From Thermoplasmata archaeon (GTDB lineage: Archaea > Thermoplasmatota > Thermoplasmata > Lutacidiplasmatales > UBA184): DNA of 64,000 nucleotides. Below, piece after piece: positions 1-64,000 of this stretch. Location: positions 2,429 through 66,428 of the forward strand of contig JASHPT010000012.1 in assembly GCA_030037955.1 (NCBI GenBank). The letters run 5' to 3'. Numbering within the stretch: the stretch's first letter is position 1; each line of letters starts with the position of its first letter. Position numbers and translations under genes: made by a program. Below the pieces are notes generated by a model. That model saw only the letters and a list, made by a program, of their open reading frames with translations, was not told where the DNA came from and did no database searches.

Positions 1-245
1 TCGACGTTCTCACAGACGGTGGGCGCGGAGAGCGCCAGGTGCCGAGCCACGGTACTGATCGAGGCGGACTCGAGGCTGGAGACCAGGTGCAGGGCCCAGT
101 ACTCCCCCTTCGAGAGGCCCTCCGCCTCCAGCGCCGGGTGGAGGTCGTGGTTCATCGAGCGGACGACCTCGAGGACGCTGTTGACCAGCGGCTCGGGGCG
201 ACCCGCGAGGCTCGGGCGCAGGGGGCGGGAGAGACTTGCGACCAT
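1..245 (-). CDS. MarR-family transcriptional regulator, partial (only the N-terminal ~81 aa lie in the window; the 3' end runs off position 1)
   Basis: Minus-strand translation from ATG at 245..243 gives MVASLSRPLRPSLAGRPEPLVNSVLEVVRSMNHDLHPALEAEGLSKGEYWALHLVSSLESASISTVARHLALSAPTVCENV..., a MarR-type winged HTH. An AT-rich TATA-like box aatataat lies at ~272-279 just upstream. This gene is not on the ORF track. Confidence 0.55.
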   Translation of the reverse strand, partial: MVASLSRPLRPSLAGRPEPLVNSVLEVVRSMNHDLHPALEAEGLSKGEYWALHLVSSLESASISTVARHLALSAPTVCENV

Positions 246-312
246 GGCTCCGAATGGTTAGGCCCCCTAACGATTCGGAAATATAATCATTTGGTTTCCG
301 AAAGATGTCGAC

Positions 313-777
313 CTACGCGAGGGCGTACCGGGCCAACTGGACCACGTCCGCGAACGGGAGCGAGTACTGCGCGCCGACCGGGTCCCCGCCCCACCGGGCC
401 TCGATCGCCCCCTCCGGGAACTGCGGGAGTTCGCCGGCAGCTCGGGCATCGAGGCCGGTCGGCATCCCGCGGCGGACGCACTCGCCGAGGAGGACCAGCG
501 CGCCGACGGGTCCCGAGGTCACGAGAAGGGTCTCCTGGGGCCCCGTCTGCCGCTGCTCGATGCGGGCGGTCTCGTCATGGTAGTACGCCAGTCGAGCGTT
601 CTCGGGTCGGTGGGCCGATGGTCCCCGGCCGGCCCGCGTGCCGGAGCGCCGGGGCGGCGCCGGCGGGGCGCGCCACTCGATGCCCCGCTCCGCCTCCAGG
701 AATCGCTCCAGCAGACCGGCGTCCACGGGGATGGCCCCCGAGGCCGGCGTCAGGAGGCCCCCCGCCGGGGCCGCCAT
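313..777 (-). CDS. hypothetical protein (154 aa), read from the C-terminal frame of the spurious 741-aa ORF
   Basis: ATG at 777..775 continues in frame to the stop at 313. The product MAAPAGGLLTPASGAIPVDAGLLERFLEAERGIEW...YYHDETARIEQRQTGPQETLLVTSGPVGALVLLGE...YSLPFADVVQLARYALA has globular-protein-like hydrophobic motifs. No family recognised. Confidence 0.35.
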   Translation of the reverse strand: MAAPAGGLLTPASGAIPVDAGLLERFLEAERGIEWRAPPAPPRRSGTRAGRGPSAHRPENARLAYYHDETARIEQRQTGPQETLLVTSGPVGALVLLGECVRRGMPTGLDARAAGELPQFPEGAIEARWGGDPVGAQYSLPFADVVQLARYALA

Positions 778-1628
778 AGGAGACAGTCGGGACGCACGAC
801 GCAGGGGCCGCAGACCCGCATGTCTCTCTCCTTCGGGCAGTCTCCCGAGATGCCGGTGTGGCAGAGCACAAAGTCGTACTTGATGGGGTCGACCGGGTCG
901 ACACGACGGAGGCCGGCGGTGACCTCCTCGACCGTCATCCAGTTCCGGGTACGGCGGTGGGTCAGCCCGAGATGATACGCGATCCAATGCACGTGGAGGT
1001 CGAGAGGGATCCGGAGCTCGGCTGCGGGGATCCCGGTCCATACCCCCAGGTCCGGAAAACCGGACCGGCTCATCCACCGGACGTACAGGGTCTCCCGTTT
1101 GCACGGACTGTGGGCCCCGTCGAGGGGGCTCGGAAACAGGGCCCGGTACCCCCGCGGTGGACGGCGGGGACCGTTTCCTCGAAGTCCCTGGGCCAGGCGG
1201 TCCAGGCCCCGGGCGAACCCGTCCTCTTCCAGCCCCGAACGGAACAGGTTCTCCAGCGAGCCATGTTCTCGGCGGAGTTCCCCGACGGTTCCCGCGAGGT
1301 GGGCGAGCTGGTCGCCCCGGATCCACCGGTGACGGAAGGTCCGTAGCGCCGAGCGGAACCTCGCTCCGGCGCCCGCTTCTCCCAGCGCTGCGAAGTCGTG
1401 ATCGACGCGGCGGTCGAGGTCGGCGAAGGCCCCCCGGATCGCGGTGACGTTCCCGATGGCCAGGGTCGCCGCGAAGATGCCGGCCACCTCGGCCGCCGCG
1501 CGATCCTTCGCGAGGGGCCGTATGCACGACAACGGGTCCTGGGCCAGCGACCGTTCGAACGGGAACTGCCGGTACAGGGCCTCGAGGTGCGCGGGGAACT
1601 GCGGTGTGGGATGATGGGGCGGGCTCAC
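750..1628 (-). CDS. conserved hypothetical protein, possibly DUF2400/TIGR02757-like (HhH-type glycosylase-like fold suspected)
   Basis: 292-aa ORF with high GC3. The product has an ...AEVAGIFAATLAIGNVTAIRGAFADLD... segment and C-terminal cysteines (CHTGISGDCPK...CGPC). The family assignment is from memory only. Confidence 0.5.
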   Translation of the reverse strand: MSPPHHPTPQFPAHLEALYRQFPFERSLAQDPLSCIRPLAKDRAAAEVAGIFAATLAIGNVTAIRGAFADLDRRVDHDFAALGEAGAGARFRSALRTFRHRWIRGDQLAHLAGTVGELRREHGSLENLFRSGLEEDGFARGLDRLAQGLRGNGPRRPPRGYRALFPSPLDGAHSPCKRETLYVRWMSRSGFPDLGVWTGIPAAELRIPLDLHVHWIAYHLGLTHRRTRNWMTVEEVTAGLRRVDPVDPIKYDFVLCHTGISGDCPKERDMRVCGPCVVRPDCLLWRPRRGAS

Positions 1629-1725
1629 GATGGGGGCGCGAGCCCGGCCGCTGATTTACCGTTGCCCGGAATGCCGGACGTCGCGATTCCGCGGCCGTAA
1701 GTAAGTCGCGGGCCTGAGGCGACCG

Positions 1726-2514
1726 ATGGCTTCGCCGAAGGAGACCCTGGCGGAAGGGATCGACCGCTCCTGGCTCCAACGGCAGGCCCAGAGTGATCCC
1801 GTCGCACATGCCTGGGCTCTGTGGGATATCGACCACGAGCCGGGCCGGTTCCGATTCGTCTCCCGGCTCCGGCAGGGTGTGACGGTCGGATACCTGCTCA
1901 TCTGGTACGCCGGAGACGTGCCCCGGGCCCACTGGATCAGCGACGAACTCGACGATGGGCTCCTCGCGCTCGGCCTCCCGCTTCCGCCGGTACTCGCGTA
2001 TGTGCCCGAGCGGGTCGCCTCGGCCGTCCAGGAGCGACTCGGTGCGCGCCGGTCGACACCGATGGACGTCCTCGTCTGTTCCGGCCGCACCGTGACGCCG
2101 CCGGACCCCCGGGTCCGCCGGCTCAGCCCGGCCGACTCGGCGGTTCTCTCGGAGTTCCTCGCCACGCATCCGGACACGGAACTCGGAGGCTTTGACCCCC
2201 AGGATCTCGATCATCGACCCGCCTGGGGCGCTTTCGAGGCCGGCCGTCTGGTGGCGGTAGCTCGGGCGGCCGTGCGCTTGCCGGCTGTCTGGATCGTGAC
2301 CGGGGTCTTCACCGACCCGGCCCACCGCGGGCGGGGCCTGGGCAGGGAGGTCACGACCGCAGTCACCACCGCCGCCTTGGCCGCCGGCGCCCGCGCGGCG
2401 CTCTACGTCCGTGCGGACAATGCCCCGGCGAAGACCATCTACCGGGAGATCGGCTACGAGCCCGTGGGCCGACGGGTGTTGATCGACGCCCGGCCCGAGG
2501 CTCCAGCATTTTGA
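1726..2514 (+). CDS. GNAT family N-acetyltransferase
   Basis: C-terminal acetyl-CoA-binding motif ...HRGRGLGREVTTAVTTAALAAGARAALYVRADNAPAKTIYREIGYEP. Its stop overlaps the downstream start as ATGA. Confidence 0.75.
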   Translation: MASPKETLAEGIDRSWLQRQAQSDPVAHAWALWDIDHEPGRFRFVSRLRQGVTVGYLLIWYAGDVPRAHWISDELDDGLLALGLPLPPVLAYVPERVASAVQERLGARRSTPMDVLVCSGRTVTPPDPRVRRLSPADSAVLSEFLATHPDTELGGFDPQDLDHRPAWGAFEAGRLVAVARAAVRLPAVWIVTGVFTDPAHRGRGLGREVTTAVTTAALAAGARAALYVRADNAPAKTIYREIGYEPVGRRVLIDARPEAPAF

Positions 2515-4229
2515 CCCGGGGCTCTCTCCCCGTCCCACCGACGATGTCTACGAACACCGAGGTCGCGAAAATCTTCTACGCGATCGCTGACCTGCTCGAC
2601 CTCCAGGGCGAGCGCTTCAAGCCGGAGGCCTACCGCCGGGCCGCGCGGTCCCTCGAATCCCTGGGCGAGGACCTCCGCAAGGTCGCCCAACGAGGCGGCC
2701 TCGACCAGATCCCGGGTATCGGAGAAGCGCTCCGGGAGAAGATCCTCGAGTACCTGCGCGACGGCAAGATCGGCTACTACGAGAAGCTCCAGGAGGCGTT
2801 TCCCCCCGGCGTCCTGGAGCTGATGCGGATCCCGGGAATCGGGCCGAAGACCACCGGTCGATTCTACCTGGAGCTCCACCTCGACAGTCCGGCTGCGCTC
2901 GCGCAAGCCATCGAGGAGGGCCGGCTCACCGGCCTGGCCGGCTTCGGGCCCAAGAAGATCGACAACCTGCGGGAGGCTCTCCGCGCCCGAACTTCCGCGG
3001 CACCGGCGGCCCGCACCCCCCTCGGGCCGGCGTGGCGACTGGCTCGCTCGATCGTCGAGGAGCTGTCCCGTCGGACCCCGGTCCATGACATCCTCGCGGC
3101 CGGGAGCCTGCGTCGGTGCCGAGAGACCGTCGGCGATCTCGATATCCTCGCCACGTCGGACCGGCCTCCCGAGACGATCGCGGAGTTCACGCGCCTTCCG
3201 ACCGTGCGGACGATCGTCGTGCAGGGAGACACCAAGGCGACCGTGATCCACGAGCCCGGCATCCAGGTCGACCTGCGCGTGGTCGAGCCGGCGAGCTTCG
3301 GAGCGGCGCTCCAGTACTTCACCGGCTCGAAGGATCACAACATCGAGCTGCGGTCGCTCGCCCGGGACCGCGGCCTCAAGATCAACGAATACGGCGTGTT
3401 CCGTGGCGAGGCCCGCGTCGCCGGCGCCAGCGAGGCCGAGGTCTACGCGAGCCTCGGCCTCGACTGGATGCCGCCCGAGATCCGGGAGAACCAGGGAGAG
3501 ATCGAGGCGGCGCAGCGCCACGAGGTTCCGGCCCTCGTCGAAACCCGTCACCTTCGAGGCGAGCTCCACCGCCACGTCCCGGTCGCCCTCAGCGAGACCT
3601 GGCTCCGAGGGGTCGTCGCCGAGGCGCGCCGTCTCAGCCTCCGGTACCTGGGACTCGTGCTTCCGCTGGGGTCGAGCCCCCGGTCCGCTGCGGCCCGCGT
3701 CTCGGAGCTTCGAGCGCTGTGGCCCCGGGCCGACCCGGGCCCGCTCCGGCTGCTCGTCGGCCACGAGGTCGAGCTCGGTGCCGAGGGGATGACGAACGTG
3801 CCGCCGGTGGATTACCGGGTCGCGGTGCCGGCAGCCGGGTCGTCCCCGGCGCCGCCTCGCTCCCCGACCCCGGTGCCGGTCCGGTTTGTCGGCCATCTGC
3901 GGTTCGCCCCAGAGGGCGGCGAGGTGCCGCGGGAAGTGGTGATGCCCTGGATCGAGTGGTGCCGGGCCCACGGAGTGGCCCTGGAGATCACGCCGGCCGG
4001 CGCGAGCGACGGGCTGGACGCGGCGGCCGCGCGATGGGCTCAGGACGCCGGCGTGAGTCTCGTGCTGAGCGCCGGCCCGGACGACCTGACCGAACTTGAT
4101 CTCACGACCGGCCGGGCCCGACGCGGGTGGGTGCGCGTCGAACAGGTCGTCAATTCACGGGACGACGCGGCTGGATCGACCGAGGGGGCGGGGTCGGTCC
4201 GGCGGCGGCGGTCGGCCGTCCGAAACTGA
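2511..4229 (+). CDS. polX: DNA polymerase X family protein (Pol beta-like N-terminal domain + C-terminal PHP phosphoesterase domain)
   Basis: HhH/8-kDa-domain signature KIFYAIADLLDLQGERFKPEAYRRAARSLE, IPGIGEALREKILEY and GIGPKT motifs, and nucleotidyltransferase GDLDIL. Length of 572 aa. The start may be 2511 (ATGA overlap) or 2544 (MSTNTEV). Confidence 0.85.
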   Translation: MTRGSLPVPPTMSTNTEVAKIFYAIADLLDLQGERFKPEAYRRAARSLESLGEDLRKVAQRGGLDQIPGIGEALREKILEYLRDGKIGYYEKLQEAFPPGVLELMRIPGIGPKTTGRFYLELHLDSPAALAQAIEEGRLTGLAGFGPKKIDNLREALRARTSAAPAARTPLGPAWRLARSIVEELSRRTPVHDILAAGSLRRCRETVGDLDILATSDRPPETIAEFTRLPTVRTIVVQGDTKATVIHEPGIQVDLRVVEPASFGAALQYFTGSKDHNIELRSLARDRGLKINEYGVFRGEARVAGASEAEVYASLGLDWMPPEIRENQGEIEAAQRHEVPALVETRHLRGELHRHVPVALSETWLRGVVAEARRLSLRYLGLVLPLGSSPRSAAARVSELRALWPRADPGPLRLLVGHEVELGAEGMTNVPPVDYRVAVPAAGSSPAPPRSPTPVPVRFVGHLRFAPEGGEVPREVVMPWIEWCRAHGVALEITPAGASDGLDAAAARWAQDAGVSLVLSAGPDDLTELDLTTGRARRGWVRVEQVVNSRDDAAGSTEGAGSVRRRRSAVRN

Positions 4230-5085
4230 CGGCCGGGGTCGGCGGACGCGGGACCGAGTGGTTCTGCACGCACGTGGCACACAGGTGTGCCTGGGGCCCG
4301 GAGGACGTCTTCCAGTAGCACCGGGCGCAGAGCGCGCGGCCACAATCGCCGCACGCCTCGAACCGGGGGGGCGAGCCAAGGGACTCTCCACAATCCGCGC
4401 ACCGTCGACCCGGAGACGACGGGAGGCCCGTCCCCCGGGGAGTGGGGATCTGGGAGAGCCGCTGAAGCAGGGTCACCGGCCCCGGCTCGGCGGGGGCTCG
4501 GGTCGACCGCGGGGGCGTGGGGGGAGGAAGGGGGGTGGCCCTTTGCAGGGCGTCCATCCGACCCACGAGTCCGGTCACGGTCTGGGGGGTCGGCGCTAGC
4601 GTACTGGAGGAGGGACCGGCCTCCGCGGCGAAGGGGATGAGCAGCGTGGAACCGGAGGTCGCCGCGGCGGCCAGTCCGACCGGGGCAGCGGTCGGAAGCG
4701 GCGGCGGAGGAGAAGCCGACGATGGAGTCCCCGTGTGAGCGGGAGCCCCGACGTCGTCCGACCCGTCGGACGTGACCAGAGCCGGGAGAGCCATCAGGCT
4801 GGCCCCGGCGTGGGAGGTTCGGGGCACGGGCGGGGCTCGCCCCCACGGGTCCGGCAGCGGGTCGAGGACGAGAACGAGGAGCGCGAGGAACAGGGCCACG
4901 ATCCCGGCGGCCAGGAGGGTCATCTCGACCCACGGGGCTCGCAGGCCGGTCGGGGCGAAGCGCCAGTCGAGGCCCAGGGCAGCCGCGGCGAGAAGGGCGG
5001 CGCCCAGGAAGAGGAGGCTTCCGAGGCGCAGCGCACGTTGCGTGGAGGGGGCGGTCATGGACTGCGGGCGGAAGGGGGTACCCAA
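4150..5085 (-). CDS. membrane-anchored protein with Pro-rich linker and C-terminal double CxxC zinc-ribbon
   Basis: Two N-terminal TM helices (LGSLLFLGAALLAAAALGL; MTLLAAGIVALFLALLVLVL), then CADCGES...CGDCGRALCARCYW...CATC. Codon usage is coding-like. It overlaps the polX 3' end by 80 nt. Confidence 0.4.
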   Translation of the reverse strand: MGTPFRPQSMTAPSTQRALRLGSLLFLGAALLAAAALGLDWRFAPTGLRAPWVEMTLLAAGIVALFLALLVLVLDPLPDPWGRAPPVPRTSHAGASLMALPALVTSDGSDDVGAPAHTGTPSSASPPPPLPTAAPVGLAAAATSGSTLLIPFAAEAGPSSSTLAPTPQTVTGLVGRMDALQRATPLPPPTPPRSTRAPAEPGPVTLLQRLSQIPTPRGTGLPSSPGRRCADCGESLGSPPRFEACGDCGRALCARCYWKTSSGPQAHLCATCVQNHSVPRPPTPAVSFGRPTAAAGPTPPPRSIQPRRPVN

Positions 5086-5179
5086 CCGGCCTCGAAAACG
5101 TTGTGTCCGTGGCGGAAACCGATGAACACTGCGAGTCCAGCACGAGATTCATGTACCGGAGCGGGGCGCTCGCAGACCC

Positions 5180-5554
5180 GTGTACGTCCGCCCGCGCTAT
5201 CGCCGGAAGGTGACCGCGGTCGAGCCGGTCTCCCCGGCGCCCGCCGCCGCTGCCGTTCAGCGCCGGTCGCACGTCGCAGTGGTCCCGGCCCTCCTCCTCC
5301 TGGGCGTGGGCTGGTACCTGGCTCGGTTCTCGATCCTGTTCCCGGCGCTCATCGGATTCTTTCTGCTGAGCGGAGCGCTCGGTCTCCTCGGGTCCCGTCT
5401 GAACCCGCTCTCGACGGCGTTCTACCTCACGACCAAGCCGTCCTGGAGCGCCATCGGAACGGTGTTCCTGGCGGGAGGGGCTCTGCTCTGGATGACCTAC
5501 GAGTATTACCTGCACTCGTGGGCGCCGGTACTGCCTCACCTGCCGGCGTTCTGA
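5180..5554 (+). CDS. small integral membrane protein (3 predicted TM helices)
   Basis: Hydrophobic segments VAVVPALLLLGVGWYLARFSILFPALIGFFLLSGALGLLG and AIGTVFLAGGALLWMTY. Convergent with nadA. Confidence 0.4.
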   Translation: MYVRPRYRRKVTAVEPVSPAPAAAAVQRRSHVAVVPALLLLGVGWYLARFSILFPALIGFFLLSGALGLLGSRLNPLSTAFYLTTKPSWSAIGTVFLAGGALLWMTYEYYLHSWAPVLPHLPAF

Positions 5555-5563
5555 CGAGCCGGC

Positions 5564-6469
5564 CTACGCCGCGATCATCCGCTCGAGGGCTTGGCGAGCC
5601 CGGGCGGCGACGGGCCCGGGCACGTCGATGACGTAGCGCATCTGGGCCAGGGAGTCCCGGACATCCGTGAGGTCGATCTCCTTCATGTACGGGCAGATCG
5701 CCCCGCGGGAGAGTGGGAGAAACTGGGTCGTAGGGTTGAGCTTCTGCATCCGGTGCAGGATCCCGACCTCGGTGGCGACGATCACCGTCGGGGCTCGTGT
5801 CTCCTCCGCGTAGCGGACCATCCCGTCGGTCGACAGGACCCGGTCGACATGCTCGAGCGTCCCGCTGGCGCAGCCACACTCAGGATGCGCGATGACCGGG
5901 GCGCCCGGATGGGCCTGCCGGGCCGTCTCGATCTCCTCCGGCCGCATCTTGGCGTGGACCGGACAGTCCCCGGTCCAGAGGTGCATCTTCCGGCCGGTCT
6001 TCCGGCGGACGTAGTCGCCGAGGAACATGTCCGGAAGGAACAGGATCTCCTGGTCTGCCGGCAGGGAGCTCACGGTCTTGATCGCGTTCGAGCTGGTGCA
6101 GATGAAGTCCGACTCCGCCTTCACGTCGGCCGAGGTGTTGATGTACGACACGACGACGGCGCCGGGATGTTGCGCCTTCCAACTGCGGAGCTGCTCGGCC
6201 GTGATCGAGTCGGCGAGACCGCACCCGGCCTTGAGGTCCGGCAGCAGGACGGTCTTGGTCGGGTTCAGGATCTTCGCCGTTTCGGCCATGAACTGGACGC
6301 CGGCGAAGAGGATGACGGGCCGGTCCGTCTCCGCCGCCTTCCGGGACAGGTAGAGCGAGTCGCCGACGAAGTCGGCGACCTCCTGCACTTCCGGCAGCTG
6401 GTAGTTGTGTGCCAGGAGGACGGCCCTTCGCTCCTCCTTGAGCCGGTGGATCTCGTCCTCGAGTGACAT
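5564..6469 (-). CDS. nadA: quinolinate synthase NadA
   Basis: Product (M)SLEDEIHRLKEERRAVLLAHNYQ...FAGVQFMAETAKILNP...DCPVHAKM...AHPEC is full-length NadA. The ATG start at 6469 is preferred over the ORF-track GTG at 6505, because a CTTAAG promoter box sits ~36 nt upstream of 6469. Confidence 0.9.
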   Translation of the reverse strand: MSLEDEIHRLKEERRAVLLAHNYQLPEVQEVADFVGDSLYLSRKAAETDRPVILFAGVQFMAETAKILNPTKTVLLPDLKAGCGLADSITAEQLRSWKAQHPGAVVVSYINTSADVKAESDFICTSSNAIKTVSSLPADQEILFLPDMFLGDYVRRKTGRKMHLWTGDCPVHAKMRPEEIETARQAHPGAPVIAHPECGCASGTLEHVDRVLSTDGMVRYAEETRAPTVIVATEVGILHRMQKLNPTTQFLPLSRGAICPYMKEIDLTDVRDSLAQMRYVIDVPGPVAARARQALERMIAA

Positions 6470-6528
6470 GGCCGGACCCGAGGTCCAAGGACGACGGAAC
6501 GGCACTTAAGCCGAGTGTGGGGGCCGCG

Positions 6529-7419
6529 TTACCTCGACCCACGGGGAGGGACGACCACCAGGTGGAACGGTAGGGCCGGGGCCGAGTGGGTCAGGCTCCC
6601 GAGGCTCGCGGCATCGGCGCCCGAGCGCGCGTAGGCCGCCACGTTCGTCCCATCGATCCCGCCCGAGACCTCGAGGTCGGCTGTGGCGCCCGCGGGGAAG
6701 CGGCGGATCGACCGGATGAGCCGATGGGCCGCTCGCGGGGAGAGGTTGTCGATCAAGAGGCTCCGCGCGCCGGCTCCCAGAGCCGCCCGAGCCTGAGCCA
6801 AGGAGTGGACCTCGACCTGGAGCGGCCGGCCATCGACCCGCCGTCGTCCCCGTCGGACCGCCTCGGCGACGGGGACGACGGCCAGGTGGTTCCCCTTGAT
6901 CAGTACCGCATCGGAGAGGTCTCGTCGATGCGGCTCGCCGCCACCGTGCACGACGGCAGCCTTCTCCAGGTCCCGGAGCCCGGGAAGCGTTTTCCGGGTG
7001 GCCCGGACCCGGAACCCGGGCCGGACCATCCGCGCGGCGCGGACCGCCCGCTCCGTCGCCGTCGCCACGCCCGAGAGATGCATCAGGAAGTTGAGGAGGG
7101 TCCGCTCGACCGACAGGATCCGGCGGAGGTCGCCCCGGAGCTCGAGCACGACGCTCCCCCGGTGCACCCGAGCGCCGTCGACGAGCCGGGCCGTGGCGCG
7201 GAGTCCGCCGATCCGTGCGATCATCTCGGCGACCTGCACGCCCGACAGCACCCCGGGGGCCTGGGCGATCACCTGCGCCCGAACGTCGAGTCGGCCCGGG
7301 AAGAGGGCTCGCGTCGTGGCGTCGTGGGTCCACCGGTCCTCTCGCAACGCCTCCCGGAGCTTCCCGGCCGTTCCCGGCGGGAGGCCGGGAGGTCCCGGCT
7401 CAGGACGCCGGTGCCGCAT
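6529..7419 (-). CDS. nadC: nicotinate-nucleotide pyrophosphorylase (quinolinate phosphoribosyltransferase) NadC
   Basis: Motifs ...LSGVQVAEMI...RKTLPGLRDLEKAAVVHGGGEPHRRDLSDAVLIKGNHL...LEVSGGI. Directly upstream of nadA on the same strand. Confidence 0.85.
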   Translation of the reverse strand: MRHRRPEPGPPGLPPGTAGKLREALREDRWTHDATTRALFPGRLDVRAQVIAQAPGVLSGVQVAEMIARIGGLRATARLVDGARVHRGSVVLELRGDLRRILSVERTLLNFLMHLSGVATATERAVRAARMVRPGFRVRATRKTLPGLRDLEKAAVVHGGGEPHRRDLSDAVLIKGNHLAVVPVAEAVRRGRRRVDGRPLQVEVHSLAQARAALGAGARSLLIDNLSPRAAHRLIRSIRRFPAGATADLEVSGGIDGTNVAAYARSGADAASLGSLTHSAPALPFHLVVVPPRGSR

Positions 7420-9835
7420 GTTCTCCCTCCCGCTCGGTCACCCGTCGCTCCAGGGAGCGGTAATCCTCGAGCAGGTCGGGGCGGAGGCGGGACAGGGAGC
7501 GGCGGTCGAGGTCGCGGATCTTGTCGCGCGCGAGGGCCAGGTCGTCCCGGGCCAGGTCGACCTCGGCGAGACGCAACACGACCTCGACCTCGTCGCCCGG
7601 GAGGTGCTCGTCCCGGAACAGTTGCCCGGCCTGCTCGAGCGCCCGCGTGGCGAGCTCGAGTTCGCCGGCGAGGAGGTGCAGCTTCCCTTCGTTGAGGTAG
7701 GTCTGGCCGAGACCGAACCGGTCTCCGATGCCCTCCAGGAGCTCCCGCGCGGTCTGGTTGTGCTTCTCCGCCTCGGGAAGCCGCTGCTGGACCCGTTCCA
7801 GGTCCCCGATGTTGAGGTGCGCCCAGCCCAGGCGTCGCAGGTCATGCGCCCGGTCCGCGAGCTCGGCGGCGATCACGAGCTCCTCGAGTCCCTGGTCCAC
7901 GTCCCCATGCTGGCTCAGCACCACGCCGTGACAGAGGTAGGCGTACGATGCCTCGGCGTTGTCCCCGAGGTCGCGCAGCGTCTCGCCGGCCTCGTGGTAG
8001 AGTGCGAGCGCTTCGACCTCCCGGCCGGGCGTCATCGACAGGACGTTCGCCAGTCGGACGCGTTGGATAGCGACCTCGTGCGGGTTCCCGGTCGCTTCGG
8101 CGGCGGAGAGCGCTTCCTGCTGGTGCTCGAGGGCCTCGGCGTACTCGGCCCGATAGAACAGAATCTCCCCGCGGAGGCGGAGACCGTAGACCTTCAGCAA
8201 CGGGTCGCTCGCGGCCTCGATGCTCGCGAGCGAGTCCCGCATCGTCCGGTCGGCCTCGTCCCAGCGGCCCTGGTCGGCCAGGATCCGTCCCAGGAGCAGT
8301 CCGAACAGCGCACGCTGGTCCGCCGTCGCCGTCGTGGGAACGGTCGGCCGTGCGAGGGTCTCGCGAAGCAGCTGCTCCGCCCGTCGGAGCTCCCCGACCC
8401 GGTCCCGTTCGAGCGCGATCTGCAGGATCAGGTCGAGTTCCCCGGCAAGATCGTCCGGGAACGCGCGCTGGTGGGCCTCGAGGGCCTGCTCGTAGTGGAC
8501 CAGCGCCACGTTCGACGTGTGCGCCCGGCGAGCGAACTCGGCCGCGCGTCGGTTGAAGTCGACGGCCTGAGCGTCGGCGCGGCCCAGATAGTAGTGTCGT
8601 GCGAGGGAGAAGATCGTCGCGAGGTCGGCGGCGCCGATCGATTCCGTCGCCTCACCGACCCGACGGTGCAGGAGCCTAAGCCGCGGCCCCGTGAGACGGG
8701 AATACAGCTCGAACCGGACATCCTCCCGGAGGAACTCGAAGACCTCGCCGGGCTTCTCCCGAAGGATCCCGAGGTCGACGAGACGCTCCACCTCTTCGGC
8801 GAGCGCCTCCTCCTCCTGGCCGGTCGCCTTGAGCAGGAGCGGGAACGAGACCTCGCGGCCGGCGACCGCCGCCAGGGTCAGGAGCTTGAGCTCGGGCTCG
8901 GTGACCTCCTGGAGGAGGGCCCGTGGCTCGAGAGCGAGCCGACGGTCCTCGTCCCCGCGGGAGGATCCGCGCACCGCCGCCTCGCGTCCGCGGATGAGCT
9001 GTTCGAGGAGCACCGGCACGCCACCGGTCGCCTCGAACCAGCGGCTGACCTCGGCCGCGTGGACCTCGCGCTTCGGGTCGACCCAGCGGATGAACTCCGG
9101 GACCTCCCGCTCGGTGAAGGGGCGGAGGGTCAGGCGCTCGGCCTGACCGGCTTTGACCCACTCCTCCAGCGACGTCGCGAGCTGGGCCGGCCATTGGGCC
9201 GCGGGAAGCGCGGTGGCGAACACCCACAGCGGCCGGTCGGCGAGCTTCGGGACCAGGAAGTCCAGGAACTCCACGGTGGCAGGGTCGACGAACTGCAGGT
9301 CGTCGATGGCGAGGAGCACCGGCCCCGACCGCGCGGCGAGCAGCAGCGGCTCGGCAAAGCCTTCGAAGAGGCGCTGCCGGCTCGACCGCAGGTCACCGGC
9401 ACCGTCGCTCGACGAGAGCAGGTGGGCGGCCAGCGGCGGAAGGTCGGTCCGGCCGTGCTCGGCCTCCGGCAGGAAACCGATCGGTACGACGGGGGCGCTG
9501 GCAACCCCGGCCACCTGCGCGAGGGAGGCCGGCGCCTCGTCGCCTCCCCGCGCCGCTGCCTCCTCGTCCGCCTGCGGCCTCAGGATCGCTTCCTGGAGCA
9601 CGAGGAACGGGGGCGGGTTCTCGAGCGAGACGGCCCGGGCGTGGAACACCCGGAACCCGCCCCGCTCGCTCTCCTCCACGAGGGCGGCGAAGAACGAGGA
9701 TTTGCCGACGCCGTTGGTCCCTTCCAGCACCGTGAGGCCGCCGGCGCCGCCTCGGGCATTCTCCCGACGGCGGAGGATCGCGTTCCAGACCTCCACGCGG
9801 CCGATGGGGGGGATCGAAGAGGGCCGGGCCTGCAT
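7400..9835 (-). CDS. AAA_16-type P-loop ATPase fused to TPR repeats (STAND-like NTPase), paralog 1
   Basis: Walker A LEGTNGVGKSSFFAAL near the N-terminus and Walker B VLLAIDDLQFVD, followed by ~500 aa of TPR-like helical repeats. No HTH or obvious effector domain. A TATA-like gtatatga at 9864-9871 lies ~30 nt upstream of ATG 9835. Confidence 0.8.
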   Translation of the reverse strand: MQARPSSIPPIGRVEVWNAILRRRENARGGAGGLTVLEGTNGVGKSSFFAALVEESERGGFRVFHARAVSLENPPPFLVLQEAILRPQADEEAAARGGDEAPASLAQVAGVASAPVVPIGFLPEAEHGRTDLPPLAAHLLSSSDGAGDLRSSRQRLFEGFAEPLLLAARSGPVLLAIDDLQFVDPATVEFLDFLVPKLADRPLWVFATALPAAQWPAQLATSLEEWVKAGQAERLTLRPFTEREVPEFIRWVDPKREVHAAEVSRWFEATGGVPVLLEQLIRGREAAVRGSSRGDEDRRLALEPRALLQEVTEPELKLLTLAAVAGREVSFPLLLKATGQEEEALAEEVERLVDLGILREKPGEVFEFLREDVRFELYSRLTGPRLRLLHRRVGEATESIGAADLATIFSLARHYYLGRADAQAVDFNRRAAEFARRAHTSNVALVHYEQALEAHQRAFPDDLAGELDLILQIALERDRVGELRRAEQLLRETLARPTVPTTATADQRALFGLLLGRILADQGRWDEADRTMRDSLASIEAASDPLLKVYGLRLRGEILFYRAEYAEALEHQQEALSAAEATGNPHEVAIQRVRLANVLSMTPGREVEALALYHEAGETLRDLGDNAEASYAYLCHGVVLSQHGDVDQGLEELVIAAELADRAHDLRRLGWAHLNIGDLERVQQRLPEAEKHNQTARELLEGIGDRFGLGQTYLNEGKLHLLAGELELATRALEQAGQLFRDEHLPGDEVEVVLRLAEVDLARDDLALARDKIRDLDRRSLSRLRPDLLEDYRSLERRVTEREGEHAAPAS

Positions 9836-9863
9836 CGTCCTCGCCCCTTATCGGCGGGGCCGG

Positions 9864-9871
9864 GGTATATG
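9864..9871 (-). promoter_or_regulatory. TATA-like element (tcatatac on minus strand) upstream of AAA-TPR paralog 1
   Basis: Lies in the 56-nt spacer between the two AAA-TPR genes, ~30 nt upstream of ATG 9835. This suggests paralog 1 can be transcribed independently. Confidence 0.45.
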
Positions 9872-9891
9872 AGGGTAGCTCGGCGGAGCGC

Positions 9892-12315
9892 TCAGCGGCC
9901 CGGACGCGCGGCCTTGCGCGAGCGCGGGAGCCGCCCGCGAAGCTCCTCGTAATCGTGGGTCAGGTCCGGACGAAGTTCGGAGAGCCGACGACGCTCCAGC
10001 TCCTCGACCTGCTCGCGCACCGCCGGCCACTCCTCCCGGGTGGCCGCGACCTCGGCGAGGCGCAGCAGCACCTCGACGATGTCGGCCTCCATGTTCTGTT
10101 CCTCGAAGATCGCGAGCGCCTCCCGGAGCGCGTGCTCGGCCCCGTCGGGGTCGTTCCTCGACCGGCGGATCTTGCCTTCGTAGACATAGGTCTGCGCGAG
10201 CCCGAATCGGTCCCCGACCCGTTCGAGCTGCTCCCGCGCCTGCCGGTTATGGGCATCCGCCTCGTCGAGGCGATTGAGGTCGTGGAGGGTGTCGGCGATG
10301 TCGAAGAGTGCCCAGCCGGTACGGCGGGGATCGTTCGCCTCCCGGGCCAGCCGGAGCGCGTGGTGGAACTCCGTGAGCGTCTTCTCGGGGTCGTGGGTCA
10401 TGCCGAGGGCCACGCCGATGTAGATGTGGGCCTCGGCCGCCTCGGCCTTCTCCCCCATGCGCTCAAGCTCGGTCGCGGCCTTCCGCAGTCGCTCGATGGA
10501 CGGCTCGAGCTCGCCGGGCCGCATCGTGAGCGACCTGGCGTACCGGACCTCCTCGAGCAGCGTCTCCCGGGGGTCTCCCATCTCCTTCGTGGTCGCGAGA
10601 CCCTCGGCGTGGTAGCGGAGGGCCTCCGGGTAATCTCCCCGGAAATAGGCGAGCTCGCCGGCGAGCCGGACGGCCACGAGCCGGACCGGCGCCTCCCAGT
10701 CCTGCTCGGCGCGCGAGCGGATGAGCTCCCCCACCAGGCGGTCCGCCTCTCCCCACCGGCCCTGGTCCGACCGCACGAGCGCCAGGTAGAGGGGGAGCAG
10801 GTCCCGCTGCTGGGGCGTCGCCGCCGCCATCATGTCGGAACGGTCCGTGACCTGGCGCAGCGCCCGCTCGGCCCGGTCGAACTCGCCCACCCGGCGGAGC
10901 TGCCGGACCATCTCGAACAGAAGCTCGATCTCCTCGCCGAGCTCCACCGGCCGGCTGCGACGATGCGCCTCCAGCGCCCGCTCGAGATGCACGAGCGCCG
11001 TCCCCGGCAGATAGGCATCCGCCGCGAACCGCGCGGCAAGTCGGTTGTACTCGAGCGACTTTGCGTCGACGCGCCCGAGATGGAAGTGCCGGGCGAGGGC
11101 GAAGACGGAATCGACCTCCTTGGGGGCGCCGGCTTCGATCGCCTCCGCGACACGACGGTGGAGGATCCGGCGTCGGGTGTCCGTGAGGCCGTTGTAGAGC
11201 TCCTCCCGCAGGTCGTCGCGCGGGAACTCGAAGACCTCGTTCTCCGACTCCCGGAGGAGTCCCTGATGCACGAGGCGTTCGACGGCCTCGGCGAGCTCCT
11301 CCTCGTTCTCGTCGGTGGTCCGCGTCAGGATCGAGAACCGGGCCTTCGGGCCCAGGACGGCCGCGATCGTGAGCACTCGCCGGTCGCTCTCCGAGATCGA
11401 CCGGATCTGGTGCCGTAGCTGGCCCACGGGGTCCTCCGGCTCGGCGCTCTCCGAAGGAGCCCGGGCGGGTGAGGCGTGGATGAGCTGCTCCAGGAAGAGC
11501 GGGTTCCCCGAGGTCTGGGCGAACCAGCGGTGCAGCTGCTCGGGCGGGGTGACCCGGTCCGGCCGGGCCCAGCGGACGAAGTCCACGACCTCGCGCTCGC
11601 TCAGCGGCCGGACGGTGAAGCGGCGGGCCCCGGCGGCGACGAGACGCTCGAGACCGGCCCGGCCCCGGGGCTCCAGGCTCTCGAACGGCGGCGTGGTGCC
11701 GACCCACCAGATCCGCCGGGCCTCGAGCCGAGGCGCCACCTGCTCGAGGAACTCGATCGACCCTTCGTCCGCCCAGTGCAGGTCCTCGACGGCCACCAGG
11801 AGCGGCACCTGGTCGGCGAGGGCGAACATCGGCCCAGCCATCTCCTCCATCAACTGGACCCGGTCGGCCTGGAAACTGTCCCCGAGGGCCACCGACCGGA
11901 ACAGCGAGGACGATTCCCCGGCCCCGCCGGGTCGGAGTACGGCGGCCGGCGCGGCTCCGACGCCGAGCGCGACCGTCGGAGACACGATCGGTTGGGCGAC
12001 GTACGGGAAGGCCAGCGAGGAGGGGGTGGTGGCGCCGAGCGCCGCCGCCTCCCGGTCCACCGCCCGAACCACCGCCCGGATCAGCTGGAACGGCGCGGGA
12101 GCCTGCGCCTCGGAGCGGGCGGTGACGAGCCGAAAGTTGTGGAGCTGGCTTTCCTGTCCCAGGGCGGCCAGGATCGTGGACTTTCCGACGCCGGTCTCCC
12201 CCTCCAAGAGGGTGATCCCGCCGCGACCCCCGAGGACCTCCTCCCGACGATGGACCAGCGACTGGTAGAGGTCGAGGCGACCGATGAGCGGCCGGTCCGC
12301 CCGCGACGACTCCAT
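9892..12315 (-). CDS. AAA_16-type P-loop ATPase fused to TPR repeats (STAND-like NTPase), paralog 2
   Basis: The true start is ATG at 12315 (MESSRADRPLIGRL...). The 1180-aa ORF 9892..13434 on the track is a read-through artefact. Walker A LEGETGVGKSTILAAL and Walker B LLVAVEDLHWAD. Same architecture as paralog 1. Confidence 0.8.
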   Translation of the reverse strand: MESSRADRPLIGRLDLYQSLVHRREEVLGGRGGITLLEGETGVGKSTILAALGQESQLHNFRLVTARSEAQAPAPFQLIRAVVRAVDREAAALGATTPSSLAFPYVAQPIVSPTVALGVGAAPAAVLRPGGAGESSSLFRSVALGDSFQADRVQLMEEMAGPMFALADQVPLLVAVEDLHWADEGSIEFLEQVAPRLEARRIWWVGTTPPFESLEPRGRAGLERLVAAGARRFTVRPLSEREVVDFVRWARPDRVTPPEQLHRWFAQTSGNPLFLEQLIHASPARAPSESAEPEDPVGQLRHQIRSISESDRRVLTIAAVLGPKARFSILTRTTDENEEELAEAVERLVHQGLLRESENEVFEFPRDDLREELYNGLTDTRRRILHRRVAEAIEAGAPKEVDSVFALARHFHLGRVDAKSLEYNRLAARFAADAYLPGTALVHLERALEAHRRSRPVELGEEIELLFEMVRQLRRVGEFDRAERALRQVTDRSDMMAAATPQQRDLLPLYLALVRSDQGRWGEADRLVGELIRSRAEQDWEAPVRLVAVRLAGELAYFRGDYPEALRYHAEGLATTKEMGDPRETLLEEVRYARSLTMRPGELEPSIERLRKAATELERMGEKAEAAEAHIYIGVALGMTHDPEKTLTEFHHALRLAREANDPRRTGWALFDIADTLHDLNRLDEADAHNRQAREQLERVGDRFGLAQTYVYEGKIRRSRNDPDGAEHALREALAIFEEQNMEADIVEVLLRLAEVAATREEWPAVREQVEELERRRLSELRPDLTHDYEELRGRLPRSRKAARPGR

Positions 12316-12338
12316 CGATGTACGATGGGTCTCTCCGT

Positions 12339-13550
12339 CTATTTCAGTCCGGGGTGCCCGGCGGGGACGAACGGGAGCGGAACGACCGTGGCCCCCACCG
12401 GCCGCCCCCGGATATCGACCGAGAGGCTCGAGCCGACCGACGCCACCGGGGTGGCGACATACGCGAGGGCGATGCCTCGTTGCAGGGTCGGAGAGAAGCC
12501 CCCGCTCGTGACCGAGCCGACGGGCTGGGCTCCCGAGAGCACGACCTGACCGTGGCGCGGGATCGCGGACGGCTCCGCGAGGGTCAGGCCCACCCACCGG
12601 ACCGTGGGCCCGGCGGCTCGCTGCTTCTCGAGCGCGTCGCGACCGACGAAGGCGTGGTCGAATTCGATGAAGCGGTCCTGACCGGCCTCGAGCGGCGTGC
12701 GGTCCTCGTGAAAGTCCTGTCCCGAGAGCAGGTAGCCCTTCTCGAGCCGCAGCGTGTCCCGCGCTCCGAGGCCGCAGGGTCGCACCCCCGCCCCGACCAG
12801 GCGCTCGGCGAGGGCATCGGCCTGCGCGCCCGGAACGAACAGCTCGTAGCCGAGCTCTCCGGTGTATCCCGTCCGCGACACCCAGGCGGCCGTGGCGAGG
12901 GGCTGCGGAAACGCATCGTCGAGCAGATGTCCGCCCGACCCGCCCGGTACCGGGGTCCACGGAAAGTAGGCTGCGTGGAACGGCCGGAGCTCCGCGAGCG
13001 ACCAGCCCCAGAGACGCTCCAGGGTCGTGCGGGACGCCGGGCCCTGGACCGCGAGGATTGCCACGGCGCCGTTGTGCGCCTCGATGTCGGTGTCGGGACG
13101 CCGATGCTCCTGCAGGAGGTCCCGGATCTTCTCGGCGCGGGCGGCGTTCGGGACCGCCACGAACGCCGGAGGCGCCTCGCCGGCGCCCGTGTCGGCACGC
13201 GTGAAGATGAGGTCGTCGACGATCGCGCCGTCCGCATCCAGCAGGAACGTGTACCGGCACTGACCGGGCGAGAGCTTCGCGGCATTGGCGGTCGTCCGTC
13301 GGGACAGCAGCGCCGGCCCGCTCGCGCCGCGGACGGTCAGGATGCCCATGTGCGACACATCGAAGAGACCGACGGACGAGCGCACGGCCCGGTGCTCCTC
13401 CACGATGCTGCCGTAGTGGAGGGGCATCTCCCACCCCGCGAAGGGCACCATCTGTCCGTGGTGTCGGAGGTGGAAGTCGTAGAGCGGAGTGCGACGGAGC
13501 GGCGCCGGGCGGGGCGGGGGCGCCTCCAGGATCGTCGGCCCCTGCGTCAC
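12339..13550 (-). CDS. gcvT: glycine cleavage system T protein (aminomethyltransferase)
   Basis: N-terminus (M)TQGPTILEAPPPRPAPLRRTPLYDFHLRHHGQMVPFAGWEMPLHYGSIVEEHRAVRSSVGLFDVSHMG is typical GcvT. GTG start. 4-nt overlap with the purP stop. Confidence 0.9.
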   Translation of the reverse strand: MTQGPTILEAPPPRPAPLRRTPLYDFHLRHHGQMVPFAGWEMPLHYGSIVEEHRAVRSSVGLFDVSHMGILTVRGASGPALLSRRTTANAAKLSPGQCRYTFLLDADGAIVDDLIFTRADTGAGEAPPAFVAVPNAARAEKIRDLLQEHRRPDTDIEAHNGAVAILAVQGPASRTTLERLWGWSLAELRPFHAAYFPWTPVPGGSGGHLLDDAFPQPLATAAWVSRTGYTGELGYELFVPGAQADALAERLVGAGVRPCGLGARDTLRLEKGYLLSGQDFHEDRTPLEAGQDRFIEFDHAFVGRDALEKQRAAGPTVRWVGLTLAEPSAIPRHGQVVLSGAQPVGSVTSGGFSPTLQRGIALAYVATPVASVGSSLSVDIRGRPVGATVVPLPFVPAGHPGLK

Positions 13551-14704
13551 GTCACGACCTCGGCGAGCCGCCCCTCGGCGAGAGCGGTTCGGATCTCGAT
13601 CGCGATCCGGCGTCCGGAGCTCATCGGTCCCCTCCAGAGCGCGTTGCCGTACGGGTGGCCGAGGGAGAGGTGGATGTTGGTGCCGCCGCCGATCCGCGCG
13701 GCGACGTCGAAGACGAAGGCCTTTCCGTCCCGGTCGATGCAGGTCTGGAGCGTGAACGGACCCAGAATCCCGGGAGGTGCCCGGCTCCGGGTGACCTCGA
13801 CGAACCGCTCCCCGTAGTCGAAGATCTCTTCCAGCAGCGATTCGCGCACGGTCAGGGTCCCGTGACCGACGACCGTGTAGTGCGGGATCGCATGCGAGCC
13901 CCGGATCTCGAGCTGCTGGGCCGCCGGCAATCGGACCAGGCCGTCCAGCGAACTTTCCCGTCGCTCGTCCACTCCGAGCAGCTCGAGGCCGTCCTCCCGG
14001 GGCACCAGGGGGGAGAAGAAGAAATTGAAATTGAACACCGGGCCCAGCACGTACTGCTCGATCCGCGCCTGCTCGAGGTCCGCCGCGGCGATCGTACCGG
14101 CGGCGATCAGCGAGTCGCTCTTCCGCTGGTACTCCTCGAAGCTCGCGGCGGTGAAGAAGCCGCGTTCCAGCCGGCGGGTGGCGTGCGGAAGCTTGACCAT
14201 CGCGAGCGACTCGATCTCCGGCGGCGACGGAATCCGCTGCGGGGTCGGGATCCCGGCGGCGGCCAGGAGGGCATAGTAGTTGTCCCGCTCGGTGCGCTCC
14301 TCGATCCTCAGGAGATTCCGGGAGCCGACCAGCGGGACACGGAAGGAGTCTTCGAGCACGTCCAGCGAAACGTAGGAGCTCAGGGCCCGGTTCGGAACCA
14401 GGAGGACCCCGTGGTCCCGAAGCCGCGCCTGGCTCTCCGGGGTTGCGGCGTCCGCGAACTTCGGAAAGCTCCAGACCTCGTCGACGCAGCCTCGCGTCAC
14501 GTGGCCGGCCGCATCGCGGTGGGCCCGATAGTAGACCGAGTAGGTACGGTCCCGGCCCTTCTGCGCGAGTACGAGGGTGCGAAAGCCCTCTTCGACCGCG
14601 CCATCGGCGATGTCCAGGGCGGAGTGGGAACCGATCGCGCCGATGACCGGCGGGTTCGGATACGCGTGGGCCAGAGACTGGAGTTCCGACCGCGGGAGGA
14701 CCAT
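13547..14704 (-). CDS. purP: 5-formaminoimidazole-4-carboxamide ribonucleotide synthetase PurP (archaeal ATP-grasp FAICAR synthetase)
   Basis: 385-aa ATP-grasp protein with strong full-length resemblance to archaeal PurP (MVLPRSELQSLAHAYPNPPVIGAIGSHSALDIADGA...). A CTTAAG box lies 25-30 nt upstream of the ATG. Confidence 0.8.
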   Translation of the reverse strand: MVLPRSELQSLAHAYPNPPVIGAIGSHSALDIADGAVEEGFRTLVLAQKGRDRTYSVYYRAHRDAAGHVTRGCVDEVWSFPKFADAATPESQARLRDHGVLLVPNRALSSYVSLDVLEDSFRVPLVGSRNLLRIEERTERDNYYALLAAAGIPTPQRIPSPPEIESLAMVKLPHATRRLERGFFTAASFEEYQRKSDSLIAAGTIAAADLEQARIEQYVLGPVFNFNFFFSPLVPREDGLELLGVDERRESSLDGLVRLPAAQQLEIRGSHAIPHYTVVGHGTLTVRESLLEEIFDYGERFVEVTRSRAPPGILGPFTLQTCIDRDGKAFVFDVAARIGGGTNIHLSLGHPYGNALWRGPMSSGRRIAIEIRTALAEGRLAEVVT

Positions 14705-14718
14705 TGGGGGTCCGGACC

Positions 14719-16914
14719 TTACAGGAGCTTAAGCGCTCGGGCCACGCGCTCCGGCGTCAGCGGGAGTTCGAAGACTCGCGTACCGGTCGCATCCGCGACG
14801 GCGTTGGCAACGGCCGCAGGCACCGGAATGATCGGCGGCTCGCCGATCCCTTTGGCGCCGAACGGCCCGGCACCGGCAAACCCCTCGATCAGGTCGACGT
14901 GGATCGGCGGCGCGTCCCGGATCCGGGGCAGCCGGTAGTCCAGGAGTCCGGGGTTCAAGAGCCGGCCGTCGGGCGTCCACATCATCTCCTCGGACAGCGC
15001 CGTGCCCAGCCCCATCACGACCCCGCCCTCGACCTGCGCCTCGACCGCCGGTCGGTCCACGGCGGTGCCGACGTCCTGGAAGGCGGCGTAGCGTACGATG
15101 CCGATGTGGCCGGTCTCCCGGTCCACGGCGACCTCGACCAGATGGACGGAGGCGGCGAAGTCGTTGTACGGATAGACCGTCCCCTCCAGCACCCGCGACG
15201 CATCGACCTTCTTCTCCGCCCCGTAATGCTTCCCGTGAGCCTCGAGGCCCCCGGCGGCCCGCTCCGCCGGCGTCAGCAGGTCGACCAGCTTCTGCCGGCG
15301 ACGGCCCGAGACGACCAGGACCTGCCCGTTCTTCGTCTCCAAGCGGACCTGCGGCGCCCCGACCCGAGTCGCCAGCGTCTTCTCGAGCGCTCGGGCCGCT
15401 TTCTCCACGGCCTGCCCCAGGGCCGCCAGGGTCCGGCTCCCGTAGACCCCGGAATCGAACGGCGCCGTGGCCGTGTCCCCGTACTGGATCCGGATCGCAT
15501 TCGCGGGGAGACCCAGCACCCGCTGCGCCACCACCGAGAGGCCGCGAACGACACTCCCGTTGCCGATCTCCCGCTCTCCCTCGAGGATCACGAGGCCATC
15601 CGGCTGGAGGAACAGGCGGGCCTCTCCGCCGGCTCCCACGCCCGTCGACCAGAAGCCACAGGCGACGCCGATGCCGTGCCCGGCCGGAATTCCGGTTCTC
15701 CAGACGGCGGCCGTGCGGGCCGCGGCCTCGAGGCCGGCTTCGAGGCCGAAGGGACCGACCGGCTGGTCGTAGGCGGTTCGGTCGTTCTCGCGCCACGCAT
15801 GGATCTTTCGAAACTCGATGGGGTCGGCGCCGAGGCGACGTGCCAGGCCGTCGATATGCGACTCGAGGGCGAAGACGGATTGCGGTGCGAACGGGGCCCG
15901 GTGGGGCCCGAACGGCGGCTTGTTCGTTCGGAGGGCGTAGCCCTCGATGTCGTAGGCCTCGGTGCGGTAGGGTCCCAGCAGGAAGCCAATCGAGTACCCG
16001 ACGGCAAAGTCCCGGCCGGGGAGGGACGCGCCGGTGTCCAGGAGCAGGCGCACACGACGTGCAACGATCCGGCCGCGGGCCACGGCCGTGTCGAGTCGGA
16101 TGACTGCGGGCAGGGTCGTGCGGCCGAGTTCGAACTCCTCGGCGTAGGTCAGGGCCAATTTGACCGGGCGCCCGCTCGCGACCGCCAGAAGGAGGGCGTA
16201 CGGTTCGATGAACGCCGACCCCTTGCCCCCGAAGCCCCCGCCGACCCAGCTCCCCTCGACGAGGAGCTTGGCCTCGGGAATTCCCAGGACGGAGGCTACG
16301 TCTTCCCGCAGTCCGAAGGGTGTCTGGGTCGAGGTGCGGATACAGAACGTGCCGTCCCGGATCTCGCCGAGGCAGGCGTGCGGTTCGAGCGCCACCTGAT
16401 GGACGCCGCTGGTACGATACGTCTCCGAGTGGACGAGCTCCGCGGTCCGGAACTTTCCGTCCACATCCCCGTGACGGGCATGCACGTGGCCCACCACATG
16501 CGGGTCATCCGCCGCCGCCGCGGAAGGCCACTCTGGAAAGATGTCCTCGATGCGGGCGTCGACCCGAAGGCTCTCGACCTCCACGGCAACGGCGGCGGCG
16601 GCCCGACGAGCCTGCGCGAGGGTCTCGGCCGCCACGGCGGCGACCGGTTCGCCCCGATAGCGGATCTCCTGGAGAGGGAACACGGGCCGCTCCACCTCGA
16701 GCGCGGCTTTCGGGAGCAGGGTGCGCAGGTCGTCCGGGCCGACCACGGCGACCACTCCGGGCATCTTGCGGGCGCCGGCCAGGTCCATGTGCACGATCCG
16801 GCCGTGAGCCACCGGCGAGCGGACCAGAGCGGCCCACAGCATCCCGGGCGCCTCGAGGTCGGTGCCGTACTCGAGCGCCCCACGGGCCTTCGGCTCCGCG
16901 TCGGAGCGCATCAT
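14719..16914 (-). CDS. xanthine dehydrogenase family molybdopterin-binding large subunit (CoxL-like)
   Basis: The true start is the MMRSDAEPKARGALEYGTDLEAPGMLWAALVRSPVAHGRIVHMD... methionines, which overlap the coxS stop as ATGA. Aldehyde oxidase/XDH a/b-hammerhead plus molybdopterin-binding domains. The substrate is not determinable from sequence. Confidence 0.85.
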   Translation of the reverse strand: MMRSDAEPKARGALEYGTDLEAPGMLWAALVRSPVAHGRIVHMDLAGARKMPGVVAVVGPDDLRTLLPKAALEVERPVFPLQEIRYRGEPVAAVAAETLAQARRAAAAVAVEVESLRVDARIEDIFPEWPSAAAADDPHVVGHVHARHGDVDGKFRTAELVHSETYRTSGVHQVALEPHACLGEIRDGTFCIRTSTQTPFGLREDVASVLGIPEAKLLVEGSWVGGGFGGKGSAFIEPYALLLAVASGRPVKLALTYAEEFELGRTTLPAVIRLDTAVARGRIVARRVRLLLDTGASLPGRDFAVGYSIGFLLGPYRTEAYDIEGYALRTNKPPFGPHRAPFAPQSVFALESHIDGLARRLGADPIEFRKIHAWRENDRTAYDQPVGPFGLEAGLEAAARTAAVWRTGIPAGHGIGVACGFWSTGVGAGGEARLFLQPDGLVILEGEREIGNGSVVRGLSVVAQRVLGLPANAIRIQYGDTATAPFDSGVYGSRTLAALGQAVEKAARALEKTLATRVGAPQVRLETKNGQVLVVSGRRRQKLVDLLTPAERAAGGLEAHGKHYGAEKKVDASRVLEGTVYPYNDFAASVHLVEVAVDRETGHIGIVRYAAFQDVGTAVDRPAVEAQVEGGVVMGLGTALSEEMMWTPDGRLLNPGLLDYRLPRIRDAPPIHVDLIEGFAGAGPFGAKGIGEPPIIPVPAAVANAVADATGTRVFELPLTPERVARALKLL

Positions 16915-17387
16915 TGAACGGCCTTCCGCGCCAAGGCCACCGCCCGCTCGATCGCCCGGTAGCCGGTGCACCGGCACAGGTTCCCTTCCAGGCCGTCGAC
17001 AAGCGACTCCACGTCCGGTGGGCTTTTGCTCCGGCCGAGCTGGGCCGCGAGCGCCACGACAAATCCGGGCGTGCAATAGCCACACTGCACGGCCCCGGCC
17101 TCGGCAAAGGCCTTGATGACTGCCTGACCGATCGGTACCGCCGCGACGCCCTCGATGGTGGTCACGGGCTCGTCACCCACCTCTCGGGAGAGGAGCAGGC
17201 AGGAGAGCGTCGGCTCGCCGCCCACGAGCACCGTGCAGGCGCCGCAGTCCCCGGTCCGGCAGCCCTCCTTCGTGCCCTTGAGGCCGGCGCGCCAGCGGAG
17301 CGTATCGAGCAGCCGCTCCGCGTCCGGGACCGACGCAAAGCGTCGGCTCTGACCGTTGATGTGGAGCGCCAGCGCCGCGTCGGTCAT
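16911..17387 (-). CDS. (2Fe-2S)-binding small subunit of molybdenum hydroxylase (CoxS-like)
   Basis: 158 aa with two 2Fe-2S motifs: CRTGDCGAC and CGYCTPG...CRCTGY. It is the C-terminal part of the fused 648-aa ORF on the track. Confidence 0.85.
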   Translation of the reverse strand: MTDAALALHINGQSRRFASVPDAERLLDTLRWRAGLKGTKEGCRTGDCGACTVLVGGEPTLSCLLLSREVGDEPVTTIEGVAAVPIGQAVIKAFAEAGAVQCGYCTPGFVVALAAQLGRSKSPPDVESLVDGLEGNLCRCTGYRAIERAVALARKAVQ

Positions 17388-18310
17388 CGAGACGGCTTCC
17401 GGGCCGCCGCGGGCCGCGGCATGCGGTCGATCGTGGTCTGCAGGGCCCGCCGTACCATGACCGCCACCAATCGGCGACGATACGACTCGGTGGCGCGCTT
17501 GTCGGAAACGAACTCCGCCCGCCGGGCCGCCTCCTGAGCCGCGAGCTCCTGCTCCAGGTGGGTCGGTCTGGCCGACCGCAGCACGGCCTCCGCCTCGCTC
17601 AGTCGACGGGCCCGGGGCTGAAGCCCACCCAGGGCGATACGCCAATGCGGCGCGTCCGGGAGGTACGCGGTCGCGACACCGACCTGAGAGATGTCGTTCA
17701 CGGGCTGCACCCGTTGCCACATGTAGGTCGACGGAGCCGCCGAGGGAAAGATCAGCGATTCGATGAGCTCTGCCGGTCCCAGGTTCGTTTTTCTCGACTC
17801 CTGCAGCACCAGATCGACCGGATGTTCCCGAACACCGCTCGGTCCGAGGATGCGAACGCGTGCGTCCAGCGCGATCAGCATCGGAAGCAGGTCGGAGGCA
17901 GGAGAGCAGCGGCCCACGTTGCCCCCGAGCGTCGCCCGGGCCCTGAGCGCGGGACTTCCGACGTCCCGGATCGCCTCCCAAAGGCCGGGCAACTGCTGCT
18001 GCACACGCCGATCGAGCTCGAGGGTTCGCAGCGGAAGCGTGCTCCCGACGACGAGACTGGATCCCTCCCATCGCAGGTACCGCCACGGCATCTTCCGGAG
18101 CGAGAGTACCTGCCGCGGAGAGGCCCGGGCCTGATCGATGTCGATCAGCAAGTCGGTTCCACCCCCCAGAACCGACATCTGGCCGGCCGACGCGCCCGCC
18201 AGCAGCCTCACAGCTTCCTCCGGAGTGGCCGGCTGGACCAGCTGAAAGCTCACGCGCACTCCGACCGGGCGGCGATTGATAGCCTTTCGGTGCGCGACGA
18301 GGCTCGACAT
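17384..18310 (-). CDS. FAD-binding subunit of molybdenum hydroxylase (CoxM-like)
   Basis: LGGGTDLL FAD-binding motif and CO dehydrogenase flavoprotein fold. ATGA overlap with coxS. The real start may be an internal GTG. Confidence 0.8.
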   Translation of the reverse strand: MSSLVAHRKAINRRPVGVRVSFQLVQPATPEEAVRLLAGASAGQMSVLGGGTDLLIDIDQARASPRQVLSLRKMPWRYLRWEGSSLVVGSTLPLRTLELDRRVQQQLPGLWEAIRDVGSPALRARATLGGNVGRCSPASDLLPMLIALDARVRILGPSGVREHPVDLVLQESRKTNLGPAELIESLIFPSAAPSTYMWQRVQPVNDISQVGVATAYLPDAPHWRIALGGLQPRARRLSEAEAVLRSARPTHLEQELAAQEAARRAEFVSDKRATESYRRRLVAVMVRRALQTTIDRMPRPAAARKPSR

Positions 18311-18860
18311 GTACTTTTATCCGCCAGACCGGCTTCGCTCCCCGTTCGTAATGCCGTTCGAGTTGACACTTCGTTACAGCACCCCACTCACGCCGCTCCC
18401 GGACGTCGACGAAGTGCTCCAGGAATTCCTCCGGATGATCGGCTACTTGCCGGAAAGTTACGATACGCGCGGCGGCACGGGGCCGGTCGAGAGCCGGGTG
18501 GCGTACCGACTGGTCCGGGACTGCCTGATCCGCGCCCCGACACGACCGTGGTACATCGATGAGATCGTTGCCGTCCTCAAGACGTCCAAACCGACGGTCT
18601 ACCGGCACATCAACAAGCTCAAGTCGCTCGACCTGCTCGAAGAGGTCGGCGGCTCCGCCGACGGCAAGGGCCGCAAGGGCTACCGACTCCGGTACGGGAA
18701 CCTCGCCCGAGCGTGGGACTTCACGGAAGCGAACGCGCAGAACGCGCTCAAGCGGTACCGGGAGACCGTGAATCACCTCCAGACCCTGCTCGACCGCGCG
18801 GAAACCCCGCCCTCGGTCGTGACCAAGGGCTCGGCGAGGGCCAAGGGAATCCTTCAATAA
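18309..18860 (+). CDS. winged-helix (ArsR/TrmB-like) transcriptional regulator, divergent from the Mo-hydroxylase operon
   Basis: HTH segment PWYIDEIVAVLKTSKPTVYRHINKLKSLDLLEEV. The start is uncertain (ATG candidates at 18309, 18354 or 18435). Confidence 0.6.
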   Translation: MYFYPPDRLRSPFVMPFELTLRYSTPLTPLPDVDEVLQEFLRMIGYLPESYDTRGGTGPVESRVAYRLVRDCLIRAPTRPWYIDEIVAVLKTSKPTVYRHINKLKSLDLLEEVGGSADGKGRKGYRLRYGNLARAWDFTEANAQNALKRYRETVNHLQTLLDRAETPPSVVTKGSARAKGILQ

Positions 18861-18890
18861 CTCCGCACGCGACTCTAGGAGCGAATCTCC

Positions 18891-19199
18891 ATGAGCGCAA
18901 CGTCGGCGCCAGGGTCGGCGAAGAAGAATGCGATCGCGCTGACCGTGGGCTCGAAGATCCGCGTGCGGTCGGCCAGCAGCGAGAACGAGTCGCTCGTATC
19001 GAACGGCGCGTTCCGGGGCCTTGTCTCTATCGGCGGCGACAGTTCGCTCGCCGTGGAGCTCGACGGCACGGTGGCGGAGGAGAAGGGGCGCATCCGATTG
19101 ATCCCACTCAACGCCCTGCTGGCCCTCGACGTCCTCGAGGCGGCGAAGGCCGAAGAGGAGAAGCGCGCCGACCCGGCGAGCCCCGGCTACTTTGGCTGA
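18891..19199 (+). CDS. small hypothetical protein (102 aa)
   Basis: ATG preceded by ggag ~10 nt upstream. No recognisable domain. Confidence 0.4.
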   Translation: MSATSAPGSAKKNAIALTVGSKIRVRSASSENESLVSNGAFRGLVSIGGDSSLAVELDGTVAEEKGRIRLIPLNALLALDVLEAAKAEEEKRADPASPGYFG

Positions 19200-19218
19200 G
19201 CCCCGGCCGCTCCGTCAA

Positions 19219-19325
19219 CGGGCTTGGTGGGAGTTTCGCCGCCCCGGTCGCGGCGACGGGCGGATTCGAACCCACGTCTTCGGCTTCGAAGGCCGAAAGG
19301 ATAGTCCAGACTACCCTACAAGCCC
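19219..19325 (-). tRNA. tRNA-Arg (anticodon TCG) with ~32-nt insertion separating the two T-stem halves (putative non-canonical intron near T-loop position 59-61)
   Basis: On the minus strand the acceptor halves are GGGCTTG (19325..19319) and CAAGCCC (19226..19220). U8-A9 are present, and the D-stem is GGGT/ATCC. The anticodon stem is TCGGC/GCCGA with loop CTTCGAA, giving anticodon TCG. The T-stem 5' half GTGGG and T-loop TTCGAAT are followed by about 32 nt (CCGCCCGTCGCCGCGACCGGGGCGGCGAAACT, which folds as a CGCCGC/GCGGCG hairpin). Only then comes the complementary T-stem 3' half CCCAC. The fold was done by eye only. Confidence 0.6.
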
Positions 19326-19387
19326 GCGGGCCGTCGGACGCGCGGCCGCCTATAAGGGGGTTCCCGGCGGCGGCTCCGCCGGTCGGC

Positions 19388-22300
19388 TCAGAGCTCGTCG
19401 GGCGGTTCGTCGACGGCCACCGGTTCCTGGAACGATTCGAGCGTGGTCTGCGCCAGGCTGCCGGGGAAGAGCGTCGCGAGGGACGTTTCGAGGAGCTGGA
19501 TCCGTTGTCGCAAGTACGGAGGGACGCCGGTCGTCGCCGCCAGCCGCTGGGAGAGACCGAGGTACTTCCGCACCGACGCCTCGAACACGGTGGGCTGGAG
19601 CAGTCCGTCGCACGGAGCCCCGGCGTGGGGCCGGGCGGTGCAGCGACCCGAGAGCGGCGGTCGGCGATACGAGGTGCCGCAGGTTTTGCAGCGGAACTTC
19701 TGGGTCGCGTAGCTCTTGAGATTCCCCATCAGGTCGGGGAGAAAGTGGGCGTTCAGCACCAACGAGACGGCCTCTCCGACGTCGACCGCGCGGATCTCGG
19801 AGGCGACCCGCAGGGATTGCTCGACGATGCGGTCCATCGACGGTGCTTCCCGGTACGCGGACCGGACCGGGCCCCCGGCGATGTCGCTCGTGTCGTGCGT
19901 GAACCCGTACCCGTGCAACGCCCGCTCGGTCCCGACCCGGGCGCCGACGGTCTCGATGAGGGCCTGCACCTCCTTGGCCGCCCCGCCCCGGGCCGCCGCC
20001 CGGTAGAACTCGACGGGATACCGGAACGCGATGTCGACGTTGTGTGCCTCGCTGTCGACCTCGGTGGCATTGAGCCGCGTCGTGAGCACGAGCGGCTTGT
20101 CCATCAACGCGCCCCGGCTCTCCGGGAGGAACGCCCGGGAGAAGTTGAGCAGCGCATCGAGGAGCAGGGTGACCGAGTCCTCGTCCCCGTCACAGTTTCG
20201 TCGCTTCGCGGCATGGAAGACCGGGTGCGCGAAGCATCCTTCCGCCGACGTGTAGCCGATCAGACGGCCAACGACGGCTCCCGAGGTGTGTGGCGCCAGC
20301 GCCGCGACGAGATGCCCGAGCAGGTCCTCGGGCCGGCTCGCCCGGTAGTACGATTCGAGGCCGTAGAGATGGGCCAACTCATCGTCGAGGAACTGGGCGA
20401 CCTGGGTGAGGTAGGTCCCGCAGGAGCGCGAGACGATGAGGTCGTGCGGCTCGAGTTCCAGCAGCTGGTCCGGGTCCGTGAGCGGCGCCCCGCGGTAGTC
20501 CTGGGTGTACCCGAGCGACCGGGCGCGTTCCACCGATAGCCCCACTTCTCGGGGCCGGAAATGCGTGAGGGGGAGGTCGGTGAGGTCGAACCGCGCCGTT
20601 CCGTCCTGATAGACCGAGACCCCGTGCGCCGCCCGCAGGATTCCCTTCTCGATCGGCTCCGGAACCTTGCCGCTGGAGAGGAGGCCCTTGACTCCCTTGA
20701 CGTTCGTCGGGGGACGCCGGAGCTGGAGCTGCTCGACCGCCTGGGCCCAAATCGGCGCCACGGAGACCTCCTGGGTGGTCACCTGGCCGGTCGCGCGCGT
20801 ATGGGCGCCGCACACGCATCGGGGCCAGACCGTCGACCGATGACAGGTGGGACACTCGCGTACTCCGAGCTGCGTCGGGAGGCCCCGGCCCTGACTGCGA
20901 CGCGCGGCCTCGGGAATCGAGCGCTGGGCGCCGCCGGCGTCTCCGACCGGGAAGAGCACGTGCACGTTGGGGCTCATCTTCCGCTGCCGGGCCTTCTCCG
21001 GCCGGCCCACTCGGGCTCCGATGCGGGAGGGACTCCGCGGAGGCACCCGGACCCCGGCCAGCCGGCTGACGTAGGCCATCGGGTCGATGTCGACCGGTTC
21101 GACCGGTACGACGCGGAGCAATCGGGGGCTGCCCGGGACCAGTCCGAGGGCAGCCACCAGCGCCTGGGACAGCTCCCCCTCGCCTTGGAGCGTCCCGTCG
21201 GCCCGGCGGGTATGAAGAAATCCGAGGCGAACCAGCACGTCGCGGACCTCCGCGTCGAACGGTACCTCGAGCGCACCGGCGACCCAGCGCCCCTCGCGTT
21301 CGACGTAGTCCGACAGGGCGCGTATCTCGCCCGAGGTGAGGTCGTGCCAGAACAAGAGGAAGCGCGGATGGAGGGGGACGTTCGAGGCCCGGGCGGTCTC
21401 GACCGCCTCGGCGTAGCTGGGGCGGAAGGCCTTGTCATCCAGCGGAACGCCCGCGGCCCGCAACTCCTCGAGATGCCACTCGAGCGAGTAGGTGCCCGGC
21501 GCGAGGGGCCGGTTGTTCTCGAGAAACTCGCCGAAGGGAACCAGCAGGCACCCCAGGTCGATGATGCGTCGGATCCTCGGGAGCAGCTCCTCGGCCCGGT
21601 CCCGGTCATGTACGGCTGTAAGGCTCCCGTCGTCCAGCTCGACGATGGGACCCTCGATCGTGTCACAGAGCGTCATCGCGGTCGCCTTGCCCGGATATTC
21701 GATCTTGACCTGGGTGCCCACCGCGACGAAATTTCGGAGCACGACCATCGTCGCCGGATTGACGGCGCAGGACGCCAGGCCGGCCGTTCGCGATCGGCCG
21801 TACAGGAGTCGGAAACCCCCCGGTCGATGCGGATAGGCGAGGACCGGACGGCCGCCGACCGCCTCCGAGAGATACTTCGGCCCCTGCGTGCCGCCGTTGT
21901 CGTCGGCGGTGGCGTGCCGACCCAGCTCGCCCAGGAACTCCCATCCGTCCAAGCCGAGCCGCTGCACGATCTTGCGCAGCTTCGGTGCTTTCTGGCAGAG
22001 ACCTTCGGCGATGACCAGGCAGGCACCGCCCCGCAGCCCGTTCGTCGGCACGCGCGGGAGGTTCCGGAAGGCGCTGACCTCGAGGTCTCCCTCGGTCGAC
22101 TCGCCCGAGATGCAGACCGGTACGTTCTCCACGACCGTCGAGACCTCCTCGGCGGTGGGCACGTACTGCAGGTGCTGGGAATGCTTGTACAGCGGGATCT
22201 CCTCGACGTAGCGCTCGACCTCCCCCGGCAAGGGTCGATACGGCGTGAGTCCCAGCTCTCGACGGGCGACGTCTGCGAGGAGGACGGACATCGCCTGGGC

Positions 22301-22738
22301 CGTTCCGCCCGCGGCGCGAATCGGGCCGGCGTAGAACAGCTCGATGTAGGCGGAGCCTCCCACCGGTCGGAGGTGTACCTCGGCCAGACCCTCGAGGGGG
22401 GCGACCAGGATGCCTTCGGTGAGAATCGCCAGCCCCACGCGCAGCGCAGCGTCCAGCCGGGCCTCGACCGACGCGCCCCGACGAGAATCGCGAACCATCG
22501 ACCGGACCATTGCGATCGCTACCTCGTCGCGCGGAAGGTCCCGCGCGAGGACCCGGATCTCCTCCGCGACCCCCTCGACCGGCAGGTGCGCCAGCAGTTT
22601 CTCGACTCGGGCGGCCATGTCCTGGGCCGGTGGGATCTCGGGATGGTCCTCGGGGTCGATCCCCGCAGCCCGGGCCGAGCGAGCTACTGCGTAGGCAGCC
22701 TCGATCGACCGATCGAGACGCTCAAAGTATGACGACAC
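19388..22738 (-). CDS. DNA polymerase II (PolD) large subunit DP2
   Basis: 1116 aa. The N-terminus MSSYFERLDRSIEAAYAVAR and the C-terminal zinc-finger CKTCGTSYRRPPLSGRCTARPHAGAPCDGLL are typical of DP2. A CTTAAG box lies ~30 nt upstream of the ATG. Confidence 0.9.
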   Translation of the reverse strand: MSSYFERLDRSIEAAYAVARSARAAGIDPEDHPEIPPAQDMAARVEKLLAHLPVEGVAEEIRVLARDLPRDEVAIAMVRSMVRDSRRGASVEARLDAALRVGLAILTEGILVAPLEGLAEVHLRPVGGSAYIELFYAGPIRAAGGTAQAMSVLLADVARRELGLTPYRPLPGEVERYVEEIPLYKHSQHLQYVPTAEEVSTVVENVPVCISGESTEGDLEVSAFRNLPRVPTNGLRGGACLVIAEGLCQKAPKLRKIVQRLGLDGWEFLGELGRHATADDNGGTQGPKYLSEAVGGRPVLAYPHRPGGFRLLYGRSRTAGLASCAVNPATMVVLRNFVAVGTQVKIEYPGKATAMTLCDTIEGPIVELDDGSLTAVHDRDRAEELLPRIRRIIDLGCLLVPFGEFLENNRPLAPGTYSLEWHLEELRAAGVPLDDKAFRPSYAEAVETARASNVPLHPRFLLFWHDLTSGEIRALSDYVEREGRWVAGALEVPFDAEVRDVLVRLGFLHTRRADGTLQGEGELSQALVAALGLVPGSPRLLRVVPVEPVDIDPMAYVSRLAGVRVPPRSPSRIGARVGRPEKARQRKMSPNVHVLFPVGDAGGAQRSIPEAARRSQGRGLPTQLGVRECPTCHRSTVWPRCVCGAHTRATGQVTTQEVSVAPIWAQAVEQLQLRRPPTNVKGVKGLLSSGKVPEPIEKGILRAAHGVSVYQDGTARFDLTDLPLTHFRPREVGLSVERARSLGYTQDYRGAPLTDPDQLLELEPHDLIVSRSCGTYLTQVAQFLDDELAHLYGLESYYRASRPEDLLGHLVAALAPHTSGAVVGRLIGYTSAEGCFAHPVFHAAKRRNCDGDEDSVTLLLDALLNFSRAFLPESRGALMDKPLVLTTRLNATEVDSEAHNVDIAFRYPVEFYRAAARGGAAKEVQALIETVGARVGTERALHGYGFTHDTSDIAGGPVRSAYREAPSMDRIVEQSLRVASEIRAVDVGEAVSLVLNAHFLPDLMGNLKSYATQKFRCKTCGTSYRRPPLSGRCTARPHAGAPCDGLLQPTVFEASVRKYLGLSQRLAATTGVPPYLRQRIQLLETSLATLFPGSLAQTTLESFQEPVAVDEPPDEL

Positions 22739-22764
22739 GCCCCGCGGCGAGCTACGCGCCGGGG

Positions 22765-22770
22765 CTTAAG
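22765..22770 (-). promoter_or_regulatory. CTTAAG promoter box upstream of the PolD DP2 gene (representative of a recurrent motif)
   Basis: ggggCTTAAGccc palindrome 27-32 nt upstream of ATG 22738. The same hexamer sits at equivalent distances upstream of purP (14728-14733), nadA (6505-6510 relative to ATG 6469) and the antiporter gene (ccttaaac, 44075-44082). Confidence 0.45.
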
Positions 22771-22820
22771 CCCTACCCGACCGGACGCGGTGCGAATCGC
22801 GTGCGGACGGTCCGCCCGGG

Positions 22821-23570
22821 TCAATCCGGCGCGGCGAGCTGGGAGACCGGGATGTACACCACGGTCGACTGGGGCGGGCCGGAGTAGATGATCTTGATGT
22901 AGCAATTGTTCGGCGGATTGTTCGACCCGGGCGTGGCGAAGCACCACGCAGGGATGCCGTGATAGTCGTCCGTGTCGGGCTTGGTGGAGCCCACGTCGTG
23001 TGGCGCGGTCGTGGAGTGGATGTAGAGCACGATGCTGTCACCGTCCGACAGGTAGGTGGCGTTCGGGGTCAGCTGCCAGAAGAAGCCGAGGCGGCTGAAG
23101 GGGATGTCGTAGCCGAACACCTCGGCCGGGTTGTAGTTCCCGCAGGTCTGCAAGCAGTTGCCGCCCGGCTCGACGCAGTTGAAGTTGGCGGCGTGGTTCG
23201 TCGTGGGGATGTAGAGCATGTTGGGCAGGGTCGACTCGAAGTAGACCGTTCCGTTACAGATGAAGTAGAAAGTGAGATCGGCGACCGGCATCAGACCGGG
23301 GGATTGCGTCGTGAAGATGATGTCGACCGCAGGCTGCTGGGCGCAGGTCGACGGGTCGTTCACGTTCGAGCAGTCCGTGAGGTCACCCCAGGTCGGGGCC
23401 GTCGTCCCCGTGTCAATGGTGTAGTAGATCGCACTGGTGGCCGTGGGAACCGGGGGCTTGAACGCCGCCAGGATCGCCACGGCGATGACGGTCATCGCCA
23501 CGAGGAGAATCACGGCGATGACGTTGTTGACTCCGCGGGAAGCGCGGCGGCGGAAAGTCCGCATGGACAC
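22821..23570 (-). CDS. archaeal type IV pilin-like protein (class III signal peptide)
   Basis: N-terminus MSMRTFRRRASRGVNNVIAVILLVAMTVIAVAILAAF has a basic region, a G/A cleavage site and a hydrophobic helix typical of PibD/FlaK substrates. The rest is Thr/Ser/Asn/Cys-rich. Local GC is lower than that of neighbouring genes. Confidence 0.7.
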   Translation of the reverse strand: MSMRTFRRRASRGVNNVIAVILLVAMTVIAVAILAAFKPPVPTATSAIYYTIDTGTTAPTWGDLTDCSNVNDPSTCAQQPAVDIIFTTQSPGLMPVADLTFYFICNGTVYFESTLPNMLYIPTTNHAANFNCVEPGGNCLQTCGNYNPAEVFGYDIPFSRLGFFWQLTPNATYLSDGDSIVLYIHSTTAPHDVGSTKPDTDDYHGIPAWCFATPGSNNPPNNCYIKIIYSGPPQSTVVYIPVSQLAAPD

Positions 23571-23688
23571 GTATGCCGACGAATAGAGCGCGGCACCCCC
23601 CCTTTAGCCTTGCGCTGCGCCGGAGGATTTTTCGCCCTCCCCGGAACGTCGGTGGCTCCCGGATGTTTTTCCGGCGGGGGAAGCCGTC

Positions 23689-24402
23689 TTGGGATGCCGC
23701 GTGTCTGGCCAACCCGTGCGCGTGATCGTGTTCGGTGCGACCGGGATGGTCGGAGGCGGGGTCCTCCGCGAATGCCTCCTGGACCCGGGCGTCGACGCCG
23801 TCCTCTCGGTAGGGCGCTCCTCCACGCAGATCCAGGCCCCGAAGCTGCAGGAGCTGTTGCGCCCGGACCTCATGGACCTTACCTCCGTCGAGGATCGGCT
23901 CCGAGGTTACGACGCGGCGTTCTTCTGCCTCGGAGTCTCGTCGGTTGGAATGCCGGAGGCGCAGTATCGTCGGGTCACGTTCGACCTGACCGTTCGGGTA
24001 GCCGAGACGCTGGCGCGTCTGAATCCCTCCCTGACGTTCGTGTACGTGTCCGGGGCGGGGACGGACAGCTCTGAGCACGGTCGCTCGATGTGGGCTCGCG
24101 TCAAGGGCCAGACGGAGAACGCGCTTCTCCGGATGCCGTTCCGGGCCGCGTACATGTTTCGACCGGGCATCATCCAGTCGAAGCACGGGATCCGGTCCAA
24201 GAGCCTCGCCTACCGGATCGGATACGTCGTTGTCGCCCCGTTCCTCCTGATCATCAGTGCCGTCGCACCGCAGTCCGTGACCACGACCGAACGGGTCGGG
24301 GCCGCGATGATTCACGTCGGCCGTGTCGGCTGGCCGACGCCCATCCTCGGGACTGCAGACATCAACGCCGCCGCGAAGCTTGAGTCGGGTCGGTCCGGCT
24401 GA
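23689..24402 (+). CDS. NAD(P)-binding Rossmann-fold protein (NAD-dependent epimerase/dehydratase family-like)
   Basis: VRVIVFGATGMVGGGVLREC dinucleotide-binding motif. The start may be an internal GTG rather than the TTG at 23689. Confidence 0.7.
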   Translation: MGCRVSGQPVRVIVFGATGMVGGGVLRECLLDPGVDAVLSVGRSSTQIQAPKLQELLRPDLMDLTSVEDRLRGYDAAFFCLGVSSVGMPEAQYRRVTFDLTVRVAETLARLNPSLTFVYVSGAGTDSSEHGRSMWARVKGQTENALLRMPFRAAYMFRPGIIQSKHGIRSKSLAYRIGYVVVAPFLLIISAVAPQSVTTTERVGAAMIHVGRVGWPTPILGTADINAAAKLESGRSG

Positions 24403-24750
24403 CGATTGACGGTCTCCTCTGGGACCGACCGTCTGCGTCGAGACCTTCTTCGTCAGCGGCTCGGAGGACGTTTGGCGGAGCGCCGCGCGGGAGGTGCGTC
24501 CGCCGCTCCACCGACTCTCGCACGCGAGGCTCTCCGCCACAGGCGAGTAGCTCCGGAATGGCGACTCCCGATTCCGGCGGCCGTATCTCCCGAACAAAAC
24601 TGCCCTGCGGAAAGACTTCCGCACCGCCGAAAATCTATCGGGCTGAGATTGCGAACGGTACCGATAAAAACCAACGTTTAAGTAGCAAATCCCGGGATTC
24701 TCCGCCGAGCGTATGACGCTCGTCCGACAAACGCAACGGAGAATCAAACC

Positions 24751-25884
24751 ATGAAATCGATCATCCAGGAAGCGATCGCGAAGCACCAGGAAAGCCAGCA
24801 GCTCGCGGAGCAGAAGCCGGACGCAGCGCCCGCCTACGGAAGTTCTGACGACGCGGAGCTCGCGAAGCTGGCGGAGACGCTGAAGGTCAACATCCGCATC
24901 ATCGGATGCGGCGGCGGCGGGTCGAACACGATCAACCGCTGTGTCGAAGAGGGGATCCAGGGCGCCGAGATGTGCGCCATCAACACGGATGCGAAGCACC
25001 TGCTGACCATCCACTCCCCGCGCAAGATCCTCATCGGCCGCCGAGCCACCAAAGGCCTGGGCGCCGGAGCTCGGCCGGAGATCGGCGAGGAGGCGGCCCG
25101 GGAGAACGAGGAGGAGATCCGCAACTTCCTCACCGGAGCGCACATCGTCTTTGTCACGGCAGGCATGGGTGGCGGCACGGGAACGGGCTCGGCCCATCTC
25201 GTGGCACGGATCAGCAAGGAAGCCGGGGCGCTCACGATGGGCGTCGTAACCATCCCGTTCGCGGCCGAAGGCGCCGTGCGCCTGGAGGCGGCGAAGGACG
25301 GACTCGAGCGGCTTCGCCGGGTCTGCGATACCACGATCGTGATCCAGAACGACAAGCTCCTCGAACTCGTCCCGCGGATGCCGCTCGATGCGGCGTTCAA
25401 GCTTGCCGATGCGGTCCTGATGACCGCCATCAAGGGAATCACCGAGATCGTGACCAAGCCGGGGCTCGTCAACCTCGACTACGCCGACATCATGACGGTC
25501 ATGAAGGACGGCGGCGTCGCGCTGATCGGACTGGGCGAGAGCGAGAGCGCGACCGACCGGGTCACCGAGTCGGTCACCCAGGCCCTGACCTCGCCGCTGC
25601 TCGGCAACGTCGAGATGAAGGACGCGACCGGCGCGCTCGTGCGCGTCGTCGGTGGCCCGACCATGACGGTCTCGGAGGCCGAGAAGGCCGCCGCGCTCGT
25701 CGGGGCAAAGATCTCGAAGCGGGCCCGCATCATCTGGGGCTGCTCGGTCGAGAACTCCTCGGAGATGGAGAACACCATCAAGGTGCTCCTCATCATCACT
25801 GGAGTAAAGGCCGCGAATCTCCTGGGCTCGCGCGGAGGCTACGCCGCCGGTGAGTCTGAAGAGGTCATCGACTTCGTACGGTAA
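24751..25884 (+). CDS. ftsZ: cell division protein FtsZ
   Basis: Tubulin/FtsZ signature GGGTGTG (VFVTAGMGGGTGTGSAHLVA) and NTD motif IGCGGGGSNTINR. ATG with upstream ggag. A TATA-like cgtttaagtag at ~24672-24682. Confidence 0.95.
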   Translation: MKSIIQEAIAKHQESQQLAEQKPDAAPAYGSSDDAELAKLAETLKVNIRIIGCGGGGSNTINRCVEEGIQGAEMCAINTDAKHLLTIHSPRKILIGRRATKGLGAGARPEIGEEAARENEEEIRNFLTGAHIVFVTAGMGGGTGTGSAHLVARISKEAGALTMGVVTIPFAAEGAVRLEAAKDGLERLRRVCDTTIVIQNDKLLELVPRMPLDAAFKLADAVLMTAIKGITEIVTKPGLVNLDYADIMTVMKDGGVALIGLGESESATDRVTESVTQALTSPLLGNVEMKDATGALVRVVGGPTMTVSEAEKAAALVGAKISKRARIIWGCSVENSSEMENTIKVLLIITGVKAANLLGSRGGYAAGESEEVIDFVR

Positions 25885-26230
25885 CTCTCTTCTCCGCCCC
25901 CGCTACCTCGGGGTCGAGGTGGCGGGGGACCCCTCTTTTTCTCCGAAGCGCCTCCTCCAGTGGCTCGCCGACCGGCTCTCCGACAGCGGGAGCCCGCCGA
26001 CGCTCCGGATCGTTCGCGTGGAGGGTCGTCGCGCGGTCGTGAGCCTCCCCCATACCTGGGTCCGGGCGGCCCGCGCCCAGTGGAACGGACGGTGGACGGC
26101 GGCGGACGGCACCCCGGTAGAAGTCCAGACGGTGCGGACCTGGGGGACCCTGGTGGGTGCGAAGCAGTGGCTGCGGCGACGGGACCCCTCCATCGAGGTC
26201 GGGGCTCTTAAATACGGGCGCCGGCCGTAA
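25850..26230 (+). CDS. RNase P protein component Pop5-like (Rpp14/Rnp2 family), tentative
   Basis: LRPRYLGVEV...TLRIVRVEGRRAVVSLPH...VQTVRTWGTLVGAKQWL resembles the archaeal Pop5 pattern (RYIAFEV ... IIRC ... VLGVSGTIK). It overlaps the ftsZ 3' end by 35 nt. No alternative start lies downstream of the ftsZ stop. Confidence 0.4.
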   Translation: MSLKRSSTSYGNSLLRPRYLGVEVAGDPSFSPKRLLQWLADRLSDSGSPPTLRIVRVEGRRAVVSLPHTWVRAARAQWNGRWTAADGTPVEVQTVRTWGTLVGAKQWLRRRDPSIEVGALKYGRRP

Positions 26231-26254
26231 ATTACCGGGCCGTCCGGTCCCCTT

Positions 26255-27793
26255 ATGCGTCGTGGTTGGAGGCTCCTCCGTCAGCACGGTCGTCGCGCAC
26301 GCTCGGCGCAGGTCAGCGCCGTGGCGACGCTGCTGGCCCTGATGCTCTTCGTCTCGTTCCTCGCGACCTTCGTGTTCGGGGAGTTGCCCTCGCAGATGGG
26401 CACGCAGGAGTTCCTGCACCAGTCCCAGGTCGAGGACCAGCTCGGGCGTCTCCAGGACTCGGTGATCGAAGCCGCCAACGCTCTCAACGGGAACGGCTCG
26501 AGCTACCTCTCGAACCCGGTCACCCTCAACTCCGGCGGCGTGCCTCCGTTCGGGACTCCCTCCACGGGCAGCATCGTGGTCGAGCCCACCTACGTCGGCG
26601 CGACCGCCGCCTTTGGGGTCTCGAACGTCACCGCCGCCAACGTCGGGTGGGGCCACGGCTCCTCGTGTTTCTCGACCGGGAGCGGAACCTGCACGACGGG
26701 CTCCGGGACGGAGGTCTACAACTTCTCGGGGAACAAGAGCACCGTCAGTCCCACCATCGCGGGCTGCGCGGCGGCGGGCTGCTCGGTCGTGTTTAACGTG
26801 ACGGGCAACTCGAATGCGCTCACGGTGACGCTGACCGGGGCGGCGATCAAGACGGTCCTCGTCCAGGTTTCCGGCAACTGGGACAACCTGACGCTCTCGG
26901 ACGGCGGGACCTGTAACCTCCACCAGAGCGTGGCCGTGGTCTTCTCCGGAAACAACGATAGCTACACGCTCACGATGACCGGGTGCACGACCGGACTCGG
27001 CGCCAATCTCAACACCACCTTCGTCGGCTCGTCGGGGTCGCTGTGCCCGTACGGGAACGCCGCCAGCTCGGACACGTGGAAGGGGGCGACCTGGGGATCC
27101 TCCACCGGGATCTTCCAGAACCTGACCTGGCAGAACGCCTTCGGCATCACCTCGCCGGAGAACTCGATCCCGGCGAACGGGGGCCACAACCACGTGACCT
27201 TCTCGAACCAGAGCGGCTACTTCCAGTGCCTGTTCACCACCGCGCAGACGAGCGGACCGTACACGCTCCACTTCCTCTCCGGGGTGCGGGTCCAGCTCAA
27301 CAATCGGTACACGCCCGTCACGTCGGTGGCCTACGACCAGGGCGCCGTCATCCTGGGACAGCAGAACGGGGGCTCGATCATGATCGACCCCCCGCAGTCC
27401 TCGTACGTGCAGCAGCCGTTCGGCGTCTCCTACGCGATCACGCTGGTGAGTCTCGTCGGGTCGACCGGCGCCGCGTCGGGGCTCGGCACCGTGGCCGTCG
27501 TCTCGAGCATCCTCTCCGAGCAGACGTACAACATCATCGACGGTCGGCACTCCAACACGTACCTGCCCTACATCTACCTCAACTTCACGACGGCGTTCCC
27601 GCAGGCCTGGGCCACCTACTTCTCGCACCAGACCGTCATCGACCCGGCCGGCGTGACCTGCACCCCGGGCCCGGGCGGTACGGTGGCGAACTGCCTCACC
27701 CCGCAGAACAACGGGCTCTCCACGATCTCGGTACCGATCAACGCGAGCGAGTTCACGCTCAACATCATCGTCGCGCAGGTCAGCATCGGCTGA
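26255..27793 (+). CDS. secreted/cell-surface protein with pilin-like N-terminal signal, rich in N-glycosylation sequons
   Basis: N-terminus RRARSAQVSAVATLLALMLFVSFLATFVF (class III-like signal). Numerous N-x-S/T sequons (NGS, NVT, NFS, NKS, NLT, NDS, NTT, NQS, NFT, NAS) and paired cysteines. Gly/Ser/Thr-rich. GC is lower than in the flanks. Confidence 0.7.
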   Translation: MRRGWRLLRQHGRRARSAQVSAVATLLALMLFVSFLATFVFGELPSQMGTQEFLHQSQVEDQLGRLQDSVIEAANALNGNGSSYLSNPVTLNSGGVPPFGTPSTGSIVVEPTYVGATAAFGVSNVTAANVGWGHGSSCFSTGSGTCTTGSGTEVYNFSGNKSTVSPTIAGCAAAGCSVVFNVTGNSNALTVTLTGAAIKTVLVQVSGNWDNLTLSDGGTCNLHQSVAVVFSGNNDSYTLTMTGCTTGLGANLNTTFVGSSGSLCPYGNAASSDTWKGATWGSSTGIFQNLTWQNAFGITSPENSIPANGGHNHVTFSNQSGYFQCLFTTAQTSGPYTLHFLSGVRVQLNNRYTPVTSVAYDQGAVILGQQNGGSIMIDPPQSSYVQQPFGVSYAITLVSLVGSTGAASGLGTVAVVSSILSEQTYNIIDGRHSNTYLPYIYLNFTTAFPQAWATYFSHQTVIDPAGVTCTPGPGGTVANCLTPQNNGLSTISVPINASEFTLNIIVAQVSIG

Positions 27794-27854
27794 CGGTCCG
27801 CCGCCGCACGACACCCTTATGGCCGTCGTTTCCTCCCCGTAGGGGAGCGAATCG

Positions 27855-29426
27855 GTGCCATCCGAGATCGACGGTCTCGTCCGGGTCCGACGAGCTCTTT
27901 TCAGCACCTCCGACCCCCGGGGGCTGGCCTCCCTGGCCCGGACCCTCGCGCGCTTCGACGTCGAGCTGGTCGCGACCGAAGGAACCCGCCGGCACCTGAC
28001 CCAGGAGGGCATTGCGAGCCGTCCGGCCGAGGAGCTCACGGGGGTCGGGGCCTGGTTCGGCGGCCGTCTCAAGACGCTCCATCCGGGCCTGCTCGGGGGG
28101 ATCCTGGCCCCCCGGTCACCGGCCGGCGAGCAGGAGCTCGAGGAGCGGCACCTCGTGCCCATCGACCTGGTCGCCGTGAACTTCTATCCGTTTGAGCAGC
28201 GGGTCCGGCCCGGTTCCCCCGACCACGAGATCGCCGAGAACATCGACATCGGCGGGGTGACCCTGGTCCGGGCCGCCGCGAAGAACTTCGAATCGGTCGT
28301 CGTCGCGAGCGATCCGGACGACTATCCGGCGCTGGAGGAGGAGCTCAAGCGGGAGACAGGTCGTGTGTCGGCGGCGACCCGACGCTCGCTGGCCGCCCGT
28401 GCCTTCGCCCGCACCGAACGGTACGACCGGGGGATCGGGGCCATCGTACGTGGCACTCCCGACGGCGACGGCGTGTCATTCCCCGAGACGCTGAGCTGGG
28501 CTCGCAGCGACCTATCGCTCCGGTACGGGGAGAACCCGCATCAGCGCGCGGCCGCATACGTCCCGACCGACCCCGGCCTCGTCCCGCTGACGCCGCCGTC
28601 CCTCGAGGTCCTCCAGGGTGGGGGCCTCTCGTACACCAACCTGCTGGACCTGGACACGGCGCTCGCGGCGGTGGCGGAGTTCGCCGAGCCGGCGGCGGCG
28701 GTCGTGAAGCATGCCACGCCCTCCGGCGTCGCGTGTGGCCCCACCCTGCGGGAGGCCCTCACGCGGGCCGTGGAGACGGACCCCGTCGCCCGGTACGGCT
28801 GCGCGATCGCGGTGAACCGGCCTCTCGAGGCGAGCGACTTCGAGCCGCTGCACGGGATCTTCGTGGACCTGCTCTCGGCCCCGTCCCTGACGGACGGCGC
28901 ACGGGCGGCGGCGGCCCGGCGGGCGAAACTCAAGCTGGTCCGGACCCCGGTGCCGGATATCCACGCCACCGGCTGGGAGGCGAAGAGTGCGGTGGGCCGG
29001 CTGCTCCTGCAGGAGGTCGACCGACGTGCGCTGACCGTCGGGGAGCTGCGCTGCGTGACGACCCGGACCGCGACCGCGGAAGAACTGGAGTCGCTGATCT
29101 TCGCCTGGAGGGTCGTGCGGCATGCCAAGTCGAACGCGATCGTGCTGGCGAGCGGCCAGCGGACGGTCGGCATCGGCAGCGGGCAGCCGACGCGGGTGAA
29201 GGCCGTGGAGCTCGCGGTGGAGGTGGCCGGCCCGCAGGCCGCCGGCTCGGTCCTGGCCTCGGACGCTTTCTTCCCCTTCGCCGACGGCGTGGAGGTCGCG
29301 GGCCGCGCCGGCATCCGGGCGATCCTACAGCCCGGCGGCAGTCTGCGGGATCCCGAGGTCATCGCGGTGGCGGACCGGGCCGGCCTGGCGATGTACTTCA
29401 CCGGCTGGCGGGTCTTCCGTCACTGA
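27855..29426 (+). CDS. purH: bifunctional AICAR transformylase / IMP cyclohydrolase PurH
   Basis: N-terminal MGS-like domain VRRALFSTSDPRGLASLARTLARFDVELVATEGT plus a C-terminal AICARFT domain. 523 aa. Confidence 0.9.
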   Translation: MPSEIDGLVRVRRALFSTSDPRGLASLARTLARFDVELVATEGTRRHLTQEGIASRPAEELTGVGAWFGGRLKTLHPGLLGGILAPRSPAGEQELEERHLVPIDLVAVNFYPFEQRVRPGSPDHEIAENIDIGGVTLVRAAAKNFESVVVASDPDDYPALEEELKRETGRVSAATRRSLAARAFARTERYDRGIGAIVRGTPDGDGVSFPETLSWARSDLSLRYGENPHQRAAAYVPTDPGLVPLTPPSLEVLQGGGLSYTNLLDLDTALAAVAEFAEPAAAVVKHATPSGVACGPTLREALTRAVETDPVARYGCAIAVNRPLEASDFEPLHGIFVDLLSAPSLTDGARAAAARRAKLKLVRTPVPDIHATGWEAKSAVGRLLLQEVDRRALTVGELRCVTTRTATAEELESLIFAWRVVRHAKSNAIVLASGQRTVGIGSGQPTRVKAVELAVEVAGPQAAGSVLASDAFFPFADGVEVAGRAGIRAILQPGGSLRDPEVIAVADRAGLAMYFTGWRVFRH

Positions 29427-29439
29427 GGGCCGGCCGCGG

Positions 29440-29772
29440 CTACTCGAACGAGAAGTGCTTCTGCAGGATCGACCGCAGCTCGCGCGGACCCACGATACCC
29501 ACCTCGCGGCCCTTCTCCCGTCCTTCGTCCAGGAACACGTAGGTCGGGATCGTGTGGATCCCGAACAGGTTGGCCACGGTCGCCGAGTCGTTGACATTCA
29601 CCTTGGCGAACTTGACCCGCCCGGTCAGGGACTGGGAGAGCGACTCGAGGGAGACCTCGGCGGCGCGGGACGGAACGCTCCAGTCGGCGTAAAAGTCCAC
29701 GACGACCGGCAAGCGGGACCGGATCACCTCGTCCTCGAAGGTGTCGTCGGTCACCAGCAGGATCCCGCTCAT
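29440..29772 (-). CDS. thioredoxin-fold protein with serine-substituted active site (WSVPS instead of WCGPC)
   Basis: 110 aa MSGILLVTDDTFEDEVIRSRLPVVVDFYADWSVPSRAAE...KFAKVNVNDSATVANLFGIHTIPTYVF is an unmistakable Trx fold. Both redox cysteines are replaced by Ser. The start ATG at 29772 was found by codon count (M67 of the 176-aa ORF). Confidence 0.75.
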   Translation of the reverse strand: MSGILLVTDDTFEDEVIRSRLPVVVDFYADWSVPSRAAEVSLESLSQSLTGRVKFAKVNVNDSATVANLFGIHTIPTYVFLDEGREKGREVGIVGPRELRSILQKHFSFE

Positions 29773-29817
29773 CACGCGTTGCCCATCGTCGCCGACGCGC
29801 GTTCGAGTTCGGGGTCG

Positions 29818-29827
29818 ATTATAGCCT
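29818..29827 (+). promoter_or_regulatory. TATA box (gattatagcc) upstream of mutY, in a divergent spacer with the trx-like gene
   Basis: 27 nt upstream of the mutY GTG at 29849. Confidence 0.5.
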
Positions 29828-29848
29828 TGTGGTTCGTGCGGCAGCTCC

Positions 29849-30979
29849 GTGCGTCGGCGGAGCCGATCTCTTCGCGCCGCCCGTTCCCTCGGGGCCGACG
29901 CGCGCGTCCGGGCCCTGCTCGACTGGTTCCCGGACCACCGGCGCCCCCTTCCGTGGCGCCGACGACGCACGCCGTACCGGGTATGGGTCTCGGAAGTGAT
30001 GCTCCAGCAGACGCGGGTCGCCCAGGCGGTCCCGTACTTCGAGCGCTTCCTGCGTCGGTTCCCGAGCCTCCGGGTCCTGGCGGCCGCATCCGAGGAGCAG
30101 GTCTTGAAGGTCTGGGAGGGCGCCGGCTACTACGCCCGGGCCCGGAACCTCCATCGAGCGGCCCGTCAGCTGGTTCGTGAGCAGGGGGGTCGCATCCCGC
30201 GACGGTCCGCGGAGTTGCGGAAGCTGCCGGGCGTCGGGCCGTACATCGCGGCCGCCGTCGCCAGCCTGGCCTACGGCGAGCCCATCCTGGCGCTCGACTC
30301 CAACGGGCGACGCGTTCTGGCCCGCTGGACGCTCGAGCGCTCTGACCCGTCGTCGGCGAGGTTCTCCCGGCGCCTCGAACGCTGGGCCGTCCGCCACGTC
30401 CCGCCTGAGCGACTAGGGGAGTTCAACGAGGCGCTGATGGAACTCGGTGAGACCCTCTGCCGACCCACGGGGCCGCAGTGTGCCGTGTGCCCCGCGGCAT
30501 CCGCGTGCCGGGCCCGGCAGGAGCTGCCCGACCCGGGAGCGATTCCGTCCCGCCGACGGCGTGGACCCAAGCCCCTGGTGGTCGGCGCCGTCACCGCGAT
30601 CGAGCGCAGGGGACGCTGGCTGGTGCTGCGTCGGCCGTCGGCCGGTCTGCTCGGAGGACTCTGGGAGTTTCCCGGCGGGAAGCTGGAGCCCGGAGAGAGC
30701 CCGGAGGCCGCCGGACGCCGGGAGCTTCGAGAGGAGACCGGCCTCACCGTGGGCGTGTTGGAGCCCGTGGCGACCGTCCGCCACGAGTACAGTCACTTCC
30801 GGGTCGCCCTGCACCTGTTCCGGTCCCGGTCTCCCCGGGGGAGGCTCCGGGTCCGGGGCCGGCGGCATCGCTGGGTCGGCATGAGGGAACTCCGGCGGCT
30901 CCCCCTGCCCCGGGCCACGCTCAAGATGATCCCCTTCCTGCGACCGGCCCGGGACCCGGGTAGAGTTTCCCGGGGTTGA
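29849..30979 (+). CDS. mutY: A/G-specific adenine DNA glycosylase MutY (HhH-GPD, 4Fe-4S loop and C-terminal NUDIX-like domain)
   Basis: Motifs PYRVWVSEVMLQQTRV, LPGVGPYIAAAV, and the C..C..C..C cluster CRPTGPQCAVCPAASAC. The C-terminus has GGLWEFPGGKLEPGES...GRRELREETG. GTG start 27 nt downstream of the TATA gattatagcc (29818-29827). Confidence 0.85.
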   Translation: MRRRSRSLRAARSLGADARVRALLDWFPDHRRPLPWRRRRTPYRVWVSEVMLQQTRVAQAVPYFERFLRRFPSLRVLAAASEEQVLKVWEGAGYYARARNLHRAARQLVREQGGRIPRRSAELRKLPGVGPYIAAAVASLAYGEPILALDSNGRRVLARWTLERSDPSSARFSRRLERWAVRHVPPERLGEFNEALMELGETLCRPTGPQCAVCPAASACRARQELPDPGAIPSRRRRGPKPLVVGAVTAIERRGRWLVLRRPSAGLLGGLWEFPGGKLEPGESPEAAGRRELREETGLTVGVLEPVATVRHEYSHFRVALHLFRSRSPRGRLRVRGRRHRWVGMRELRRLPLPRATLKMIPFLRPARDPGRVSRG

Positions 30980-32309
30980 GGATACCGTCCGGGTCACAAC
31001 GTCGCTTGAACGCCTCGAGCAGCGATACCCCCACGTCCCCGTGCTCGAGGACGAGGTAGGGAGCCTTCACGAGGCCGACGCCGTGCTCGGCGCTGATGGT
31101 CCCGCCGAGTCGCTTGGTGAGCTCGAGCAGCTCCCGTCGGACGGTCGTCGCCCGCTCGGAGGCCGGGTCGAGGACGAAGCCGGGGTGGAGATTGCCATCG
31201 CCGAGGTGACCGAACAGCCGGGTCGGGACCTCGTGCCGGGCGCCGATCGCCTTGGTCCCCTCGATGAGCTCGTCGAGCCGGGACCACGGCACCGCGATGT
31301 CCTCGTGGATCCGCACACCCTCTTGCTCGATCGCATCGCCGCTCTGCCCCCGCAGTGTCCAGAGCTGGTCGGCGTCCGGAAAGACGACCGGGTCGCCGGA
31401 GAAGCCTGACCCGGCGAGCCGTTCCGCGGCGCGTTCAAGGTCCCGTTCCTCGTCGGCGACGGTCGTCTCCAGCTCGAGCAGGACGAGTGCACTGTCGCCC
31501 GGCAGGCGTCCCGAGGCGAATCGGCTGAGCGCGGCGGCGGTCGACCGGTCGAGGTACTCGATCGCCGCGAAGGCCGGAGCCGGGGAGGCCAGCAACCGGG
31601 GCAGGGTGGTTCGGAACGAAAGGTCGTCCGGGACGGGGAGCACCAGGCCGACCCGGCGCTCGGGCGTCGGAGCGAGGGACAGCGTGATCTCGGTGAACAG
31701 GCCGAGCGTTCCCTCGCTCCCGACGAAGAAGCCGAGGAGGTCCGGCCCGGTGGACGCCTTTCGCGTCCGATGGCCCACCCGCAGGAACTCGCCGGTACCG
31801 AGGACGACCTCGATGCCCCGGACCCAGGCCCGTGTGGAGCCGTAGCGGAGCGACCGGGGGCCGGAGGCATTGGTCGCCGTGTTTCCGCCGATGGTCGACA
31901 TCGCCCACGAGCCCGGATTCGGGGGAAAGAACAGTCCGTGTGGGAGCAGGGCCCGGTGAAGTTCCCGGTTCACGAGACCCGGACCCACTCGGACCAGGCG
32001 GTCCGCCTCGTCGACCTCGAGGATGCGGGTCCAGCCGGAGAAGTCCACGACGACGCCACCGGGCGGCGGGACGGACTCGCCGTCGAGCGAACTGCCACCC
32101 CCGCGGCCGACCAGAGGGACCTTCCATCGCCGGGCCCACTGCACGATCCGCTCGACGTCCTCCCGGTCCCGGGGAGCCACGGCGGCGGCCGGCGTCCCCA
32201 CGAGGTGCGAGGCATCGCTCGCGAACCGAGTGAGCGCCTCAGGATCGTCGGTGATCGTACCCGCCACCTCGTCCCGCAGCGCCGCCGCCGAGGAGGGAGA
32301 CAGAGGCAC
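30921..32309 (-). CDS. FAD-linked oxidase (GlcD / D-lactate dehydrogenase family)
   Basis: FAD-binding PCMH domain (VVDFSGWTRILEVDEADRLVRVGPGLVNRELHRAL; GGNTATNASG) plus the C-terminal FAD-oxidase domain (HLGDGNLH). Confidence 0.8.
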   Translation of the reverse strand: MPLSPSSAAALRDEVAGTITDDPEALTRFASDASHLVGTPAAAVAPRDREDVERIVQWARRWKVPLVGRGGGSSLDGESVPPPGGVVVDFSGWTRILEVDEADRLVRVGPGLVNRELHRALLPHGLFFPPNPGSWAMSTIGGNTATNASGPRSLRYGSTRAWVRGIEVVLGTGEFLRVGHRTRKASTGPDLLGFFVGSEGTLGLFTEITLSLAPTPERRVGLVLPVPDDLSFRTTLPRLLASPAPAFAAIEYLDRSTAAALSRFASGRLPGDSALVLLELETTVADEERDLERAAERLAGSGFSGDPVVFPDADQLWTLRGQSGDAIEQEGVRIHEDIAVPWSRLDELIEGTKAIGARHEVPTRLFGHLGDGNLHPGFVLDPASERATTVRRELLELTKRLGGTISAEHGVGLVKAPYLVLEHGDVGVSLLEAFKRRCDPDGILNPGKLYPGPGPVAGRGSS

Positions 32310-32363
32310 GGGGGCCCGGAGCGACCCACCGAGATAGGGCTGACGCCCGAACGTGGCGGGGTC

Positions 32364-32819
32364 TCACGGAGGCGCCGGCGTGTCCGGGCCGGCGGGCGCG
32401 GTCGGTTCTGCCGGCCCCGACGGGGCGGCGGGCGGGGCGGGCGGCGGTGTGCTCGGAGGAGCCGAGGGAGACGGGCTGACCGCGTTGAGCAGCTCCTGGA
32501 TCGCGAACGGCCGTCGTACCAGGGCCGCCACCCCGAGGGAGCGGGCCTGCGTGTCCAGCCGGGCCGACCGGGTCGGCGTGAGGAGCACGACTCGGGTTCC
32601 GGCGTTGGCCCGCAGGACCTCCGGGAGGAACTCGTGCCAGCTCGGCTCCTTGAGGTCGGTGTCGACCAGCAGCACTGGGTCGGGGACCTGGCGCAGCATC
32701 TCCAGAGCCTGGGGGGCGGAGGCGGTGGCGCCGACGATCCGATGCTGGTGCAGCCGGAGCAATCCCCGGAGGATCAGCTGGGCCTCCTCGGTGCCGCCGA
32801 CGATCACGACGTTCGCCAT
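32364..32819 (-). CDS. CheY-like receiver (REC) domain protein with Pro-rich C-terminal tail
   Basis: MANVVIVGGTEEAQLILRGLL...PVLLVDTDL...TRVVLLT fits the REC fold with a candidate phospho-acceptor Asp. The acidic pocket and Lys positions are atypical. No output domain. Confidence 0.55.
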   Translation of the reverse strand: MANVVIVGGTEEAQLILRGLLRLHQHRIVGATASAPQALEMLRQVPDPVLLVDTDLKEPSWHEFLPEVLRANAGTRVVLLTPTRSARLDTQARSLGVAALVRRPFAIQELLNAVSPSPSAPPSTPPPAPPAAPSGPAEPTAPAGPDTPAPP

Positions 32820-33108
32820 CGGCTCACTGCCCTTCGTGCGTCGGCTCGCTCCTCTCGGCTCTCGTCCCGAGGACCCTCCCGGAGAGTCCGCGCCGGAGCC
32901 CGGCTCCGGTCGCTACGGGGTTCGAACGTCGTCCCGCCCGGCGGGCCGGCGTACCGCATCCGAAGGATGCGGGGGTGTCGGCTTGAAGGTTTCGCACGTG
33001 CGGGGGGCCGATGCGGGACACTGGATGCTTCGGTTGCGTCCGACCTCTCGACGGACCCCACGAGGCCCCGGAACCTTGACGGTGGCCACCCTCCGGAGGG
33101 GCCGGTAG

Positions 33109-33116
33109 CTATATAG
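33109..33116 (+). promoter_or_regulatory. TATA box (ctatatag) upstream of a hairpin-forming candidate small RNA
   Basis: Sits in the 450-nt intergenic region between the REC-domain gene and the wHTH/zinc-ribbon gene. A stable stem-loop (33150-33206) and a tttt tract (33213-33216) follow. Confidence 0.4.
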
Positions 33117-33276
33117 TCTCTCGCGGTGTACGTAGGTCGGCCTCGGGTACCGGCGGAAAGCGTCTCTTGGTGGCACCGTCCAAGAGACCGAGAGCCTTTC
33201 CGCCGGGACCCACTTTTGGCCCCGTGATTCTCCTCGAACGATACTTTTTCTACTCCGGTCCGGCCCACGTTATTCG

Positions 33277-34041
33277 GTGCGGCTTCCGTTCTGGCCCCGG
33301 CGAGCTCCGGAGGAGCGGCGGCACGCCATCGCGACCCTGCAGTCGCTCGGCACGACGTCGATCGCGGGCCTGGCGGCGGCACTCTCCTGGTCCGTCCCAC
33401 GGACCGAACGCGTCCTCCAGGAGCTGGTTCGCCACGGTCCTCCCGGACTGATCTACGATTCCCGGTCCGGAACGATACGTTGGGGGACCCCGGCCGCCTC
33501 CCCCGCTCGGTCGACTGCGACCGTGCCCTCCTCCGCCCGTACTCCCGGCTGGATCACCGCCACGGCCCGCAGTTCAGGTCGTTCAGGTCCCGCGCCGGCC
33601 GCCCCCTCCGTCCCGCCACCGGTGACCCCCGAGTCGCGTAGCCGGCCGCCGGTATCCTCACCGGCACGTGCCCCGCCCTCCCCGGCCACCGACTACGCCC
33701 TGCGGGAGTGTACGAAGTGTCACATCCCGCTGGTGCCGACCGGCGCGCCGGAGGAGTTCGCCTGTCCGATGTGCGGTCGCACGGTGACGAGCACCGGGGC
33801 CCGGGTCTCGTCGGCCGCCGCCCGCCCTTCGGCTCCGCCCGGACCCGACCCGAGAATCCAGCAGTTGATCGCCGCCTGGGCCACGGGCCAGCCGGCGCCC
33901 TGCCCCCACTGTCACCAGCCGCTCCGTCACACGGCGGACGGCGAGTTCCGTTGCGGCTCGTGTGGCGCACGGATCTCGTACGGCACGGCCCCGGCCACCG
34001 CCGGAGCCCCGGCCACACCCGCCGCCGGGTCCGCGCTCTAG
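33277..34041 (+). CDS. winged-helix + double zinc-ribbon protein (putative transcription factor)
   Basis: N-terminal wHTH-like AIATLQSLGTTSIAGLAAALSWSVPRTERVLQELVRHG, a Pro/Ser-rich linker, then CTKCHIPL...CPMCGRTV and CPHCHQPL...CGSCGARISYG. GTG start. Confidence 0.5.
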   Translation: MRLPFWPRRAPEERRHAIATLQSLGTTSIAGLAAALSWSVPRTERVLQELVRHGPPGLIYDSRSGTIRWGTPAASPARSTATVPSSARTPGWITATARSSGRSGPAPAAPSVPPPVTPESRSRPPVSSPARAPPSPATDYALRECTKCHIPLVPTGAPEEFACPMCGRTVTSTGARVSSAAARPSAPPGPDPRIQQLIAAWATGQPAPCPHCHQPLRHTADGEFRCGSCGARISYGTAPATAGAPATPAAGSAL

Positions 34042-35564
34042 AACGGCGTCGACGCTCGAACGGCCGCTACGAGGGAGCCGTCGGCAATCCCCGAGGCGAC
34101 CCGGTCGATATCGGGGGCCGGTGAGCGGTCCTCTGCCCACGGCTGGACGTGCGCGCGCAGCACCCGCAGCGCCGTTTCGGTCCCCGTGCCTCCGTGCCGC
34201 GGATGTCGGAGCTCGAGGGCCTGTGCGGCGACGATCCACTCGACGGCGAGGATCCGTTGCACGTTGGTGACGACGGCACGCAGCTTCCGACCGGCCCAGG
34301 CCCCCATGCTGACGAAATCCTCCTGGTCGGCCGACGTCGGGAGACTGCTCGCGCTCGCCGGATGCACGAGCGTCTGGTTCTCGTTCACCAGGGCCGCTGC
34401 GAGGTACTGCGGGATCATGAAGCCGGAGGAACGGCCCGCGGTCGGCGCGAGGAATGCCGGGAGCCCGCGGTTCAGCGCCGGGTTCACGAGGCGTGCGATG
34501 CGGCGCTCCGAGAATGCTCCGAGGGTGTGGACCGCCATCGCGAGCGCGTCGAGGGCGAGCGCCAGCGTCTCTCCGTGGAAGTTGCCGCCGCTCACGAACT
34601 GGTCCTGGTCGAAGACGACCGGGTTGTCGGAGACGGCGTTGAGCTCCGGCGTCAGCACCCGTTCTGCATACTCGAGGCCCTGACGGCTCGCGGCCAGCAC
34701 CTGCGGGACGCACCGGAGCGTGTACGGGTCCTGTCCGTGCCATTCCGCGGTGGACATCGCGAGCTCGCTGCCGTGGAGCAGCGTTCGGAGAGCATCGGCC
34801 ACGGCCCGCTGCTCGGGCAGGTTCCGCAATGCCCCCAGCCGATCGTCGAGGCTGCTCGGGTCCCCGAGCAGTGCATCGAACGAGGTGGCCGCAGCCACCT
34901 CGGCGGCCGCCAGGAGCTCGGCTCCGTCCGCCACCGACAGGGCGAGATAGCTCGTCATGAGCGAAGTGCCGTTGACCAGCGCCACGCCCTCCTTCTCCTG
35001 GAGGTCGAGCGGGGCGAGGCCGAGCTGCTGAAGGACGGCCCGGGTCGGCACCCGCTGGCCGTCGGGCGTGAGGATCTCCCCCTCGCCGAACAGCGTCAGG
35101 GACAGATGGGCCAGCGGCGCGAGATCGCCGGACGCACCGACCGACCCTTGTTCGGGGACGTAGGGCACCAGGCCGCGATTGAGGTACTCGAGCAGCCGTT
35201 CCACGAGCACCGGACGGACTCCGGAGTGTCCCCGGCTCAGGGCGTTGGCCCGGAGCAACAGCATCCCGCGAACGACCTCCGGCGGCAGCGGCAGGCCGGT
35301 GCCGCTGGCGTGGCTCCGGAGCAGCGAGAGCTGGAGCTGACGCGCCTCCTGGGCCGGAATCACCTGGTTCGATAGGCTGCCGAATCCCGTCGTGACCCCG
35401 TAGACCGGCCGCCCGGCGGCGACCGCGCGTTCGACGGCGGCGCGACTGGCCGCGAGGGCGGGCCGTGCCTCCGGGGACAGGTTCACGGCCCGGCCGCCCC
35501 GGACGACCGCGATGAACTGACCGAGCGTCAGGGCGCGTCCGTCGACCGGGACGGGCTCGGTCAT
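34038..35564 (-). CDS. hutH: histidine ammonia-lyase
   Basis: MIO-forming ASG triad in GSVGASGDLAPLAH. Full-length PAL/HAL fold (508 aa). Confidence 0.9.
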   Translation of the reverse strand: MTEPVPVDGRALTLGQFIAVVRGGRAVNLSPEARPALAASRAAVERAVAAGRPVYGVTTGFGSLSNQVIPAQEARQLQLSLLRSHASGTGLPLPPEVVRGMLLLRANALSRGHSGVRPVLVERLLEYLNRGLVPYVPEQGSVGASGDLAPLAHLSLTLFGEGEILTPDGQRVPTRAVLQQLGLAPLDLQEKEGVALVNGTSLMTSYLALSVADGAELLAAAEVAAATSFDALLGDPSSLDDRLGALRNLPEQRAVADALRTLLHGSELAMSTAEWHGQDPYTLRCVPQVLAASRQGLEYAERVLTPELNAVSDNPVVFDQDQFVSGGNFHGETLALALDALAMAVHTLGAFSERRIARLVNPALNRGLPAFLAPTAGRSSGFMIPQYLAAALVNENQTLVHPASASSLPTSADQEDFVSMGAWAGRKLRAVVTNVQRILAVEWIVAAQALELRHPRHGGTGTETALRVLRAHVQPWAEDRSPAPDIDRVASGIADGSLVAAVRASTPF

Positions 35565-35648
35565 GGGTGGCCGGGTGGGAGAGCGGGAAGGGAAAAAGGA
35601 GACCCCCGGGGAGTTCCGGCCCCCGGGGGTACGGGTCGAGCGACCGCG

Positions 35649-36176
35649 CTAGGCCGGATAGACGATCTCGCCGCCGGACTTCTGCATGGACGGGGCGCGT
35701 CGCGTCTGGGCGCCCTTGGTCTTCCAGAACAGCTCGGCGAACTCCTGCACCTGCTTGACCAGCTCCTGGGCATCGGCCAGCGCGATGCCCTGCCGAGCCT
35801 TGGACGCCTGCTTCATGATCTTCCAGACCATCTCGTGAGCCTGCGGGTACTGCTTCGCGTGGTCGGGGGTGAAGTAGTCGCCCCAGATCACCCGAACCTC
35901 CTGCTTCACCTTCTCGGAGTGCTGCTCCTTGACGGCCGTGTATCGGGCGAGCTTCGAGGCATACGCCGCCCGGTCCTCCGGCTTTGCGTCCATGGCCGGC
36001 ATCGGGAGCTCGCCGATGAGCTGGTCCATGCGCAGGACGGTCAGCGCGGCGATCTGCGCCTCGTGCGGGTCATAAATACCGCACGGAATGTCGCAGTGCG
36101 CGTAGACCGTGCGCGGGGCGACCAGAGCGTCTACGAGTCGGTGTCCGAGTTCCGTGGACCAGATGCGGCCGGGCAT
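35649..36176 (-). CDS. sodN: nickel-containing superoxide dismutase precursor (Ni-SOD, SodN) with N-terminal propeptide
   Basis: Propeptide MPGRIWSTELGHRLVDALVAPRTVYA precedes the Ni-hook HCDIPCGIYDP. WGDYFTPDHAKQYPQ and the C-terminal ...FAELFWKTKGA match Streptomyces SodN closely. The start was found by codon count and the 'cat' was confirmed at 36174-36176. Confidence 0.85.
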   Translation of the reverse strand: MPGRIWSTELGHRLVDALVAPRTVYAHCDIPCGIYDPHEAQIAALTVLRMDQLIGELPMPAMDAKPEDRAAYASKLARYTAVKEQHSEKVKQEVRVIWGDYFTPDHAKQYPQAHEMVWKIMKQASKARQGIALADAQELVKQVQEFAELFWKTKGAQTRRAPSMQKSGGEIVYPA

Positions 36177-36206
36177 GGCCCCGCGAGCCCGGAGAGTCGG
36201 ATAAGG

Positions 36207-36689
36207 ATGCCGGACGCGACTCCGGTATCCGTCCCGGACCCGCGTCCGGAACCTCGATGGCCGTTTCGCCGGATCCGGCACGTCCTCGTGGCCGACGAGA
36301 GCATGAGGCCAGCGCTCCGTCCGGGCGACCGGCTGCTTGTGGACCGGACCGCGTACCGCGAGGGACCCCCGCGGCTCGGTGACATCGTAGTTCTCGCGGA
36401 CCCGGCGCAGCCGGGCCGATGGCTCATCAAGCGCGTCGCTGCGGTCGGCCCTGGCCGGTTCTGGAAAACGCCCATCGGTCCCTTGCCGGCCGCGGGGCCG
36501 GACGTGGAGGAGACGCCCCCGCCCGGGCCGGCCGTCGAATCGGTCACCCTCGCTCCGTCCTCCGTGTACGTGCTCGGCGATGGCCCGGGATCCCGGGACA
36601 GCCGCGAGTTCGGCCCCGTCCCGCTGGCTGCTCTCGCGGGCCGGGCCTACCGATGCTATGCCCCACCCGACCGGCGCCGCGCATTGTAG
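36207..36689 (+). CDS. sodX: Ni-SOD maturation protease SodX (S26 signal-peptidase-like)
   Basis: 160 aa with catalytic Ser and Lys candidates in VADESMRPALRPGDRLLVD and RWLIKRVAAVGP, and GDGPGSRDSREFGPVP. Divergent from sodN with a 30-nt spacer. ggag lies 13 nt upstream of the ATG. Confidence 0.75.
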   Translation: MPDATPVSVPDPRPEPRWPFRRIRHVLVADESMRPALRPGDRLLVDRTAYREGPPRLGDIVVLADPAQPGRWLIKRVAAVGPGRFWKTPIGPLPAAGPDVEETPPPGPAVESVTLAPSSVYVLGDGPGSRDSREFGPVPLAALAGRAYRCYAPPDRRRAL

Positions 36690-36721
36690 AGTTATACTCC
36701 AAGGCCGCAAGCCTTTAACCG

Positions 36722-37891
36722 ATGTGGAATTTCGCCACATCGATGTCCGGTTCGTCCTCGCCGTCTGCGTCGCCACCGACCGCCCCGCCGGCCACCGCCT
36801 CCCGATCCGTGGTCGTGATCGTCGTGATCCTGGTCGCCCTGGGCGGCGTCGGCCTGGGGTTCGTCGCCGGCTACGAGTACCGGGGATCCCCGGCGGCTGC
36901 ACCGAGCGTGGTAGCGAACGATACCCTCTCCATCCTGGGCGCCGGCACCCTCATCAACATCTTCCCCAGCCTAGCGTCTGCGCTGGTGAACTACACCCCG
37001 AACATCTCCGCGCCGTCCGCCGCGCAGACGTACGAGGGCTCGCTCGACATCACGACCGCGATCACGACCCTGGCCTCGAAGGCCGATGTCGCCGCGGTCG
37101 CGGACTTCCGCCTCATCCCCTCGCTGCTCCAGCCCAAGTTCGCGAGCTACGAGGTCGTCTTTGGGACCACCGCCGAGGTGCTCTGTTACAACCCGTCCCT
37201 CAGCGTCTTCGACGGCATCAACTCGACCAACTGGGCGTGGAAACTCGTCCAGGACGTGAAGACTCCCGGCAATGCACCGTTCGCGATCTGGAACGCCTCG
37301 TCCGACCCGAACGGCTACAACGAGATCTTCAGCCTCATGCTCCAGGGCCTGCTCTACAACGACAGCGCCTCGATCTTCTACAACACGTTCTACTCCGGCG
37401 GGTCGTCGAGCCCGGCGGTCGGGAACTCGTCCACGACCGTGCTCGAGCACGAGTCGCACGCCACCAGCCTGCTGGCGGACGGCACGGCCTCCGCCCTGAT
37501 CACCTACCGGGCCTTCGCTGTCACGGACGCCGGCTGTCCCGCGTACGTCGAGATGAATCCGATCGTCGGCCTGGAGGCGAACAACTCCACCGCGCTCGCG
37601 GAGTACGCGAAGCTCTCCACGACGCTGTACTCGTCCTCGGGGGGGTACGCGACGGCAGTGCCCGCCCCCATCCTGTTCTCCGTGACAGTGCCGTCGAACG
37701 CGCCGAACCCGGCCCTCGGCGCCGCCTTCATCCATCTCCTGCTCTCTCCCCTGGGAGCGAAGATCCTCTCGGCCAACGGAGCCTTCGACGTCATCTTCCC
37801 CGGCTGGTCGAATGACCCCTCGGCGGTGCCGTCGGTTTTAGCCCCCGACGTGGTGGCCCTGCCATCGTGGGCGAGTCCGTTCCTGAGCTGA
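36722..37891 (+). CDS. ABC transporter substrate-binding protein, WtpA/ModA-like (tungstate/molybdate), N-terminally membrane-anchored
   Basis: Ser/Pro-rich N-terminus plus TM helix, then a periplasmic-binding fold (SILGAGTLINIFPSLASAL...). In an operon with a ModB-like permease, a ModC-like ATPase and a ModE-like regulator. Confidence 0.65.
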   Translation: MWNFATSMSGSSSPSASPPTAPPATASRSVVVIVVILVALGGVGLGFVAGYEYRGSPAAAPSVVANDTLSILGAGTLINIFPSLASALVNYTPNISAPSAAQTYEGSLDITTAITTLASKADVAAVADFRLIPSLLQPKFASYEVVFGTTAEVLCYNPSLSVFDGINSTNWAWKLVQDVKTPGNAPFAIWNASSDPNGYNEIFSLMLQGLLYNDSASIFYNTFYSGGSSSPAVGNSSTTVLEHESHATSLLADGTASALITYRAFAVTDAGCPAYVEMNPIVGLEANNSTALAEYAKLSTTLYSSSGGYATAVPAPILFSVTVPSNAPNPALGAAFIHLLLSPLGAKILSANGAFDVIFPGWSNDPSAVPSVLAPDVVALPSWASPFLS

Positions 37892-38772
37892 ACCCCGCGG
37901 GGGAGAGCGGGCCGCCGGTCGCCCGCCGGCGCTGGCGGGCCGGCGGGCTCTGGACCGGACTTCAGGTCGTTCTCTCGGCGTCGCTGCTGCTGCTCTTCCT
38001 ACTCCCGATCGTCGCGCTCTTCACCTACGCCCCGGTCTCGCACATCTTCGGGGCCGCGTCGAACGTCAATGTCCGAGCGGCGCTCTGGCTCACCTTCCTC
38101 GCCTCGGGCGTGGCCGTCCTCGCCGCGATCGTCTTCGGGATCCCCCTCGGCTATCTCCTGGCCCGACGGGCCTTCCCGGGCCGCGGCGTCGTCGAGGCGT
38201 TCGTCGCGCTTCCGGTCGTGATCCCCCATCTCCTCGTCGGCCTCGGCCTGTTCCTGCTCTTCATCCCGGGAACGCCGCTGTTCCGGTTCAGCCAGTCGAT
38301 CGGCTTCCCCGTCTACGACACGATCTGGGGCGTGGTGCTGGTGATGGTCTTCGTGAGCGCCCCCTACACGGTGCTCGCCAGCATGCTCTCCTTCCGCGCG
38401 GTCGATGGCCGGGTGCTGGAAGCCGCCCGGTCCCTCGGCGCGGGCAGCGCCGTCGCTTTTCTGACCGTCACCTTCCCGCTGGCGCTTCGGGGGATCGTGG
38501 CCGGGCTCCTGCTCTCGTGGGCGCGGGCCGTGAGCGAGATCGGCGGTCTGCTCGTCATCGCGTACGCGGTCTACCCGGGGGGCCTCTACACGGGCCCGGT
38601 CACGTCCACGATCTCGATCTACATCTACGACGAGTTCCAGGGCGGGAACCTGAGCGGCGCGGCCGCGGTGAGCTCGCTCTTTCTCTTGATGGCCTTCGCG
38701 CTGTTCCTGCTCGTCCGGGTGGGAGAGCGATCCGGCTGGCTGCCGTGGCACCGGGGGGAGCTCGCGCCATGA
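37867..38772 (+). CDS. ABC transporter permease (ModB/WtpB-like)
   Basis: 6-TM MetI-like permease. EAA-like loop LEAARSLGAGSAVAFLTVTFPLALRGIVAG. Stop overlaps the next start as ATGA. Confidence 0.8.
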   Translation: MGESVPELNPAGESGPPVARRRWRAGGLWTGLQVVLSASLLLLFLLPIVALFTYAPVSHIFGAASNVNVRAALWLTFLASGVAVLAAIVFGIPLGYLLARRAFPGRGVVEAFVALPVVIPHLLVGLGLFLLFIPGTPLFRFSQSIGFPVYDTIWGVVLVMVFVSAPYTVLASMLSFRAVDGRVLEAARSLGAGSAVAFLTVTFPLALRGIVAGLLLSWARAVSEIGGLLVIAYAVYPGGLYTGPVTSTISIYIYDEFQGGNLSGAAAVSSLFLLMAFALFLLVRVGERSGWLPWHRGELAP

Positions 38773-39809
38773 CGCGGTGGGTCGTCGAGCGGATGGAGAC
38801 GGCGCTCGACCGGTTCCAGCTCGGGCCGGTGAGCCTGGACCTGTCGCCCGGCTCCGCCGTCGCCGTGCTCGGTCCCTCGGGAGCCGGCAAGACGACGCTG
38901 CTTCGAACGCTCGCGGGCTTCCTCCATCCCCGGCAGGGTCGGATCCTGCGGGATGGCGTCGACATCTCCCGCTGGCTACCGGAGGAACGTGGGCTCGGCT
39001 ACGTCCCCCAGGGGCTCGGCCTCTTCCCGCAGCGGACCGTCGCCCGAAACATCCGGTATCCGTTGGAGATCCGCAACGCGTCCGATGCCGAGTCCCGGAC
39101 GCGGGAGCTCCTGGAGCGGTTCCACCTGAGTGCGCTCGCGGACCGGTACCCCTCGCGGCTGAGCGGAGGGGAGCAACAGCGGGTCGCGATCGCCCGGGCG
39201 CTGGCCGCCGGCCCGAGTCTCGTCGTCTGGGACGAGCCCTGGCAGGGCCTTGACGTGGTCGCACGCTACGAGCTCGGCCAGGTGCTGCACGACCTCCGGG
39301 AAACGGACCGGATCCCGATGGTCGTCGTGACGCACGACCCGTCCCTCGCCTTCTCGGTCGCGGACTCCTTCCTCGTGCTCCACGAGGGCCGCGTGCGGGA
39401 CCAGTGCGACGCCACGGCCCTCCTTCGCGCTCCCTCGGACGCGTTCGCGGCCCGCTTCGTGGGGTTCGAGAACGTCTACGACGCGGACGCCCTCCGAGGC
39501 GGCGCACCGGGGTCGTTCCGAACCTGGCTGCGACAGTGGGCGGGGCCGGAGGGTATCGCCTTCGCGAGCCCGGACCCGTCGGCCGTCGCCCCCGGCGGTC
39601 CCCTGTGGGACACGGTCGTCCGCAGCGCGCGCCCGGGCCCGACCGGGGTGACGATCGAGAGTCGGTGCGACGAGCTCTTGGTCACGCTGCGGGTCGCGCC
39701 GCCCGTGACCCCCCCGCTGCCCGCTCCGGGCACCCGACTCCGGTTCTCCCTTCGGCCGGAGTCTCTGCTCGCCCTGGGACCCGGGGCGTCCCGGGGCGTC
39801 GCGATATGA
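38769..39809 (+). CDS. ABC transporter ATP-binding protein (ModC/WtpC-like) with C-terminal TOBE-like domain
   Basis: Walker A GPSGAGKTTLL, signature LSGGEQQRVAIARAL, Walker B LVVWDEP, H-loop VTHD. The true start is ATG at 38769. The ORF-track 38517 start is upstream read-through. Confidence 0.85.
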   Translation: MTRWVVERMETALDRFQLGPVSLDLSPGSAVAVLGPSGAGKTTLLRTLAGFLHPRQGRILRDGVDISRWLPEERGLGYVPQGLGLFPQRTVARNIRYPLEIRNASDAESRTRELLERFHLSALADRYPSRLSGGEQQRVAIARALAAGPSLVVWDEPWQGLDVVARYELGQVLHDLRETDRIPMVVVTHDPSLAFSVADSFLVLHEGRVRDQCDATALLRAPSDAFAARFVGFENVYDADALRGGAPGSFRTWLRQWAGPEGIAFASPDPSAVAPGGPLWDTVVRSARPGPTGVTIESRCDELLVTLRVAPPVTPPLPAPGTRLRFSLRPESLLALGPGASRGVAI

Positions 39810-40495
39810 CGCCCCGACACCGGATCGTCACCGACACGGACGTCGCGCTCCTGCAGAGCCTGGCCCACGAGCGGTCCGTGGTCGCCGCCAGCCGGAGGAT
39901 CGGCATCTCCCGGGACCGGGCCGTCTACCGGCTGTCCCGTCTCGGCCAGGCGTTCGGCGGACCGGTCGTCACCGGGGTACGGGGCGGCCGCTCGTTCGGC
40001 GGGAGCCGGCTCACGCCGCTCGGCGACCGGATCGTGCGGGAAGGGTTCGATTCGGTGGAGCTGCTCAAGGCGCGGCCGCTCGCCAACCCCTCCCGGTCGA
40101 ACCTGCTCCATGGCGTCTTCCACCCGGAGCCCTCGCCCACCGTCGTCGTCGGGCCGGGCCTCAAGCTCCGCGTCTCGTTCGTGGCCGAGGAGGCGGAGCC
40201 GGTCTCCCTGCTCCTCGACCCCGAATCGATCCTGGTCGCCCGGGGCCGATTCGCGTCGAGCGCCCGCAACGTGCTCGCCGCGGTCGTCGACGAGATCCGG
40301 CCGGGACCGGGCGCCCACGGCCGGACGGTCCTGGCCCGCGTGGGCCGCGTGTCCCTCCGGGCGTCCGTGACCGAGGAGACGGTCGCCCAGATGCGTCTCG
40401 CGCGCGGCGCGCGGGTCTTCCTGTACGTGAAGGCCACGGCCCTGCGGCGGGTCGGTCTGCCCCGGAAGGCTACTCGCGGATCCCCTCGCCGGTGA
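39806..40495 (+). CDS. ModE-like molybdate-responsive transcriptional regulator (N-terminal HTH + TOBE domains)
   Basis: [46 protein letters not shown] resembles the ModE N-terminal domain. ATGA overlap with the ATPase stop. Confidence 0.65.
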
Positions 40496-41471
40496 GCGAG
40501 AAGACGGCCTCCCCTTCGGGCAGGTTGGGAGAATCGATCAGCCGGGCGATCCGCTTGGGCGGCTTCGACTTCCGCAGGTAGACGCGGTACGTCGCGGCGT
40601 GGGCGACGATGTTGCCTCCGATCGGCCGGGTGGGGTCGCCGAAGAGGACGTCCGGACGCGCCGACACCTGGTTCGTCACGACGATGGCGGCGTTGTACGT
40701 CGTGCCGAACCGGAGCAGCTCGTGCAGGTGCCGGTTGAGGAGCTGCTGACGGGGCGCGAGCTCCCCCCGGCCGACGTACTCGCTCCGGAAGTGGGCGGTG
40801 AGCGAGTCGACCACGATCAGGCGGATCGGCCGCTCCCGGGCGAGCTCCTGCGCCTTCGCGACCAGGAGCATCTGGTGATTCGAATTGAACGCCCGGGCGA
40901 TGTGGATCTTCCCCAGGACCTCCTGCGGGTCGAGGCCCACGCCCTTGGCCATGTCGACGATCCGCTCGGGTCGGAACGTCGATTCGGTATCGATGTAGAC
41001 GGTCTCGGAGGCGAGGCCGCCCTGGTCGACCGGGAGCTGAAGGTTGACGGCGATCTGATGCGCGAGCTGGGTCTTGCCGGTCCCGAACTCGCCCGAGAAC
41101 TCGGTGATCGCCTGCGTCTCGACGCCGCCGCCCAGGAGGTCGTCGAGGGACTTGGCTCCCGTCGTGACGCGACCGAGCTTCTGACGACGCTCGAGGAGCG
41201 TGACGCCGCTCTCGAAGCCGCCGACGTCGGCCTGCCGCCGGGCCTCGGCGATGATCTTCTGCGCCGTGGCGGTGCCGATCTCGGCCGCCTCCGCGACATC
41301 GCCGGGAGAGGCCACGGCGAGCTCCATGAGGTCGGTGTATCCCGCCTCCCGGAGCTTGTCGGCAATCGCTCCCCCGACCCCGGACAGGTCCTCGAGCGCG
41401 ACGGCGGGACGCGCGTCGGCGCTCTCCTCCTCCCCGGACTCGGTGGTACGGGGCCTCGCCTTGGCGGACAC
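40470..41471 (-). CDS. radA: DNA repair and recombination protein RadA
   Basis: HhH N-terminal domain [20 protein letters not shown], Walker [11 protein letters not shown] and the RecA core. The likely GTG start gives 333 aa. The 491-aa ORF on the track over-extends upstream. Confidence 0.85.
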
Positions 41472-41572
41472 GCCCTCGGCATCGGGGCGCGTGGGATAAC
41501 GCCTGTGGAGAGGGGATGAAACGGGTGGAAGGTGTCCGGGCCGGACCGGAGGGTGCCCGACGTCGTACCGGT

Positions 41573-42535
41573 CTACATCGGGGTGAACGGGACGCCGGTC
41601 AGGCGCTGGAAGACGGTCGTGTAGAGGCGGCTGACCTCGTCGACCAGGAGCGGGGGCAGGGGCGGGATGGGCGGCTCTTCCCGGTGGCCGTTCCGGGCCG
41701 CCGTCAACTGGTCGTAGTAGCCGGTCGTGCGATAGTGCTGACGGACAAACTCCTTCGAGAAGTCGACGGTCCGGCCCCGCTCGTAGGCGTCCTTGTCCCA
41801 GAACCGGTCCTCGTCGGCGGTGCCAAACGTGTCGACGACCATCAACCGGCCGTCGGAGTCGATCCCGAACTCCTTCTTGCCGTCGACATGGAGCAGTCCC
41901 CGGGGCTCGATCTCGGAGGCGAGTCCCCGGTCGATCTTGAGGCACATCTCCCGGATCTCGTCGAGCTGCTTGCGGTCGATGGCGGCGAGCTCGAGCGCCT
42001 CCGGGATCCCGAGCGGGCGGTCGACCGGCTCGAGCTTGGTCGTGAGCTCGAAGAACGGCTCGGGAAGCTGCGCCCCGTACTCGACGGTCTTCGACTTGGG
42101 ATATCCCAGGGCCTCGGGCCGGACGCTGCCGGCCTTGATCCGGTCCCAGATCGAGCCGGCGATGTAGTAGCGGACGATCACCTCGAGGGGCACGAGGTAG
42201 TTCTTGGGCCGGGGACCGAGGGTCCGCGGTTTCGGCACCACCTGGACCCGACGCACGCGCATCGAGGTCGGCGACGAGAGGCGCAGGAAGTGATGCGGCA
42301 CCTTCTGCCGGGTGCAGAGCTCGAACCAGAACGCCGCGGTCCGGGCGAGGGTCTCGCCCTTGTGCGGGATCTCGCTCGGGATGTGCTTGTCGAAGACCGA
42401 GATGTCGTTCGTGAAGCGGAACTCGAGCTCGGTCGGGGAGACCTCGTAGATCTCCTTGACCTTTCCCCGACGCAGGTAGCGGGGTTCGGCGGTCGGGGCC
42501 GGGGATGCGGGCTCACTCCGGGATGCGCGCGGCAT
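41573..42535 (-). CDS. purC: phosphoribosylaminoimidazole-succinocarboxamide synthase (SAICAR synthetase)
   Basis: [10 protein letters not shown]..., [11 protein letters not shown] and other SAICAR synthetase motifs. 320 aa, of the long archaeal/eukaryotic-like type. Confidence 0.85.
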
Positions 42536-42599
42536 GACACCGCGTTCGACCCGGCCCTCCTACATAGGCTTCGCGGGCCGACGGGTCCGGCGGCCGGCG

Positions 42600-44045
42600 C
42601 TAGGGAGCGGACGGGGGGCTCGGCGGCCGCCCGGTCTGGGGCGGCGGCGGGTTGTCGATCGCAGGCGCCAGCCGGAACGCCCGGCCCTGTCGCGCCGCGG
42701 GCATCCGCTCCGCCAGCTCGGCTCGGCTCTCCGGCGTGCTCCGCCAGGCCCAGAGGGCGCCCAGCGGCGAGACCAGCGTCGTGAGCAGTCCGACCAGAAC
42801 CACGATCGTGAACAGGCGCACCGAGAGGACCTTGTCCGCGAGGAGCAGCACGGCGATCGCGAGCTCCACCGCGCCCCGGCTCGTGAGCAGGAAACCCCCG
42901 GCGACGGAGTCCGGTCCCGAGAACTTGAGTACGCCCCGCAGGAAGATCGCGCCGGTCCCGAGCTTGGAGACGAGGGCCATGACCAGCAGGACGCCGACCA
43001 CGCCGAGGACCGCGACCCCCCCGAGCTCGGCGAGGTCCATCTCGACCCCGACCAGCGCGAAGAAGATCGGGATGAAGAACATCCAGGTCATCGTCGTGAA
43101 GATCGACACGAAGGAGGCATACGGGCCCGTCTCGGGCACGGGCTGGCTGATGAGCCGGCCCGTGGGGTCGAAGGTCGAGACGAAGGTCCGGGACTCCCGG
43201 GCCGGTCCTCCCATGGCCTGCGCCACCAGCAGTCCCGCGTAGAACGCTCCCACCAGGTACGTGAGGCCCAGGACCTGCGAGTAGAGCGCCGCCCCGAGCG
43301 CCATCGCCATGAGGATGGCGAAGCCGGCCTCCCGCGAGCGCCAGAGGTTTCCCATCCGGTTCGGCGTCCGACGCCACCAGCCGCTGGCCCGGATGAGGGT
43401 CACGATGCGGCTGGTCGCGAGGATCACGCCGAGGAACAGGCCGAGCTCGACGAGCGCGATCACGATCGCCGCGAGGTCGGAGTGGTTGGCGTTCCGAAGC
43501 TGGAGCAGGATCGCGAAGACCGTGACCGCGGTGAGTTCGTTGACGAGCGCGGCGCTCATCACGAGGTTGCCCAGCCGCCGGCCGGTGAGCCCGAACTCGG
43601 AGACCATGATCCCCATCACGGGGAGCGCGGTGATCGAGAGCGTCAGCGCAACGAAGAGGTCGGTCGTCGCGGCGAGTCCGGGCTCCAGCCAGGCGATCAC
43701 CCCGGCGCCGACGCCGAAGGGGATGGCGAAGATCGTCACCCCGAGGATGGCGGTGGTCGCCTTCATCCGGGTGAATTCGTCGGGGTTGACGTGCAGCCCG
43801 GCCATGAAGAGAATGAAGAACGTGGCCAGGAACTGGATCCCCGTGAGCTCGGCCGGCAGCGTCGAGGTGCTCAGGCCGATGTACGGGCCCAGGAGGGTGG
43901 GTCCCAGGACGATCCCCACGAGCAGCTGGCCGACCAGGGGCACGAGGCCGACCCGGCTCGCGACCTCGCCGGCCGCGATCGCCGCGAGCAAGAGGAGAAA
44001 CAGCTGGACGAGAAAGTCGTCCGCCGGCGGCACGAGGTTGATCAT
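42600..44045 (-). CDS. cation:proton antiporter (CPA1/CPA2 Na+/H+ exchanger family)
   Basis: 12-13 TM helices. Begins MINLVPPADDFLVQLFLLLLAAIAAGEVASRVGLVPLVGQLLVGIVLGP, typical of Kef/NhaP-type exchangers. Confidence 0.8.
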   Translation of the reverse strand: MINLVPPADDFLVQLFLLLLAAIAAGEVASRVGLVPLVGQLLVGIVLGPTLLGPYIGLSTSTLPAELTGIQFLATFFILFMAGLHVNPDEFTRMKATTAILGVTIFAIPFGVGAGVIAWLEPGLAATTDLFVALTLSITALPVMGIMVSEFGLTGRRLGNLVMSAALVNELTAVTVFAILLQLRNANHSDLAAIVIALVELGLFLGVILATSRIVTLIRASGWWRRTPNRMGNLWRSREAGFAILMAMALGAALYSQVLGLTYLVGAFYAGLLVAQAMGGPARESRTFVSTFDPTGRLISQPVPETGPYASFVSIFTTMTWMFFIPIFFALVGVEMDLAELGGVAVLGVVGVLLVMALVSKLGTGAIFLRGVLKFSGPDSVAGGFLLTSRGAVELAIAVLLLADKVLSVRLFTIVVLVGLLTTLVSPLGALWAWRSTPESRAELAERMPAARQGRAFRLAPAIDNPPPPQTGRPPSPPSAP

Positions 44046-44123
44046 CGAGTCCCGGGGGCGACCCGACGGTGGAGCCTTAAACCCACCGTCGGAGCGCCGA
44101 CCGATCCGCGAACTCCGGACGCC

Positions 44124-44657
44124 CTACAGGATCCGGGCGTGGTGGGCCGTGATCGGCCGGAACCCGCACTTGGCGTAGAAGCGGCCGGCGATCTCGTTCT
44201 GGGCCGGGAACTCGACCGTCACGATGCCGGCCCCGCGCTCCTTGAGCTCGCCGATCGTGTGCTCGACGAGGTACTGCCCGGCGCCGTGGCGGCGATAGAG
44301 CGGGAGCAGGTAGATGTCGAGAATGATGCCCTCGGTCTCCGGCATGTAGAACGGCCGCTCGCGGATCGCCGCCCGGACGACGCCGATGACCTTCCCCCGG
44401 TCCGGACCGGTGCCCTCGGCCGCGAGCACGAGGGCGTTCGGGTTCTGGATCTCCGAGCGGAGGATGGACTCGGCCTGCCCTTCGACGTCGGGACGGACCT
44501 TGAGCATCGGGTCGAATTCCTCGTTGAGCCGCTTCAGTCGGACCAGGAGGGGAACGAGGGCAGGCACGTCGGACTCGGTCGCGCGGCGAACATGGACCGG
44601 CGCCGGGGTTCGGTTCTCGGGATGGGTCTCTTTCGGCAGCGGGGTGCTTCGCTTCAT
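44124..44657 (-). CDS. GNAT family N-acetyltransferase
   Basis: 177 aa with ...IGVVRAAIRE...YRRHGAGQYLVEHTIGELKERGAGIVTVE...FYAKCGF. ATG at 44657, 4-nt overlap with the malic-enzyme stop. The 383-aa ORF on the track is over-extended. Confidence 0.75.
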   Translation of the reverse strand: MKRSTPLPKETHPENRTPAPVHVRRATESDVPALVPLLVRLKRLNEEFDPMLKVRPDVEGQAESILRSEIQNPNALVLAAEGTGPDRGKVIGVVRAAIRERPFYMPETEGIILDIYLLPLYRRHGAGQYLVEHTIGELKERGAGIVTVEFPAQNEIAGRFYAKCGFRPITAHHARIL

Positions 44658-46114
44658 CTCGACTTCCTGGACGGAACGGGTTCGTCCGGCATCGGTGCCA
44701 CGAGGTGGGAGGCTTCGAGGGCCTGCGCCAAGGCGGCCGGGCGCGCCATGAGGTCCCTCGCCCGGGCGTAGAACTCGTCCCGCGAGGCCTTCACCCGGGC
44801 GATCCCCAGCTTGACGGCGGCCTGGGCGACGGCGGCGGCGACGTGGGGAAACACCTCCCGCTCGTCCATGGTCGGCAGGAGATGGTCCGGCGAGATCCGG
44901 TCGGTCACGGCGGCGAGCTCCTGGGCCGCGGCGATCACGACCTCGTCCGGGATCGACCGCGCCCGGGCGTCCAGCACGCCCCGGAAGACGCACGGGAAGA
45001 TGAGCGAGTTGTTCACCTGATTCGGGAAGTCGCTGCGGCCGGTCGCAACGATGGCGGCACCGGCGGCGTGGGCGTCGGCGGGCCAGATCTCGGGCAGCGG
45101 GTTCGCGAGCGCGAACACGATCGGACGGGGCGCCATCGACTGGACCCACTCGGGCCGTATCGTACCGGGCTGGGGCGTCGAGGCCGCCAGCACCACATCG
45201 GCGCCGGCCATCGCATCGGCCACCGTCCCGCGTCGACCGCCGCCGTCGGTCTCGAGCGCCACGCGGTACTTCCACCGGTTGTGGAGCTGCATCTCGTCGA
45301 TGTCGGCCCGTTCGGCATGGAGGATGCCGCGGCTGTCCACGACGGTGATCGAGTGGGGGTCATGGCCCATCCGGATCAGGAGGCGCACGGTGACCAGGTT
45401 GGCGGCGCCGGCGCCCAGCAGGACCGTCCGCGTCGAGGAGATCGTCCGGCCGGTCAGGGCGAGGGCGTTGATGAGACCGGCCAGCGTCGCAGCGGCCGTC
45501 CCGAGCTGGTCATCGTGCCAGACCGGTATCGGTAGCCGACGCTGAAGCTCCTCGAGCACCTGGAAGCACTTCGGCGAGGCGATGTCCTCCAGGTTGATCC
45601 CGCCGAAGGCCGGGGCGATGCGAAGCGCCGTGTCGATCAGCGCCTCGGGCGTCGCGACATCGACGGGGAGCGCGACCGCGTCGACCCCTCCGAGATACTT
45701 GAACAGCAGCGCCTTCCCTTCCATCACGGGGAGCGCGGCCTGCGGCCCGATGTTCCCGAGGCCGAGGACCCGGCTGCCGTCCGTGAGGATGGCGATCGTG
45801 TTCCATCGACCGGTGAGGTCCAGCGACCGGCTGGGGTCCTTCTCGATCTCCCGCGAGACGGCCGCGATGCCCGGGGTGTACCAGAGCGAGAAGTCCTTGA
45901 GGCTCCGCACGGGCACCTTGGGCACGGTCTCGATCTTGCCCCGGTAGTACTGCGCGAGGCGCACGGCCCGTTCGTTGAGCGCCTCGGTCTGGCTCGCCTC
46001 CGCCTCGGCCGACTCCGCCGGGGGCGCCGCCGGTGGAGCGGCCGGCTTCCGAGACCGCGGGGGCACCGCCTCGTCCATGACGAACGTTGGGACGACCCTA
46101 CCCCCTTTAATCAT
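44654..46114 (-). CDS. NAD(P)-dependent malic enzyme
   Basis: Malic enzyme N-terminal and NAD-binding domains (YTPGIAAVSREI; VLLGAGAANL; FANPLPE). A TATA-like aatgattaaag lies upstream. Confidence 0.85.
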   Translation of the reverse strand: MIKGGRVVPTFVMDEAVPPRSRKPAAPPAAPPAESAEAEASQTEALNERAVRLAQYYRGKIETVPKVPVRSLKDFSLWYTPGIAAVSREIEKDPSRSLDLTGRWNTIAILTDGSRVLGLGNIGPQAALPVMEGKALLFKYLGGVDAVALPVDVATPEALIDTALRIAPAFGGINLEDIASPKCFQVLEELQRRLPIPVWHDDQLGTAAATLAGLINALALTGRTISSTRTVLLGAGAANLVTVRLLIRMGHDPHSITVVDSRGILHAERADIDEMQLHNRWKYRVALETDGGGRRGTVADAMAGADVVLAASTPQPGTIRPEWVQSMAPRPIVFALANPLPEIWPADAHAAGAAIVATGRSDFPNQVNNSLIFPCVFRGVLDARARSIPDEVVIAAAQELAAVTDRISPDHLLPTMDEREVFPHVAAAVAQAAVKLGIARVKASRDEFYARARDLMARPAALAQALEASHLVAPMPDEPVPSRKSR

Positions 46115-46186
46115 TCGGTCAACCGCGAACGATTCTATCGACAGTTGACGACCTCCGGGGCTGCGGCGGCCGTCCGTCGGGCCCTC

Positions 46187-47641
46187 TCAGGAGGTCCCCG
46201 ACCCCTTCTCCGGGCTCGGGTCGGACCAGTACTCGCGGCCCCGGAGCGCGGCGGGGATCAGCGCGACCAGCAGGAGGGCGGCCGAGACCGCGAAGACCGA
46301 GTGCGTGGCATCCAGGAAGTGCGAGATCGCCGTCGGCGGGATGATCGCGTGGGCGGTGCCGAGGAAGATCGCGCTCAGAGCGCCTACCGGGAGCGCGTTC
46401 GCCATCACGAGGATGGCGAGGCCCAAGCTGAGGGTGGAGCCGCTGTTGATGAGCGTGGTCCCGATCCCCCCCGCGACCCCCCGCCGGTCGGGCGGGACCG
46501 AGCTCATCATCGACGCGCGGTTCGGAGAGGCGAACAGGCCCATCCCCGCTCCCACGAGGATGAACGGTCCCACGAGCTGGAGGAACCCGGTCGTCGGGCC
46601 GATCTGCGTCAACCACACGAACCCGACGGCCGAGGTGATCAGCCCTAAGACGGCGAACGGCCGGGAGCCGTACCGGTCGGAGAGGGTGCCGCTGATGGGG
46701 CCGAGCGTCGCGAGGGAGGCCGAGACCGGCACCAGATAGAGGCCGGCGGTGAGCGGGCTCAGGTAGTGCGGCGGCCCCTGCAGGTAGAACACCATCACGA
46801 AGGAGAACGCTCCCCGGGCGAGGGCGTTCAAGAAGATGGCTGCGAGCGACGCGGAGAACATCCGGATCCGCAGCAGCGAGAGGTCGAACATCGGGTGACG
46901 GACCCGTCGCTCGATCCCCACGAAGAGCACCAAAAGCCCGGCCCCGAGGACGAGCAGCCCCACGAACAGCGTCTCGGACACCTGGCCGAGGGCGTAGAGG
47001 GTGACGGCGAGGAGGACGGACGCCAGCCCTCCGGCGAAGGAGAGGTTCCCGACCCAGTCGACAGTGTGTTCCTTCTGGGGTCTCGCGAGCTCCCGCAGAC
47101 CGGTGTAGGCCCGCCAGGTCGCGATCATGCCGATCGGGACGTTGACGTAGAAGATCGACCGCCAGCCGAGGAGGGAGGTGAGGATGCCTCCGAGCACCAG
47201 CCCGGTCACGGCGCCCGCGACGATCGAGACCTGGTTGATTCCGAGCGCGCGTCCCCGTTCGTTGGGCGGGAACGCATCGGTGATGATCGCGGCGGCGTTG
47301 GCGAACAGGAAGCCGGCCCCCACGGACTGGACCAACCGGAAGAGCACGAGCTCGGTACCGGTCTGGGAGAGGCCGCACAGCGCCGAGCCGACGGTGAAGA
47401 TCGCGAACCCGATGACATACAACCGGACCCGTCCGAACATGTCCCCCAGACGCCCGAAGTTGAGCAGGATCACCGAGGTGGAGAGTGCGTAGCCGAGCAG
47501 GATCCAGAGCAGCACGAAGACGGAGGTTCCGGGCAGCTCCCGTGCGATCGTCGGAAGCGCGATGATCACGATGTTGGAATCGAGCGACGCCATCAGCGTC
47601 CCGACCGTGGTGTTCGAGAGCACGACCCACTTGTACTGCAC
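46187..47641 (-). CDS. MFS transporter (DHA2-like, ~14 TM)
   Basis: Begins MQYKWVVLSNTTVGTLMASLDSNIVIIALPTIA. Multiple TM helices. Confidence 0.8.
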   Translation of the reverse strand: MQYKWVVLSNTTVGTLMASLDSNIVIIALPTIARELPGTSVFVLLWILLGYALSTSVILLNFGRLGDMFGRVRLYVIGFAIFTVGSALCGLSQTGTELVLFRLVQSVGAGFLFANAAAIITDAFPPNERGRALGINQVSIVAGAVTGLVLGGILTSLLGWRSIFYVNVPIGMIATWRAYTGLRELARPQKEHTVDWVGNLSFAGGLASVLLAVTLYALGQVSETLFVGLLVLGAGLLVLFVGIERRVRHPMFDLSLLRIRMFSASLAAIFLNALARGAFSFVMVFYLQGPPHYLSPLTAGLYLVPVSASLATLGPISGTLSDRYGSRPFAVLGLITSAVGFVWLTQIGPTTGFLQLVGPFILVGAGMGLFASPNRASMMSSVPPDRRGVAGGIGTTLINSGSTLSLGLAILVMANALPVGALSAIFLGTAHAIIPPTAISHFLDATHSVFAVSAALLLVALIPAALRGREYWSDPSPEKGSGTS

Positions 47642-47749
47642 CGGGCTGTCACCGCCTCCCGACGCGTCGGCCGCGACCGCCGACGTTCCCCCGACACTCC
47701 CTCCGTCCGTCTGCGTCCGACCGGACCGCGGCGACCGCCGCCACGCCGG

Positions 47750-48190
47750 TCACGTCAGCGAGGGCTGGTACCCCGAGATGTCGGCGGAGATCCGGTCGAT
47801 GTACGGGCGGAACGCTCGGATCACGTCCTTGGAGGTGATCATCCCGACGACGCGGCCCTGCTGCGTCACCACCATCCGGCGGACCTCCTCCCGGGCCATC
47901 CGCTCGATGACCTCATGGGTCGGAGTCTCCGTCTCGCAGGTCGCCACCGGGGAGGATGCGATCGCCGACACCGGCGTGCCGGCCGGGTCGGCCCCCTTGG
48001 CCACGACCTTGGCCAGGAAGTCCCATTCCGTGACGATCCCCTGGAGCTGGCTCCCCTGCACGAGGACGGCGTACCCCTTCCGGCTCTCGGCCATCCGCCG
48101 GGCGCAATCGAACGCGCTCGTCGACGGCTCGACGCTCAGCACGTCGGCGTGCATTATGTCACGAGCTTTCACTACCACGGGGGACGCCAC
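47750..48190 (-). CDS. CBS domain pair protein
   Basis: Two CBS motifs (DIMHADVLSVEPSTS...; MVVTQQGRVVGMITSKDVIRAF). Confidence 0.75.
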   Translation of the reverse strand: MASPVVVKARDIMHADVLSVEPSTSAFDCARRMAESRKGYAVLVQGSQLQGIVTEWDFLAKVVAKGADPAGTPVSAIASSPVATCETETPTHEVIERMAREEVRRMVVTQQGRVVGMITSKDVIRAFRPYIDRISADISGYQPSLT

Positions 48191-48284
48191 GGCCCCGGAG
48201 GCCTAAATCTCTCGCCCGTGCATGTCCCCCGCCGGTTTTGTTCCGAATCTTTCTTAGGCGCCGACCCGCGTATGCAACGAAGAG

Positions 48285-49358
48285 ATGCGAGAGGCGACCC
48301 CCCACCCGTACCCCCACCCGGTCGAACCGGAGCGGGTGGCGATCATCTCCCCGGACGAGCTCAAGGTCCGGCTCGACGGCCCCTCGCCGCCCTTCCTGCT
48401 CGACGTGCGCGTCAAGCCCGGACGGGACCTGGCGCACCTTCCCAACGATCACCACATACCGCTCACCGAGCTCGACCATCGGCTTGGCGAACTCCCGCGC
48501 AACCGGTCGATCGTCGTGTACTGTCAGTTCGGTGCCCGCGCTCGACAGGGCGCGGAGCTTCTGACACGGCGGGGGTTCCGGGACGTGGTCGCGCTCGAGG
48601 GCGGTCTCGACGAGTACTCCCGACGGATCGACCCGTCGATCCCGCGATACTGGACGACCCCCACCGCCGGGCAGCTCGTGCTCGAGCCGTTTCCTCGGCT
48701 CGACGCGGGCTGTCTCACGTACCTGCTCGCGGACCCGGTGGAGGAGGAGGCCGTCCTCATCGACCCCGGCCTCACCGTCGCCCCGTACCTGGACGTTCTG
48801 TCCCGCCGGAACTGGACGCTCACGGCGGTCATCGAGACCCACACCCACGCGGACCATCTCGCCGGGCACCACGAGCTGCATCGACGCACCGGTGCACCGA
48901 TCGTGGTGGGCGCCCACTCGCCGGCGGCGTATCCGCATCGGACCCTCGCCGATGGTGAGGCCTGGACCGTCGGTCGCGAGGAGATCGTCGTGCTCGAGAC
49001 GCCCGGGCACACCCGGGACCACATCACGCTCCATGCGGGTCCCGCGCTGTTCACCGGCGACACGCTGCTCATCGGCTCCTGCGGACGGACCGACCTCGGC
49101 GATGGCGACCCGGACCGGCTCTACGACAGCCTCACGGAGAAGATCCTTCGGCTCCCCGCGGAGACCGAGGTGCTCCCGGCGCACTACGGGCCCCGCCACG
49201 CCCTGCCCGACCGATACGTCTCTTCGCTCGCCTACGAGCGGGCGACGAACGAAGCGCTCCGACTGCCGACGCGGGAGGCGTTCCGCACCTACATGACCGA
49301 TGGATGGCCGCCCAAGCCCCGAGACTTCGACAGCATCGTCGCGGCGAACCTCCGCTGA
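48285..49358 (+). CDS. rhodanese domain fused to MBL-fold metallo-hydrolase (persulfide dioxygenase-like)
   Basis: N-terminal rhodanese with active-site Cys loop VVYCQFGARA. C-terminal beta-lactamase fold THTHADH ... HTRDH. Confidence 0.75.
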   Translation: MREATPHPYPHPVEPERVAIISPDELKVRLDGPSPPFLLDVRVKPGRDLAHLPNDHHIPLTELDHRLGELPRNRSIVVYCQFGARARQGAELLTRRGFRDVVALEGGLDEYSRRIDPSIPRYWTTPTAGQLVLEPFPRLDAGCLTYLLADPVEEEAVLIDPGLTVAPYLDVLSRRNWTLTAVIETHTHADHLAGHHELHRRTGAPIVVGAHSPAAYPHRTLADGEAWTVGREEIVVLETPGHTRDHITLHAGPALFTGDTLLIGSCGRTDLGDGDPDRLYDSLTEKILRLPAETEVLPAHYGPRHALPDRYVSSLAYERATNEALRLPTREAFRTYMTDGWPPKPRDFDSIVAANLR

Positions 49359-49459
49359 ACGTCGGGACGGTTTCCCGCAACGCAACCGACTTTCTCTCGG
49401 CGCACGCGGCTCCGAAACGACACGGTTAAAGTGGGAGCGGGGCTCGCGGAGGCTCCGCG

Positions 49460-50431
49460 ATGCAGGCGATCACCAGCCTGACGAGCGCCTTCCCGCGATC
49501 CGAGGCGCTCGTCGAGGCGACCCGAGATCTCGACCGGGGCCGGACCACCCCGGAGGCCGTTCAGGAGCTCTACCTCCGGACGGAGGCCGAGGTGGCCCGG
49601 CTCGAAGAGCGTCTCGGCCTCCAGCCCCGGACCGGTGGATACCTGCGCTGGCAGGACCTGTTCCGCCCCTTCGCCGAGTCCTGGGAGGGCTTCACGGTCG
49701 GCCCCCTCACGCGATGGTTCGAGACCAATCAGTTCTACCGGCAGCCGATCCTCCACGCCCCTCCGGCTCGGGTAGCCGGAGCCATCGCGAGCTGGCTTCC
49801 GCTGCCCCCGGGCGCCTCGGGGCCGCGCAAGGCGATCCTTCCGGGACCGTACACCTTCGCCGGCCTCCTCGATAACCGGTCGGGAGAGACCTCGGAGGCG
49901 CTCACGCATCGGTTGGGCCGCCTGCTCGCCGAAGAGGTACAGGAGCTCCGGGCCGCCGGCTACAGCGCTTTCCAGTTCCAGGAACCGTTGCTCGTCTACC
50001 GCCCTCCCGAGGGAGCCCGCGCCGAGGCCGTGGTCGCCGCCTACCAGGCGCTCACCACCGCCGCCGGCGGAGGGACCGTGGCCGTCTGGACCTACTTCGG
50101 CGACGCCCAGAACGTCTGGCCCCTGCTGAATCGATTGCCCGTGTCGCTCGTCGGCGTGGATCTCTCCGAGACCGACGCGCTGGCGTTGGCCCCGGCCCCG
50201 GAGCGACGGGGCCTCGGCCTGGGCGTCATCGACCCTCGTACGAGCCTGGTCGAGGACCCGGCGGAGGTGGTTCGCCTCGCCCGGTCGATCGCCGAGCGGC
50301 ATCACCCGACGACGCTGTGGATCGGGTCGGGTGCTCCCCTCGACCTGCTTCCCTGGGAGCCGGCGACGCGAAAGCTCCACGGCCTGCCCGCGGTCCGCCA
50401 GGGCATCGACGCGGCCTCGGGGGCCCGATGA
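49460..50431 (+). CDS. cobalamin-independent methionine synthase (MetE)-like UroD-fold protein lacking obvious Zn ligands
   Basis: 323 aa with a MetE-like TIM-barrel. Stop overlaps the start of the downstream MetE as ATGA. Confidence 0.6.
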   Translation: MQAITSLTSAFPRSEALVEATRDLDRGRTTPEAVQELYLRTEAEVARLEERLGLQPRTGGYLRWQDLFRPFAESWEGFTVGPLTRWFETNQFYRQPILHAPPARVAGAIASWLPLPPGASGPRKAILPGPYTFAGLLDNRSGETSEALTHRLGRLLAEEVQELRAAGYSAFQFQEPLLVYRPPEGARAEAVVAAYQALTTAAGGGTVAVWTYFGDAQNVWPLLNRLPVSLVGVDLSETDALALAPAPERRGLGLGVIDPRTSLVEDPAEVVRLARSIAERHHPTTLWIGSGAPLDLLPWEPATRKLHGLPAVRQGIDAASGAR

Positions 50432-51570
50432 CCGACCGACTGTTCCCGACGCAGGAGATCGGGAGCCTGATGAAGCCGCGCTGGCAGCTGCTCGGCCAGC
50501 GCGGGGAGGCCCTGGACGAGGCGGCCCGCGCCGACTTCGTCCACTGGAACGACCTCCTGCACTTCGTCCCGAGCGACGACCCGACGCTCCAGAAGTTCCT
50601 CGGAGACCGCTCCCGGGAGGTGGGGGCGGAGACCGTGCGCGACTGGGCCGCCCTGTTCCTGTTGCGCTACCTGGAAGCGACCGGGCTCGACCGCGTCTAC
50701 GACGGGGAAGCGCGGCGGATCGAGATGTACGAGTACCCGGTCCGCCAGATGAAGGGGTTCCAGTTCCTGGGCCACGTGCGCTCCTTCGACAACAAGTACT
50801 ACCTCAAGGCCGCTGGCACGGGGGAGGTCCGGCTCGACCGACCGTATCACGTCGAGGAGTTCGAGTTCGTCCGGGACCACGCCCGGGCCGTCCCGAAGCT
50901 CCCGATCACCGGCCCGTACACCCTGGCCGACTGGTCGTACAACGAGTACTACCTTCGGCGGCACGAGGGGTGGAAGGGACGCGAGGTACGCCGGCGGGCG
51001 CAACGGGACTTCGTGGTCGAGATCGCCCGCCAGGCGATCCGGCCGACCCTGGCCGCCCTCATCGAGCAGGGATGTCGTGTCATCCAGATCGACGAGCCGG
51101 CGGCCGGCACCCATCCGCAGGAGGCCGAGCTCGTCGCCGAGGGCTTCAACGCCGCCACCGACGGCCTGGACGCGGAGTTCTCGATGCACATCTGCTTCTC
51201 GGACTATCGCCCGCTCTTCCCGGCGCTGCTCGAGGCGAAGCGGTGCACCCAGTGGGCCTGGGAGTTCGCGAACCGCGACACCGACGGCCGGGATGGCTAC
51301 GAGGTCCTGAACCTGTTCCGGGAGTACGGAGACACCCGGCAGATCGGCCTGGGCGTGCTCGACCCCCATCGCGATGAGGTCGAGTCGCCCGAGCGGGTCA
51401 AGGACCGCATCCTTCGGGCGGTGAAGATCCTCGAGGACCCCCGACGGATCTGGGTGAATCCGGACTGCGGCCTGCGGACCCGGCGCCTCGAGATCGCGTA
51501 CGCCAAGCTCCAGAACATGGACCGGGGAGCGAAGCTCGCCCGAGCCGAGGTCGCCGGCACGGCCGGGTGA
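50428..51570 (+). CDS. metE: methionine synthase, cobalamin-independent, archaeal short form (MetE)
   Basis: MTDRLFPTQEIGSLMKPRW... N-terminus. Zn-ligand region ...HICFSDY... and C-terminal NPDCGL. The start at 50428 was found by codon count. The ORF-track start at 50317 is read-through. Confidence 0.8.
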   Translation: MTDRLFPTQEIGSLMKPRWQLLGQRGEALDEAARADFVHWNDLLHFVPSDDPTLQKFLGDRSREVGAETVRDWAALFLLRYLEATGLDRVYDGEARRIEMYEYPVRQMKGFQFLGHVRSFDNKYYLKAAGTGEVRLDRPYHVEEFEFVRDHARAVPKLPITGPYTLADWSYNEYYLRRHEGWKGREVRRRAQRDFVVEIARQAIRPTLAALIEQGCRVIQIDEPAAGTHPQEAELVAEGFNAATDGLDAEFSMHICFSDYRPLFPALLEAKRCTQWAWEFANRDTDGRDGYEVLNLFREYGDTRQIGLGVLDPHRDEVESPERVKDRILRAVKILEDPRRIWVNPDCGLRTRRLEIAYAKLQNMDRGAKLARAEVAGTAG

Positions 51571-51577
51571 CCGCTCC

Positions 51578-52456
51578 CTAGACCGCCGTCAGCACCTCGG
51601 CGCCGCTCGGGCCCACCAGGATCGTGTGCTCCGCCTGCGCGACCCACCCCCGACCGGTCTCCACAAAGACGGGGTAGGTCTGGAGCAGGCGTCGAGCCCC
51701 CTTGAGCGCCGCTCGCTCGGCGGGGTCCGTCACCCATCGGGTCGTGAACGGAAGGGTCCGGAAGCGAGCGAAGGCCCGGGCCAGGGCCGGGTCGCGGTTC
51801 CCGGGGTCGGCCCGAAACCGCACGATGTTGCCGAACGGCCCGTCCTCGATGTGCCCTTCTCCGTTGGTGACGAACGGCTCGATGGCCACCACCTCGCCCT
51901 CCCGGAGCGACGCGGTACTGTAGCCGCCCACGCTCGGGATGGACTTGCCCGCGTGGAGCAAGTAAGGCTCGATGCTGTGTCCCGTGAGATCGACCACGGG
52001 CTTGAACCCCTGGGCGTGCACCGCTCGCTCGATGGCCCGAGAGACCTCGTCCACGGCGCCGTTCGGCCGAACCGCCCGGATCCCGGCCTCGAGCGCCTCT
52101 CGGACGGCCCGCACCAGCCGGTCATGCTGGTGGGTCTCCCCGACCTCCACGGTCGCCGCCGTGTCGGCGATCGCGCCGTGGATATGGGCCCCGACGTCGA
52201 CCTTGAGGAGGTCGCCGGCGGCCAGCGCCACCTCGTCCGTGTCCGACGGGGTGTAATGCGCCGCCTCCCAGTTCCGGGACAGGTTCGTGGGGAAGGCCGG
52301 CTCCGCGCCGTGGCCCCGGATGTAGGCCTCGATCTGATCGGCGAGCTCCCGTCGGAGCACGCCCGGTCGGGCGAGGCGGAGGCCAAGCTCCCGAGCCTCG
52401 CCCGCGATCCGCCCGGCCCGACGCCACGCCTCGAGGTCCGCAGGGTACGGGCTCAT
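51578..52456 (-). CDS. map: methionine aminopeptidase, type II
   Basis: Pita-bread fold with metal ligands (DLLKVDVGAHIHGAIAD; HSIEPY). 292 aa, typical of archaeal MAP2. Confidence 0.85.
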   Translation of the reverse strand: MSPYPADLEAWRRAGRIAGEARELGLRLARPGVLRRELADQIEAYIRGHGAEPAFPTNLSRNWEAAHYTPSDTDEVALAAGDLLKVDVGAHIHGAIADTAATVEVGETHQHDRLVRAVREALEAGIRAVRPNGAVDEVSRAIERAVHAQGFKPVVDLTGHSIEPYLLHAGKSIPSVGGYSTASLREGEVVAIEPFVTNGEGHIEDGPFGNIVRFRADPGNRDPALARAFARFRTLPFTTRWVTDPAERAALKGARRLLQTYPVFVETGRGWVAQAEHTILVGPSGAEVLTAV

Positions 52457-52462
52457 GCGCGG

Positions 52463-53029
52463 TCAGCTCCGCCGGAGCACGGTCGGCCGGTTCCCCGTGA
52501 GCACCACGATCGTGGACGGTCGTCCGGACGGCGACGGCGCGCCAGAGAGGTAGGCACCGACCTCCGAACCGAAGATCCGACGACCGTCCCGGACCGACCG
52601 ACACGGGGGTTCTCCGTGTCGGTTCGCCGAGGTCGTTGTCAGCGGGCCCGTACGCGCGAGGAGGGCGCGGGCCGTCGGGTGGTCCGGGATCCGGATCCCG
52701 ACGGTCCCCGTCTCGCCGAGCACGGAGGGGACCCACCGGCGACGCGCCCGGGCGCTGGCCGGCAGCAGGAACGTGTACGGTCCTGGGAGGGTGCGACGCA
52801 GGAGACTCCGAGCACCGGGGGTCATGCGAACGAACGGCTCGGCCTCTTCGTAGGACGAGAAGGCGACCGAGACCGGCATGCCCTCGGGTCGGCGCTTCGC
52901 CGCATACAGGCGACGGACCGCGCTCGAGTCCGTGGGCCGTACCCCGAGGCCCCAGAGCGTGTCCGTCGGGTAGAGGATCGGCGTACCGGCTCGGACCGCG
53001 CGGACGGCGACGGCAATCCCGTCCGGCAT
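52463..53029 (-). CDS. L-threonylcarbamoyladenylate synthase (Sua5/YrdC/TsaC family)
   Basis: YPTDTLWGLG, LPGPYTFLL and TSANRHGEPP motifs. The start MPDGIAVAV... was found by codon count (M36 of the 223-aa ORF). Confidence 0.8.
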   Translation of the reverse strand: MPDGIAVAVRAVRAGTPILYPTDTLWGLGVRPTDSSAVRRLYAAKRRPEGMPVSVAFSSYEEAEPFVRMTPGARSLLRRTLPGPYTFLLPASARARRRWVPSVLGETGTVGIRIPDHPTARALLARTGPLTTTSANRHGEPPCRSVRDGRRIFGSEVGAYLSGAPSPSGRPSTIVVLTGNRPTVLRRS

Positions 53030-53033
53030 CGGT

Positions 53034-53492
53034 TCAGAAGAACTCCTGCTCCGCCCGGGCGTAGGAGTGGAAATCGTCCGGACGGAAGAACAGGGCGAGC
53101 TCGCGGTCCGCCGACGCGGGAGAGTCGGAGGCATGGATGAGGTTCGGCGTCATCGCGATGGCGAGGTCGCCCCGAACCGTTCCCGGCGCCGCGGTTGCCG
53201 GATTGGTGGCTCCGATCAACAGGCGGACCACCGCGATCGCGCCCCGGCCCTCGACGGCCAGGGCCAGGACGGGGCCGCTCGTGATGTGCCGGACCAGCCC
53301 CTCGTAGAACGGCTTCCCCACGTGTTCTGCGTAGTGCCGGCCGGCGAGGTCGGCCGAGACCCGCAGGAGCCGCGCCGCGACGATCGTGAGACCCTTGCGC
53401 TCGAGGCGGCCCACGATCTCCCCGGACAGCCCGCGCTTGACGGCGTCCGGCTTGAGGAGAACCAGCGTCCTCTCCGTTCCCGCTTCCGGCAT
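53034..53492 (-). CDS. ndk: nucleoside diphosphate kinase
   Basis: [16 protein letters not shown]...NLIHASDS (catalytic His). 152 aa after choosing M72 of the 223-aa ORF. Confidence 0.9.
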
Positions 53493-53550
53493 CGTCGCTG
53501 GTAGGGGTGCGCCGACAAAAGCTTTGACGCGCGCACGGTCCGCCGAGCCG

Positions 53551-54327
53551 GTGCCCATCGAGCGGAGTGCCCGCGTGGGATTCGACCGTGCGGCGGACCG
53601 GTACGAACGCAGCCGGCCGCAAGCGCCACCCGAGGCCATCGAGGCCTTGGTGGCTACGCTCGGGCTGACCCTGCGCTCGACCGTACTCGAGCTGGGTGCG
53701 GGCACGGGAAAGTTCGCGCGGCTCCTGGCGCCGCATGCCGGGCGGTACCTCGCACTCGAACCGGTCCCGGGGATGCGGGCCCAGTTTCACCGGAGCCTCC
53801 CGGGCATTCCGCTGGTCGCCGCCGTGGCGGAGAGAGTGCCTGTCCGGACCGGCCGGGTCGACGCGGTCGTCGCCGTTCAGGCCTTCCACTGGTTCGATGC
53901 GGCCCGGGCGATGCGGGAGATGCATCGGGTGCTGCGGCCCGAGGGCCAGGTCGCGCTCCTCTGGAACACGCGGGACGAATCGGTCGATTGGGTGCATCAG
54001 GCGACCCTCATCCTCGACCGGTACGAGGAGGGTAGCCCGCGGCAATCCCGGGCGGGTTGGCGGCGGTCGTGGTCCGAGAACCCCGGATTCACGCCGCTGG
54101 AGGAGCGCCGGTTCTCGTTCGTCCAGTCGCTGGACCGGGCCACCACGATCGACCGCTTCCTGTCGGTCAGCTTCATCGCCAGCTTGGACGGGCCCCGGCA
54201 CGCCGAGGCCGAAGCCGCCTTCGAACGACTCCTCGACACCCATCCCCAGACGGCGGGGCGGCAGGTGATCGAGCACCCATACCGGTGTGAGGTCTACACC
54301 GCGCGTCGGCTTCCGGACGCGAACTAG
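53551..54327 (+). CDS. class I SAM-dependent methyltransferase (Methyltransf_11-like)
   Basis: [11 protein letters not shown] motif I and [11 protein letters not shown]. The start is uncertain (GTG candidates ~53551 or 53572). It is oppositely oriented to the flanking minus-strand genes. Confidence 0.65.
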
Positions 54328-54836
54328 ATCGCCGCCCGGTCACAGGTCGCATTCCAGGGACATCGGCCGCACCGTCCCCGACTCGGGGTGGCCCGGCCAT
54401 CGTAGACCATCGTCATCTCCCGGCGCAGGTCCAGGAGCTCCGCGCGCAGGACGCCGTTCCACTCGACCCGAATCTCGGTCCCGTCTCCGTAGCGAAGAAG
54501 ACCGTACGGAGGGGGCCGCCCGGTCCACTCCTCGACGAGGAGACAGTACGCGGCCACCTGCATCCGGTGAGAGAACGGCGGCCCGGACCGGGGGGCCGGA
54601 CGTGACTTGAACTCGACCGGAACCCACCGCCCATCGGGCCGCTGCCGGATCTCGTCCGGCCGGCCCGCCAGCGCGTAGCGGGACGACCGAAGGAGTCGCC
54701 CGGGAGACGAGGGCAGGTCCGACTGCACCAGCCGTCCCTCCCTCCGGAGCCGGTGGCTTCGGACGGCGACGAACGTGCCGCCGATCAGCAACGCGCCGCC
54801 GACGAGGAACAGCAGGTCGGCGAGACCGACCGTCAC
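54324..54836 (-). CDS. Cas4/DUF83-like RecB-family nuclease, C-terminal part (TM helix + motifs II, III, QxxxY + CxxCx5C)
   Basis: Putative GTG start at 54836, overlapping the upstream stop as GTGA. Product (M)TVGLADLLFLVGGALLIGGTFVAVRS...GRPDEIRQRPDGRWVPVEFKS...QVAAYCLL...CGRCPWNATC. Confidence 0.5.
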   Translation of the reverse strand: MTVGLADLLFLVGGALLIGGTFVAVRSHRLRREGRLVQSDLPSSPGRLLRSSRYALAGRPDEIRQRPDGRWVPVEFKSRPAPRSGPPFSHRMQVAAYCLLVEEWTGRPPPYGLLRYGDGTEIRVEWNGVLRAELLDLRREMTMVYDGRATPSRGRCGRCPWNATCDRAAI

Positions 54837-55078
54837 AGTCCGCTCCCGAGGGCCCAGGCGAGTACGCAGAGCAGTATCCCCAGACCGAGCAGCCACCACA
54901 CCCAGCCGCCGCGGCCTTCCCAGCGGAGGCGCGACGTCAATTCCCGTTCGTGCACGAGACTCCCTCGGGAACGTGCCTCGATGCTCGCACGGGTCGGCCC
55001 GAGCGGCGGGGGGTGACGGCGGTACCAGAACGCCCGCGGACAGTACGCGTACTCCGCGAGGTCGCTGACGCTCACCCA
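54833..55078 (-). CDS. Cas4/DUF83-like nuclease, N-terminal part (YCPR Cys1 motif) ending in a hydrophobic helix
   Basis: (M)SVSDLAEYAYCPRAFWYRR...SLVHERELTSRLRW..., then GWVWWLLGLGILLCVLAWALGSGL and stop. The GTG start at 55078 avoids overlap with the upstream gene. The ORF-track ATG is at 55111. Confidence 0.45.
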   Translation of the reverse strand, partial: WVSVSDLAEYAYCPRAFWYRRHPPPLGPTRASIEARSRGSLVHERELTSRLRWEGRGGWVWWLLGLGILLCVLAWALGSGL

Positions 55079-56466
55079 CCCGGCGGTGTGGGGAGGGGAG
55101 GCGCCGCCCATGCGGGTCGCTCGGAGCCTGTGGCGCCTTCAAACCGGGGGGTGGAGTGGAAGCTGTCGGAGGGTGGGTCGGGGGCGGGGCCCGGCCGGGT
55201 GGGCCCGGGCCCGGGAGCGGCGCTCGCGCCCCGGCCCGGGAATTGCGGCGACCACTCCCGCAGGATGAGGATCAGGAGCGCGAGGAGGCCGACGCCGAAG
55301 AGGCCGCCCAGGCCCTCGGAGAATCCGCAGGCGCCGCTCTGCTGGCACATCGGGAGCGCCACCGTCGCGTCGAGGATCCCCACCGCGCCCAGGGCGAAGA
55401 GCCACCGGCCATACGCGGGTCCGAGGAGCGCGACCGGTACGAGCCAGATGAGGAAGTTCTCCGTGAACCGCTGCGCCACGAGCGCGACGATGACGGTGAG
55501 GAGGGCGACCGCCGGAACGGCCGACCAGCGTCGGAGATGCACGAACACGATCCCGGCGAGGAGCGCGAGCCCCTGGACCGCGATGAGCACGTCGGACGGC
55601 GGCATCATGTGAAGCGGGATCAGGACGCCGAACTCGTTGATCGAAAGGTCGGCGCGGGTCAGCTGCTGACTGAACAGCAGGCTGTAGGCGTAGTTGCCCC
55701 AGACGAGGCCCACCATGAGGCTGAGTCCGCCGAACACCACGATCGAGATCGCGAGCTCGCGCCAACGGACCCGGCCCGTTCCCGAGAGACCGCCCCAGAA
55801 CGGGAACAGCGACGGAAACTTCACCGTGGAGAGCAGCCCCGCCACGGCGCCGGCGGCCGGATTGCGACGGAGCGCCAGCCAGATCCCGAGCAGGGCCGTG
55901 ACCGGAACGATCGCGCTGTGACCCCCCTGGATCGACCCGACCACCAGCGGAGCAAACACCGGCGTGGTCGCCACGACGAGCGTCGCATACCACCGCTCCC
56001 GGACCGCCAGCGCCCAGGTCAGCGGGATCAGGCTGAGCGCGACGGCATTCCACACCAGCCAGATGCCGACCCGTCCCCCGAGGCTGCCGAGCGCGTCGAG
56101 GAGTACCGACGCGATCCCGTACGGAACGTGCACGGAGTGACCGCACTGGAACGTGACGAACGGATTGATCCCGGCGAGGAGGTTCTGCCCGGACTGCAGC
56201 AAGGCGAGCGTGTCGTCCTCCCCGGCCGAGCAGGGGATCGGTGCGGACTGGATCCAGGCCGCCAGCACGAAGACCACGCCCAGCACGACGGCCACGACCC
56301 GCCAATCCCACGGGATCCTCCGGAGGGAGCCGAGCGGCCGGACGAGGACGCGGTCTACCGCGGCACGGAATGCGGCTGCCCGGGGCCAGCCGTAGAGGAG
56401 CACCAACCCGCCGACGACACCGGCGACGAGCTCGGGCGCCGACGCCGCGAGAACCGAGGAGGTCAA
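55072..56466 (-). CDS. polytopic integral membrane protein, GT-C-like glycosyltransferase (DUF2029/GT87-like) suspected
   Basis: ~11 TM helices. Acidic EDD motif in the first extracytoplasmic loop (SAGEDDTLALL). Pro/Gly-rich C-terminal tail. Confidence 0.6.
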   Translation of the reverse strand: MTSSVLAASAPELVAGVVGGLVLLYGWPRAAAFRAAVDRVLVRPLGSLRRIPWDWRVVAVVLGVVFVLAAWIQSAPIPCSAGEDDTLALLQSGQNLLAGINPFVTFQCGHSVHVPYGIASVLLDALGSLGGRVGIWLVWNAVALSLIPLTWALAVRERWYATLVVATTPVFAPLVVGSIQGGHSAIVPVTALLGIWLALRRNPAAGAVAGLLSTVKFPSLFPFWGGLSGTGRVRWRELAISIVVFGGLSLMVGLVWGNYAYSLLFSQQLTRADLSINEFGVLIPLHMMPPSDVLIAVQGLALLAGIVFVHLRRWSAVPAVALLTVIVALVAQRFTENFLIWLVPVALLGPAYGRWLFALGAVGILDATVALPMCQQSGACGFSEGLGGLFGVGLLALLILILREWSPQFPGRGASAAPGPGPTRPGPAPDPPSDSFHSTPRFEGATGSERPAWAAPPLPTPPGG

Positions 56467-56528
56467 CGTTCACCCAGCAGTGGGGCGGTCCATACGACTT
56501 CCGCTCGCCCCTCTCGGGGGACCCTCCG

Positions 56529-56903
56529 TTACGTTGCGGGCTCGGTCGCGGCAGGCTTCTTGGGTCGCGGCTTCTTGGCCGGCGCCGCGGCCCCGGCCGG
56601 TGGGGTGGACTTCGGCTGGGCAGCCTTCTTGGGCGTCGGCTTCGTGCCCGCCTTCCCAGGCTTGGGCGCCGCCGGCGCTGGAGCGGCCTCGGACGTCGGC
56701 TGGCGGCGTTGTTCCGCGAGCCGCTTGAGCTCGTGCGCCCGGGTCCAGCGAAGCCGGTGGCCCACGCGACCGAGACCCAGCTGCTGCTTGCGGCACGACG
56801 AGGAGCAGAAGGCGAAGAGCGAGCCGTCCCGCTTGACGAACAGCTGGCCGGTGCCGGGTTCGATCTCCCCCGCGCAGAAGGAGCAGGTACGGTGGACGAC
56901 CAT
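56529..56903 (-). CDS. rpl24e: 50S ribosomal protein L24e
   Basis: RTCSFCAGEIEPGTGQLFVKRDGSLFAFCSSSCRK zinc-ribbon signature. Lys/Pro/Ala-rich tail. Confidence 0.9.
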   Translation of the reverse strand: MVVHRTCSFCAGEIEPGTGQLFVKRDGSLFAFCSSSCRKQQLGLGRVGHRLRWTRAHELKRLAEQRRQPTSEAAPAPAAPKPGKAGTKPTPKKAAQPKSTPPAGAAAPAKKPRPKKPAATEPAT

Positions 56904-56916
56904 CGGCGGAGCGGCC

Positions 56917-57132
56917 TCACCGCACCGACAGCTTGCGCGCTTCTCGGGCGGTCTCGCGCAGGACGAGTACGTCGCCGACGCGGATCGGTCCCATCACGTT
57001 GCGCGCGATGATCTTTCCGCGGTCCCGACCGGCGAGGACGCGGACCTTGACCTGGGTGGCCTCTCCGGCCATCCCCGTGCGGCCCACGAGCTCCACGACC
57101 TCCGCCGGGGAGCCCTTGTCTTCCTCCGCCAT
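56917..57132 (-). CDS. rps28e: 30S ribosomal protein S28e
   Basis: 71 aa [25 protein letters not shown]...[21 protein letters not shown]. Confidence 0.9.
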
Positions 57133-57163
57133 CGTCCGTCCCTCGGGTCGAGCTCGAGTCCCG

Positions 57164-57535
57164 TTACTTCTTGAGCGTCGCGAAGGCGCCGGTGAGCTCG
57201 TCGAGGATTCCCTTCGCCTCGCCGGCGTCGACCACGGCGACGCTCGCCGCCGACTTGGTGAGTCCGGCGGCCTGGCCGAGCCGCTGCTTCTTGGACACGT
57301 ACAGGTACGGGATCCGCTTCTCCTCGCAGAGCATCGGGATGTGGGCGAGGATCTCGATCGGGTCGACGTCCTCGGCCATCACGACCAGCTTGGCCTCGAC
57401 GCGTTCGCTCGCCTTCGTTACCTCGTTCGTCCCGATGCGGACCTTCCCGGTCTCCCGGGCGATCTGCACGAGCTGGAGGGCCTTGTCGGCGATTTCGGCG
57501 GGAGTCTCGAACCGGATATAGATCGCTCGCGTCAT
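57164..57535 (-). CDS. rpl7ae: 50S ribosomal protein L7Ae (K-turn binding)
   Basis: 123 aa with the ...[29 protein letters not shown]...IPYLYV signature. Confidence 0.9.
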
Positions 57536-57651
57536 GCTTGCCTCGCGTCAGCGGGAACCCGAGCGGGGTCCCTCGGCTCACGGGTGGAACGGTCGCTACG
57601 GCTCACGATATTTAACCCTGACATCCGCGCTCGCCCCGCGGCGGTCCAGCG

Positions 57652-58701
57652 CTACGGAAGGAGCGAGCCGGGGATGCTGCCGGGATGCTCGGCGAAGAAG
57701 CGCTTCGCCGGCTCCGTGACCCGCGCCAGGCCGGCCGCGACGGCCGCCTTGAGGTCCTGGGGATGCAGCGCACCGGACCGCCAGACCTTGAGGAACTCCT
57801 CCTCGCCGACGAGGTCGAGGGACCCGCCGTGCTTCGGGGCCCGGTCGACCGCGAGGTGGCCCTCCCACGGGATCACGACGTACCGTGCGAGCTCGACGAC
57901 CGGATTGCCGTCCACCTCCTTGGCGGGACAGTACGCCGCCGCCAGCCGGTCCGCGATGAGCTCGGGCTCGGCGTGGATCGGGATGCCGGCGTCCGGGTCG
58001 GACTTCGACATCTTCTTCTCGACGGTCAGGGACTCCGGGTCCATCCGGCCTCCTCCCTTGAGCGACGACACGAGCGGGGTGTGCACCCCGATCGGCACCG
58101 GCCACCGGTAGTGGTGCGCGACCTCGCGGGCCAGCACGTGCGCCCGGCGCTGGTCGACGCCGGCATAGGCGATATCGACGGGAAGCTGGAAGATGTCGGC
58201 GGCCTGCATCGAGGGGTAGAACAGCTTCGCCGTGTCGAGGTTCGCCTCCTCTTCGCCACGCCCCATGATCGGCAGGGCTCTCCGGGACCGTGCGAGGGAG
58301 GTCGCCTTCGCGACCCGGACCACCCGGTCCCAGTAGCCGGGCTCGGCCTGCAGCTCCTGAGCCCAGCGGAACCGCGTGCGCGCGGGGTCGACCCCGAGGG
58401 CGATGAACGCCTCCTGCATGTAGCGCCCGGCGTCCCGAATCCGATCCAGCGACCCGTCCAGCTTGTCGTTGATCCAGGCGTGCCAGTCGGCCAGGAATAC
58501 CGTGAGCTGGCAGCCGGCGTCCGTGAGGTCCCGCATCTTCCGCGCGGTGACCAGATGCCCGACGTGCAGGAGGCCGGAGGGCTCGAAGCCGATGTAGGCC
58601 CGGGGCGCCGACTCTCGCTCGAAGAGCGGCCGGAGCTCCTCCGGGGTCAGGACCTCCGCGGTGTTCCGAACGATGCGGGCGACGCGCTCGTCGAGGTCCA
58701 C
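57652..58701 (-). CDS. tyrS: tyrosine--tRNA ligase (archaeal type)
   Basis: AYIGFEPSGLLHVGH (HIGH) and KMSKS motifs. GTG start at 58701 (349 aa), 21-29 nt downstream of the TATA cataaatag. The ORF-track start at 58800 is over-extended. Confidence 0.85.
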   Translation of the reverse strand: MDLDERVARIVRNTAEVLTPEELRPLFERESAPRAYIGFEPSGLLHVGHLVTARKMRDLTDAGCQLTVFLADWHAWINDKLDGSLDRIRDAGRYMQEAFIALGVDPARTRFRWAQELQAEPGYWDRVVRVAKATSLARSRRALPIMGRGEEEANLDTAKLFYPSMQAADIFQLPVDIAYAGVDQRRAHVLAREVAHHYRWPVPIGVHTPLVSSLKGGGRMDPESLTVEKKMSKSDPDAGIPIHAEPELIADRLAAAYCPAKEVDGNPVVELARYVVIPWEGHLAVDRAPKHGGSLDLVGEEEFLKVWRSGALHPQDLKAAVAAGLARVTEPAKRFFAEHPGSIPGSLLP

Positions 58702-58721
58702 GTTTGCGCGAGGAACCGCGG

Positions 58722-58730
58722 CTCTATTTA
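58722..58730. promoter_or_regulatory. shared/bidirectional TATA element (ctctattta / taaatagag) between tyrS and the HExxH gene
   Basis: The only AT-rich element in the 52-nt divergent spacer. It lies 21-29 nt from the tyrS GTG (58701) and ~27 nt from the plus-strand ATG (58753), implying leaderless mRNAs on both sides. Confidence 0.5.
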
Positions 58731-58752
58731 TGCCCCCATGTTGAAACCCCCG

Positions 58753-59310
58753 ATGGGTCCCGAACTTTCTCCGACCCGCCGACTTTTGCGCTGGCCCCAC
58801 GCGCGCGAGCTTCTGGGGCCGGTCGCCCAGGTGTCCGCGGAGTTTCCAGAGCTCGTCGGCCTCCGCGTCCGGGTCGACCTACTGCCCTGGGGGTCGCGGC
58901 GGCTCGGCGCTGCCTCGATCCTCGAGCGGCCCCCGCGGGTCGCCTTCCACCCGGAGCTGGCACGTCGACCCGAAGAGCTGGCCGCGACCGCCGCCCACGA
59001 GTTCATGCATCTCCTCCAGTGGCCGCTCCAGCGGATTCCGAACGGGGAACGGGCCTGCGACCTGTTCGTGCTCGCACGATTCGGGACCCGGTTCCAGGGC
59101 CCTCCATACTACCTGCATGTCCCCCGTCGTGCCCGGACCCACTGGGCCGAGTGGGCTCCCCTCGCCCAGGAGCTCGCCGTACGGGCCCTCGACGAACGCC
59201 GTCAGGGACGGCGCCAGTATCTTCGGTGGTGGGAGGAGGAGTTCCGGTCCCGGATCCCCCCGGCGGTGTCGGGCGGCTGGGCCCCCGGTCTCTCCCTGGC
59301 GCCGGGGTAA
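58753..59310 (+). CDS. putative zinc metallopeptidase (HExxH motif; SprT/DUF45-like)
   Basis: AAHEFMHLLQW motif. ATG at 58753 (MGPELSP...), ~27 nt downstream of the shared TATA ctctattta. An alternative ATG lies at 58738. It is the C-terminal part of the otherwise antisense 541-aa ORF on the track. Confidence 0.45.
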   Translation: MGPELSPTRRLLRWPHARELLGPVAQVSAEFPELVGLRVRVDLLPWGSRRLGAASILERPPRVAFHPELARRPEELAATAAHEFMHLLQWPLQRIPNGERACDLFVLARFGTRFQGPPYYLHVPRRARTHWAEWAPLAQELAVRALDERRQGRRQYLRWWEEEFRSRIPPAVSGGWAPGLSLAPG

Positions 59311-59372
59311 GGACGCCGCCGACCGCCCACAGGTCTTAAAGTCGGTCGCCGCCCTTGTAACGGTGCTCTCGG

Positions 59373-61508
59373 ATGACCGACTCGACGGACGCCTCGGCCG
59401 AGACGGCCCCACCCCGCGACGAGGCCGGCTCTGAGCCCGCGAAGGACCGGAAGCCCGACCCCGACACGTCGGAGACCTCCCCTCCGAGCGGGGAGCGGAT
59501 CGTCGAGAAGTGGATGGCGACGGTGGGCAAGGCCGAGCGGCCCAAGCGCCACCGGATCGCCACCCCGACCAAGGGCTCGACCGACGTGCTCCGAAAGTGG
59601 GTCGAAGGCGACGATTCCGTCCTCGAGACCTGGATCCAGTCCTCCGAGCCGGCCCCGGTGCCGACGGCCCCGACCCCCGCGATCGCCGAGGAGCTCGGGA
59701 TGCCCGCGTTGCCGGCCGTCGGTCCGATCCCCTCCTCGACGGTCCCCGGGGAGCGCGCGGCTCCCGGGGGTCCGAGCACGACCACGAGCGAGCGCGAGGT
59801 GACCCTCGTCCGCTGGCTCACCGACCTGCTCGACCGCGTGAAGTCGGACCAGTTCGACCCGCACTCCCTCGTCGAAGAGCTGCAGGACATCCAGCGGCAG
59901 CTGTACGACGAGCGCCAGAAGCGGAAGCAGATGGAGGAGGAGCTGGAGCACGTCAAGCGCGGCTCCATCGCCGTCATCAAGTACGTCCGGAACCGGGAGG
60001 CCAAGGCGCGGGAGCAGCTCGTCCAGGAGATGGAGGGCCGGATCTCGGAGCTCCAGATGGCCCTCGACCGCACCGGCGCGGACATCGCGCCGGCGGCCGC
60101 CGCTCCCGTCGTGCCCGCGGCCGTCCCCGGGGTCGAGGCCCCGTCGGGAGAAGGGCCGACGCGGGAGTCGGAGGCCCGGATCCGGCAGGAGTTCGCCGAG
60201 CGGGAGCACGGTTACATCGACCGCGAAACGGAGCTCCGCCGCCGCCAGATCCAGCTCGAGGAGGAGATCCGGAACCTCCGGTCCGAGCTCGACCTCTCGA
60301 AGAAGCGACTCGACAGCGTCGGCGCCGATGAACGGTCGATCACGGAGTCCCTCCAGTCCCGCCTGAACACCGCCGACATGCGCGAGCGCGAGCTCGCCCG
60401 ACGGGAGAACGAGCTCCGCACGAAGTTCGAGGAGATCCGGCTCCAGACCGAGGACATCGAGCGTCGTCGCGCGCCGCTCGAGTTCAAGGAGAAGGAGCTC
60501 CAGGTCTGGGACCAGGAGCTGCGGATCCAGAAGGAGTCCGTCCAGGTCCAGCAGCGCCGTCTCGAGGAGGCCCGGCTCGCCGGAGAATCGATGGAGTCGG
60601 CGGAGAAGTCGAAGCGCCTCGCCGAGCTCCAGACGGAGGTCACGAAGAAGGAGGAGGAGCTCCGCGCCCGCGAGGCGTTCATGCACCAGCGGATGCAGGA
60701 GCTCGAGGGACTGGAGCGGAAGGCCGCCGAGGCGGACGCCGACCGGTCGCAGGCCGAGGTCACCGCCGCCGCGAGCACGAAGAAGGCGCGCACCGGTGTT
60801 CGCCGGCTGGACGACCTCCTGTTCGGCGGGATCCCGCTCGGCTCGCAGCTCCTGGTCAACGGTCCGGCGCACACCGGCAAGGAGGTGCTGGCCCGGGCCT
60901 TCGCGACCGAGGGACTGCGGAACGGCGGCGGCGTGATCTGGGTGCTGACGGACAAGACCTACCAGACCGTCCGCGAGGAGTCGACCGAGTTCCTCCCGAA
61001 CTACCTCGAGTTGGAGCAGAAGGGGCTCGTCAAGTACCTCGACCTCTACTCGCGGAGCCTCGGCCTGACCGAGGGGGAGCGCAACGCGATCCTGCTCTCG
61101 CTCACCGACAAGGGCGCGATCGACACCCTGACGGCGCGCGTGAACGAGTTCGCCCTGGAGTTCCGCCAGAAGTCCATCCCGTACCGGCTCGTCTTCGAGT
61201 CGGTCTCGACCCTGACGGCCTACCTCGACACGGCCGCGACGTTCCGGTTCCTGCAGCCGTTCGTCGGCCGTCGGAAGGTCGATGGCGCGGCCGGCTACTA
61301 CCTCATCGAGACCGGCATGCACAGCGAGGCCGACCTGCGGACCCTCGAGCACATGATGGATGGGTCGATCAACCTCAAGATCGACCAGCTGAAGAATTTC
61401 CTGTCCGTCCGGGGCATCACCGACGTCCAGTCCCGGGCCTGGGTCGGCTACACGTTCACGAAGCGCGCCTTCTCGCTGGGCTCGTTCTCCCTCGACCACA
61501 TCCGGTAA
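59373..61508 (+). CDS. long coiled-coil protein with C-terminal KaiC/RecA-superfamily ATPase-like domain (degenerate Walker A GPAHTGKE)
   Basis: N-terminal acidic and Pro-rich low-complexity region. About 300 aa of heptad-rich Glu/Arg/Lys/Leu/Gln coiled coil. Then RRLDDLLFGGIPLGSQLLVNGPAHTGKEVLARAFATEG...VIWVLTD (KaiC-like fold, COG0467-like). Confidence 0.75.
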   Translation: MTDSTDASAETAPPRDEAGSEPAKDRKPDPDTSETSPPSGERIVEKWMATVGKAERPKRHRIATPTKGSTDVLRKWVEGDDSVLETWIQSSEPAPVPTAPTPAIAEELGMPALPAVGPIPSSTVPGERAAPGGPSTTTSEREVTLVRWLTDLLDRVKSDQFDPHSLVEELQDIQRQLYDERQKRKQMEEELEHVKRGSIAVIKYVRNREAKAREQLVQEMEGRISELQMALDRTGADIAPAAAAPVVPAAVPGVEAPSGEGPTRESEARIRQEFAEREHGYIDRETELRRRQIQLEEEIRNLRSELDLSKKRLDSVGADERSITESLQSRLNTADMRERELARRENELRTKFEEIRLQTEDIERRRAPLEFKEKELQVWDQELRIQKESVQVQQRRLEEARLAGESMESAEKSKRLAELQTEVTKKEEELRAREAFMHQRMQELEGLERKAAEADADRSQAEVTAAASTKKARTGVRRLDDLLFGGIPLGSQLLVNGPAHTGKEVLARAFATEGLRNGGGVIWVLTDKTYQTVREESTEFLPNYLELEQKGLVKYLDLYSRSLGLTEGERNAILLSLTDKGAIDTLTARVNEFALEFRQKSIPYRLVFESVSTLTAYLDTAATFRFLQPFVGRRKVDGAAGYYLIETGMHSEADLRTLEHMMDGSINLKIDQLKNFLSVRGITDVQSRAWVGYTFTKRAFSLGSFSLDHIR

Positions 61509-61540
61509 GTACCGGCGCCGCCGTCGGCGCCCGGACACAA

Positions 61541-61548
61541 CTATATAT
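61541..61548 (+). promoter_or_regulatory. TATA box (ctatatat) for the SRP RNA gene
   Basis: Perfect AT-rich octamer in a >65% GC background, ~25 nt upstream of the proposed 7S RNA 5' end. Confidence 0.6.
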
Positions 61549-61568
61549 CCCGCGGCCCCGTGGAAATC

Positions 61569-61888
61569 CCGCTAGGCTAGACCGGGGGGTTGGGCGTCCC
61601 CTTTTACACCGAAACCGTCCTCAGCGGGGGTGACAGGCAGGAGCGACGCGCACCGAGGGAGTCCGTCTCGTTCGTCTCCGTCGACGCTCTGTTCCACTGG
61701 GCCGCGGGCACCGCGACGAGCGCTCGGAGGAGCGCCCTAGCGGTTACCCATCACGGGAACCGGGTCAGGTCCTGACGGGAGCAGCCTTACCGTGACCCGA
61801 CGACGCTGGTGGGGCGACGGGGCTGAGGAGCGGACGGGGTCTCCGGACCCTCCCGGTGCGCGGCCACCCTGCCGGCCTAGCACGGCGA
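61569..61888 (+). ncRNA. signal recognition particle RNA (7S / SRP RNA), archaeal type
   Basis: Begins ~25 nt downstream of the TATA ctatatat. The 5' CGCUAGGCUAGACCGGGGGG...ACACCGAAACCG is Alu-domain-like. Conserved helix-8 sequence GGUCAGGUCC-UGAC-GGGAGCAGCC at ~61762-61786. The 3' GCCGGCCUAGCACGG pairs with the 5' end. Overlapping plus-strand ORFs are spurious. Confidence 0.65.
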
Positions 61889-61958
61889 TCCTCGCCGCGC
61901 GGTCCTCGACAGAAGACAGGAAGGAAGAGGTTCTCGTTCCGTCCGGTGCGTCAGGGCC

Positions 61959-64000
61959 CTACGAGGGCGGTGGGGGCGGCGGAGGAGCTCCTCCGCCCGC
62001 GCCCGGAGGCACTCCTCCGGAGGCTCCCGCGGGTGGCGCGCCGGTGCCTGCCGCGCCTCCGCCCTGCCAGGCCTGGGGCGCCGGGGCAGGCTTCTTGCGG
62101 CGGGTCAGGAGCACCGCGAGCAGGATCACGATGACCGCGGCGATCACGCCGAGCAGCAGGTAGCCGGTGTCGCCGGAGAGGCCCAGGAAGCCGGTCGACG
62201 GCGCCGTCGACACCGTGATCTCGACCGCGGTGCTGGTCGCCGAGGCGCCGTTCGAGTCGGTCACCGTCGCGGTCACGTTGTAGCTGCCGGCTTTCGACGG
62301 CACGCAGGTGATCGAGGCGGCGTTCGAGGTCGTGCATCCCGTCGGGAGACCGGCCCACGCGTAGCTGTCTCCGCCGGAGCCGCCCGAGGCGGTCACGGTG
62401 AGCTTGAAGCTCGAGCCCGTCGTTCCTGACGAGGGCGCGGCGGTCGGCGCACCGATCGTGAGCGTCGGCGACACGGTGTAGCTGAACGCCGGGCTCGCGC
62501 CGGTCCCTCCGACGCTGTCGGTGACGGTCACTCCGAGGGAGAGCGCACCGGACGTGGTGAACGTGCACTGGACCGAGACGCCGGTCGGCGCGCCGCAGCC
62601 CGCTGGGAGGCCGGACCAGGCGTAGGTGAAGCCGGGGGTGCCGCCGCTCGGCGTGGCGCTCGTGAACGTGACGGTCTGCCCGACGTCGGCGCCCGACTTG
62701 GACGCCGTGATCGCCCCGACGGTCGGGAGCGGGTTCACCGCGAACGACAGCGAGGCGGACGCGTTCTGGGGGTAGGCGTCCGACGCGTTGACGCTGACCG
62801 TGTAGGTACCGACCGTGCTGGGCGTGCAGGCCACGCCGGCGGCCTCGGAGTTCGTGCAACCGGGCGGGAGCGCCGTCCAGTTGTAGGAGTAGGTTCCCTC
62901 GCCTCCGTAGGCCGTCGCGTTGAAGGTCGCGGCGAGACCGACGTCGGTCGCTCCGGAGGGAGTCGAGCTGACGGTCACCGTCACCGGGTCGGTCTGCAGG
63001 GCCACGATCCACGTGTTCCAGAGAGGGTCGGTGCCGACATACTCGCCCACCAGGTAGGCGACGGAGGAGGTCGGGTCGATCGCCCCGCCGGCATAGAGCC
63101 CCCAGTCGGCGTTGGTGGTGTACGAGGAGCTGTACATCGGCGCTCCGTAGCCGTTCGCGACCGTGTAGGGCTCGCCCGCGGACTGTCCGAAGGCGAACAT
63201 CCCCGGGTAGTAACTCGAGCTGCCGAAGGTCGAGATGATGGTGAGGTCGCCGCGGCTGTCCATCGCCATCGCGGGTACGATCAGGTCGGTCCCATCGAGG
63301 TAGACCTCCAGGTCCTGCCAGAGCGTTCCGTTCGAGGGCCAGCCCTGGTCGACCCGGACGGCGTCTTCCTCACCGTTGTAGGCATCCCAGACGCTCGAGA
63401 CGAGTCCGTTCTGCTGGTACGAGGAATCGATCGCCTGGGGAGTGCCGCCGTACAGGGTGTCGCCGGTCCCGTATTGCTCCACATCCTCCGGCGCCGCGTA
63501 GGGTCCCGTCGTCTCCATGTCGGTCTCGACGAACGTGGTCATGCCCGGCGGTGCATCGGTGACGTTCCAGGTGTCGTAGTATCCGATCGGATTGACGACA
63601 GCGAAGTACTGGCTCGGCGACTGCGTCAGCCCCTGGGTCGCCACGAAGTTGGGGACGAAGTCCCAACCGTCCGCGGAGTTCCAGTTGTCGTAGGACGTCT
63701 CCTCCCCGGCCTGCAGCTCCGTGTAGTTCAGCACCCAGAGATTGCTCTGGTAATCGCCCGTCGTCTCGTTGTAGTCGTCCAGACCGACGCCGACCATGAA
63801 CTCGCTCGTGCCGATGGTCGGGTAGTACGGGTACTCCTCCGACGGAGCGGGGATGCCCTCGTACTGCTCCCAGTCGCCGAGCGGGTTGGACGTGTCCGAC
63901 ACGGCGATCATCCAGGTGTCGGCGCTCTCGTCCGACGCCGAGGTGATCCACCGGCCGGTGAAGTTGTCGTACAGGATGTATGGGGTGATGATGAAGTCGG
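61959..64000 (-). CDS. cell-surface protein with three tandem PKD/Ig-like repeats, C-terminal TM anchor and Gly/Pro-rich cytoplasmic tail; 5' end lies beyond window
   Basis: The ORF-track start is M at 63911. The same frame stays open upstream to position 64000 (...DFIITPYILYDNFTGRWITSASDESADTWMIAVSD...), so the gene is partial. Repeats of ~87 aa (TYSYNWTALPPGC / FTYAWSGLPAGC / DSYAWAGLPTGC) at ~62210-63000. TM LLLGVIAAVIVILLAVLL, then a GGGAAGTGAPP...PPPPPPPS tail. Confidence 0.75.
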   Translation of the reverse strand, partial: DFIITPYILYDNFTGRWITSASDESADTWMIAVSDTSNPLGDWEQYEGIPAPSEEYPYYPTIGTSEFMVGVGLDDYNETTGDYQSNLWVLNYTELQAGEETSYDNWNSADGWDFVPNFVATQGLTQSPSQYFAVVNPIGYYDTWNVTDAPPGMTTFVETDMETTGPYAAPEDVEQYGTGDTLYGGTPQAIDSSYQQNGLVSSVWDAYNGEEDAVRVDQGWPSNGTLWQDLEVYLDGTDLIVPAMAMDSRGDLTIISTFGSSSYYPGMFAFGQSAGEPYTVANGYGAPMYSSSYTTNADWGLYAGGAIDPTSSVAYLVGEYVGTDPLWNTWIVALQTDPVTVTVSSTPSGATDVGLAATFNATAYGGEGTYSYNWTALPPGCTNSEAAGVACTPSTVGTYTVSVNASDAYPQNASASLSFAVNPLPTVGAITASKSGADVGQTVTFTSATPSGGTPGFTYAWSGLPAGCGAPTGVSVQCTFTTSGALSLGVTVTDSVGGTGASPAFSYTVSPTLTIGAPTAAPSSGTTGSSFKLTVTASGGSGGDSYAWAGLPTGCTTSNAASITCVPSKAGSYNVTATVTDSNGASATSTAVEITVSTAPSTGFLGLSGDTGYLLLGVIAAVIVILLAVLLTRRKKPAPAPQAWQGGGAAGTGAPPAGASGGVPPGAGGGAPPPPPPPS
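62210..63000 (-). repeat. three tandem in-frame ~260-nt coding repeats (PKD-like domains) within the surface-protein gene
   Basis: Protein-level repeat units with a conserved Y-x-W-x-G/A-L-P-x-G-C core and a T-V-T/S-D-S-x-G signature. Confidence 0.55.

Follow-up and report, generated by a model that had tools for sequence, protein, structure and literature searches.

Two tandem genes in a Thermoplasmata archaeon, here called S1 and S2, encode paralogues that probably belong to a Thermoplasmata-specific family of ~800-aa STAND NTPases without effector domains, lie promoter-proximal to nadC-nadA and serve as a nucleotide-gated, TPR-sensing scaffold or switch. The source organism is an uncultured soil archaeon of the Lutacidiplasmatales (TMEG). 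The window is the whole 64,000-nt stretch of DNA that we analyzed (GCA_030037955.1 JASHPT010000012.1:2429-66428), and all coordinates count from its first letter.

Results

Gene organization and promoter-like boxes

S1 occupies positions 7400-9835 on the minus strand, starts with ATG and encodes an 811-aa STAND NTPase without an effector, as assigned from the ORF, its translation and Pfam. Its paralogue S2 (9892-12315, minus strand) encodes 807 aa with the same architecture, as judged from translation, identity and Pfam, and its reading frame begins at an ATG within a longer ORF of 9892-13434. All four flanking genes are also on the minus strand. nadC, encoding quinolinate phosphoribosyltransferase (6529-7419; Pfam QRPTase_N/C), and nadA, encoding quinolinate synthase (5564-6505; Pfam NadA, E = 1.9e-115), lie downstream, with nadA the last gene in a putative S1-nadC-nadA unit. 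The conserved upstream neighbor is the aminomethyltransferase gene gcvT (12339-13550; Pfam GCV_T and GCV_T_C, synteny), preceded by purP, which encodes the archaeal FAICAR synthetase (13547-14704; DUF1246 and DUF1297). An earlier note on this DNA had described two same-strand genes of ~810 aa, each ending in TPRs and flanked by these four genes, and this layout is confirmed. The genes are closely packed: purP and gcvT overlap by 4 nt, 23 nt separate the end of gcvT from S2, and the start of nadC overlaps the 3' end of S1 by 20 nt (7400-7419); a Shine-Dalgarno-like run, GGGAGGGAGA, sits within S1.

Each of the two genes is preceded by a TATA-like box on the minus strand. The S1 box, TCATATAC (9865-9872), lies 30-37 nt upstream of the S1 ATG, and its position is kept in nine of nine orthologous S2-S1 spacers while the rest of the spacer diverges; the box that the earlier note had reported for the downstream copy thus withstands comparison with relatives. 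The S2 box, TGAAATAGA (12338-12346), identified from sequence, lies 23-31 nt upstream of the S2 ATG and overlaps the last codons and TAG stop of gcvT. Nearly every gene of the family has a conserved TAAATA(G) or ATATA box (TGAAATAG / TAAATAG) about 30-38 nt upstream. Within 5.6-14.0 kb of the window, AT-rich heptamers occur at only two sites, which are the S1 and S2 boxes; there is none within 5.6-9.8 kb, so none belongs to nadC or nadA. Gene overlap and this absence of AT-rich boxes suggest that S1, nadC and nadA are co-transcribed.

Domains and fold

S1 and S2 are true paralogues, aligning over their full length (808 columns) with 40% identity and 59% similarity (E = 8e-170). Residues 10-205 of both match AAA_16 (PF13191; 51.9 bits for S1 and 51.5 for S2, against a Pfam gathering cut-off of 32.6), and both match TPR_12 (57.1 and 62.7 bits, cut-off 30.1). 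Matches to TPR_MalT (PF17874) score 39.8 bits in S1 and 45.9 bits in S2, with the gathering cut-off at 45. An NCBIfam match to TOMM_kin_cyc is partial and confined to the ATPase-TPR core. Neither Pfam, NCBIfam nor the AlphaFold model reveals any further domain: AAA_16 starts as early as residue 10, the TPR array continues to a C-terminal helix, and neither protein has a terminal effector or an HTH, as the earlier note had stated. STAND proteins usually carry at least one terminal effector domain, a feature that is not strictly defining of the class.

The AlphaFold2 model of S1 (pLDDT 84, pTM 0.79) predicts, in order and with approximate boundaries (all minus strand), a nucleotide-binding domain (NBD; 9116-9808), a helical domain (8936-9115), a winged-helix domain (WHD; 8690-8935), an arm (8456-8689), a TPR array (7496-8455) and a C-terminal helix (7403-7495). 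The modeled WHD consists of helices and a beta-hairpin at residues ~313-380, and the C-terminal repeats form about nine helical hairpins over residues 405-780. The top Foldseek match in the PDB is the STAND protein PH0952 (6mfv; E = 4e-13, 754 columns, 13% sequence identity), and this full-length alignment supports the assignment of the WHD; the next matches are the TPRs of LGN/Pins and MalT (8bob). A PDB profile search likewise found PH0952, AfsR and MalT. The profile searches and the Foldseek search of the AlphaFold model, both named in the earlier note as checks, thus bear out its description of an effector-less STAND-type P-loop NTPase with a TPR array. We also considered an Orc1/Cdc6 identity and rejected it, as there was no ORC/Cdc6 match in Pfam or NCBIfam at E <= 0.1 and the structure search returned STAND and TPR proteins.

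NTPase motifs and switch residues

The Walker motifs quoted in the earlier note are exact for both proteins. In S1, Walker A is GTNGVGKSS (residues 39-47; 9695-9721, minus strand) and Walker B is LLAIDDLQ (residues 174-181; 9293-9316, minus strand), followed by the invariant D184; the S2 counterparts are GETGVGKST (12175-12201, minus strand) and LVAVEDLH (11776-11799, minus strand). Both proteins conform to the STAND patterns GxxGxGK[ST] for Walker A and hhhh[DE][DE], with two acidic residues, for Walker B. We scored motif conservation in a sequence alignment of 95 family members, with 26 bacterial AAA_16 relatives as the comparison set. The Walker A lysine (K45 in S1) and the Walker B [ED]-D pair (positions 178 and 179) are each kept in 94 of the 95, and the E-D form found in S2 is the commonest (78/95). 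D184, G272 and P274 of the GxP motif, and H390 are present in all 95; in the window copies the GxP motif of the helical domain reads TGGVPVLLEQL and TSGNPLFLEQL.

Two residues associated with the STAND switch are less well kept. The sensor-I arginine, which follows strand beta-4 and is found in 26 of 26 bacterial relatives and 63 of 95 family members, is absent from both window copies, with L210 in its place in S1 (FATALP; 9203-9220, minus strand) and a proline in S2 (VGTTPP; 11686-11703, minus strand). The WHD histidine, which contacts or clamps ADP in other STANDs, is invariant in the 26 bacterial relatives and retained in a single family member, where the position is otherwise most often D (41), R (29) or E (11). 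Arginine occupies it in both window copies; in S1 this is R370, within FEFLREDVRFELY (8702-8740, minus strand). By sequence, the switch thus appears degenerate, with the histidine lost family-wide and the arginine lost in S1 and S2. Hydrolysis-driven reset is therefore probably weak, and S1 and S2 may act as nucleotide-binding scaffolds more than as fast switches; alternatively, the missing arginine and histidine could be offset by other residues, R370 among them.

Synteny and family distribution

A homologous ~800-aa STAND gene immediately precedes nadC-nadA in 65 of the 70 non-redundant related loci and immediately follows gcvT in 64 of 77. The last 11-26 nt of the STAND gene are shared with the start of nadC in most loci. 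Relatives span Thermoplasmata, Ca. Lutacidiplasma silvani, Lutacidiplasmatales and UBA184, and the S1/S2-type pair, at 83% identity, is also found in SubAcS15-31, one of the Lutacidiplasmatales genomes of PMC9287336. Three deeper relatives keep STAND-nadC-nadA with a changed upstream neighbor, and this adjacency holds down to ~33% STAND identity. In a more distant lineage, lineage B (five loci), the family gene lies between proS and a ubiE-like methyltransferase gene, away from nadCA, so the link to nadCA is not universal. Extra family copies occur in unrelated contexts at three loci, and seven loci, one of them less clearly, have ~1-1.5 kb inserted beside the STAND gene; the one in L011 consists of a divergent HTH_10 gene.

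The GC content of S1 and S2 matches that of the flanks, and there is no tRNA, flanking repeat or mobile gene around them. The earlier note had described the genes as inserted between nadAC and gcvT/purP. The synteny comparison that it suggested shows instead that they occupy an ancestral site: the STAND gene is a core gene, vertically inherited through Lutacidiplasmatales and neighboring lineages, and not an inserted antiviral island.

Duplication and selection

A single family copy is present at 65 of 83 loci. In a simple neighbor-joining tree of the family, S1-type and S2-type proteins form sister clades confined to ten loci, so the S1/S2 pair is a lineage-specific tandem duplication. A second, independent clade of pairs, with a fast-evolving second copy, comprises six loci. 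In lineage B, a 525-540-aa paralogue with WHD, arm and TPR and without an NBD lies just upstream of the full gene. Adjacent paralogue pairs thus have three or more independent origins in the family, the window clade included, and the earlier note's description of the duplicated pair as unusual is not supported: similar pairings arose independently, and most relatives are single-copy. Both copies are under purifying selection. The closest pair has dN/dS values of 0.03 (S1) and 0.08 (S2); for distant pairs the ratio is unreliable because of saturated dS (0.7-1.1).

Discussion

Our preferred reading of these results is that of an effector-less STAND that is gated by nucleotide, senses through its TPRs and acts as a scaffold or switch. 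The modeled order of NBD, helical domain, WHD, arm and about nine TPR hairpins is that of PH0952 from Pyrococcus horikoshii, an archaeal MalT-like STAND whose resting form is autoinhibited through the arm and NBD-sensor contacts (PMC6468293). We assume a PH0952-type mechanism for S1 and S2, in which the P-loop core would bind nucleotide and the TPR/arm region would keep the protein autoinhibited, as in PH0952 and MalT. Binding of a ligand in the TPR groove, most likely a peptide or a stretch of protein, would then free the core for oligomerization. Lacking an effector domain, the proteins would have to work by recruiting, sequestering or scaffolding partners. One sub-lineage, including the window organism, duplicated the gene in tandem and kept both copies, which may since co-assemble or read different ligands.

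Comparison with the closest known systems shows how S1 and S2 depart from them. PH0952 has an N-terminal ArsR-like wHTH effector (PMC6468293), whereas S1 and S2 start at the NTPase domain; identity between them is only 13%, and the WHD histidine is missing from the S1/S2 family. The closest bacterial sequence relatives are MalT/LAL proteins and the SARP AfsR (25-32% identity), in which an AAA_16 NTPase is likewise followed by a TPR_MalT/TPR_12 sensor and the EDLHWAD, GNP and LHRR motifs are shared. Unlike these relatives, S1 and S2 have no LuxR-type HTH (GerE, no PF00196 match) and no match to the OmpR-type DNA-binding domain (PF00486) or BTAD (PF03704), and they have replaced the sensor-I arginine and WHD histidine. 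The NCBIfam AfsR match covers the TPR part only, at 48 bits against a cut-off of 1430. Bacterial multi-module AAA_16-TPR proteins, such as the 3225-aa Actinomycetota protein MEX2556435.1, also repeat the module, but within one polypeptide; identity is only 20-29%, and some have cyclase or BTAD effector domains.

Other roles can be imagined for such a locus. The earlier note had drawn an analogy with Avs proteins. On such a reading the pair would be antiviral, with TPR arrays that bind a viral protein and an oligomer that triggers abortive infection via an effector encoded elsewhere. The resemblance consists in a STAND NTPase followed by a TPR-like sensor at the C terminus, and paired sensor/helper STANDs are known from eukaryotic immunity. 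We consider a defensive role highly unlikely, however. The best PADLOC matches, to LmuB (E = 0.015, 20 residues), mad8 (E = 0.0035) and a generic TPR model (E = 6e-4), are at chance level and limited to short parts of the P-loop or TPR regions, and a nuclease, protease, SIR2, TIR or similar effector domain is absent from both proteins. The gene is fixed between housekeeping genes in ~70 species-level genomes and inherited vertically across the order, its composition and surroundings carry no sign of mobility, and strong purifying selection acts on both copies, which show no sign of rapid diversification. Regulation of transcription has more in its favor, since the closest solved or curated relatives (PH0952, AfsR and MalT) are transcription regulators, BTAD, LuxR or Trans_reg_C domains occur in its bacterial sequence relatives, and the STAND gene heads the nadC-nadA string. 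A MalT/LAL/SARP/PH0952-type regulator that has shed its DNA-binding domain could act with a separate DNA-binding partner to control nadCA and possibly gcvT-purP, and the inserts beside the STAND gene at seven loci, with the HTH_10 gene in one of them, could be read in this way. Yet that neighbor is limited to a minority lineage, neither S1 nor S2 has an HTH in Pfam or NCBIfam, the WHD helix that would touch DNA bears the invariant glutamates E342, E343 and E347, and, apart from the TATA box and CCCAT, no conserved operator-like element surrounds the family promoters. A regulatory role of this kind is therefore unlikely.

The position of the gene raises the question of a role in NAD synthesis itself, in which the STAND would control the assembly, stabilization or activity of the NadC or NadA protein, or sense a pathway metabolite. 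This would explain a translationally coupled STAND-nadC-nadA unit that persists to ~33% STAND identity while the upstream neighbor varies, in which the end of the STAND gene runs into nadC in most loci, the Shine-Dalgarno-like run lies in the STAND 3' end, and the window shows no separate AT-rich promoter-like box for nadC or nadA. Against it stand the lineage B genes away from nadCA and the extra copies in unrelated contexts. Gene order conserved within one order can also be historical, and the link may reflect mere slow gene-order decay. Literature searches found no known precedent, and we regard such a role as unlikely. A more credible, though still doubtful, proposal is that S1 and S2 form an obligate hetero-oligomer in which one copy captures the ligand and its partner nucleates or extends the oligomer. 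Recurrent adjacent pairs, bacterial polypeptides with two to four fused AAA_16-TPR modules, and the conservation between S1 and S2, which is highest in the WHD and arm (48-50% identity versus 34-41% elsewhere), all agree with it. On the other hand, one copy suffices in most species, each copy has its own promoter-like box, and the Walker motifs are intact in both, so that neither looks like a degenerate helper. In the paired NLRs NAIP-NLRC4 and plant RGA4/RGA5, one protein senses and the other executes. These resemble S1 and S2 in being adjacent or cooperating paralogous STANDs, but S1 and S2 both lack an effector, are known as a gene pair only, and give no indication of an immune role. Quite unlikely, in our estimation, is a broader proposal that joins several of these elements: an order-wide effector-less STAND with a degenerate switch would lead a nadC-nadA operon and couple de novo NAD synthesis to a cellular signal at the protein level, and the recurrent pairs (full and full, full and fast-evolving, NBD-less and full) would be an archaeal sensor/helper arrangement like that of paired NLRs, used for housekeeping signaling and not immunity.

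The locus is at present an uncharacterized yet ordinary member of a very large AAA_16-TPR STAND superfamily, whose size shows in the ~336,000 cluster representatives that score E <= 0.001 against the family profile. The main value of the analysis is corrective: STAND and TPR architecture alone is no sign of a defense system, and synteny across relatives tells a core gene from an island. Of possible interest to specialists are the retention by an archaeal order of an effector-less STAND promoter-proximal to the quinolinate-to-NaMN genes, and the repeated formation of adjacent paralogue pairs in a family that is losing hallmark switch residues. If either the link to NAD or the pairing is functional, this family would offer a tractable case for the role of an effector-less STAND, a question that applies to thousands of prokaryotic proteins.

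A tandem pair of paralogues without an effector domain

The tandem STAND-type ATPase genes S1 (7400-9835, minus strand, an ORF of 811 aa) and S2 (9892-12315, minus strand, 807 aa from an ATG within a longer stop-to-stop frame) encode proteins that share 40% identity and 59% similarity across an alignment of 808 positions (E = 8e-170). In both, residues 10-205 match Pfam AAA_16 (51.9 bits for S1 and 51.5 for S2; cut-off 32.6), and there is also a match to TPR_12 (57.1 and 62.7 bits; cut-off 30.1), with weak matches to TPR_MalT (39.8 and 45.9 bits; cut-off 45). No extra domain was found in either protein with Pfam, NCBIfam or the structure model. An earlier note on this DNA had described two tandem, same-strand AAA_16 and TPR paralogues that lack an effector or HTH domain and are flanked by nadAC and gcvT/purP. 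The ORFs, domain matches and full-length identity bear this description out, and the Walker A and B strings that it quoted are exact. The flanking genes purP (13547-14704), gcvT (12339-13550), nadC (6529-7419) and nadA (5564-6505) are all on the minus strand as well. A family X DNA polymerase gene (PolX; HHH_8, HHH_5, DNA_pol_B_thumb) lies at 2511-4229 on the plus strand. In related contigs, xanthine-dehydrogenase/CO-dehydrogenase-family genes (FAD_binding_5, Fer2, MoCoBD) are found upstream of purP, corresponding to the region 14704-17085 of the window; these and the PolX gene are members of one conserved gene string. An AT-rich imperfect tandem, AAGAAATTGAAATTGAA, was also seen within the purP coding region (14019-14035) of this ~70% GC genome.

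Modelling of S1 by AlphaFold2 from a 26-sequence family alignment gave a mean pLDDT of 84 and a pTM of 0.79. The model starts with a Rossmann-like NTPase domain containing a disordered insert (residues 87-134), followed by a helical domain and a winged-helix domain (WHD, ~313-380); after an arm come about nine hairpins of helices, reaching residue 780, and a terminal helix. Its best match in the PDB is the archaeal STAND protein PH0952 (6mfv; E = 4e-13, 754 alignment columns), ahead of the TPR domains of LGN/Pins and MalT (8bob), and a PDB-sequence profile search recovered these proteins as well as AfsR. An ArsR-like domain forms the N terminus of PH0952, a putative transcription factor whose resting state is autoinhibited through contacts of the arm and of the nucleotide-binding domain (NBD) with the sensor (PMC6468293). 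No effector domain of this kind is present in S1 or S2. Identity between S1 and S2 is highest in the WHD and arm (48-50%), lower in the TPR halves (34-41%) and lowest in the insert (18%). The WHD helix that would face DNA carries the invariant glutamates E342, E343 and E347, which argue against direct DNA binding. Assignment to the ORC/Cdc6 or LuxR/SARP regulators was rejected because such domains are absent in Pfam and NCBIfam searches. Near the C terminus, an LRPDL motif (S1 R785, P786 and D787; 7472-7486 and 9961-9975) is near-invariant across the family of ~800-aa effector-less STAND proteins.

A conserved position in the genome

The proteins of the window were used in a tblastn comparison of 90 loci, and counts were taken over the non-redundant ones. 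nadC is directly downstream of the family gene in 65 of the 70 loci with downstream sequence, and gcvT is directly upstream in 64 of the 77 with upstream sequence. Of the five loci that lack nadC, L007 and L009 belong to a distant lineage, and L012, L063 and L089 are extra copies located elsewhere in genomes. Among the other 13 upstream regions, gcvT occurs together with an apparent 0.2-1.6 kb insertion in eight and is missing from five. Most loci (65/83) contain a single family gene. The STAND-nadC-nadA order is kept even in L092, L094 and L095, where the STAND protein is ~33-38% identical to those of the window; upstream neighbours differ in these deeper relatives, L092 having an ABC transporter there and L094 a divergent M1 peptidase. 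The gene context of L093, a distant 802-aa relative (~25% identity), is uninformative.

The GC content of the pair region equals that of its flanks, no tRNA lies within 30 kb, and the pair is not flanked by significant repeats, direct or inverted. In five contigs from Thermoplasmata metagenome-assembled genomes that encode an identical S1 protein, all neighbours are housekeeping genes. The surrounding genes encode PolD, a xanthine-dehydrogenase-family enzyme, PolX, an acetyltransferase, MarR and an MFS transporter. With no GC shift, tRNA or notable repeats, and with housekeeping neighbours, a mobile island was rejected. Together with the synteny, these features show that S1 and S2 were not inserted between nadAC and gcvT/purP, as the earlier note had proposed; the position of the family gene is ancestral for the order.

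Some loci deviate locally. One sub-lineage (L011, L027, L048, L050, L059, L084) has an insert of ~1-1.5 kb between gcvT and the STAND gene, which in L011 (6973-7731) is a divergently oriented gene for an HTH_10 (HVO_A0563_N) regulator. Extra family copies away from nadCA occur in L012 (8001-10385), after a VapBC-like toxin-antitoxin pair, and in L089 (5983-8367), in an unrelated context. A third, in L063 (5710-8379; same genome as L016), is 68% identical to S2 and lies in two frames, representing either a pseudogene or a long-read assembly error.

Distribution and duplication history

Related loci were found in species-representative genomes named Thermoplasmata archaeon, Candidatus Lutacidiplasma silvani, Lutacidiplasmatales archaeon and UBA184. 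To the extent that names are available, the close family (roughly at least 530 bits) is restricted to Thermoplasmata. The pair is present in the metagenome-assembled genome SubAcS15-31, with 83% identity for S1. This genome is among the Lutacidiplasmatales (TMEG) genomes from acidic soils, which have ~69% GC and are ~2.1 Mb in size (PMC9287336); this GC content agrees with the ~70% of the window. No publication on this STAND family came up in our literature searches.

In a neighbour-joining tree that covers 95 family proteins and has the distant lineage as its root, S1-type and S2-type proteins form sister clades. Both are limited to L001, L006 and L014-L021, always in the tandem order S2-S1, and thus the duplication is specific to one sub-lineage. 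The pair is retained down to 60% (S1) and 54% (S2) identity. A second pair clade of independent origin occupies the same gcvT-nadC position (L054, L060, L065, L072, L074, L088); here the upstream copy is slow-evolving and the downstream copy is on much longer branches. The closest orthologue pair gives dN/dS values of 0.03 for S1 and 0.08 for S2; only these are quoted, since saturation of dS makes the ratio unreliable for distant orthologues. Non-synonymous change is ~1.3-2 times greater in S2-type than in S1-type genes. We conclude that S1 and S2 are a lineage-specific duplication of a vertically inherited, effector-less STAND gene that heads nadC-nadA across an archaeal order.

The distant Thermoplasmata lineage (L007-L010, L091) has a different pair, in which a 525-540-aa paralogue is encoded upstream of the full gene (L007 8387-9976; L009 8364-9941; L091 6264-7886). 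The shorter member matches residues 317-795 of the full one with 31% identity; its WHD, arm and TPR array are kept and the NBD is absent, and it has the LRPDL motif in a weaker form. This pair lies between proS and a ubiE-like methyltransferase gene, not beside nadCA. A class I SAM methyltransferase gene (Methyltransf_23/25/31/11/12) follows nadA in L095 (4446-5264), and one of the same class directly follows the STAND gene in the distant lineage (L007 12539-13234; L009 12467-13264). The ancestral order may have been STAND-nadC-nadA-methyltransferase.

Residues of the putative nucleotide switch

The family was aligned with 26 bacterial AAA_16 relatives, and residues were tabulated over its 95 members. 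The Walker A lysine (94/95; K in S1 and S2) and the Walker B [ED]-D (94/95; DD in S1, ED in S2) are conserved in both groups, as are the GxP motif and H390, each present in 95/95 members including S1 and S2. D184 is also found in all 95, S1 and S2 among them, and is mostly D in the bacterial proteins. One family protein, P0024, has threonine in place of the Walker A lysine (GEVGIGTSS), and its Walker B reads EQLD; the lysine is still present in P0026, a close relative. The WHD histidine (370), invariant in the bacterial relatives, occurs in 1/95 family members (D in 41, R in 29, E in 11) and is R in both S1 and S2. The sensor-I arginine (210), likewise invariant in bacteria, is found in 63/95 and is L in S1 and P in S2; its loss is specific to the window's clade and one sister clade. 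Judging from these alignments, nucleotide binding is very likely retained by the family, and the residues predicted to sense the gamma-phosphate or to hold the protein in its ADP state have changed, with S1 and S2 the most strongly affected. From these altered residues we infer a slow or non-hydrolysing switch.

Promoter-like boxes and probable operon structure

Nearly every family gene in L001-L090 has, 30-38 nt upstream and in a ~70% GC background, an AT-rich box of the form TAAATA(G), [CG]ATATA or TGAAATAG. In the window, these are TCATATAC before S1 (9865-9872) and TGAAATAGA before S2 (12338-12346), the latter overlapping the gcvT stop codon. The position of the S1 box is kept in nine orthologous spacers that have otherwise diverged. 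Apart from these two boxes, no heptamer between 5.6 and 14.0 kb has six or more A/T, and therefore nadC and nadA have no comparable box of their own. A conserved CCCAT element ~10-13 nt downstream of the box is too close to it to be the transcription start, and may be a promoter-proximal element.

The coding regions of S1 and nadC overlap by 20 nt: nadC starts at 7419, within the 3' end of S1, with a GGGAGGGAGA run just ahead of its ATG (window 7400-7435). In most related loci the STAND/nadC overlap is 11-26 nt, most often 17. This recurrent overlap suggests translational coupling. S1, nadC and nadA probably form one transcription unit, and S2 would have its own transcription start, with possible read-through into S1-nadC-nadA.

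Defence and the wider family

The earlier note had also raised a defence role like that of antiviral STAND (Avs) proteins. A PADLOC scan of S1 and S2 returned only short, chance-level P-loop or TPR matches, and with nothing meaningful from it a defence system was rejected. Considering in addition that the proteins lack an effector, that their housekeeping context is fixed, and that they are inherited vertically and under purifying selection, we regard an Avs-like role as unlikely.

The family profile matches ~336,000 cluster representatives at E <= 0.001 and ~40,500 at E <= 1e-30. Among them are many ~800-aa proteins (22-27% identity), as well as bacterial giants in which two to four AAA_16-TPR modules are fused; cyclase or BTAD domains occur in some of these giants. 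Such giants include P0152, P0158, P0163, P0178 and P0180 (1700-3250 aa, two to four modules per chain, some with cyclase); one multi-module protein is annotated as Actinomycetota (MEX2556435.1). The number of matches and the fused giants indicate that the effector-less AAA_16-TPR layout is common and that side-by-side modules are recurrent. S1 and S2 are thus genuinely paired STAND-type paralogues, but they form neither an insertion nor a defence-like module. Their most likely mode of action would be one in which the TPR array gates a nucleotide-bound, oligomerising scaffold whose hydrolytic reset is weakened.

Follow-up and report, generated by a model that had tools for sequence, protein, structure and literature searches.

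A predicted BHB-spliced intron between positions 59 and 60 of tRNA-Arg(TCG) in a GC-rich clade of Thermoplasmata

A 107-nt gene for pre-tRNA-Arg(TCG) lies on the minus strand at positions 19219..19325 of the 64-kb stretch of Thermoplasmata DNA analysed here, which is referred to as the window, and the two halves of its T-stem are separated by a 32-nt insertion between tRNA positions 59 and 60. The reading that we favour, at a probability of about 0.88, is that a GC-rich Thermoplasmata lineage makes its tRNA-Arg(UCG) from this functional, single-locus gene, that the insertion is an intron spliced via a BHB motif, and that the intron itself has no function. BHB introns at site 59/60 are already known from ARMAN-2; what appears to be new is a strict one that is present clade-wide in Thermoplasmata.

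The interrupted gene and its splicing motif

Read from 19325 to 19219, the minus strand consists of GGGCTTGTAGGGTAGTCTGGACTATCCTTTCGGCCTTCGAAGCCGAAGACGTGGGTTCGAA (exon 1), TCCGCCCGTCGCCGCGACCGGGGCGGCGAAAC (intron) and TCCCACCAAGCCCG (exon 2), with the layout GGGCTTG-TA-GGGT...ATCC/TCCT-T-TCGGC-CTTCGAA-GCCGA-AGAC-GTGGG-TTCGAA, 32 nt, T-CCCAC-CAAGCCC-G. Exon 1 (19265..19325, minus strand; tRNA positions 1-59) contains the acceptor 5' strand, the D arm, the anticodon arm, the variable region, the T-stem strand GTGGG and the T-loop nucleotides TTCGAA. Exon 2 (19219..19232, minus strand; tRNA positions 60-73) contains T60, the T-stem 3' strand CCCAC, the acceptor 3' strand CAAGCCC and the discriminator base, which is the G at 19219; the 3' CCA is absent from the gene. 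The anticodon TCG occupies 19287..19289 (minus strand) inside the loop CTTCGAA, which is uninterrupted, so that the gene carries no canonical intron at 37/38. By direct reading, the mature sequence retains U8, A14, G18G19, A20, U33, T54-C56, A58 and G73.

ARAGORN called no tRNA in the raw window or in the isolated gene, even with its intron search switched on. The Rfam tRNA model gave 31.8 bits at 19251-19325 (gathering score 29), and this weak match is a forced one, where intron bases are drawn into T-stem and acceptor positions, both stems are broken and mismatches are flagged. When the 32 nt after the T-loop were deleted, and only then, ARAGORN called a clean tRNA-Arg(tcg) of 75 nt, in which the acceptor stem has 7 bp, the T-stem 5 bp (GTGGG/CCCAC) and the T-loop 7 nt (TTCGAAT). 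The original prediction, which was made from this stretch of DNA alone, had described an insertion of about 32 nt separating the T-stem halves at 19219-19325, canonical acceptor, D and anticodon arms, and the anticodon TCG; the sequence and the ARAGORN call on the spliced form agree with it in all of these respects. The antisense motif to which it had pointed on the plus strand, GGATTCGAACCCAC, is present at 19262-19275.

Other ARAGORN calls were rejected. With the option -i, tRNAs containing 'introns' of 130-1700 nt were called in GC-rich DNA and were judged spurious, and a 101-nt 'tRNA-Leu(aag)' called in one locus of the related clade is a false positive.

The minimum-energy fold of the 107-nt precursor has a free energy of −53.8 kcal/mol and contains a strict hBHBh' motif, and the centroid structure is the same. 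This energy corresponds to z = −3.95 relative to 200 shuffled sequences (mean −40.0 ± 3.5), none of which was as stable. The complete motif extends over 19227..19275 (minus strand) and is found in the minimum-energy fold, in the RNAalifold consensus and in the covariation described below. Helix h is the 5-bp T-stem, in which GTGGG (19271-19275) pairs with CCCAC (19227-19231). The 4-bp helix H is formed between T-loop nucleotides 54-57, TTCG (19267-19270), and CGAA of the intron (19235-19238), and helix h' is an intron helix, in which CCGCCC (19258-19263) pairs with GGGCGG (19239-19244). The 5' bulge is AA/T (19264-19266) and the 3' bulge is AC/T (19232-19234), all on the minus strand, where the slashes mark the predicted cuts. 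The geometry is that of a 3-4-3 hBHBh' motif, a 4-bp helix with a 3-nt bulge on each strand; in the window neither a bulge nor a flanking helix is missing, and the motif is none of the relaxed BHB variants (hBH, HBh', BHL), which need an EndA of broad specificity, but the strict form, which euryarchaeal endonucleases of narrow specificity accept. Helix h' is capped by a GTCG/CGAC hairpin, which is specific to the window sequence.

A non-canonical intron near positions 59-61 with a 'BHB-like' structure had been predicted. The intron itself is upheld at 59/60, where excision restores tRNA-Arg(TCG) and the motif is conserved with compensatory changes. As for the wording, the BHB stands but the implied looseness does not, since the motif is a strict 3-4-3 hBHBh'. 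The internal CGCCGC/GCGGCG helix that had also been proposed is absent from the minimum-energy, centroid and listed suboptimal folds and from the consensus. Instead, GGGCGG pairs with the CCGCCC at the 5' side of the intron and CGAA pairs with the UUCG of the T-loop, and a CGCCGC/GCGGCG helix would compete with both H and h'.

Four deletion registers yield an identical mature tRNA, and the register must therefore be picked by structure. In canonical introns, anticodon nucleotides 34-35 lie within the 4-bp helix, nucleotides 36-37 lie in the bulge and the 5' splice site is 37/38 (Yoshihisa 2014, PMC4090602), a geometry that places the cut after the second nucleotide of each bulge. By this analogy, exon 1 would end with A59 (19265), the intron would extend over 19233..19264 (minus strand), a length in keeping with homologous introns of 22-32 nt, and exon 2 would start with U60 (19232). 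The order in the T-loop would then be U54 U55 C56 G57 A58 A59, intron, U60, and the exact phosphodiester bond is assigned on the same geometric basis; shifting both cuts upstream by one nucleotide also leaves a plausible T-loop, UUCGACU, in the ARAGORN deletion test. The 32-nt extent of the insert is as originally predicted, but its register is not, as the BHB geometry starts the intron one base further upstream.

A SPLITS-like scan, in which BHB excision is combined with ARAGORN, was applied to approximately 1.03 Mb of related DNA. The scan encountered 9,697 chance BHB-like motifs, and only the tRNA-Arg gene gave a tRNA after excision, with the spliced tRNA-Arg recovered in about 123 related loci, which is the result expected from the intron reading. 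No other interrupted tRNA was found in these ~1.03 Mb of clade loci, all of which share one neighbourhood, and the scan is therefore hardly informative about other parts of the genome. In the 64-kb window, no other tRNA-like signal was detected with Rfam (E <= 10).

Conservation among relatives and at the locus

One genome per GTDB species was searched with a broad pattern of anticodon arm and T-loop, which returned many bacterial tRNA-Arg matches. Among the genome matches listed, at least 22 MAGs labelled 'Thermoplasmata archaeon' have the same tRNA-Arg with a 23-32-nt insert at the same site, and the insert is absent in Methanomassiliicoccales, Thermoplasmatales (Acidiplasma, E-plasma), Halobacteriales and Halovenus. 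JGI metagenomes were searched with a family-specific pattern that allowed 0-30 nt between TTCRAA and TCCCNNCAAGCCCG; 119 of the 120 matches listed carry a 22-30-nt insert, representing 103 distinct introns. The sole intron-less match among the 120 has a different D-arm (GGCTAGTTCGGATAGAC) and probably belongs to another lineage sharing the acceptor stem. This D-arm resembles a Halobacteriales tRNA-Arg(TCG).

Intron length in the homologues ranges from 22 to 32 nt and the loop sequences vary freely. An identical tRNA-Arg gene is present beside the gene for the 102-aa protein of the window, described below, in four NCBI MAG assemblies and one Logan assembly, and homologues sit in contigs of up to 1.2 Mb. 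The GC content of the clade loci is 64-76% (median 70.7%), and that of the window is uniform at 67-72%. A haloarchaeal origin, suggested by a GC content of 70%, was rejected, since the homologues are 'Thermoplasmata archaeon' MAGs and the genes of Halobacteriales and Halovenus lack the intron. The host lineage is an abundant, GC-rich, soil- and peat-dwelling clade of Thermoplasmata, and the 59/60 intron is fixed across this clade.

The tRNA-Arg gene follows, on the same strand and after 63 nt, the gene for the PolD large subunit DP2 (19388-22738, minus strand; 1116 aa with three Pfam DP2 domains), whose end is at 19388. On the opposite side, a 102-aa ORF with no Pfam match (18891-19199, plus strand) is convergent on the tRNA-Arg gene and encodes a real, clade-specific small protein. 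About 135 of 147 related loci have this ORF next to the tRNA in the same orientation, with the C-terminal ...GYF(G/R) before the stop conserved. In 104 of the 147, both neighbours are found within 400 nt and in this arrangement; most of the others are truncated contigs. The C-terminal 400 aa of DP2 are 63-77% identical to those of the window (107 loci). The conserved neighbours and this degree of DP2 identity indicate that the locus is orthologous and that the intron has persisted over deep divergence. The simplest history would be one gain of the intron in the clade ancestor followed by vertical inheritance.

A promoter-like block lies upstream of the gene at 19351..19365 (minus strand), where TTATA (19351-19355) is centred ~28 nt upstream of tRNA +1 and GGGAAC (19360-19365) is BRE-like. 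In 115 distinct upstream sequences from DNA of 70% GC, an A/T box is kept at −30..−25; it reads TTATA in the window and AAATA in most loci. Position −36 is a conserved A and position −1 an invariant C in the same sequences. The conserved A/T island suggests that this block may be an archaeal TATA/BRE promoter that starts transcription near the mature 5' end. No oligo-T terminator is evident downstream of the tRNA-Arg gene.

Elsewhere in the window, an archaeal signal recognition particle RNA (Rfam RF01857, 132 bits, full length) is located at 61570-61882 on the plus strand and is the only other structured RNA found within the 64 kb. A CoxS/CoxM/CoxL-like molybdenum hydroxylase cluster with an HTH_20 regulator is located at ~14700-18860 (Pfam); its matches in the window ORFs and in matching MAG contigs are Fer2_2, FAD_binding_5/CO_deh_flav_C and Ald_Xan_dh_C/MoCoBD.

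The conservation of the splicing motif was evaluated in alignments of the homologues. From 28 full-length homologues, RNAalifold returned the hBHBh' motif with no structural hint. In 23 distinct full-length sequences, the paired fraction of cells is 95.9%, compared with 35-54% in slid controls, where the pairing partners were displaced by 1-3 columns, and 10 pairs are changed on both sides. A larger alignment of 122 distinct sequences starts at the anticodon loop and runs to the 3' end. Of its cells, 98.3% are paired (33-55% in slid controls), and compensatory changes are found at 8 of 15 pairs, in 110 cells. None of 500 shuffles of this alignment matched the observed values on any measure.

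All six h' pairs covary in the 122 sequences, for example among C-G, G-C, U-A and U-G. Covariation extends to two T-stem pairs whose strands are separated by the intron: 49:65 changes from C-G to G-C and 50:64 from U-A to C-G or G-C. Helix h, the 5-bp T-stem, is paired in 100% of cells and helix h' (at least 6 bp) in 95.9%, again in the 122 sequences. The full 4-bp helix H is present in 121 of the 122 and the strict bulges are present in 116; the only variation in H is between U-A and U-G pairs, as the invariant T-loop supplies its 5' strand. The exons are near-invariant across homologues and the 3' bulge is nearly always AC/U. The intron is free to vary in its length, its apical loop and its first nucleotide, which is the third nucleotide of the 5' bulge. 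This conservation pattern fits a structure that would be under selection only for recognition and cutting.

A few members of the family depart slightly from the motif. Six of the 122 sequences have a 5' bulge of 4 nt, because their first h' pair is a C.A or C.C mismatch, and in three family sequences UC/U or AG/U replaces AC/U in the 3' bulge. These minor variants could serve as natural probes of endonuclease tolerance.

Proposed maturation and alternative readings

In archaeal tRNA splicing, EndA cuts the bulges of the BHB and an RtcB-type ligase joins the exons. The tRNA-Arg would be transcribed from its own TATA/BRE-like promoter ~28 nt upstream, and its precursor folds, as the computed structures and the covariation show, into a cloverleaf with an extended T-arm, where h stacks on H and then on h', with a 3-nt bulge on each strand. 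By analogy with known systems, EndA would recognise the strict 3-4-3 motif independently of the remaining tRNA and would cut after the second nucleotide of each bulge. An RtcB-type ligase would then join A59 to U60, which would restore the 7-nt T-loop UUCGAAU and the T-stem. The predicted spliced junction in tRNA-Arg(UCG) is GGGUUCGAA-UCCCAC, and the predicted sequence from the junction through the mature 3' end is ...GACGUGGGUUCGAA-UCCCACCAAGCCCG(CCA), where CCA would be added after splicing.

Because U54, U55, C56 and G57 are paired in helix H, the T-loop/D-loop elbow cannot form before the intron is removed. In terms of the folded model, splicing probably precedes the elbow-dependent steps of maturation (RNase P, RNase Z, CCA addition and T-loop modifications), or these steps tolerate the extended T-arm.

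The splicing enzymes were sought in the window and its relatives. With the EndA of M. jannaschii, verified against PDB 1A79, and that of A. fulgidus as tblastn queries, no EndA match was found in the window or in ~1.7 Mb of related loci, and the ligase of the lineage was not found in the window or the related loci. Protein searches led from the M. jannaschii EndA through a GC-rich two-unit homologue to 1,708 relatives. Among those listed, the relatives labelled Thermoplasmata or Methanomassiliicoccales are all of the alpha'2 type, 340-397 aa long and built of two N+C domain pairs. Some alpha'2 relatives are found on contigs of 67-70% GC, a composition like that of the clade loci, and these are candidates for the splicing endonuclease of the clade, with none placed in an intron-bearing assembly or linked to an intron-bearing genome. 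Examples of 351-355 aa on Thermoplasmata-like contigs of 67-70% GC include that of GCA_964451065.1 contig CAYVGY010000001.1. On these contigs, endA is flanked by genes for PKD-domain proteins and an AlaX-like gene, to which CAYVGY010000001.1 adds purL/purQ.

Cluster II Euryarchaeota encode alpha'2 EndA exclusively (PMC5829648), and this statement would extend to the present lineage. The homodimeric EndA of Ferroplasma, also of Thermoplasmata, is reported to cleave minimal BHB substrates that lack a mature domain (PMC8707768), and alpha4 and alpha2 EndA are described as needing the strict 3-4-3 hBHBh' motif (PMC3239211). The strict bulges in 116 of the 122 aligned sequences are what a strict-motif EndA would be expected to impose.

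The intron most likely has no function of its own, as can be argued from the absence of conserved sequence beyond the needs of splicing. It would be kept because its precise loss is rare and because any mutation that disrupted the BHB would abolish the function of a tRNA that is presumably alone in reading CGA. By direct reading, neither the C box (RUGAUGA) nor the D box (CUGA) of a box C/D guide RNA occurs in the 32-nt intron, whereas archaeal tRNA-Trp introns carry a C/D-box guide.

Alternatively, the intron may be retained for a positive function, as a shield against integration or as a gate in maturation, although we regard this as unlikely. Its fixation across the clade over deep divergence speaks for a function, but the rarity of precise loss explains the fixation equally well, and the intron is conserved only where splicing needs it. 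For a maturation gate, the block of elbow formation by helix H is visible in the structure. For an integration shield, the 3' halves of tRNA genes are classical targets of integration. The idea that an intron shields a tRNA from integration is attributed to Randau and Soll in PMC4033280. Against such a shield, the window contains no integrase and no repeated tRNA 3' half beyond chance, and no viral contig of IMG/VR contains the spliced sequence from the T-loop to the 3' end. The broader proposition that the 'canonical-position-only' rule of alpha'2-EndA Euryarchaeota no longer binds this Thermoplasmata order, with either further non-canonically interrupted tRNA genes hidden in its genomes or the 59/60 intron selected as a maturation gate or integration shield, is a speculative one, to which we assign a low probability.

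It is very improbable that the 32 nt stay in the mature tRNA as an extra arm growing from the T-loop. The hairpin is stable, but what is conserved is the exact 3-4-3 geometry (strict bulges in 116/122, full H in 121/122), which would be pointless in a structural arm, and the length and sequence of the arm drift freely. In addition, helix H would sequester the universally required U54-G57 and block the elbow between the D-loop and the T-loop.

That the insertion has killed the gene, leaving a tRNA pseudogene with an incidental hairpin, is barely credible. The failure of ARAGORN on the raw sequence and the Rfam score of only 31.8 bits would be in line with a pseudogene. However, the same insert site recurs in more than 140 independent loci with near-invariant exons and a conserved promoter block, and compensatory changes that preserve the BHB and the T-stem spanning the insert are not expected of a dead gene; instead of broken stems and lost constraint, covariation of the stems is seen across the insert. 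Although the sources are metagenome-assembled genomes, an artefact of assembly or binning, or contamination with Crenarchaeote sequence, is a negligible prospect, since the sequence is identical in five independent assemblies, has homologues in contigs of up to 1.2 Mb and lies, in a window of uniform GC content, next to a DP2 gene of PolD, which Crenarchaeota are not known to possess.

Relation to known archaeal introns and consequences

ARMAN-2 (Ca. Micrarchaeum acidiphilum) has a strict hBHBh' intron at 59/60 in pre-tRNA-Pro(GGG) (Fujishima et al. 2011, PMC3239211) and a relaxed hBH intron at 59/60 in pre-tRNA-Cys, and this site overlaps major insertion sites of (alpha-beta)2-bearing archaea (PMC3239211). 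The present intron is like that of tRNA-Pro(GGG) in its site, its strict 3-4-3 type, its length of tens of nucleotides and, presumably, its excision by EndA. It differs in the tRNA, which is Arg-UCG, and in the host, which belongs to Thermoplasmata, whereas ARMAN-2 belongs to DPANN and has a broad-specificity epsilon2 enzyme. Furthermore, a single intron is fixed across a large clade here, whereas ARMAN-2 has many introns, with 56% of its tRNA genes disrupted.

The non-canonical introns of archaea with (alpha-beta)2 EndA (PMC8450103) are likewise BHB-dependent, spliced by proteins and located outside 37/38. In those archaea, however, introns are many, with several per gene, and often relaxed (hBH, HBh', BHL), and EndA has a specificity loop, whereas the motif here is strict and no other intron was seen in ~64 kb of unique genome. 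The canonical 37/38 introns of Euryarchaeota, such as those of Haloferax tRNA-Trp and tRNA-Met, share the same 3-4-3 motif and the same recognition logic with the present intron, which is located in the T-loop and not in the anticodon loop. The pylT genes of Ca. Methanohalarchaeum thermophilum HMET1 carry BHB introns as well (PMC9071458). With one or two introns per gene, they are another euryarchaeal BHB case from beyond the classical intron-rich phyla; the tRNA and the lineage differ from those of the present tRNA-Arg.

The original prediction had also stated that such introns are uncommon in PolD-encoding lineages, to which Thaumarchaeota and ARMAN-2 belong. The statement holds for Euryarchaeota according to reviews (PMC4090602, PMC4033280) and fails for ARMAN-2 (PMC3239211) and for Thaumarchaeota, in which 107 non-canonical introns are known (PMC8450103). 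Euryarchaeota have been described with a single BHB intron at the canonical position, and alpha4 and alpha2 EndA have been associated with 37/38 introns only (PMC4090602). Korarchaeum has been described as the only alpha2-bearing archaeon with non-canonical introns (PMC4033280). In the literature covered, which is incomplete, no published description of a 59/60 intron in Thermoplasmata was found.

For the annotation of these genomes, the intron has direct consequences. In its default mode, ARAGORN misses the tRNA-Arg in the window, and in 89 of the 147 related loci it mis-calls a 70-80-nt tRNA with a wrong 3' half and broken T and acceptor stems. Because finders in bacterial mode miss or mis-call the gene, MAGs of the soil and peat clade will appear to have no tRNA-Arg(UCG) or a defective one. 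If it is true that further tRNAs are interrupted, the current tRNA counts for the MAGs of the clade would be too low.

A 59/60 intron that is stable across a clade of Thermoplasmata would be a counter-example to the statements of the reviews (PMC4090602, PMC4033280). The coevolution argument of the field often merges the non-canonical position with the relaxed motif; since the motif is strict here, a non-canonical position can be separated from a relaxed motif. The pre-tRNA-Arg may thus provide a natural substrate with which to ask whether an EndA of narrow specificity cuts a strict BHB in the T-arm of a full pre-tRNA, and it would reveal how a precursor without an elbow is handled by RNase P, RNase Z and the CCA-adding enzyme.

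Follow-up and report, generated by a model that had tools for sequence, protein, structure and literature searches.

Nickel superoxide dismutases (NiSOD) assemble as hexamers and share an established chemistry, in which His1, Cys2 and Cys6 of the Ni-hook ligate a metal that cycles between Ni(II) and Ni(III), and in Streptomyces the propeptide of the enzyme is 14 aa long. The family has also been reported in archaea. Sheridan et al. 2022 (PMC9287336) count it (SOD (Ni), K00518) as one of the stress genes found in the Lutacidiplasmatales, whose genomes are about 69% GC, and infer that a Ni-SOD was gained by the common ancestor of all Thermoplasmatota outside the Thermoplasmatales and Acidiprofundales. 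Both the presence of Ni-SOD in the Lutacidiplasmatales and its deep gain in the phylum are therefore already published, and the presence of the enzyme in this genome is less noteworthy than a sequence-only reading of the DNA had suggested. Here we analyze a divergent sodN-sodX pair in a 64-kb window, the term by which we denote the whole stretch of DNA analyzed. Our analysis confirms the pair as real genes for a Ni-SOD and its presumed maturation protease in a soil archaeon. Very probably, they constitute a resident cytoplasmic system for superoxide detoxification in a high-GC soil Thermoplasmata archaeon, encoded by a bacterial-type cassette that was gained anciently and has since been inherited vertically. 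GC content, the identity of the closest genomes and synteny make the order Lutacidiplasmatales (GTDB UBA184) the most probable assignment for the organism.

The SodN precursor and the SodX peptidase

The identification of the minus-strand gene as a Ni-SOD precursor is borne out by both sequence profiles and predicted structure. SodN lies well above threshold for Pfam Sod_Ni (PF09055; 6e-45, 153.3 bits, cutoff 25) and above the curated threshold for TIGR02753 sodN (155.8 bits, cutoff 90). The best Foldseek matches of its AF2 model (pLDDT 81) are the NiSOD structures 1T6U and 1Q0D (target TM-score 0.86-0.91), all 16 of its 16 matches at E <= 0.001 are NiSOD structures, and the subunit is predicted to adopt the four-helix-bundle fold of this family. 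Since His27 pairs with the first residue of mature Streptomyces NiSOD chains from the PDB, the propeptide comprises 26 aa, as had been proposed. In every one of the 83 loci that extend far enough upstream, an ATG is found exactly 26 codons 5' of the hook. The propeptide pattern RL.DAV.PPR.VYA is kept across archaeal loci; the AF2 model places a helix at residues 7-18 and has low confidence at 25-30. The hook itself is intact on alignment, and its pattern, HCD[ILVM]PCG[ILVM]YDP, recurs in 85/85 archaeal loci. No variation at its residues H1, C2, D3, P5, C6 or Y9 is seen among 81 archaeal sequences, nor among 50 other representatives, the latter having been chosen for carrying the hook motif. 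Judging from these sequence features, cleavage after Ala26, nickel loading and SOD activity would all be expected of SodN. Similarity to Streptomyces SodN, on the other hand, does not run through to the C-terminus as had been stated: the PDB and Pfam alignments stop at residue 154-155, and what follows is a tail whose motif is kept within the archaeal clade and which is modelled as a beta hairpin (158-162 and 170-174). The coordinates of these and other features are given in Table 1.

Table 1. Features of the sodN-sodX locus, with positions in the window.
Feature	Position	Strand	Description	Basis or remark
sodN	35649..36176	-	Ni-superoxide dismutase precursor, 175 aa + stop	Profile matches and predicted fold
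Propeptide	36099..36176	-	26 codons, MPGRIWSTELGHRLVDALVAPRTVYA, ending V-Y-A directly before His27	Alignment to mature NiSOD
Ni-hook	36066..36098	-	HCDIPCGIYDP, mature residues 1-11 (His1, Cys2, Asp3, Pro5, Cys6, Tyr9)	SodN residues 27-37
C-terminal tail	35652..35711	-	Residues 156-175, AQTRRAPSMQKSGGEIVYPA	Absent from Streptomyces NiSOD
sodX	36207..36689	+	Soluble bacterial-type S26 Ser/Lys peptidase, presumed NiSOD maturation protease	160 aa + stop
SodX insertion	36459..36527	+	About 23 aa, residues about 85-107, FWKTPIGPLPAAGPDVEETPPPG	Alignment of 68 orthologues
Promoter-like motif	36198..36213	-	TCCGGCA[T/A/C]CCTTATCC, -37..-22 of sodN ATG	Position matrix
TATA-like core	36201-36204	-	TTAT of the sodN motif, -28..-25	Position matrix
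AT-rich patch	36072..36078	+	ATAAATA on the sodX-sense strand, from GGT-ATT-TAT (hook Gly-Ile-Tyr)	Codon comparison; speculative sodX TATA box
T5 run	35593..35597	-	Candidate archaeal oligo-T terminator, 52 nt past the sodN stop	Sequence reading

The S26 peptidase that had been noticed on the opposite strand is confirmed as well. Its gene diverges from sodN across a gap of exactly 30 nt (36177..36206), and its product matches Pfam Peptidase_S26 (PF10502; 1.4e-18) and TIGR02227 sigpep_I_bact (59.4 bits, cutoff 47), as opposed to 17.1 bits for TIGR02228. Against TIGR02754 sod_Ni_protease it scores 47.8 bits, under the cutoff of 63.25, with positions 3-61 of the 90 in the profile matched. This shortfall probably arises because the match is broken by an insertion of about 23 aa, which among the 68 orthologues aligned occurs in the closest relatives (L005-L007, L011 and L029) and in none of the others inspected, and at which AF2 confidence is reduced (70-75); some insertion-free orthologues have been named "nickel-type superoxide dismutase maturation protease" by JGI. 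Across 41 homologues S32, K75 and D131 never vary, S132 and R133 hardly do, and the lysine of the IKR motif aligns with that of E. coli LepB. LepB is also the top Foldseek match of the AF2 model of SodX (pLDDT 88; query TM-score 0.60-0.66), the human signal peptidase complex, a eukaryotic one, being a far weaker structural match. No transmembrane segment is found in SodX, whose maximum 19-residue Kyte-Doolittle hydropathy is 0.76, compared with 1.39-2.26 for two bacterial homologues with N-terminal hydrophobic segments. By these measures, SodX is a soluble S26-fold enzyme with a Ser/Lys dyad and without a membrane anchor. Many SodX entries in the database begin at a Met located just past the catalytic Ser.

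These elements can be assembled into a plausible pathway. Transcription of sodN would start from a TATA-like box lying some 27 nt before its ATG, yielding a leaderless mRNA that would be translated into the 175-aa precursor. Homology with the systems of Streptomyces and cyanobacteria suggests that SodX (Ser32/Lys75) would then cut past Val-Tyr-Ala26, in keeping with the -3/-1 small-residue rule of S26 peptidases, which the Val at -3 and the Ala at -1 of the SodN junction fit. The cut would expose His27 as the new N-terminus, and its amine and imidazole, the Cys2 amide and the Cys2/Cys6 thiolates would form the Ni-hook, at which Ni(II)/Ni(III) cycling would dismutate superoxide as in characterized members of the family.

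Genomic context and history of the pair

The genes around the pair are archaeal, as had been maintained: the window encodes PolD DP2, PurP domains, L7Ae, S28e, RadA (492.7 bits, cutoff 259) and a protein with an archaeal pilin N-terminus, as well as a class I Tyr/Trp-type tRNA synthetase. The assignment of the ABC system near sodX to a W/Mo type finds agreement in its best matches, WtpA/B/C, and in an associated ModE/Mop protein, all of which score under curated cutoffs, and the lack of an adjacent nickel importer is corroborated, with no Ni transporter family detected within +-10 kb or among 30 further window proteins scanned against Pfam. The pair occupies the same locus in at least 80 related species-level genomes, in the fixed order Wtp-like ABC, sodX, sodN and hutH, with the two central genes divergent. 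sodX adjoins sodN in 81/84 archaeal loci (in the remaining three, sodN lies <=177 nt from the locus end) and is also adjacent to it in bacterial relatives; hutH is found downstream of sodN in 64/73 loci and a Wtp-like binding protein beyond sodX in 68/74, so that these flanks are kept in roughly 90% of cases. A deep relative, 52% identical, retains the series sodX-sodN-hutH-FAD oxidase-thioredoxin-purH. The GC content around the pair (0.70-0.71) equals that of the window overall and is flat across the region. When compared with its neighbours, sodN shows native codon usage without a foreign signature (GC3 0.90; CAI-like 0.75, rank 29 of 39 and above the window median), and sodX has the lowest CAI-like value of the window genes (0.58; GC3 0.82).

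The best 120 database homologues of SodN are 73-100% identical to it, and those that are named belong to Thermoplasmata. Likewise, the best 80 of 234 GTDB species matches, which include UBA184 and AcS/SubAcS genomes, are Thermoplasmata MAGs where named, with a single locus (L046) labelled "bacterium", apparently by mistake. The nearest bacterial relatives, from Chloroflexota and other bacteria, are about 53-55% identical, compared with 73-93% in more than 80 archaeal species. NJ trees built on about 150 columns of SodN unite the archaeal sequences in a single, moderately supported clade (63%, a value that stays the same when the deep member P0124 is left out). Their sister group differs among replicates: the base tree and a minority of bootstrap replicates place a bacterial pair (P0128/P0132) in this position, and the Chloroflexota-type sequences, in spite of being the highest-scoring non-archaeal ones, are not the sister in the base tree. 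We therefore dropped the naming of a bacterial donor, since a SodN tree of this length provides no firm sister group. The closest homologues thus essentially make up a widespread archaeal clade. The cassette is nonetheless likely to be ultimately bacterial, because SodX represents the Ser/Lys type found in bacteria and because bacteria supply the nearest outgroups. Hence, the suggestion that the gene is probably horizontal retains its value as regards ultimate origin and fails as regards timing, for the closest homologues are Thermoplasmata with a syntenic locus. The acquisition is ancient and not peculiar to this genome. We envisage a two-gene cassette that probably came from bacteria no later than the base of the order, possibly much deeper in the Thermoplasmatota, and that would have been inherited vertically ever since in a fixed neighbourhood.

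A recent horizontal gain, with sodN-sodX as a foreign island derived from Actinobacteria, Cyanobacteria or marine bacteria, would accord with the prominence of Ni-SOD in bacteria, with the nature of SodX, which by its profile scores is bacterial rather than of the archaeal Sec11 type, and with the bacterial affiliation of the nearest non-archaeal SodN relatives. We regard it as very improbable, and the evidence largely refutes it: the bacterial matches fall far short of the archaeal ones in identity and Streptomyces SodN further still, composition and sodN codon usage are native, synteny is kept across the order instead of being patchy among close relatives, no integrase, transposase or other mobile-element genes occur within +-10 kb of the pair, and the published reconstruction (PMC9287336) sets the gain deep in the phylum. 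Even less credence, indeed next to none, can be given to an assembly or binning artefact that put a bacterial fragment together with archaeal DNA, either in one contig or in one bin. That all the genomes are MAGs and that one related locus carries a bacterial label would favour it, but the pair sits mid-window with archaeal markers on both sides (RadA at 4 kb, and PolD DP2, L7Ae and S28e farther away), and dozens of assemblies obtained independently, some with contigs of 0.3-1.8 Mb, show the same arrangement.

The role of the S26 gene invites a different doubt, namely that it might encode a general or secretory signal peptidase, or be a decaying pseudogene, with SodN matured otherwise or autocatalytically. 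The score of SodX below the TIGR02754 cutoff would fit such a reading, as would its much faster evolution (38-76% identity, compared with 73-93% for SodN), its poor codon adaptation, the truncated or frameshifted appearance of a few orthologues and the fact that sodX is not called as a gene on four contigs carrying an identical SodN. It was these uncalled contigs that raised the suspicion of a pseudogene, which we reject in view of an intact ORF, of a catalytic Ser, Lys and RDSR box that are invariant or nearly so, of a confidently predicted S26 fold and of an identical 160-aa protein in the database, encoded on a 74-kb NCBI contig. A secretory signal peptidase would need the membrane anchor that SodX lacks. 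Furthermore, sodX adjoins sodN wherever the archaeal locus extends far enough, as it also does in bacterial relatives, and its start is kept as ATG, TTG or GTG in 71/81 loci read in register, with G essentially absent at the variable position of the overlapping sodN motif. On balance, a role other than SodN maturation seems improbable.

A resident, anciently acquired SodN/SodX system thus remains our preferred reading, and the pair is standard, long-inherited equipment of the Lutacidiplasmatales and hence ordinary. Beyond correct annotation its significance is small. Still, an enzyme long seen as bacterial (actinobacterial, cyanobacterial or marine) emerges as the cytoplasmic SOD that is standard throughout an order of aerobic soil archaea, in which it travels with a bacterial-type maturation protease, consistent with published work in which Thermoplasmatota adapted to aerobic life by gaining genes in the distant past. 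On a practical level, gene callers readily overlook sodX, or truncate its 5' end, in genomes of 70% GC, and surveys reporting sodN without sodX may therefore be misled.

Promoter-like signals at the divergent junction

In a position matrix of 79 distinct upstream sequences, the TTAT core upstream of sodN is conserved at 90-100% while neighbouring intergenic positions vary, against a background in which AT-only 4-mers account for just 0.31% of window positions. The distance of this TATA-like box from the ATG points to a leaderless sodN mRNA and to an archaeal-type promoter, a function that we infer from sequence. The start codon of sodX falls inside this same motif. Within sodN, the hook codons are also peculiar, with GGT in 64/85 loci and ATT in 73/85, compared with background usages of 3-10% and 4-12%, respectively; high-GC relatives with other gene arrangements have GGC/GGG ATC TAC at the hook. 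On the opposite strand these codons create the ATAAATA patch, which might, speculatively, be a candidate TATA box for sodX. It is conceivable, if rather doubtful, that the control regions of the two genes have been compacted until they interlock, with the sodX start lodged in the BRE/TATA motif of a leaderless sodN promoter and the sodX promoter possibly inside the sodN hook codons (GGT-ATT, which gives AATACC/ATAAATA on the complementary strand). Were this so, the sodX mRNA would start within sodN, about 100 nt in, and would be antisense to the 5' end of that gene. Promoter occlusion or antisense pairing would then either couple the expression of protease and substrate or make the two exclude each other.

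At the other end of sodN, the T5 run listed as a candidate terminator also coincides with positions -29..-33 of the hutH ATG. Co-transcription of sodX with the Wtp-like ABC genes, which would have provided a link to metal supply, was considered as well. This idea is weakened by the TATA-like TTATA that the binding-protein gene has of its own at -30..-26, and by the class of the transporter (oxyanion: Mo, W or sulfate) and its ModE/Mop partner.

Relationship to described Ni-SOD systems

The SodN proteins of Streptomyces coelicolor and S. seoulensis (1T6U, 1Q0D) belong to the same family and fold as the archaeal protein at about 31-33% identity, and share with it not only the six conserved hook residues but also Arg39, Asp61 and Tyr62. 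In both systems the propeptide ends in Ala before His1 and a gene for a soluble, dedicated S26 peptidase lies beside sodN. The archaeal system differs in its host and its archaeal-type promoter, in the length of the propeptide (26 aa instead of 14 aa), in 13 residues inserted between helices 1 and 2, and in a C-terminal tail of 20 aa. Lys64 of Streptomyces is Thr in all archaeal sequences compared, and Glu17/Arg47, which hydrogen-bond His1 in Streptomyces, are replaced by Ala/His, the majority state among non-actinobacterial NiSODs. Neither the tail nor the loss of Glu17/Arg47 can be regarded as an archaeal novelty, for both are common in bacterial long-form NiSODs.

The Ni-SOD of Lutacidiplasmatales and other Thermoplasmatota treated in PMC9287336 represents the same family in the same lineage, and two genomes named in the AcS/SubAcS style of that work (L008 and L033) are among the closest loci. 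The passages of its main text and supplement that we drew upon contain no description of a sodX partner, a propeptide of 26 aa, a divergent layout with a 30-nt gap or the promoter. A literature search pairing the names NiSOD and Thermoplasmata returned no paper, and no open-access paper on an archaeal SodX was found.

The highest-scoring counterparts outside the archaea are the long-form bacterial NiSODs (172 aa) of Chloroflexota MAGs (e.g. MCI0889386.1) and of other bacteria with genomes of about 2 Mb, which show the 53-55% identity noted above. They share with archaeal SodN the tail motif ...TKG..T.R.PS.Q..GGE.V.P and the Ala17/His47 state, and in the 2-Mb bacterial genome the S26 gene is likewise divergent from sodN, in a bacterial context with rplKAJL, NusG and SecE nearby. 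Their propeptides are shorter (22-23 aa, compared with 26 aa in archaea), and 185-205 nt separate their sodN genes from the S26 gene as called, which probably lacks its true 5' end, as opposed to the 30 nt of the archaeal locus.

Distribution and origin of the sodN-sodX pair

The nickel superoxide dismutase gene sodN and its divergent neighbour sodX, encoding the S26 peptidase presumed to mature SodN, form a conserved pair among the Thermoplasmata. A search over 5.8 billion proteins returned 5216 SodN homologues, and among the best 120 of these (73-100% identity, almost all of 174-178 aa) every organism-named one is a "Thermoplasmata archaeon". A SodN relative is encoded in 234 GTDB species-representative genomes, the best 80 of which (73-93% identity) are Thermoplasmata MAGs, one labelled merely "bacterium"; among them are UBA184 and genomes whose names follow the AcS/SubAcS pattern used by Sheridan et al. 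Synteny is similarly extensive. By tblastn, a divergent S26 gene adjoins sodN in 81 of 84 related loci, and in the other three the locus breaks off no more than 177 nt from sodN; hutH, which follows sodN in the window, lies directly downstream of it in 64 of 73 loci, and a Wtp-like binding-protein gene (the only importer component checked) stands beyond sodX in 68 of 74. The 30 nt separating the divergent start codons, claimed in the sequence-only reading together with the 160-aa S26 peptidase and borne out by the coordinates and the Peptidase_S26 match, recur in at least seven related loci, and a deeper archaeal relative (GCA_027314915.1, 52% identity) keeps the order sodX-sodN-hutH-FAD oxidase-thioredoxin-purH. 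Compared with neighbouring genes sodN is native in codon usage, with a GC3 of 0.90, and its codon-adaptation score exceeds the median of the window genes; the GC content of the window is uniform (about 70%).

Ni-SOD is already known in this archaeal order. Sheridan et al. 2022 (PMC9287336) include SOD (Ni), K00518, in their list of stress genes for Lutacidiplasmatales, whose genomes they describe as about 69% GC, about 2.1 Mb and from acidic soils, and they note a peptide/nickel ABC system in the order; their supplement has "a nickel-containing superoxide dismutase" gained in the common ancestor of all Thermoplasmatota other than Thermoplasmatales and Acidiprofundales. A literature search brought up no open-access publication dealing with archaeal SodX. 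The sequence-only reading had deemed the presence of Ni-SOD noteworthy, a judgement that fails on the refuting test set by that reading itself, the pair being conserved, syntenic, compositionally native and published for this order.

Its suggestion of a horizontal origin stands in part: a bacterial origin of sodN and sodX is likely, because SodX is of the bacterial Ser/Lys type and not archaeal Sec11, but the transfer dates far back. HMMER, run exhaustively over 1.84 billion cluster representatives, yielded 752 SodN clusters. Among the best full-length matches outside the archaeal group is a Chloroflexota cluster (P0123, 55% identity); another cluster (P0122, 53% identity) comes from bacterial genomes of about 2 Mb, where the gene lies next to rplKAJL with the S26 gene divergent, and in further bacterial clusters sodN and sodX are co-directional. 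A neighbour-joining tree of 132 SodN sequences unites 81 archaeal ones and the deep member P0124 in one clade; whether or not P0124 is included, bootstrap support for monophyly of the archaea is 63%, and the tree resolves no sister group. In the bacterial relative P0136 (SodN 44% identical), a CbiM Ni/Co-transporter gene (locus L094, 1244-1912) lies about 5 kb from sodN, and a 100-aa product with no Pfam match directly follows sodN where sodX would be expected.

Genomic surroundings

The archaeal character of the surroundings, proposed from the sequence, was confirmed by domain and profile matches to the marker proteins tabulated below.

Features in the window
Feature	Position	Strand	Basis
sodN ORF, 175 aa	35649..36176	-	ORF reading
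sodX, 160 aa	36207..36689	+	Peptidase_S26 match
Promoter-like motif TCCGGCA[T/A/C]CCTTATCC	36198-36213; -37..-22 of sodN	-	conservation in related loci
ATAAATA, opposite the hook codons	36072-36078	+ (sodX strand)	
ABC importer, then ModE/Mop-domain protein; adjoins sodX	36722-40495	+	best matches WtpA/WtpB/WtpC
Molybdopterin-dependent xanthine/CO-dehydrogenase-family enzyme	14719-18310	-	
ORF, 1018 aa	6896-9952	+	
ORF, 512 aa	26255-27793	+	
ORF, 254 aa	33277-34041	+	
ORF, 463 aa	55072-56466	-	
PolD DP2; two PurP domains; L7Ae; S28e; archaeal type IV pilin N-terminus	in window		domain/profile matches
RadA	in window		profile match, 492.7 bits
Family-X polymerase, FtsZ, NadA, others	in window		

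The substrate of the importer is presumably an oxyanion, for instance of W or Mo. Its description as W/Mo-specific is supported as to type by the best matches and the ModE/Mop partner, but none of the Wtp scores (100, 181 and 195 bits) comes near its curated cutoff, and the ModE/Mop match likewise falls short. The molybdopterin-dependent enzyme, in which a large subunit (MoCoBD, 787 aa) is accompanied by an FAD-binding subunit, is consistent with a nearby W/Mo-type transporter. In agreement with the sequence-only reading, which saw no adjacent Ni importer, no Ni transporter family was found within 10 kb on either side of the pair or in 30 further window proteins. Coding-like GC3 is seen in three long ORFs of 1018, 512 and 463 aa that match nothing in Pfam; the 512-aa ORF carries an N-terminal hydrophobic segment. 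The 254-aa ORF, between a response-regulator gene and hutH, contains two CxxC...CxxC zinc-ribbon-like motifs and has no gene call on related contigs; at a GC3 of 0.82, its coding status is uncertain because its GC2 (0.74) is unusually high.

Promoter-like motif and codon bias in the Ni-hook

Within the promoter-like motif, TTAT at -28..-25 of sodN is 90-100% conserved, and AT-only tetramers occupy 0.31% of window positions. The geometry suggests an archaeal TATA box serving a leaderless sodN mRNA; a TTATA also lies at -30..-26 of the importer's binding-protein gene. The sodX start codon sits inside this BRE/TATA-like motif, as it does at the equivalent positions in L005-L084, and reads ATG, TTG or GTG in 71 of the 81 loci read in register, G being essentially absent from the variable position in its reverse complement.

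The Ni-hook HCDIPCGIYDP (mature residues 1-11), encoded at 36066-36098 on the minus strand, shows a codon bias of its own. Of 85 loci, 64 have GGT for Gly7 and 73 have ATT for Ile8, the background use of these codons in genes with GC3 near 0.9 being 3-10% and 4-12%, respectively; deep archaeal and high-GC bacterial relatives, whose genes are arranged differently, have GGC or GGG and ATC at these sites. Speculatively, the ATAAATA read opposite these codons might be a sodX TATA box some 130 nt upstream, or the bias may instead reflect some other DNA or RNA element.

The SodX and SodN proteins

Profile, alignment and model matches uphold the identity of both genes, which are almost certainly functional. 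SodX matches Peptidase_S26 (1.4e-18) and the bacterial signal-peptidase-I equivalog (59.4 bits, cutoff 47), and scores below the threshold of the dedicated sod_Ni_protease model TIGR02754 (47.8 vs 63.25 bits), probably owing to an insertion of about 23 aa that, among the orthologues inspected, is peculiar to the window's subclade. The catalytic Ser32, the IKR-box residue Lys75 and D131 do not vary among 41 homologues, and S132 and R133 hardly do; no hydrophobic anchor was found in the sequence. E. coli LepB is the nearest match to the structural model (pLDDT 88), at a query TM-score of 0.60-0.66. The gene has the lowest codon-adaptation score in the window (0.58) and evolves much faster than sodN, with protein identities among related loci of 38-76% vs 73-93%. 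It is uncalled on four NCBI MAG contigs carrying identical SodN (L001-L004), and many database orthologues (many of the P03xx entries) are 5'-truncated to 90-130 aa, beginning at the Met right after the catalytic Ser. Calling of sodX in high-GC archaea is thus an annotation weakness.

SodN matches Pfam Sod_Ni (6e-45) and the NCBIfam equivalog TIGR02753 (155.8 bits, cutoff 90), and its AlphaFold2 model (pLDDT 81) is a four-helix bundle with target TM-scores of 0.86-0.91 to NiSOD crystal structures. The 26-aa propeptide previously placed before the hook is corroborated, since alignment with the Streptomyces NiSOD chains of 1T6U and 1Q0D puts His27 opposite their first mature residue. In every one of the 83 loci whose upstream sequence reaches far enough, an ATG stands exactly 26 codons before the hook, the pattern RL.DAV.PPR.VYA|H is kept across related loci, and a helix is predicted by AlphaFold2 at propeptide residues 7-18. 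Lys64 is replaced by Thr in all archaeal SodN sequences. Alignment to Streptomyces NiSOD reveals 13 inserted residues between the first and second helices and stops at residue 155, short of the C-terminus to which similarity had been thought to extend; the last 20 residues form a tail that the Streptomyces enzyme lacks. Unlike the latter, with its Glu17/Arg47 pair, the window SodN has Ala/His, the majority state among non-actinobacterial NiSODs.
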